NCBI RefSeq assembly: GCF_006345805.1
Contig: NW_021833395.1
Location: 1-27,320 of the forward strand
DNA length: 27,320 nucleotides
Direction: 5' to 3'
Source of the DNA: Octopus sinensis
Lineage: Eukaryota
The notes beneath the pieces were generated by a model. That model did no database searches and was not told the origin of the DNA. It worked only from the letters and a program-made list of their open reading frames with translations. The translations under genes and the position numbers were made by a program. Below, piece by piece: positions 1 through 27,320 of the stretch (position 1 is its first letter; each line of letters opens with the position of its first letter).

Positions 1-72
1 GACTCCGCGGATTTTAACTTAGACAAATACCGAAAAGTACTTTGTCCAGCGCACTAACGATTGCACCATCTC
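1..72 (-). mobile_element. Degenerate SINE-A head fragment, cut by the window edge
   Basis: The reverse complement resembles the SINE-A tRNA-like head (AATCGTTAGTGCGCTGGACAAAGTAC...TAAGTTAAAATCCGCGGAG) seen intact at 6845 and 13067. Confidence 0.45.
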
Positions 73-279
73 AGATCGATTATACATGTCTCTCATCAAG
101 AAGTTATATTCTATACATATGTGTTTTTCTGTCCGTTTGTCGTTTACTCTGCCAGTCTTGACGCGTGTGCTTGTATGATCGTGTGAGCAGGTTAGTTGTG
201 TGTGTGGCTGTGTAAGAGTCAGTACGTGTATGCATGTACTGGCTTATGTGTGCGCGAGTGCGTGTGTTTGTGTGCGCGC

Positions 280-339
280 GCAGGCTGTTCCATTGATCGG
301 ATCGACTGGAACCCTCGCCGTCGTGACTGACAAAGTACC
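280..339 (+). mobile_element. SINE-B 3' tail fragment
   Basis: GCAGGCTGTTCCATTGATCGGATCGACTGGAACCCTCGCCGTCGTGACTGAC matches the 3' end of the full SINE-B copy at about 17646-17700. Confidence 0.75.
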
Positions 340-383
340 AGTGTGGTGTCTATGTGTTTGTGTTCATATATGTCTGAATTAGT

Positions 384-792
384 GTGTATGTGTGTGTGTT
401 TGTGTGTGTGTGTGTGTGGTATTTGTGTGTTTGCATAAATGTTTTTATGAGAATGCGTGTGTGTGTATATATATGTGTGTGTGTATATATATGTGTGTGT
501 ATATATATATATGTGTGTGTGTGTGTGGTATTTATGTGTCTGTGTAAATGTTTTTATGAGGATGCGTGTGTGTTTGTGTGTATGTGTGTATGTGTGTGGT
601 ATTTATGTGTTTGCGTAAATATTTTTATTAGGATGCTTGTGTGTTTGTGTGCGCATGTGTATGTGTGTGTGGTATTTGTGTGTCTGTGTAATGTGTAAAT
701 GTTTTTTTATGGGGATGCGTGTGCGTTTGTGTGCGCGTGTGTGTATGTGGTATTTGTGTGTCTGTGTAAATGTTTTTTATGAAGATGCGCGT

Positions 793-833
<41 letters not shown>

Positions 834-990
834 TGTGTGTGTGTGAGTGTGTGTGTGTGTGTGTATCTGCAAATATCTCGGTAAATGTATGCGTATGTGT
901 TCTGGGAGGTTGCTCTGTATGTATGTATGCTTATGTGCATGTGAATGTATATTTATGTATATGTGTGTTGTGGTTGTGTGTATGTGTGTG
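384..990. repeat. TG-rich simple repeat with five copies of a ~70-110 bp higher-order unit
   Basis: The unit GTGGTATTT(G/A)TGTGT..G..TAAAT(G/A)TTTTTAT(G/T)AGGATGCGTGTG recurs near 416, 525, 596, 669 and 747. Confidence 0.9.
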
Positions 991-1042
991 CGTACAGGAA
1001 TTTACTGAGACACAAACTGTACGTTTATTTAAAGAACCCATC

Positions 1043-1232
1043 TATCACTGGTCATCAACATCACCATCACCATCATCATCAACAACGACGACGACGACGA
1101 CAATAGCACCAACACCAACACCGCCACAACCAACAACAACAACAACAACAATGAAATGACCAGCATCACCAACATCACCAGCTCACTCCTCCATCATGGC
1201 CACCACCTCCACAAATAACACTACCGCCACCA
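1043..1232. repeat. CAY/CAA trinucleotide low-complexity tract
   Basis: Direct inspection. Confidence 0.9.
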
Positions 1233-1324
1233 CCAAGACCATCTGTCATATGGGAGTAATGTGTATGTATGTGTACGAATCGGACGTTGCGTATGAATAT
1301 GTATGTGTATATGTGTGTGTGTGT

Positions 1325-1474
1325 GCCTCAGTGTGTTGAATATATGTGTATGTATGTATGTATGTATGTATGTATGTATGTACGTATGTATGTGTGTATG
1401 TATGTATGTTTGTATGTATGTATGTATGTTTGTATGTATGTATGTATGTTTGTATGTATGTATGTATGTATGTG

Positions 1475-1506
<32 letters not shown>

Positions 1507-1610
1507 TGTTTGTATGTATGTATGTGTGTTTGTATGTATGTATGTATGTACGTATGCATGTATGTATGTATGTATGTATGTATGTATGTATGTATGTATG
1601 TATGTATGTG
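1325..1610. repeat. (TATG)n microsatellite
   Basis: Direct inspection. Confidence 0.95.
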
Positions 1611-1689
1611 CGCATATATACGGGTATCAAATAAAACATCTGCTCTGGTTATTCCAGGAACTCATTTGTCAAGGTTTACCAATAACATC

Positions 1690-2240
1690 CCCGCCGATAC
1701 CACCGCGACCACCACCACCGATACCAACACCAACACCAACGCCGACACCATTACGCCTGATATCATCATGACCACCACTTCGGTCGTCATCGCCAACATC
1801 CCCATCACCACTAAAACCACCGTCTTCATCGCTAACACCACTAGCGCACCATCGAAACTACTTCAAGCGACAATAGTATCATCCCATCCAATACTACCAC
1901 CACAACCATCGCCATCACGTTCATCATCCCCATCCCGCAGCGACAACACAACTACCAAAGCTACCACCACCACCACTACCAATACCACCACCACCACCTC
2001 CACCGATACCACCACTACCACCACTAATAACACCACTGCCACCAATAACACCACCACCACCACCACCACTACTACCATCATCGATACTACCACCAATGAC
2101 ACCACTACCACCACCACCTATACCACCACTACCACCACCGACACCACCAACACCAACACCACCACCGACACCACCAACACCAACACCACCACCGACACCA
2201 CCACCACCACTGACACCACCACCGCTACCACCACCTATAC
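1690..2240. repeat. ACC/ACT-rich trinucleotide tract (source of the spurious poly-Thr ORF 1303-2307)
   Basis: Direct inspection. The tract continues at 2473-2570 on the other side of a SINE insertion. Confidence 0.9.
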
Positions 2241-2241
2241 C

Positions 2242-2472
2242 TATTTCTTTATTGCCCACAAGGGGCTAAACACAGAGAGGACAAACAAAGACAGACAAAC
2301 GGATTAATTCGATTACAACGACCTCAGTCCGTAACTGGTACTTATTTAATCGACCCCGAAAGGATGAAAGGCAAAGTCGACCTCGGCGGAATTTGAACTC
2401 AGAACGTAGCGGCAGACGAAATACTGCTAAGCATTTCGCCCGGCGTGCTAACGATTCTGCCAGCTCGCCGCC
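2242..2472 (-). mobile_element. Full-length tRNA-derived SINE-A (tail type 1)
   Basis: Head GGCGGCGAGCTGGCAGAATCG, box B GAGTTCAAATTCC, central TTTCATCCTTTCGGGGTCGA block, tail CCCCTTGTGGGCAATAAAGAAATA. Flanked by CTACCACCACCTATA on both sides (right copy with an expanded CAC). Probably one of the octopus OK/OR1/OR2 SINEs; which name applies is not verified. Confidence 0.92.
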
Positions 2473-2825
2473 CTACCACCACCACCACCACCTATAATAC
2501 GACTACTAACAGCAACAGCTACAACAACAACAACACTGCTACGGACACCAACACCACCACCACTACGATCTCAGCATCCTCATTACCTTCACTACGACTC
2601 GTACGATTACCAACACAACCCCCAACACAGTTGTACTAAAAGAACACCTATACGTAACATTCGTTTAATAGCACCCTACGATCTGAAAAAAGGAAAGATA
2701 TATAAAGTTGTGATAAAGTTTTTCTAGATAGCTCCTAAAATGATGTAATGGTCACGGCTGGAAAGCTTTTGATGGAAGATATGTTCTATTACAGTTGAGC
2801 TGTCGGGTACGAGAACGACACCAGA

Positions 2826-2847
2826 AGGATGGATGGATAGATAGATA

Positions 2848-2890
<43 letters not shown>
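2826..2890. repeat. (GATG)/(GATA)n microsatellite
   Basis: Direct inspection. Confidence 0.95.
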
Positions 2891-2892
<2 letters not shown>

Positions 2893-3038
2893 CTGTTAAG
2901 TTACGGGGACTTAAACACACTAACACCGGTTGTCAAGCGATGGTGGGAGGGACAAACACAAATACATACACGCACAAATAAATACATACACATATATACA
3001 TGTATATATACATATAATATATATATATATATATATAG

Positions 3039-3089
<51 letters not shown>

Positions 3090-3108
3090 CATATATATAT
3101 ATATATAT

Positions 3109-3410
3109 AAAATCAAATATTTTTACTTTCGACACATGTTTCGAAAATTCCACTGATATTATTCAAAAGAATAAATGGTATAAACAATCCAATCTTCTCT
3201 TCAGGAAAGTGAAACAACGAAACTCGTCAATAAGACATTTTAGCAAGAAATGATGGATTTATATAGCGATTAACTGAACGCTATTAATATCGTTTAAAAA
3301 GACGTTATATGATATAACGTCATAAGTAGCTAACAGAAAGAGTAGGGATATTAATAGTGAATGTTAAATATAAAGGAAATTAAAGTTTAAATTATATATA
3401 ATGATAGAGA
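3109..3410 (-). mobile_element. ~300-bp hammerhead-bearing insertion (Penelope-like terminus or retrozyme-like unit) inside a TA microsatellite
   Basis: It interrupts a SINE-C, has TA repeats on both sides and carries the ribozyme motif below near its 3' end. Confidence 0.6.
3125..3210 (-). ncRNA. Type I hammerhead ribozyme motif, canonical core
   Basis: Minus strand reads ACUUUC-CUGAAGA-GAAGAUU...AAUUUUC-GAAA-CAUGUGU-C/GAAAGU. Stem I is 6 bp and perfect, stem II is 7 bp with one G-U and G10.1-C11.1, stem III is 3 bp with a 2-nt loop, and the triplet is GUC. Confidence 0.85.
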
Positions 3411-4042
3411 CTACTTATATATATACGACAGGCTTCTGTCAGTTTCCGTCTGCCAAATCCAATCAGCCCGAAGCTATAGCAGAAGACACTTACCCAAGGT
3501 GCCACGCAGTGGAACTGAACTCGGAACCATGTAGTTGGGGAGCAAGCTTCTTACCACACAGCCACGTCTGTATTAATTATTTTTCTTTGTATCTTGTATG
3601 TGTTGTGTGTATTGCATTTGTTAGACTTTGCTTCATGTTTATATAAACAAAACTGTTTGATATATATAACTATAGTTTCCGTTATTATATATCCTTTTCC
3701 CACCACTATTACTTCTGCTGTTACCACCAGCACCAGCACCACCACTACTACCGCTACTACCATCATCACAACGCCTGCCAACTTCACCACTACATAAGCC
3801 ATTACCACCTGTATAACTTATCACAATTACCACCATTCGTGCCGTACCTACCACCACCAACAACAACCACCACCGATCAACACTTCTGTTTCTACCATTG
3901 TTATATATTCAATTATATTTTCATCTCCGCCATTTTTACTTCTACCTCAGAAACTTTTAAATCGTGTGGTGTCGTTGCCATTATTGCAACCACCAACAAC
4001 ACCAACATAACTGGACATACATAACAGCAACAATAACAGTGT

Positions 4043-4612
4043 GGAGACGCAAAAGCCCAGGAGTTAGGGCAGCGGACTCGCAGTCGTAAGAACGCGGTTT
4101 CGATTCCCAGACCAGGCATTGAGAGTTTTTATTGAGCAAAAACACCTGAGCTCCACGAGGCTCCGGCTAGGATGGTGGGTGGTGAACCCCGTTGTACTCT
4201 TTCACCACAACTTTCTCTCACTCTTTCTTCCTACTTCTGCCACAATGCAGAGGAACCATGGTGTAACCCACTATGGTGTGGTAAACTTTCAGACCCTAGT
4301 CTAGATACCCCAGGATGGTTCATCTCTCCACCCGTTAAAAGCCACCGATTACGGAATGAGGATAACAACGTAGCTTTCGCGCCCCTGCAACCGCCATGTC
4401 TATCGCGGGTGGTGGGTGGATCTTCAAGTTGCCACACGCATTCTTAATAGCTTAGAGTAGGCACGAATTAGAGATTATTCTTTGTGGCTAATGGCGCGAG
4501 TCCTGATTTGGAAGAAGAAGAAGAAGAAGAAGAAGAAGAAGAAGAAGAAGAAGAAGAAGAAGAAGAAGAAGAAGAAGAAGAAGAAGAAGAAGAAGAAGAA
4601 GAAGAAGAAGAA
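4043..4612 (+). mobile_element. SINE-B head (4043-~4240) joined to a different ~270-bp body ending in (GAA)34
   Basis: The first ~200 bp align to SINE-B at 17331 and then diverge after CTTCCT..TTCTG. A pure GAA run occupies 4511-4612. Confidence 0.7.
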
Positions 4613-5189
4613 GAGTGGCAACGATATTATTAACATGGACACGATCAGCATCGCCTCTACCACCACCACCACCACCACCACTACAAGCATCACTAGCACG
4701 AACTGACGATAAAACCTTTGTGTGGTTGCTCGATATAGGCGGAAATGCAGCTAAACATTACTCAAAACACAGTTTAAAAAAGAAAAAGCCATGCCGGATA
4801 ATATAGATTCTGATAAAAAATTATCCAACGATGCATTGCGATACACAACTCAGTGTGCTGCGAGAATAATAAAATTATATTTTAATAAAGGAGAAACATA
4901 TAAATCAGAATTTATGATACCTATACCTTAACGCAATAAAAGCAGACGCCTACGCTTTGTGTCACAATCTAGAAATTTATTCGAAATTGCACTCGGAATG
5001 CAAATCGATGTATTAAATACCAAAAGATGTTTAACAGACATTTGAATGAATCTGCCACATCACAGACTTAAATTATGAATTATATATCAATACAAAAGTA
5101 CTTTCATTTCTACCTACCTCTTGTACCATCGTCTAGAAAATGTTATTTGAAAGCGGTAACTTCTTTTACTAATGAAAATGTCTATATCT

Positions 5190-5598
5190 ATATTCAAGTC
5201 CATGCATCCATCTATCCTATTCTGTACCTTTGATGTGTCGTGGGTAAGAGTCCTCAGTTACTTCTCCATAGGGTACTATCAGAACCAACTGTCATTAAAT
5301 TTTGGGGGCTGGATTCCGAAGTGCGAACAACTGAAACTGCGGATATTATCGAACGATCCCATTCTCTCGGCCTACCCCTAGGTCTCTTCTTGGTTGACTT
5401 CGTATCAAGAATTCGTCCTTGTGGTTCTTCCCTTTGACATTCCAATCGCATGTCAGTAGTACTAGAGCTGTGACCACTCACTGCAGAAAGGTAGCGACTC
5501 GACCTGAAGAGACTCTCTGATCTCCGAGCTACACACCTTGTCGAATAACGTTACTCCAGAGACCCTTCGGAGGAATCCCACTCGTCCGCTTATATTTG
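5190..5598 (-). mobile_element. RTE-clade (Rex3/Expander-like) LINE remnant, 3' part
   Basis: Broken frames read GFLRRVSGVTLFDKVCSSEIRESLQVE and KKRPRGRPREW...LWRSN, followed by a GATAGATGGATG-type tail typical of Rex3/Expander 3' ends. Confidence 0.85.
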
Positions 5599-5827
5599 TT
5601 TTTTTATTACCCACAAGGGGCTAAACATAGAGGGGACAAACAAGGACAGACAAACGGATTAAGTCGATTACATCGACCCCAGTGCGTAACTGGTACTTAA
5701 TTAATCGACCCCGAAAGGATGAAAGGCAAAGTCGACATCGGTGGAATTTGAACTCAGAACGTAACGGCAGACGAAATACGGCTACGCATTTCGCCCGGCG
5801 TGCTAACGATTCTGCCAGCTCGCCGCC
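5599..5827 (-). mobile_element. Full-length SINE-A, 3' module of a 5S-SINE chimera
   Basis: Complete head, core and tail, ending in an A7 run that abuts the left TSD copy at 5581-5598. Confidence 0.92.
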
Positions 5828-5842
5828 TTCTCAATGTGTCAC

Positions 5843-5950
5843 GCTTACAGCACTTAGGTTTCCCAAGCGGGCACTCATCTAAGTACTAACTAGGCTCGAC
5901 TTCGGTGATCGGATGGGAACCGGTGCTTTCAACGTGATATGGCCGTAAGC
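5843..5950 (-). pseudogene. 5S rRNA: 5S rRNA retropseudogene (108 nt, ~10-nt internal deletion)
   Basis: Minus strand: GCTTACGGCCATATCACGTTGAAAGCACCGGTTCCCATCCGATCACCGAAGT^CGAGCCTAGTTAGTACTTAGATGAGTGCCCGCTTGGGAAACCTAAGTGCTGTAAGC. The helix I ends pair, the segment expected as TAAGCAACGT is missing, and there is no T-run terminator. Confidence 0.93.
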
Positions 5951-6370
5951 TCGTCCGCTTATATTTGCTATCCTACTCTTTCGATCGTTACCCAACATTC
6001 ATGATCATAAGTAAGGACAGGCTCGAAAACTGAAATGAAAATAGCACGTCTAGCTTATTTTACCAACCTCTCTCCTCTTTTGAGGACCGAATTCTGGAGC
6101 TGAGGCATTACTGTGTCAGTTCCTACAATGCTAACATCCAATTCAGCCTTTTCCTTGCCATCACTCGTGAATACGGCCCCGAGACACTTAAACTTCTCCA
6201 CATGCTCTCGTGATGTTTCACTAATATGCAGAGTATAATGAAACGAATTTCTTGAGAGAATCAATATTTCAGAATTCGCAACACAAATTCTCATCCCAGC
6301 CTTGCAGCACTCGTCAGCGAACCCTTTCAATCGATGCTCAGGGAATATGATTTTGCCCACGAACAAACTT
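5950..6370 (-). mobile_element. RTE-clade LINE remnant, post-RT (thumb) region; same copy as 5190-5598
   Basis: FADECCKAGMRICVANSEILILSR...VEKFKCLGAVFTSDG...*ARRAIFISVFEPVLTYDHECWVTIER resembles Rex3/Expander ORF2. It is collinear with the 3' part across the insertion. Confidence 0.88.
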
Positions 6371-6466
6371 TGTAATAAGTTATCAAAAGTACAATAACAA
6401 CTGAAAGAAAGTATGAGTCAAAAAACACATTACAATTGTAACTGGAAAGCATGCAATAAGCTGTTT

Positions 6467-6820
6467 TCAATGGCTGAGTCGTAAGCACGGCGGGCAAAAC
6501 TGTTTAGCGGCATTTCGTCGGTTTTTTACGTTCTGAGTTCAAATTCCGTTCGAGGTCGACTTTACTGGATCCAATGAAATCGACTTACTCCCTTCCCCAA
6601 CTTGCTACCCTGTGCCAAAATTTGAAACCAATATGTATGTTCTTATAAAGCGGCAAGCTAGCAGAAGCGTCAGCGCACATCAGGCTAAATTATTAGCGGT
6701 ATGTTTTCCGACTTATTACTTTCTGAGTTCAAATACCACTGAGGTTGCATATGTAGGTCGATAAAATAACTACCAGTTAAATACAGGAATCCATGAAATC
6801 TACTACCTTCTCCGCAATTG
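6467..6820 (+). mobile_element. Two degenerate SINE-A-family copies (about 6467-6635 and 6648-6820)
   Basis: Box B TTCTGAGTTCAAAT in both. The first carries the TGTGCCAAAATTTGAAACC tail variant. Confidence 0.7.
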
Positions 6821-6844
6821 ATGGAACGATTATAAGTAAGAAAA

Positions 6845-7075
6845 AGCGGCGAGCTGGCAGAACCTTTAGCACGCCGGGCGAAATGCGTAGTCGTATTTCG
6901 TCTGCCGCTACGTTCTGAGTTCAAATTCCGCCGAGGTCGACTTTGCCTTTCATCCTTTCGAGGTCGATAAATTAAGTACCAGTTAAGCACTGGGGTCGAC
7001 GTAATCGTCTTAATCCGTTTGTCTGTCCTTGTTTGTCCCCTCTATGTTTAGCCCCTTGTGGGTAATAAAGAAACA
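6845..7075 (+). mobile_element. Full-length SINE-A (tail type 1) with a ~15-bp TSD
   Basis: Consensus-like copy flanked by TATAAGTAAGAAAAA (6831-6845) and TATAAGTAAAGAAAA (7076-7090). Confidence 0.92.
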
Positions 7076-7097
7076 TATAAGTAAAGAAAACCATACT

Positions 7098-7260
7098 GGT
7101 TTCAAATTTTGGCACAATGTCAGCAGTTTGTGGGGAGGGGTTAAGTCTATTCAATCTATCCCAGTCCCCAACTGGAGGCAGAATTTGAACTCAGAACGCA
7201 AAGGACGAAATGACGCTAAGCATTTTACGTGGCCTGCTAAGGATTATGCCAGGTCACCGT
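7098..7260 (-). mobile_element. Degenerate SINE-A, tail type 2, internally deleted
   Basis: Box B and the TGTGCCAAAATTTGAAACCA tail are present on the minus strand. Confidence 0.7.
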
Positions 7261-7261
7261 C

Positions 7262-7489
7262 TTAACCCATTCGTTACCAACCTGGCGGAAACCGGGTCTG
7301 GCTCTGAGTACAAATGTCTTGTTTTCATAAGTTTTGAATTAAAATTTTCCACCAAACCTCAGTCACAATTTATGTTCCTAACACTAGCTGAATGATAACT
7401 AAGTTATTTTACTAAATCCTTTGTTATATTTAAAGTAATTGAAAGAAACACAGAGCATCTCAAAAGAAATACAGTAATGAAAGGGTTAG
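7262..7489. mobile_element. piggyBac-like MITE (TTAA target, CCC...GGG termini)
   Basis: TTAA|CCCATTCGTTAC ... GTAATGAAAGGG|TTAG; the TIRs match at 10 of 12 positions and there is no coding capacity. Confidence 0.7.
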
Positions 7490-7610
7490 TAAGAAAATGT
7501 GTATTAAACCCATTTAATCGTCGAGTTTTTTATTATTAAAAGCTATCTTACTTTTGGAAGGAAATGTATTAAATGAATAAGTTATTTTCATTTAATTACA
7601 TTGCACTAAA

Positions 7611-7643
7611 GAAACCCGTGGAAACTCCATGGATTTCGCTAGT
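7611..7643 (+). mobile_element. Helitron-like 3' terminus
   Basis: Hairpin GAAAC-CCGTGGA-AAC-TCCATGG-ATTTC followed by CTAG|T, the Helitron 3' signature. The 5' end was not located. Confidence 0.5.
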
Positions 7644-8362
7644 CCTTATTATTATGCTTGCCACATGTGTTCGGATGACAGAATTTTCTATGGAACAAAA
7701 TCGAAAAAAATAACTGAAATTGTTAACATAATATAATTCGTTCGAGTGTCGTATTTTCAAGTACCTTTAATATGGAACTAAATCTAAAACATAATGAAAT
7801 ATCTTTATTAGCATCTATAAGTTTATACATCAGAATTGAAATAGGATGTTAATTTTTTTTTTTTACAAAGCGTGACTTCTCTAGGGAGCCCCGCTAGGAA
7901 AGTCTTAATATGATGCAAATTATAACTGCAAACGTGTCAACCGAATTAAACTTTGAGTGGGAGAGAAGGAAGGAAGTACTGCGTGCATTTTAAGTAAATG
8001 GTCATATGGGTACACTATTTAAAAGAAAATTAGAGTATTGGTTTTTGATTTTAAGAGTTCAAATAATATATATATATTTTTTTTTTTTTTTGCTGAAAAC
8101 GCTGTTAAATGTAAATCTATAGTGAATTGCACGATTACGGTTTTTTTCTAATCAAATATTCTTTTATGTAAAGATTTTGCATGTCACAACTAAAAAAATA
8201 AACCAGAATTTCAATTGAAAATGTAAAATTTTGTATGAATACATATAGCTCTAAGATATTATTTATGTTTCCATGTCTTTCATGTGATACTAACTTTTCA
8301 CACGTTTATAACTATAGTAATCACGAATGCGTTTAATCTAAAGACTGTTTTAAACCTCGTTT

Positions 8363-9285
8363 CGACTCGGTAGTTCGGGTGAACGGCTTTTTATCTAAGT
8401 CGTTCAGCATCAAACGCTCGGTTCGTCAAGGGTGTCCGCTCTCCCCGCTTTTGTATGTGATGGCTCTTGAGCCATTGCTGCGAACATTGGGTGGCATCCC
8501 GAGACAGCCATGTTGTGGAAAGTTGGTTTCAGCGTACGCGGATGACATTACCATCATCGTAGCCAAAATGGATCACCTACAGAGGGTAGGCAAGGCCATT
8601 AAGGTTTACGAGACGGTGGGAGGAGCAAAGGTTAATCGTGAAAAGTCAGTTGGCTTGCAACTCTGCACCTAGGGAGGCAAGTCGATGCCTCCTGACAGCG
8701 TCGTGGGACATTGGACGGAGGGCCCGATTAAGTTGCTATGAGTTTGGTTTGGACCAGACCTCCAAATAGAGAAGAACTGGACCGAGGTATCGAGCAGGAT
8801 GACCCACATAGTCAATACCTGGTCTTGGCGGTGGCTATCCCTAAAAGAAAAGGCGGAGGTGACCAATGTGTATATTGCATCGGTCATCACCCACCGCCCA
8901 ACCGTCGTTCCTCACCCTCATTCGTGGTTGATCAAGCTGGAAAGACAGATTTTCCACTTCTTGTGGAAGGGCTCGAAAGTGCTTGTGAGACAGCTCTATT
9001 TGCTGCCAACAACCGTTAAAGGGTGGTCTAGGGATGCCTTGGCTGTTGATATGCAGACATGCGCTGCGGGTGAGGCATCTGTGGGTCCACCTGGATGATG
9101 AACGGGTGTGGTCTCTGCTGGCGAAATGGATCTTTCCCAAGTTCACTAGTTTCGGTTGGCAAGAAACCTGGTTCTATCGAAAATCGAAGTTGGGTACATG
9201 GTATACGGAGTGTCGTAAGGGTCTCCTACTATTCCGTCGTAAGATTGTGGTTTCGGTACCTGGACCGGGCGACGCATGATGAGAA
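8363..9285 (+). mobile_element. L1/Tx1-clade LINE ORF2 remnant (RT core and downstream region; stops and frameshifts)
   Basis: SVVRVNGFLSKSFSIKRSVRQGCPLSPLLYVMALEPLL...SAYADDITI...GAKVNREKSVGLQL, then FGPDLQIEKNW and WSWRWLSLKEKAEV. Confidence 0.9.
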
Positions 9286-9289
9286 ATGG

Positions 9290-9862
9290 ATTAAGTCTAG
9301 GGAGGCTCTAATCGATTACATCATGCCCAGTGTTCAACTGGTATTTATTTCAATGACCCCGAAAGGTGGAAAGATAAAGCCGGCCTCAGCGGAATTTGAA
9401 CTCAGAAGTTAATGACGAATGAAATGTCGCTAAGAATTTTGCCCGGCGTGCTAACGTTTCTTATTTCTTTATTGCCCACAAGGAGCTTAACATAGAGGGG
9501 ACAAACAAGGGCAGACAAAGGGATTAAGTAGATTACATCGACCCCTCTGCGTAACTGGTTCTTATTCAATCGACCCCGAAAGGATGAAAGGCAAAGTCGA
9601 CCTCGGCGGAATTTGAACTCAGAACGTAACGGCAGACGAAATACCTATTTCTTTACTACCCAGGGGCTAAACACAGAGAGGACAAACAAGGACAGACAAA
9701 TGGATTAGTCGATTATATCGATCCCAGGCGTAACGTACTTATTTAATCACCCCGAAAGGATGAAAGGCAAAGTCGACCTCGGCGCAATTTGAACTCAGAA
9801 CGTAGCGGCAGACGAAATACCACTAAGCGTTTCGCCCAGTGTGCTAACGTTTGTGCCGGCTT
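9290..9862 (-). mobile_element. Nested or tandem trimer of SINE-A copies (9290-9461, 9462-9645, 9646-9862)
   Basis: Three box-B/core blocks in series. The junctions are tail GAAATA|GGTATTTCG and tail GAAATA|AGAAACGTTAG. Confidence 0.9.
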
Positions 9863-9873
9863 CTTTTTCGTCC

Positions 9874-10040
9874 GAGCTGGCAGAATCGTTAGCACGCCGG
9901 GCGAAATGCTTAGAGGCATTTCATCCGTCTTCACGTTCCGAATTCAAATTCCGCCGTGGTCGACTTTTCCTTTCATCCTTTCAGGGTCATTAAATTAAGT
10001 ACCAAATTTGCTGACCTTGTACCAAAATTTGAAACCAATA
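9874..10040 (+). mobile_element. SINE-A tail type 2, head-to-head with the trimer
   Basis: GAGCTGGCAGAATCGTTAGCACGCCGGGCG...TGTACCAAAATTTGAAACCAATA. Confidence 0.85.
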
Positions 10041-10619
10041 TTTGGAGGTCATATTGATATGTGAAGGGCTCTTCTCTGTTTTTCGTAATTTATGATCATT
10101 GAGCACAGATGATATGACCATATGAGCAAGGATATCTTTGTCGTGGCAAAGTTTATTTTGTAACAACATACTTCCGTTTTTGATCCCTCAACGTGAAGCG
10201 CCGGGAAAATGTCTTTTAAAACTTAACCCACCTCTCAGCTCAACTACATAGCTCTTGATTAAAACTGGATTAAAACTTGCTGAACTGTCCCTTTTGTTCA
10301 TTTTCGCTTAAATTATGCAAATTACCCAGGGCTATATATGAATTATTTTTGTACATATCTAAATATCATGTCTGCTGTGCTAATGATGCATACGGAGGCA
10401 GAAATCCGTGTCCTACAGCTGTTCTTTCGTCTCCAGACAGACCGTCTTTCGAAAAATTTTATTCATGAGATTATCTTCTCCTTCATATTTGGAGGTCGGC
10501 GCAATAAGACGTCTGAGTATTTTACTCTCAAAAGGAAAAGAAATATAATAAAATAAAAAAAATATTATGTATGTTATATATTATCATAGCTATGATTGTT
10601 ATTATAAATAATACATTAT

Positions 10620-10760
10620 GATTAACATATACATGTCAACATATATACTATACATATATATTATATTATATTATACTACATATATATTGTATGTATATGT
10701 ATATAAATATATATGTATATATATGCATACGTATATATGTATGTGTATATATATATATGC

Positions 10761-10797
<37 letters not shown>

Positions 10798-11079
10798 ATA
10801 TAGATATACTTGTAGACATTTGTGTATGGAAAAATATATATATATAACTATACATATATTCATACATATATACACTCATATATATATATAAAAATCATAG
10901 TATATGTATTTAGTTATTTATCAGATAAGGTTTCGTATCATTTTAATATATTTGCATTTATGTTAAAAAGTTATTCACCAAGTTACAAGTTCACTCACAC
11001 ATGCACATACACACACAGTCTCACACATATACATATATATATATATATGCACAAATACCCACATGCGGTGTACATGTGT

Positions 11080-11134
<55 letters not shown>

Positions 11135-11165
11135 GTGTGTGTGTGTGTGTTTGTGTGTTTGCGTA
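10620..11165. repeat. Compound TA/TATG/CA/TG microsatellite region
   Basis: Direct inspection. Confidence 0.9.
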
Positions 11166-11578
11166 CCTATGTATCTGTATATACGTATTATCTAAAGCGA
11201 GATATATGTGGGTCATAATTTATTCAAACCACAACTAATTTCATATTCACAATTATAGAATAAATAGCTTTATTAGACAGTTTGAAATGTCAATAGAATT
11301 TACAAGTATATAAAATTACAGTGACAAAAAAAATGTGGTTTTCAGATTTATTCATCTGCGGTTTACGTGACTTGAGATCAAATAAGTCGTCTCTTTTGTT
11401 GAATTTCCAATGAAAAGTTTTATGAAATTTTCATTTCAGATTCTGAAGAAAAAAACTGTGATTTTGAGCCGCGTCAGTTATATATAGATAAAACATACTA
11501 GAGTGTGCCGCAGCGTGTGCATAGTATAACTGAGATAACATCTTTATAGATAAGAAGAACATTGATTTTGTTTTTCAG

Positions 11579-11666
11579 GGATTATTTCCGGAAAATATCG
11601 GGGGAACAACAGTGGGACTGCAATATAGTTAAATATGAAATTGCGAGAAGGAAAAGAGATTTATCG
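11579..11666 (+). CDS. Candidate orphan internal exon (88 nt); the one open frame reads DYFRKISGEQQWDCNIVKYEIARRKRDLS
   Basis: Acceptor TTGATTTTGTTTTTCAG| and donor TCG|GTATGT, one stop-free frame, non-repetitive sequence. No partner exons were identified. Confidence 0.35.
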
Positions 11667-11731
11667 GTATGTATCAATAAATACAACACACACATATATA
11701 TTCATACATATCCATGCGACATACATACATA

Positions 11732-11939
11732 TACTCTTTACTCTTTTACTTGTTTCGGTCATTTGATTGCGGCCATGCTGGAGCACCGCCTTTAGTGGAG
11801 CAAATCGACCCCGGGACTTATTCTTTGTAAGCTCAGTACTTATTCTATCGATCTCTTTTGCCGAACTGCTAAGTGACGGTGACGTAAACACACCAGCATC
11901 GGTTGTCAAGCAATGCTAGGGGAACAAACACACACACAC

Positions 11940-11970
<31 letters not shown>

Positions 11971-12122
11971 CATATATGTACGACAGGCTTCTTTCAGTTT
12001 CCGTCTCCCAAATCCACTCACAAGGCATTGGTCGGCCCGGGGCTATAGCAGAAGACACTTGCCCAAGATGCCACGCATGTGGTTGGTTAGCAAGCTACTT
12101 ACCACACAGCCACTCCTGCGCC
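11732..12122 (-). mobile_element. Full-length SINE-C (CORE-like block, internal CA/TA microsatellite)
   Basis: Head GGCGCAGGAGTGGCTGTGTGGTAAG, CORE-like GCATCTTGGGCAAGTGTCTT, tail AAGTAAAAGAGTAAAGAGTA. Confidence 0.92.
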
Positions 12123-12144
12123 TATACATATACAAATGTATATA

Positions 12145-12628
12145 TCTATTATATAAAATCCTTTCTGTCTGTCTGTATGTGTGGCTTCTAGGATCTCGGT
12201 TATCCTCCATCCGATTGCGCTCAAATTTGATTTGTAGATACCGACGATATCAGGGCGTGTATAAGTCTTGAAAGAATTACAAAAATCGATTCCAGGTGAG
12301 AATGCGATCGATAAAGTCGTGGGAAAGTGCAGTTTGCGCCAAAAAAGCCGGCTGGCTTAAAATAATGCAACAAAATGCAGTATATTAAAGAGACCAAAAA
12401 AAGTAAGATGCAAAAGAGATATTTTCTTCAATCTTGGCATGAAGGAAGGAAAGACTATTTGGGTTCTCAAAAAGATTTTTATTTTGTTAACTTCGTTTAA
12501 CAAAACCAAAAACTTTTATTGAAATAAAGGCATGCTTAATTATTTTTTAATGAAAAGAAAACACTGATTTCTTTTTATTCAGCATATATGATTCAGCACC
12601 GTCCATTGGACGGGGGGCGTTTTGCTCG
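12145..12628 (+). mobile_element. Non-autonomous Helitron-like (DINE/HINE-like) element
   Basis: A|TCTATTATATAAAATCC start with a (TCTG)n microsatellite, subterminal hairpin CCGTCC-ATT-GGACGG (12599-12613), and an end CTCG|T (a variant of CTAG) consistent with an A-T target. Confidence 0.65.
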
Positions 12629-12651
12629 TGTATATATATATATATATATAT

Positions 12652-12725
12652 TGGGAGAATTCACAAAATAAAACAAAAAACGAAGACAGGTGGTGTAGAC
12701 AACAAATAGATGCATTAGTTTAACA
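12652..12725 (-). mobile_element. 3' end fragment of the same family as 13861-14180, abutting (TA)n
   Basis: GGGAGAATTCAC...GACAGGTGGTGTAGACAACAAATAGATGCATTAGT is similar to 13862-13925. Confidence 0.7.
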
Positions 12726-12799
12726 TATTCTTTATTGATATGTAAGACGAGTAAATCATAAGACGAGCTCGGTTATGGAACTAATTAAATTCGTGCAAG

Positions 12800-12853
<54 letters not shown>

Positions 12854-13066
12854 GGTATGCACATATATGTATTTATATGTGCATTTTTTTTCTAGTTTCA
12901 GCTCAGAGCTGCGGCCATGCTGATGAACCATATATATATATATATAAACGTGTGTGTGTGTGTGTATCTGTGTAAGATCCGGGGATCGAGGTATACGAAG
13001 AAAGTTAATCCGTAGTAAATATTGCAAAAAAAGACAACTATCAGAGACAATATCGCTTCATTAAAA

Positions 13067-13500
13067 GGCGGCGAGCTGGCAGAAACGTTAGCACGCCGGG
13101 CGAAATGCTTCGCAGTATTTCATCTGCCGTTACGTTCTGAGTTCAAATTCCACCGAGGTCGACTTTGCCTTTCATCCTTTCGGGGTCGATTAAATAAGTA
13201 CCAGTTACGCACTGGGGTCGATGTAATCGACTTAATCCGTTTGTCTGTCCTTGTTTGTCCCTTCTGTGTTTAGCCCCTTGTGGGTAATAAAGAAATAAGA
13301 ATCATTAGCATGCCGGTCGAATGCTTAGCGATATTTCGTCTGTGCTTACATTCTGAGTTCAAATTCCGCCCAGCTAGACTTTGCCTTTCATCCTTTCGGG
13401 GTCGATAAATTAATTACCAGTTGCGTACTGAGTTCAATCTAATCGACTGGCTCCCTCCCCCAAAATTTTGGGCTTTGCGCCTAGAGTAGGAAAGAATATT
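13067..13500 (+). mobile_element. Full SINE-A (13067-13297) followed by a head-clipped older SINE-A with tail type 3 (13298-~13500)
   Basis: Junction GAAATA|AGAATCATTAGCA, the same breakpoint as at 9461. Confidence 0.9.
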
Positions 13501-13622
13501 GATTTATTGAAACAATATTGGTTTAATGGAAATATCTTCATATTGAAGGACGATAAACTGAAAAACATGTTCTTTTTATATTTCACGGTAGGTGACCAGG
13601 ATTCCCGGGTGTGCGAATAAGA

Positions 13623-13799
13623 ATACAAGTGTTACGGAATGGATCCTTGCCGCAACTTAAACTTGCATTTAATCTAGATACCCTTGGCCTGAAGAGTAGC
13701 CTGCGGTATACACCTCGCTTGGATATTTACCATTTCCGAGGTTCTGCTTGTTATGAAACATATGTAGTTCGGATATTATCTACTCCAATCCGTAACTCT

Positions 13800-13804
<5 letters not shown>
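13623..13804 (+). ncRNA. Type I hammerhead ribozyme motif, canonical core, inside a long rod
   Basis: CUGAAGA at 13689-13695, stem II GUAGC/GUUAU, GAAA at 13755-13758, palindromic ACAUAUGU stem III, triplet GUA (A 13766). Outer stems are UAGAUA/UAUCUA and a 19/21-bp stem 13623-13643/13784-13804. Confidence 0.75.

Positions 13805-13860
<56 letters not shown>
13802..13860. repeat. Pure (TA)n tract between two convergent hammerhead-bearing ends
   Basis: Direct inspection. Confidence 0.95.
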
Positions 13861-13864
<4 letters not shown>

Positions 13865-14180
13865 AGAGTTTACGAAAAAAAAAGACGAAGAAAGGTGGTG
13901 TACAAGACAAACAGATGTATTAGTATAACGCTCAGGAATAGAAAAAGTATTTTACGTTTCGAGTCTACGCTCTTCTACAGAAAGGGAAACAGAAAAAAAA
14001 ACAGGAGAGAAACAAGGAGAGAAAAATGTGTGTAGTGGATAACGATCTATCATGGCGACTGACTCGGACAGAAGGATCACACACGAGGAGGAAAGTAGGG
14101 GAGATAACAAAGTAAAGATGACCCCCAACACGAAGATGCGTGTGTGTATAAGAGAGTATGTATGTACGTGTGAAAGAGGG
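13861..14180 (-). mobile_element. Penelope-like terminal (pLTR-like) fragment with a minimal hammerhead-like motif at 13950-13986
   Basis: Minus strand CUUU-CUGUAGA-A-GAG CGUAGA CUC-GAAACGUA-AAA has the CUGAAGAAGGG..CCCGAAACGUC form typical of PLE ends; its 3' end abuts (TA)n. Confidence 0.6.
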
Positions 14181-14186
14181 CTGGTG

Positions 14187-14241
<55 letters not shown>

Positions 14242-14251
14242 CTTGTCTCCT

Positions 14252-14464
14252 TATATCATATGCATTAATGATATTTATCTCTCACTAGATGGAGTTACTT
14301 TCTGTTGATCTTACCTTAACGGAACAGTAATACACACACACGCACACACGCACACACGCACACACACACACACACACATATATATATTACTGTTCCGTTA
14401 AGGTAATATCAACAGAAAGCACTCAATCTAGAGGAAGATAAATATCATTAATGCACATGATATA
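14252..14464. repeat. ~81-bp inverted repeat (about 90% identical) around a CA/TA microsatellite spacer
   Basis: Arms are 14252-14332 and 14385-14464; the inner 22 bp TTACCTTAACGGAACAGTAATA are perfect. Confidence 0.92.
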
Positions 14465-14516
14465 TATATATACATATATATATATATATTATATATATAT
14501 ATATACATATATATAC

Positions 14517-14561
<45 letters not shown>

Positions 14562-14562
14562 C

Positions 14563-14607
<45 letters not shown>

Positions 14608-14673
14608 CATATATATATATACATATTATATATATATATATCTATATATATATATATATATATACATATATAT

Positions 14674-14717
<44 letters not shown>

Positions 14718-14730
14718 TATATATATATAC
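14460..14730. repeat. Long imperfect (TA)n microsatellite; further TA tracts at about 14190-14238 and 15100-15230
   Basis: Direct inspection. Confidence 0.95.
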
Positions 14731-15091
14731 ATAAAATTGATTATTATTTGATGTTCAACAAATGCAACAATCGATTGAATATCAAAGAAGCTTCTTTAAT
14801 ATAAATATAGATATATTATGGAGTGAAGAAGTGAGTTCTGAAATTCAGTTATACTTAATATATAGCTAAACCTTACCGTTTGATAGAATGCAAGCTGGCA
14901 ATGCCTTGTAGAGTTAATTAAGCTGGATAAAATATATAGGAAATTGAGTTGACTATACTTTATTATACGATCAATTAATACAATCGCTTGATTAATTGAA
15001 TAATATGGAATATTCATGGTTGAATATTGAATATTTATCTACAGATTCGTGCATGATATGAGCCCGTATATACATATACATACAGACACAC

Positions 15092-15231
<140 letters not shown>

Positions 15232-15537
15232 CAGAGAGAGACAGAGAGAGAGAAAGAGAGAGATTGATTGTGGTTGATAATCCTAAATAATTAACTACCT
15301 CCACAATTGAATAAAAGGCATGTAGCTATTACATAATATAATTTCGTTTACTTTATTACATTCTACTTTAAAATAATTAACTTCTTCAATTATAGCTGAT
15401 ACAGCAAATATGCATTTTGTTCAGATTGAATTAGGATTAACAGGCAAAATCCGTACGCCCACTTCCTTTTGAATATTCACCAGCGAATATCCTCAACACA
15501 TATATGAGTTTATGCGGATGTCTATGTATGTATGTAT

Positions 15538-15646
15538 GTCATTATTCAGTTTATTTCAAGATTTCTTGCCAATAGAGAAAGAGCCGGTTTCTAACCTAGA
15601 TCCAAGGTTCCCTTCATTGGAATTTCAACATCAACAACAGGGTATT
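15538..15646 (-). mobile_element. Probable retroelement 3' end running into (CATA)n, with a very degenerate hammerhead-like layout
   Basis: Minus strand CCAAUGAA-GGGA-ACCU UGGAUCU AGGU-UA-GAAACCGGCUC...AAACUGAAUAAUGA-(CAUA)n. Confidence 0.4.
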
Positions 15647-15654
15647 TTTTATTT

Positions 15655-16072
15655 GTTTTACTGTTTTACTGTTTTACTTGTTTCAGTTATTTGACTGTGG
15701 CCATACTGGAGCACAGCCTTTAGTCGAGCAAATCGACCCCAGTACTTACTATTTGTAAGCCTAGTACTTATTCTATCGGTCTCTTTTGCTAACCGTTAAG
15801 TTATGGGACATAAACACACCAGCGATGCTGGGAGGACAAACACAGACACACAAACATATACACCACATACATACATACATACCATATATAATATATATAT
15901 TATATATATATATACGACGGGCTTCTTCAGTTTCCATCTACCAAATCCACTCACAAGGGTTTGGTCGGCCGAAGCTATAGAGAAGACACTTGCCCAAGGT
16001 GGCCACGCGTGGGACTGAACCCGGAACCATGTGGTTGGTAGCAACTACTTACCACACAGCCACTCCTACGCC
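15655..16072 (-). mobile_element. Full-length SINE-C
   Basis: Same head, CORE-like block and tail as 11732-12122. Confidence 0.92.
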
Positions 16073-16140
16073 TATCTATGTATGTATGTATGTATGTATG
16101 ATTGTATGTATGTGTAGATTTGTATGTGTTATGTATGTAT

Positions 16141-17195
16141 TCTCATGCATATAGTTACATGTCTAGACATGCTCTTATATATTTAAATGATAAACTTCTG
16201 GAAAGTTTTACAGATTTTTATAGTTCCAGTAATGGATTGGATCAGTAATCTTCGAATTAGCTTTCTCCTTTCTGGTTTTGAGAAGTCTAATTTCTCAAGA
16301 TTGGTAAATAGGCAGTGTGTTACATATCTCAAAGCCCCAATAATTACAGGTATAAACCTGAACTTGTAATCTGGATAGAGTAACTGCATATTTCTCAATA
16401 GTTCACCATATATGATCCCTTTTTTTACTGACCTTAAGCTGTATGTTAACATCCACTGGGCAGCTAATTTCCACAATTGTGCACAGTTTCTTTTCTGTAT
16501 CCCAAATCATTATATCAGGTCTGTTGTGCTTACATTTTAATGAGGTCTTCACTGGTACATTCCACCAGTATTCCTTTTTATTATGAGTGTCTATGGCTTC
16601 TACTATGTTGTGGGGTTTTATTTCTTTGTCCTCGGGATTATCCTTCCGGCGGACGTCATTATAGAGTGTCCTAGCTACAACATAATGTCTCATCGGTAGA
16701 TAATACCATGATGACATTTTCGGACAACTGCTTATGATGTGGGTGATATCTTCAGTGTGAACTCCACAAAGTCTGCATGGGTTGTCACATTTTACGGGTT
16801 TTCCAGCATCTCTATCCCTTTTGTGCATCAGGTACTTGGTTGATATTTCTTGTTCCTGGATTGCAAATGCATACCCTTCAAAGTGAGAGGTAGTAATCCG
16901 GCTATTGATCCTTGATATCCTAGTTTGATGATCTATGTTACTATCGTTACGGATTTTTTTACTAACATATTCATGCATAGTCTTCTGCTCATATAGGCTC
17001 ATCGTTTCATCTGATGATATGTTGCTGTAGACTTCTTTGGACATGCGAATTCTTTCGGCATGCATTCTAGATTATCAGACAAAGAGTGTTGCTCAAAGAT
17101 CTGCCTTCCACGTCTTGTGATGTTACCAGCCTCATGTATGCAAACTTGGTCCAGGGATGCACTTCGACGCTTGGTAGTTAAAAGATGTTGCCGAT
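16141..17195 (-). mobile_element. 5'-truncated R4/Dong-clade non-LTR retrotransposon (CCHC knuckle + restriction-like endonuclease)
   Basis: EGYAFAIQEQEISTKYL, CRLCGVHTEDITHIISSC, MRH, HNRPDIMIWDTEKKLCTIVEISCP...IYGEL...IPVIIGAL. One 1-nt frameshift lies in the A7 run near 16420-16426, the stop is at 16183, and the RT is absent. Confidence 0.88.
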
Positions 17196-17330
17196 ATATA
17201 CATGTATGCATGTATGTATGTACGTATACATGTACAGCGACAGACGGACATAGAGAGATGTATGTGTGTATGCATATGTGTTAATACTAGTATTTATGCA
17301 TGCATATATGTGTGCCTGTATATATATTGA

Positions 17331-17710
17331 GGCGCAATGACCCAGTGGTTAGAGCAGCGGACTCGCGGTCATAGGATCGCGGTTTCGATTCCCAGACCGG
17401 GCGTTGTGAGTGTTTATTGAGCGAAAACACCTAAAGCTCCTCGAGGCTTCGGCAGGAGATAGTGGTGATCCCTGCTGTACTCTTTCACCACAACTTTCTC
17501 TCACTCTTACTTCCTGTTTCTGTTGTACCTGTATTTCAAAGGGCCGGCCTTGTCACCCTCTGTGTCACGCTGAATATCCCCGAGAACTACGTTAAGGGTA
17601 CACGTGTCTGTGGAGTGCTCAGCCACTTACACGTTAATTTCACGAGCAGGCTGTTCCGTTGATTCGGATCAACCGGAACCCTCATCGTCGTAACCGACAG
17701 AGTGCTTCCC
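17331..17710 (+). mobile_element. Full-length SINE-B (tRNA-derived)
   Basis: Head GGCGCAATGACCCAGTGGTTAGAGCAGCGGACTCGCGG, box B GGTTTCGATTCC, 3' end CCCTCATCGTCGTAACCGACAGAGTGCTTCC. Confidence 0.9.
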
Positions 17711-17726
17711 CATATATATATATATG

Positions 17727-17757
<31 letters not shown>

Positions 17758-17766
17758 ATACGATCC

Positions 17767-17888
17767 TTTTGTCAATAATCGGCAAAAGTTTCAGAGTGAC
17801 TCAGGCACCGAATGTTTCGTGCCTTGACTCTTATCAAAACTCTCGAACCTTGAGTCACTCTATTAACTTCTAGCCATTGTTGATAAAA
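17767..17888 (+). repeat. 122-nt imperfect inverted repeat / hairpin
   Basis: TTTTGTCAATAAT/ATTGTTGATAAAA (13 bp, two G-U) and AGAGTGACTCA/TGAGTCACTCT (11 bp, perfect). Confidence 0.85.
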
Positions 17889-17944
17889 CACATATATACT
17901 TATGTCTCGAATTTTATTTCCTTGTTTGCATCGCCAAACTTATA

Positions 17945-18100
17945 TATAAACAATTGCAGCGTGAAAGGTGTTCATAAGCCATTTAAAAACACATAAAAAC
18001 CGTTAGATTCATTTCAACATTTAAATTTAATTTGTGTCAAAATGGTTTCGTCTCTATGAAACCGCAACCTGTTCACTGACAAAACTAGATTATCTACATC
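17945..18100 (-). mobile_element. Penelope-like terminal fragment with a G3-C8 variant hammerhead-like motif (18035-18084)
   Basis: Minus strand UGUCA-GUGAACA-...GUUUC AUA GAGAC-GAAA-CCAUU-U-UGACA; the 3' end reaches a short TA run at about 17940-17948. Confidence 0.5.
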
Positions 18101-18179
18101 TGGGATGTATATTCATTTAATGTTTTTTCTTACAGATAAGATTAAATGTTTTTATGTTCGCTGCTCGCAACATTTTTGC

Positions 18180-18279
<100 letters not shown>

Positions 18280-18812
18280 AATTTCTTTATTCGTAATTCT
18301 ATTCATAAATTTCGTCCAATTCATAAAATTCATAGTTTTTATATTTATCTGACAGTTCAATTAATCTAGTTGCTGATTTTAAGTCTTCGTTTTTGCTGTG
18401 TAGTGCAGCTATTTCTCTGTTCGTCACCCCCTCCGCATTCCACGGTCTGTCTCTCTTGGCTGTTTTTTTTTTTGTTTTTGTCTCGGTTCGCTCAGCTTTT
18501 GCTGGTTCGAGCCTCCCGTTTTCCTTTCGTTGTTTATTTTTCCTTCTGTTTCTCTCTCTCTTTCTTCCTCCTCGCCGCCTGATTCTTCTACACCTTCTTT
18601 ACAATATCTTTTAATATTTTCCACACTGGAAACATCGGGGTTAACGCCCCACAACAAAAATATTTAGAACTTCCTCCCCTACTTCCACGATTTCTGCCAA
18701 CTGTTCTAAAACTTTTGGGGCAGCCTGCAGTATGAGGTTAAGCGTTTGACCAGTCTAATATATATTCTCTGTGACGGTAGCCTGCAGGAGGTTAAAATTA
18801 TCTTCCCTGTAA
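18280..18812 (-). mobile_element. L1/Tx1-type ORF1 (gag-like zinc-knuckle) remnant
   Basis: Broken frames read GQTLNLILQAAPKVLEQLAEIVEVGEEVLNIFVVGR*PRCFQCGK..IKRYCKE (a damaged CX2CX4HX4C), then a Glu/Lys-rich tail. Confidence 0.55.
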
Positions 18813-18814
18813 TA

Positions 18815-19000
18815 ACAGAAACAAGAAGAAATAGTGAGAGAATGTTGTGCTGAAAGAGTACAGCATTGTTCACCAACTACCTTCCGAAGCCTTGTTGAGC
18901 TTTAGGTTTTTTTCACTCAATAAACACCTGGTCTGGGAATCGAAACGGCGATCTTATGGCCGCGAGTCAGCTGCCCTAACCACTGGGCCATTGCGCCTCC
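18815..19000 (-). mobile_element. SINE-B 5' half
   Basis: Minus strand GGAGGCGCAATGGCCCAGTGGTTAGGGCAGCTGACTCGCGG... Confidence 0.85.
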
Positions 19001-19461
19001 ACGAATGAAGATATAATAAATAAATGTCGACATAAAACTAATGATAAATATTTCTGCCGTATACCATGGCTGAATAAACTGGAAATTAAAATTAATTAGT
19101 ATAATCAATAAAGTTTTAATTTACAGAATTAAACCCACATTTTTTTTTTTAATAAATTAATCAGAAGAGACGATAGGGAGAAACAGATATGATATAAACA
19201 GACCCTTTTGTTGTGCTGAGATTGATGAGTTCGGTACAATAATTGCAGCCGGATGGAAACAATTAATGATAGATAATTATTATTTATGGTCGCTAGTCTA
19301 CAGTTTCTTCTGGCAACTTATTGTTATACATTATCTGACGTATATAATTGAATATAATTAAATGTTATTAAATATAGATAGAAAATATTCGTATTTTAAC
19401 GCAACATACAGTGAAATATTTGTTTGTATGTACAAGCTTATATATGTATGTTAACATATAC

Positions 19462-19509
<48 letters not shown>

Positions 19510-19572
19510 ATTATACACATGGTATACTATATACGTATACGATATACATTGTATATATTTTAGTTTTATATG

Positions 19573-20050
19573 TATTTGGTTGTCAGATAAATTCATTCGT
19601 TTCGTTTTAATATTATTTGATTTAAAACGAAAAACATTTTGGTCGTAATTTCGAGTTTTTAATTTTTGTGTTTTATTTTTATCTTTTCAGTTTATTCTTT
19701 TCTAAATTTGAATAAATTTTACCTTTTTACGGACATATTACGACGGAGTGCCAACTGAAAGAAAAGAAAAGCGAGGATTTCTGATACCTATTTTTTGCTT
19801 TCCACTCGTGGCATTTGTGTATTTGTGATGTGTACAGAAAAGGTGTTATTATTGAAAGAACTGCATAGAAACGGTTTTTATGCTTCAATGAGGTAAAATT
19901 CGACCTAACAGACTCCTCGTGTTCCGGCCAACATGTTCAGTTCAATGAGGATCGACTGAACGTTCCTTTCCACACGGGTTCACACCAGAAGATAGGATGC
20001 TTTCATTACACCGTCTCTGCAATTTTCACTCAGTGTGTAACCAAAATGAA
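19573..20050 (+). mobile_element. Mariner (Tc1/mariner) 5' remnant: TIR-like end plus N-terminal HTH region of the transposase
   Basis: One frame from 19743 reads TECQLKEKKSEDF*YLFFAFH...CDVYRKGVIIERTA*KRFLCFNEVKFDLTDSSCSGQHVQFNEDRLN, matching the mariner ERTxQxWFxRFxxGxFDLxDxxRSGRP region. Confidence 0.78.
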
Positions 20051-20060
20051 AAAAAAAATG

Positions 20061-20103
20061 AGAGAAGGGATGGTTATTCCTTAGGAATGACCATCCCTTC
20101 TCT
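20061..20103 (+). repeat. 20-bp near-perfect palindromic hairpin
   Basis: AGAGAAGGGATGGTTATTCC-TTA-GGAATGACCATCCCTTCTCT; one G-U pair on the plus strand. Confidence 0.9.
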
Positions 20104-20364
20104 TTGGTTAATCAGTATATAAATATGTATGTGTGCATATGAGTGCATGTAGATGTTTTTGAGTGTGTATCCAGATGGATGAGTGTTTTTGTATGGAAGT
20201 GTTAGAGCTCCATACGTTCGTATATTTATTTTATCATCATGAAGAACGAACTGAATACCATGCAAATTTAATTGGATGACCTTTCTGCCTATAGTTCAAG
20301 CAATGGAATTAACATGTCTGATTTAAATGACATCGATTGCTTCCGTAATTAAATTGATATTGAT

Positions 20365-20582
20365 TTCAAATTTTGGCACACGCAGGTTTTCGCAATTTTC
20401 TGTAATTTGGGAGGAGAGGTTAAGATGATTTCATCAACCCCTGTGTTCAACTGATACTTATTTCATCGACCTCGAAAGGATGATTGGCAAAGTGGGTCCC
20501 GGCAGCATTTAAACTCAAAACGTAAAGACGGATGAAATGCCGCTAAGCATTTTTCCGTTGCAATACCAATTCTGCCAGTTGT
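20365..20582 (-). mobile_element. Degenerate SINE-A, tail type 2
   Basis: Core CGACCTCGAAAGGATGA and TTTCAAATTTTGGCACA tail on the plus strand. Confidence 0.75.
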
Positions 20583-21041
20583 ACGAAAAGAAATTATTCA
20601 TTATTTCGACTTTGACAAGACGTAATCGTGAACAGAGAAATTTGAAATGTGCACTAAACTGTAAACGATGCCGAAAGTGTCATGACATTCGCTGAGATAC
20701 ACATCCTGATGGAAACATGTTCACTGCAATGTGAAAATGAGGCACTTAACAGCTGACAGGCCACCACAACAGCTCATGTCTTGAAGATAGTTATGATATA
20801 TTGATTCTTTAATAAGGGAGAGATGTTAAGACTAATGAATTGGTGAATGGACGTTTGAATTAATGAATGAATGATTGAATGGATGGATAGATGGATGAAT
20901 GGATGAAAGAAAGGAAGAAGTGGAGGAAATTTCAATATGACGAAAAGAAGGTAAAAAGAATACAAAGAAAGAAAGAATGAGAAGGGACGAGAGACATGCT
21001 GAAAATGAAACGGGGGAGGCAAAATCTAAAGGCAAGAAAGG

Positions 21042-21750
21042 AATGAAATAAGTACCAGTTAATGAAATAAGTACCAGTTTAGCACTAAGGCCAGTATAAT
21101 CGACTTACACACTGGTCTTGTGCCAAACTTTGAAACCATTATTGAATAAATGGAAGGCAGTAAGCTGGTAGAGTCGTTAGAACAACGGATAAAATGCTTA
21201 GCGACATTTCGCCCGTTTTTACGTCCTGAGTTCAAATTCCACCTACGTCGACTGTACCTTTCACCCATTTGGGGATCGATGCTATAATTACTAGTTGAAT
21301 ATCGAGGTCGATCTAATCGACTAGCCACTCACCGCAAATTTCAATCCTTGTACTTGTAGTAAAAAGGATAATTGATTGGATGGGTTGGGATAAAAAAGCG
21401 ATGTTGACCTGCTGAAATGTGAACTCTGATAGTAAAAGGCCGGAAAAAATACCGTAAGATATTTTTCTTCTGATTCTACCAGTTCGGCGCCTTAGTGGTA
21501 TGTGTAAAACAAAAACGAAGCCAAAACCTATTATTAACTTCTACAAAGGCGGCGAGCTGGCAAACTGCATTTCGTCCGTTTTCACGTCTTCATGTTCTGA
21601 GTTCAAATTAAATTCCACCGTGGTCGACTTTGTCTTTCATCCTTTCAGGGTCGATAAAATAAGTATCAGTTGAGTGCTGGGGTCGATGCAATCAACTTAC
21701 TAGCTGCCTAGAATTGCTGACCGTGTGCCAAAATTTGAAACCATTTATTA
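21042..21750 (+). mobile_element. Cluster of three old SINE-A-family copies (about 21042-21143 3' part, 21153-21372, 21546-21750)
   Basis: Head AAGGC(A/G)G..AGCTGG, box B, core, and tails type 2 or 3. A 19-bp tandem duplication lies at 21042-21079. Confidence 0.8.
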
Positions 21751-22210
21751 TCTTCTACGGAAAATCGAAACGAAGTTAACATTTGTCATCCCTCTCAAAT
21801 GGTATTAGTGGCATAGATAGAGCGGGAGGAGAAACTACCTTCAACAGAAAATCGAAACGAAGTCGGAAATAATTACTAGTGGAATATATAAAATAAAGTT
21901 CTACTTTTCGGAAGTGTTTTTAACTTATCGTCTTTCTCAGAGAAATTCTTTAAATTTTCTACTCTAATCGTGTCTTTAATTCGTCGTCCTTCTCAGATGA
22001 AATTAAAGGTAAATGCAGAAGGTAAATGGAAATTAGATCTATCCTCGTTGGTTTTAAAAACAAAAACAAAGAAGTCATTTGTATCAGTGATAAATGAATA
22101 ATAGAATATATGGGGAAAATAGGATTCGTTCCGAGACCCCAAGTTGCCCTTTGCATTTTCGATGGTTGCTAGATCGTGCTTTTGTGGTCCAAGCAGAATC
22201 TTTGACTGAT

Positions 22211-22718
22211 CGCCGGCCCGTCTTATTATAGATCAACTCGTGATAAACATAGCACAGTTCACACAAGAGCGAACGCTCTTATCACGGATCAGTGACAAAA
22301 GAATCAGTATAAACAAGAATAGATGTACCTACAACCGAATTTCGAAACCGTGTCGTTATAATTATTTTCTTCCTCTTCGAAGAGAATTCGTGATAAACAT
22401 AAAATGAAATTACCATCTCCTGGGAATTTAATCGAACATGATCGCCTGATTATATTAACTGCGACGCCGGCCCGTCTTATTATAGATCAACTCGTGATAA
22501 ACATAGCACAGTTCACACAAGAGCGAACGCTCTTATCACGGATCAGTGACAAAAGAATCAGTATAAACAAGAATAGATGTACCTACAACCGAATTTCGAA
22601 ACCGTGTCGTTATAATTATTTTCTTCCTCTTCGAAGAGAATTCGTGATAAACATAAAATGAAATTACTATCTCCTGGGAATTTAATCGAACATGATCGCC
22701 TGATTATATTAACTGCGA
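22211..22718. repeat. Tandem duplication, 2 x 254 bp, one mismatch seen (22414 C vs 22668 T)
   Basis: Units are 22211-22464 and 22465-22718, compared by eye. Confidence 0.95.
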
Positions 22719-23117
22719 ACCTATCTCTTGTTCGACATTATTTGCTATAATAAATTGGAAATATGATCACACATTTTTTACAAAAGAAGAACAAGAACAA
22801 GAAGTCATTAAATTTGTTTGAAAATATCGTCTTAAATAAATAAAGCTTTCCAAGCTAAAATAAAATAAAGGAAAACAACTGTAAATGAATTGAATAAATT
22901 TTAATTAAACAGACACAAAAGTAACACTAAAAAAAAACATGAAATAAATTAACACACATTTCTTAACACTCTCGTCAATAAATATGTCCGCACACATCTT
23001 CCTAATTACACAATGTTGATGGCAGAACCATCTCTAAGTACGGATATATGTTTATACGGCTGTTAATGTGATCCTGCCATTGTTATCAGCATTGTATTCG
23101 TTATTATATTTTAAATG

Positions 23118-23510
23118 AAGGCGGTGAGGTGGTGGAATCTGCGATGCTGTATTTGTTCAAATTCTTTATATTTTTAGTTCAAAATACTTCCGAGATCAAA
23201 TTTGCCGTTCAACATTTCGGGGTTCATAAAATAAGTCACCAGTCAAGTACCGAGGTCGATTGTATCGACTAATCTCCATCCGCACAAAATTGCTCGTCTT
23301 GTGCCAAATTTGGAAACAATTAATTTTAATTTGTAAGAAGGCGGCGAACTTGCACTAGCGTTAGAACATCGGACGTATTTGTTATGGCTCTTTACGTATT
23401 TAATTCAAATCCCACCGTGGTCAACTATTGCCTTTCAGCCCTTCAGAGTCGATAAAATAAAGTATTATTGAAGCATTGAGGTCGATGATATCGCCTAAGA
23501 TTGAAACCAA
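23118..23510 (+). mobile_element. Two degenerate SINE-A-family copies (about 23118-23320 and 23338-23510)
   Basis: AAGGCGGTGAGGTGG and AAGGCGGCGAACTTG heads; core and tail remnants are present. Confidence 0.7.
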
Positions 23511-23539
23511 TCGAAAGCCCTAAAAGTCCAACTCCTCCT

Positions 23540-24440
23540 CAAAGTGGTAGGGTGGTGTAAACGGGCAGTGTCAGAGCTATACCGTCGGGAACTTCGGTTC
23601 CTGGTAGGGCCACCCAAGGCGGATTGGTCTGGCACCGAGCGGTATTAGGGCTGGTGAAAATTCCAAGAGGCGTCTGATCGGCAACCGGTGGCTTCGAGGT
23701 CGTTCTGTCCCTGCGTCTGTGGAGAGTCCGCGGAAAACAGGGCGTCCCGTCACTCGGGATATGCATGCGGGATGTCGGGGACCGCTTGTGAATTCAATGT
23801 TCCCACGAAACTTCTTCTATGAATCCTACTACTACCATGGCGGCTCGCTATCTCCAGTGACCTCGCACAGGACCATCGAGCATGGGCCGCTAATGATCGT
23901 GATGCCGTTAGCTGGCTCAACCCGCCGTGGGTGAACGCCGTCACAAGTACAAGTACACAAGTAAAGCTTTCAACAGAGTCAACTACCAATATTTGGCGGC
24001 TGTTCTCACGGCAGCCAGTTTCGGTCCTCTCTTCCAAGGTTGAATCGCTACAATGTACTCAGCGAATGGGGTGAATGGCCAAACATCAGAACCATTCAGT
24101 GTTCTGCGCTCGATCCGTCAAGTTTGCAACCACTCGTTTCTTCTGTATGTGCTGATTCTTTAGCATCTACTGCGGGAACTAGAAACTTTTGGGGAAGTCC
24201 TGCGACACTTTGGAAGCAGAAGATCAGTATTGGTATACAGGGACGACGCCATTCTGTTGGACCCTATGTATGTTGGGATAATCAGCACTGGTCTAAGGAA
24301 CTACCAGGCGGTGCCAGGAGCAAAAACCAATGAAGGAAAGTCAGTGGGCCTGCGGCTTGGAACTTCAAGCGGCATGTCGATGCCGTCCAGTAACACGGCG
24401 GAACGCAACAGATTCGAGATAAATTCTTCAGGCAAGAAAA
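23540..24440 (+). mobile_element. Degenerate L1/Tx1-clade element: possible ORF1 knuckle remnant joined to an RT-core remnant
   Basis: From about 23962: KAFNRVNYQYLAAVLTAASFGPLFQG*IATMYS..VNGQTSEPFSVLRSIRQVCNHSFLLYVLIL, then YRDDA and GAKTNEGKSVGLRLGT (same family as 8363-9285). Upstream YACGMSG near 23760 is tentative. Confidence 0.8.
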
Positions 24441-24519
24441 CATCACCAGGTGGAACTGCCCGAGCACTGCTGCCTAATAATAATAATACTTATTATTATT
24501 ATTATTGTCGCTACCATTA

Positions 24520-24740
24520 AGGCGGCGATCTGGCAGAATCGTTAGCACGCTGAGCAAAATACTAAGTGGCATTTCGTCCGTCTTTAAATCCTGAGTTCAA
24601 CTTCCACCGAGGTCGACTTTGCCTTTCATCCTTCCGGGGTTGATGAAATAAGTAGCAGTTGTGCACTGGGGTCGATGTAATTTACTAGTTCCTCTTCCTC
24701 AAGAATTTCAGGCCTTGTGCCTATAGTAGAAAGGATTATT
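24520..24740 (+). mobile_element. SINE-A family, tail type 3
   Basis: AAGGCGGCGATCTGGCAGAATCG...AATTTCAGGCCTTGTGCCTATAGTAGAAAGGATTATT. Confidence 0.85.
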
Positions 24741-25594
24741 GTTGCCACCATTGTTATCTGCACCTTTCCCCCACCCTTCATCCTCTTCTCTCTTTTCTTC
24801 TTCTTGAAGGCTTCCGTCTGACTGTGTAGCAAGTTTCTTCCTTCCTTTCTTATATTTTCTATTTAATTGTGTATGTCTATGTCTGTATGTGTGAATGCCT
24901 GACTGTACATCTTCTTCCTTCTCTACCTCATTATCCACTTACTCTTCTCCTTTCCTCATCTCTCCTTTCCTCATCTCTTCTCTCCTCATCTCTCCTCTCC
25001 TCCACCGCACGCATTTCTTTTAGACAAATTTTTTTTTCTTGTTGATCACGGGTGTAGTATTTCTGCGAGACTTGTTGAAAGTTAAAGTTACCATTCCAAT
25101 TATGATGTTATTTTGCCTTCATATCAAATGAATGCCAAGCAACACTTAATTGATTAAAATTCTAAGAACTTCATAAATGTTCGTTCCTTATATATTTCCT
25201 TGTTGTTATTTTTGCTTCTTATTATATTTTCCTTTACCGTTTTTCTTTTTACAATTTCTCTCTGCCTTTTCTTATTTCTTTTCATTAAATTTTCTGTCTT
25301 TCTTGGTTTCTTCAAATATAATTCTTTTACCTTTAAACAAGATCTTTCCAGTTGATTTAAATGTAAGGTTTCCAACAAATTGAAGTCAATTTAATTAATT
25401 ACATATTACACATAATTGGTTTTGTTTGTGCCAGCTATATTAATTGTTTAAATACAATCTCTTATGACTTTTGTTTCTTTTGTATATTTTAATTTATTTT
25501 ATTTTTATCTTTTTAATTATTTCCTCGTATGTTCTATTTTTTTTTTATTGCCGTTGTTTTCCTCAGACAGAAAGATGACGGAATTTCTTTTATT

Positions 25595-25858
25595 TCCTCA
25601 TCCATCCATACGTCAGTCCATCTATTCATTCACCCATCCATCCATCCATCCATTCATCCACCCATCCATCAATCCGTCCATCCATCCACCCATCCTTACA
25701 TACGTACATACATACATACATACATACATACATACATCTGTACATCTCTATATACATACATTCATACATACATCTGTTCATCTATTCATCCATCCATACA
25801 TATATACATGCACATTTACACACATATTTATACATACGTATATACATACATATATATA
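25595..25858. repeat. Compound (CATC)n/(CATA)n microsatellite
   Basis: Direct inspection. Confidence 0.9.
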
Positions 25859-26249
25859 GTTATTCATTTAACTATATAGAAATGAAACGATTGCTTTTTA
25901 CCCCTGTTCTCTGTTCAAAGTGGGTTCTTGGAAAATAACAATGCACTTTAATTCATTTTCAATTAAATTCATTGTCATTATTATATATAAAAGCAAAGAA
26001 CATTAGTACTGTCTCTTTCTCCTCCTCCTCCTCCTCCTCCACCACCACCTCCTCCTTATCCCCCCTCAAATATTTAACGATTCTTGTTTAGCCTCAGATT
26101 CAGTCAAAATCGGTCAACTACGTTCTTCCGATTTTTCTTTCAGATATCTAGAACTAGATCTTCCGGTGTATACTTGTGTTAAAACGAAATACGGCAGGGA
26201 GATTTCACTGCTATTTCCAGCGTGTCGATTCGTTTAGCCGTCATAGAGA

Positions 26250-26580
26250 GAGATACTTATGATAATAAGTACTTATGATCGGAAGTGCATAATTCCGATC
26301 ATACTTACTTATGATCCTAAGTTTCTGTGACCTTAGAGACTTCTGATCAGAGGTGCCTACGATCATGAATCATAATACGTTCCTATGATCTCGGTCACTT
26401 ACAATCAGAGGTTCGTATGAACTGGGAGACCAGTCACAGATACTTATGATCTCAGTTTTATGACCTAAGATATTTATGAGTATGGGTATCTATGAGAGTA
26501 TGTTCCCATGATCAGGAGTACCAACGATCATAAATTCCTATGATCTAGGACACTTACAGTCAGTGGTTTCTATGAACTCT
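26250..26580. repeat. Diverged 16-bp minisatellite (units end in TATGATC) with higher-order repetition
   Basis: About 19 units, for example AGAGGTGCCTACGATC, ATAAATTCCTATGATC, TAGGACACTTACAGTC. Confidence 0.85.
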
Positions 26581-26898
26581 GATTCTAGGTGTCATAGATC
26601 CCTTTATCGACCTCGATAGCATAAAAGGTAAAGTTTACTTTGGTGCTATACGAATTGAGAACATCGAGAAATTTCAGAAAATATCGCAAGGTAGTTACTC
26701 CACAGCTCCACCGATTAACACATGACGAGAGTATTGATACATGAGTGGGTAATTAAAGCTTTTAACAAAAGGCAAAAAATTAAGGAGAAATATGGCTGAA
26801 AGAATCGCCCAATACATTACTGGTATTGATTTTATCAAATCTGATGAGGATAACTTCATAATCAACCTTAATGGGTGTTTTTACTTGCCACCAACACA

Positions 26899-26957
26899 GG
26901 TGCCATTTGCATGACACGGGTGCATTTACATGTCACGGGTGCCAGTTTACATGACAC
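26899..26957. repeat. Three tandem 19-21 bp units G(G)GTGC(C)A(G)TTT(A/G)CATG(A/T)CAC
   Basis: Direct inspection. Confidence 0.85.
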
Positions 26958-27320
26958 AAGTATCTTCCACAACTGCAATTTTGCTTGGCTTAATAGGTCT
27001 TCTTCCATGAGGCCCAATGCATGTATTAAATGTTAAATCTTGGAAAAATGAGTACTCAATACTATAGAGGTCATTGGTATATTTTATTTTGTTCATTACA
27101 GTCTCTTGTTACTCTGAGTCTCATCTGTGGCTACACAGGATGTTAAGGCAAGTCATAACTTGCTTGAAGGTTATGTGCACCAGCAGACAAAATTTTGAGT
27201 CGGAAGAGACTGACTCAATTTCAATAAAATACATTACATTACATTCATGCAATACATATGTAGTTGTGTAAGTGTGTATGAGGGAGAAAGAACAGTCACT
27301 TGTATATTTGTCATAGATTG

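What the first reader, a model, noticed from the sequence alone, without database searches (positions are those of the whole stretch)
5581..5967. 5S rRNA-SINE chimeric retrocopy inside a single 18-bp target-site duplication
Seen: CTCGTCCGCTTATATTTG occurs at 5581-5598 and 5950-5967 and duplicates RTE coding sequence that is otherwise collinear across the insert. Between the copies, on the minus strand, lie a 5S rRNA starting at its nucleotide 1 (the G coincides with the TSD edge), a ~13-15 nt linker GTGACACATTGAG(AA) in place of the T-run terminator, and a full tRNA-headed SINE-A ending in A7. So one retrotransposition event carried both RNAs. The 5S lacks about 10 nt (expected TAAGCAACGT, the partner of ACGTTG in helix II and part of internal promoter box A). 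Established: structural-RNA/retroelement chimeras (U6-L1 type) and 5S-headed SINE3 families exist in other taxa. Inference: either a one-off template-switch or RNA-ligation chimera, or a member of a 5S+tRNA composite SINE made by Pol III read-through from a terminator-less 5S gene. I do not know of such a family in cephalopods.
Basis: partly seen in the sequence, partly recalled or inferred. Interest (0 to 1): 0.8.

Follow-up and report, generated by a model that had tools for sequence, protein, structure and literature searches.

The report
5S rRNA fused to SINE retrocopy
A near-complete copy of 5S ribosomal RNA and a complete octopus SINE were inserted into the genome together in one retrotransposition event; this shows how SINEs are thought to gain new heads, but the kind of event is already known in other animals.

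Summary
An exact 18-bp direct repeat (5581-5598, 5950-5967) brackets 351 bp. On the minus strand these read: a 5S rRNA copy (Rfam 68.8 bits, model 1-120, lacking nt 53-62), a 13-nt linker GTGACACATTGAG, and a full-length 231-nt SINE. Removing the insert and one repeat restores a decayed LINE reading frame that is collinear with a related LINE copy. There is no second duplication and no tail between the 5S and the SINE, so one retrotransposition event carried both.

- The 'AA' belongs to the SINE, since all 22 SINE heads examined start AAGG or a close variant. The linker is therefore 13 nt.
- 'A7' is the SINE's own AATAAAGAAA tail with one G>A change, not a poly(A) tail.
- tRNA models do not recognise the SINE head.
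- 5S nt 1 overlaps the last base of the repeat.
- 5S+tRNA-SINE composites are known (AmnSINE1, HaSE3).

Most likely the reverse transcriptase ran off the SINE RNA 5' end and jumped onto 5S rRNA, producing a one-off copy. A propagating composite family could not be tested, because no searchable octopus genome was available. None of 21 other SINE heads carried 5S. This is a new member of a known kind, of moderate interest.

The parts
5950..5967 (.). Target-site duplication, upstream copy in element orientation. Its last base, 5950, is also 5S nt 1.
   Evidence: Exact 18-bp repeat, 0 expected by chance. Single-copy in the related LINE L006.
5843..5950 (-). 5S rRNA retrocopy, nt 1 to the end of helix I (...GCTGTAAGC). 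It lacks nt 53-62; the deletion junction lies between 5899 and 5898. No T-run terminator follows.
   Evidence: Rfam RF00001 at 68.8 bits, model 1-120, helix II 3' strand absent. Helix I closes in the predicted fold. Junction GAAGT|CGAGCC.
5830..5842 (-). 13-nt linker GTGACACATTGAG of unknown origin. Rfam counts its first G, 5842, as 5S position 120.
   Evidence: Unique in the window and in 196 kb of fetched cephalopod and other loci at <=1 mismatch. At 2 mismatches only a chance-level match appears.
5599..5829 (-). Full-length SINE, nt 1-231 of the consensus. Box A-like motif at 5817-5807, box B-like motif at 5753-5743, tail AATAAAAAAA.
   Evidence: 97% identical to the window consensus with 7 differences, 3 of them private. 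The 5' end AAGGCGGCG is shared with 21 other heads.
5581..5598 (.). Target-site duplication, downstream copy.
5237..6366 (-). It carries stop codons and a 1-nt frameshift.
   Evidence: Blastn to L006 covers 5237-5596 and 5951-6338. The protein is 59% identical to P0001 across the site. Both stop codons inside the duplication are present in both copies.

Best explanation
This is a one-off chimeric retrocopy made in a single target-primed reverse transcription event. A LINE endonuclease nicked a dead LINE copy, and reverse transcription started on the 3' tail of a SINE RNA and ran to SINE nt 1. The enzyme then continued for 13 nt, which are either non-templated or filler nucleotides or a short 5' leader of that particular SINE transcript. 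It then jumped end-to-end onto the 3' end of a 5S rRNA molecule and copied it to nt 1. The cDNA end was joined to the upstream target with 1 nt of microhomology, leaving a 17-18-bp target-site duplication. The missing 5S nt 53-62 were skipped during cDNA synthesis or lost afterwards by slippage between two GT dinucleotides.

Shown: the anatomy, the single duplication, the collinear empty site, the completeness of both RNA copies, and the absence of an internal tail.

Inferred: that the join was a template switch, the origin of the linker and of the deletion, and that no family descends from it.
For: One exact 18-bp duplication encloses both parts. The empty site is collinear with a related LINE at both DNA and protein level. 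The 5S is copied from nt 1 to the end of helix I with neither upstream nor downstream gene spacer, which indicates an RNA origin rather than a DNA fragment. The SINE is complete from its consensus nt 1, as defined by 21 other heads, which is the geometry expected when the enzyme runs off the template end. No A-run, tail or repeat lies between the parts. The 5S part lacks most of box A (nt 53-62) and has no terminator, so this copy is a poor candidate for a 5S-driven source gene (box positions from established Xenopus 5S work). No second 5S-SINE junction was found among 21 other heads, 133 kb of O. bimaculoides or 27 SINE-derived proteins. In the literature, non-LTR reverse transcriptases add non-templated nucleotides on running off a template and jump end-to-end (PMC2718515, citing Bibillo & Eickbush 2004). 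Chimeric retrogenes form preferentially with small RNAs (PMC4758252, citing Buzdin 2003), and 5S/LINE-1 chimeras inside TSDs have been catalogued (PMC13174262).
Against: A 13-nt linker is longer than the few non-templated nucleotides usually seen at template jumps, and its origin is unexplained. A mature 5S rRNA template should be intact and end in U residues. Here 10 internal nt are missing and no T follows ...AAGC, so extra steps must be assumed. The negative evidence against a family is weak: 0 of 21 heads only bounds composite copies to below roughly 14% of SINE copies, and no whole octopus genome could be searched.
Confidence: 0.55

Rival explanations
1. This is a copy of a pre-existing genomic arrangement. 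Somewhere a 5S (pseudo)gene without a terminator lies 13 nt upstream of a SINE. Pol III starts at 5S +1 and reads through both, and the SINE tail lets the partner LINE retrotranspose the whole transcript. This copy would then be a daughter, possibly one member of a 5S+SINE composite family.
For: The 13-nt linker is simply explained as spacer DNA of a source locus. No T4 run occurs anywhere in the 352-nt composite, so Pol III would not terminate inside it. The 5S deletion would be an inherited family mark rather than an extra event. Composite 5S+tRNA-SINE families exist elsewhere, such as AmnSINE1 and HaSE3 (PMC4758252, PMC3272025).
Against: The deletion removes nt 53-62, most of internal promoter box A, so a 5S with this sequence should initiate poorly, yet the copy starts exactly at nt 1. 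Retroposed 5S copies are generally expected to be silent because type 1 promoters need upstream signals (PMC3272025, citing Kapitonov & Jurka). No second example was found among 21 other heads, 133 kb of O. bimaculoides or 27 SINE-derived proteins.
Confidence: 0.25
2. The two RNAs were joined by an RNA ligase before reverse transcription, as shown for U6/LINE-1. The ligated RNA was then retrotransposed through the SINE tail.
For: It gives the same final anatomy: sense-sense orientation and a single duplication. RNA ligation is an accepted route for U6/L1 chimeras (Moldovan 2019, cited in PMC13174262).
Against: The known route needs a 2',3'-cyclic phosphate 3' end, which is a U6 feature not known for 5S rRNA (background knowledge). 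Ligation does not explain the 13-nt linker any better.
Confidence: 0.08
3. Two sequential events occurred. The SINE inserted first and created the duplication. Later, 5S-derived DNA or cDNA was inserted or captured exactly at the SINE's 5' junction, for example during break repair.
For: The linker could be repair filler. The 5S carries an internal deletion typical of untidy repair.
Against: It needs a second break exactly between the duplication and SINE nt 1, with no loss of either and no second duplication. Both duplication copies are intact and identical, and the 5S is in the same orientation and complete at both ends.
Confidence: 0.07
4. This is an assembly or read chimera rather than a real locus.
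For: None specific.
Against: The exact target-site duplication of host LINE sequence on both sides is a biological signature that misassembly would not create.
Confidence: 0.02

Closest known systems
Bipartite chimeric retrogenes made by LINE reverse transcriptase template switching (Buzdin et al. 2003 type: U6-, U3-, 5S rRNA-, 7SL-L1/Alu/mRNA). A 2026 catalogue of 5S/LINE-1 and Alu/LINE-1 chimeras is in PMC13174262.
   Same: Two unrelated RNA copies are fused and enclosed by one target-site duplication, the 3' part carries the tail used for priming, and the 5' part is a small Pol III RNA.
   Different: Here the 3' partner is a complete SINE rather than a 5'-truncated LINE. The host is an octopod and the enzyme is not L1. 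A 13-nt linker separates the parts. In human 5S/L1 chimeras the 5S is usually antisense and truncated at nt 46 or 90 (PMC13174262), whereas here it is sense and end-to-end.
AmnSINE1 and the Deu-SINE subgroup (Nishihara et al. 2006, as described in PMC4758252)
   Same: A 5S rRNA sequence is fused to the 5' end of a tRNA-type SINE head, which is the same order of modules as here.
   Different: AmnSINE1 is an amplified family in which the 5S took over promoter function and part of the tRNA region was lost. Here a single copy is known, the SINE is intact and 5S box A is damaged.
HaSE3 of Helicoverpa armigera (PMC3272025) and CoeSINE5 of coelacanth (PMC5786205)
   Same: These have a 5S rRNA head joined to the body and tail of a SINE from the same genome, attributed to a template switch from SINE RNA to 5S rRNA.
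   Different: In HaSE3 the 5S replaces the tRNA head, and several copies exist in several species. Here the 5S is added in front of the whole SINE, and recurrence is not shown.
SINE3 (5S rRNA-derived SINEs, Kapitonov & Jurka 2003)
   Same: 5S-derived 5' module followed by a LINE-dependent 3' module.
   Different: SINE3 families have an intact 5S internal promoter and many copies. Neither is shown here.

Membership tests
5S rRNA (Rfam RF00001) | Covariance-model score above the gathering threshold over the full model | tested here: met
   68.8 bits against a gathering score of 38, model positions 1-120.
5S rRNA (functional gene) | All five helices present, intact internal control region (box A about +50-64), T-run terminator | tested here: not met
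   The helix II 3' strand and nt 53-62 are absent. No T follows ...AAGC. It is a retrocopy, not a gene.
Chimeric retrocopy (template-switch type) | Two RNA-derived parts in the same orientation inside a single target-site duplication, with no tail or duplication between them | tested here: met
Chimeric retrocopy (template-switch type) | Parts directly fused, or separated by only a few non-templated nucleotides | tested here: not met
   A 13-nt linker of unknown origin separates them.
Chimeric retrocopy (template-switch type) | Empty target site demonstrable | tested here: met
   A paralogous LINE copy, L006, is collinear across the site and has the duplicated 18 bp once. The true orthologous empty allele was not available.
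Composite 5S+SINE family (SINE3 / AmnSINE1-like) | Many interspersed copies (SINEBase criterion: at least 100) with the same junction and different flanks | not testable with these tools
   No octopus genome is searchable. Control scans for the SINE core were empty in all DNA collections tried. In the small sample, 0 of 21 other SINE heads had 5S, and there was no 5S in 133 kb.
Composite 5S+SINE family (SINE3 / AmnSINE1-like) | Intact 5S internal promoter (boxes A, IE, C) | tested here: not met
   Box A is largely deleted. The IE-like and box C-like regions are present.
tRNA-derived SINE (SINE2) | Interspersed multi-copy element with its own defined 5' end, tail and target-site duplications | tested here: met
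   At least 20 copies or fragments in the window and 33 hits in 133 kb of O. bimaculoides. Duplications are visible at 6843-7073 and 2242-2472.
tRNA-derived SINE (SINE2) | Recognisable tRNA similarity or cloverleaf in the head | tested here: inconclusive
   ARAGORN and the Rfam tRNA model give no hit. Only box A-like and box B-like motifs, 53 nt apart, are present.
RTE-clade LINE (host element) | RT and endonuclease domains placing it in the RTE clade | not tested
Only the region C-terminal to the RT domain survives. It is 59% identical to an unnamed LINE-like ORF, and Pfam finds no domain.

The most novel reading that the evidence does not exclude
The locus is a member, or the first daughter, of an octopod-specific composite SINE in which a 5S rRNA module has been placed in front of a complete tRNA-type SINE. 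That would be the early intermediate stage postulated for AmnSINE1 and HaSE3, not previously described in cephalopods, and transcribed by read-through from the 5S start.
Probability: 0.2. Interest if true: 0.55.

Novelty: new member of a known kind. Interest (0 to 1): 0.35.

Why it matters
New SINE families are thought to arise when a reverse transcriptase, after copying a retrotransposing RNA, jumps onto a small Pol III RNA that then supplies a new promoter. Families such as AmnSINE1, HaSE3 and CoeSINE5 are read as old products of that step, but the fresh intermediate is rarely seen. That intermediate is a complete small RNA in front of a complete SINE inside one duplication.

This locus is a clean, young example: the duplication is exact and the SINE part has only 3 private changes. 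It lies in an octopod genome, where SINEs are very abundant and an RTE-clade LINE has been reported as expressed in the brain and proposed to be active (PMC9115989). It also shows that the enzyme mobilising this SINE can reach the true 5' end of its template and continue onto another RNA.

It adds a taxon and a tidy specimen, not a new principle.

Tried and rejected
Searches for other copies of the junction:
- The junction-spanning ORF (66 aa) and a host LINE ORF were looked up as exact proteins in public assemblies. Neither is on record.
- A word-index protein search with the junction ORF found no candidate. That negative is unreliable, because a later exhaustive search found SINE-derived proteins sharing long identical words with the query.
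- A metagenome scan for '5S end, 0-30 nt, SINE head' gave 5 hits. All lie on contigs of 55-67% G+C and show no other similarity to the 5S or the SINE, so they are chance matches.
- The junction was absent from genome contigs and viral contigs. The SINE's invariant core is also absent there, so these negatives carry no information.

Other attempts that led nowhere:
- Literature full-text searches for the SINE and 5S sequences found nothing.
- The Buzdin 2003 and Nishihara 2006 papers are not held and are cited only through papers that describe them.
- tRNA detection in the SINE head failed.
- The linker was searched in the window and in 196 kb of fetched loci and found nowhere else.

Ideas rejected:
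- That the A7 is a poly(A) tail. It is the family tail with one substitution.
- That the host LINE is necessarily the SINE's partner. Its relative L006 ends in (GTTA)n, unlike the SINE's AAAGAAATA tail.
- That the many mir-297-type weak Rfam hits are real. They lie in microsatellite-rich stretches.

Full report
**Observation**

The 18-mer CTCGTCCGCTTATATTTG occurs exactly twice in the window, at 5581-5598 and 5950-5967. No further match appears with up to two mismatches, and none in 100 shuffles. The 351 bp between the two copies (5599-5949) have three parts on the minus strand.
- **5S rRNA.** Rfam RF00001 matches 5950->5842 at 68.8 bits (gathering score 38), E 8.8e-13, covering model positions 1-120. 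It is the only 5S match in the window, even at E<=5.
- **Linker.** GTGACACATTGAG occupies 5842->5830.
- **SINE.** A 231-nt SINE occupies 5829->5599 and is 97% identical to a consensus built from the other copies in the window.

**The 5S part**

It starts at nt 1 (GCTTACGGCC...). Its first G is also the last base of the repeat, so the duplication is 17 or 18 bp with a 1-nt ambiguity. It ends with the 3' strand of helix I (...GCTGTAAGC), and helix I closes in the predicted fold. Ten consensus positions are missing and the four helix II pairs are flagged as broken. Counting from nt 1, the gap is nt 53-62, between window 5899 and 5898 (GAAGT|CGAGCC).

By analogy with other metazoan 5S rRNAs, which is background knowledge, the lost segment is the 3' strand of helix II and most of internal promoter box A (+50-64). 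If the missing segment is TAAGCAACGT, which is inferred by analogy and not observed, a GT dinucleotide lies on each side of the gap, so slippage is possible. No T-run follows the 5S. The copy therefore has RNA-defined ends and is not a functional gene.

**The SINE part**

The family is abundant: more than 20 copies or fragments in 27 kb. Nine copies in the window keep their 5' end, and all start AAGGCGGCG or a close variant directly after unrelated flanks. The same holds for 13 heads in 133 kb of Octopus bimaculoides DNA that I could fetch (L007, L012, L013). This leads to three corrections.
The SINE here is full length and the linker is exactly 13 nt.
- The family tail is AATAAAGAAA(TA). The 'A7' here is that tail with one G>A change, not an added poly(A).
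- ARAGORN and the Rfam tRNA model do not recognise the head. Only box A-like (TGGCAGAATCG) and box B-like (GTTCAAATTCC) motifs are present, so the tRNA origin is plausible but untested.

The copy differs from the small consensus at 7 of 231 sites, 3 of them private, so it is young.

**The target**

Removing 5599-5967 gives a minus-strand reading through the C-terminal part of a decayed LINE. A conceptual translation across the site is 59% identical over 146 residues to P0001, with QIxADE-M-GFLRRVSG aligned to RIQAAEMGFLRRVSG. I supplied the M by hand; the DNA has TG where ATG is expected.

At DNA level the empty site aligns collinearly with the related LINE copy L006 apart from that single 1-nt gap. 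L006 has the duplicated 18 bp only once. Both stop codons inside the duplication are present in both copies, so the LINE was already dead when it was hit. I did not verify the RTE clade: Pfam finds no domain in what survives.

**One event or two**

Both parts lie on the same strand inside one exact duplication. Nothing between them resembles a tail, an A-run or a second duplication. Both are complete at their outer and inner ends. A second, later insertion would have had to hit exactly between the duplication and SINE nt 1 without leaving any mark. I put a single retrotransposition event at about 0.9.

**How the two RNAs were joined**

The geometry is what end-to-end template jumping predicts: a SINE copied to its very first nucleotide, then a small Pol III RNA copied from its 3' end to nt 1. 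Supporting literature:
- Non-LTR reverse transcriptases add non-templated nucleotides on running off a template and can jump to another (PMC2718515, citing Bibillo & Eickbush 2004).
- Chimeric retrogenes form preferentially with small RNAs (PMC4758252, citing Buzdin 2003).
- 5S/LINE-1 and Alu/LINE-1 chimeras inside duplications have been catalogued (PMC13174262).
- Template switching from a tRNA-SINE RNA to 5S rRNA is the published explanation for HaSE3 and for the 5S-plus-tRNA head of AmnSINE1-type Deu-SINEs (PMC3272025, PMC4758252). Kojima gives the same model for SINE birth (PMC5786205).

**The linker**

The 13-nt linker is the weak point, being longer than typical non-templated additions. 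It occurs nowhere else in the window or in 196 kb of fetched loci. It could be a 5' leader of the particular SINE transcript, with a start about 25 nt upstream of box A instead of 12. It could be a snippet from a third template. Or it could be genomic spacer from a source locus in which a terminator-less 5S lies just upstream of a SINE.

The last reading is the main rival. It also explains the deletion as inherited, and it is compatible with the absence of any T4 run in the composite. Against it, a 5S lacking most of box A should initiate poorly, yet the copy begins precisely at nt 1, and retroposed 5S copies are expected to be silent (PMC3272025).

**Family or one-off**

The decisive search could not be run.
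- Scans for the junction in the metagenome, prokaryote-genome and viral collections gave only chance matches on contigs of 55-67% G+C, or nothing. The SINE's invariant core is also absent from two of these collections, so they simply hold no octopus DNA.
- Exact look-ups of window ORFs found nothing.
- An exhaustive protein search with the junction-spanning ORF found 27 SINE-derived proteins, including O. bimaculoides XP_052828027.1 at 84% identity. In the eleven I read, the match ends at the SINE head (…SSPP) and continues into unrelated sequence, never into the linker or 5S.
- None of the 21 other SINE heads is preceded by 5S, and no 5S occurs in 133 kb of O. bimaculoides.

This only bounds composite copies to below roughly 14% of SINE copies. 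A low-copy family is not excluded.

**Organism**

The SINE family and other repeats are shared with O. bimaculoides. The window is therefore from an octopod. The species was not established.

**Verdict**

This is a real, young chimeric retrocopy of 5S rRNA, a 13-nt linker and a full SINE, made in one event. The most likely mechanism is template switching (0.55). The main rival is a copy of a pre-existing 5S-SINE source locus or family (0.25). It is a new member of a known kind and of moderate interest as a clean specimen of the step by which SINEs are thought to acquire new heads.

Noticed in passing
window 13065-13448 (+) and 9312-9644 (-): Twice, a young full or near-full SINE ending ...AATAAAGAAATA is joined directly to nt 17 (AGAA.CGTTAGC) of an older, more diverged relative that ends near nt 168. 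The junction AAAGAAATAAGAA is the same at both loci. This could be a dimeric family, insertion preference for the AGAA site in old heads, or template jumps.
   Followed up: partly
window 9312-9861 (-): Three SINE units lie head-to-tail: consensus 10-233, 51-233 and 17-166, separated by 0-1 nt. An inverted fragment follows at 9873-10004.
   Followed up: partly
window 24519-24681, 21154-21322, 20420-20552, 13298-13448, 9312-9461: There is a second, older subfamily. It shares the first ~168 nt of the SINE but has a different 3' part. Most O. bimaculoides hits are of this type.
   Followed up: partly
window 15917-16075, 11965-12082, 3416-3570: A different SINE-like repeat with a CORE-like CCTTGGG(C/T)AAGTGTCTTC motif, read on the minus strand. 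It is also present just downstream of the LINE ORF in L006 (1170-1346) and in O. bimaculoides L007 (4396-4561).
   Followed up: no
window 5580-5581 (just downstream of the TSD on the minus strand): The host LINE has TG where its relative has ATG, a 1-nt frameshift immediately next to the downstream duplication copy. This is probably ordinary decay, but its position at the duplication edge is noted.
   Followed up: partly
window 16403-17065 (-): A 220-aa ORF is 71% identical to O. bimaculoides LOC106878562. It has a weak zf-RVT match and is probably the C-terminal part of another retroelement.
   Followed up: partly
window 4512-4615; 384-2300; 10676-11240; 25460-25880: A long (GAA)n run and extensive TG/TA-rich microsatellites. 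They account for the many sub-threshold mir-297, mir-1277 and mir-3149 Rfam hits and for the long artefactual ORFs.
   Followed up: no
L008 2943-3056 (ENA ERZ25067903 contig): A potassium-channel RNA editing signal (RF00485, 72 bits) lies inside an Ion_trans gene, so this 'metagenome' contig looks like animal DNA, possibly cephalopod. It lacks the SINE studied here.
   Followed up: no
The word-index protein search reported no candidate for a query that shares long identical words with an NCBI O. bimaculoides protein found later by the exhaustive search. Negatives from the word index should be treated with caution for such short repeat-derived ORFs.
   Followed up: no
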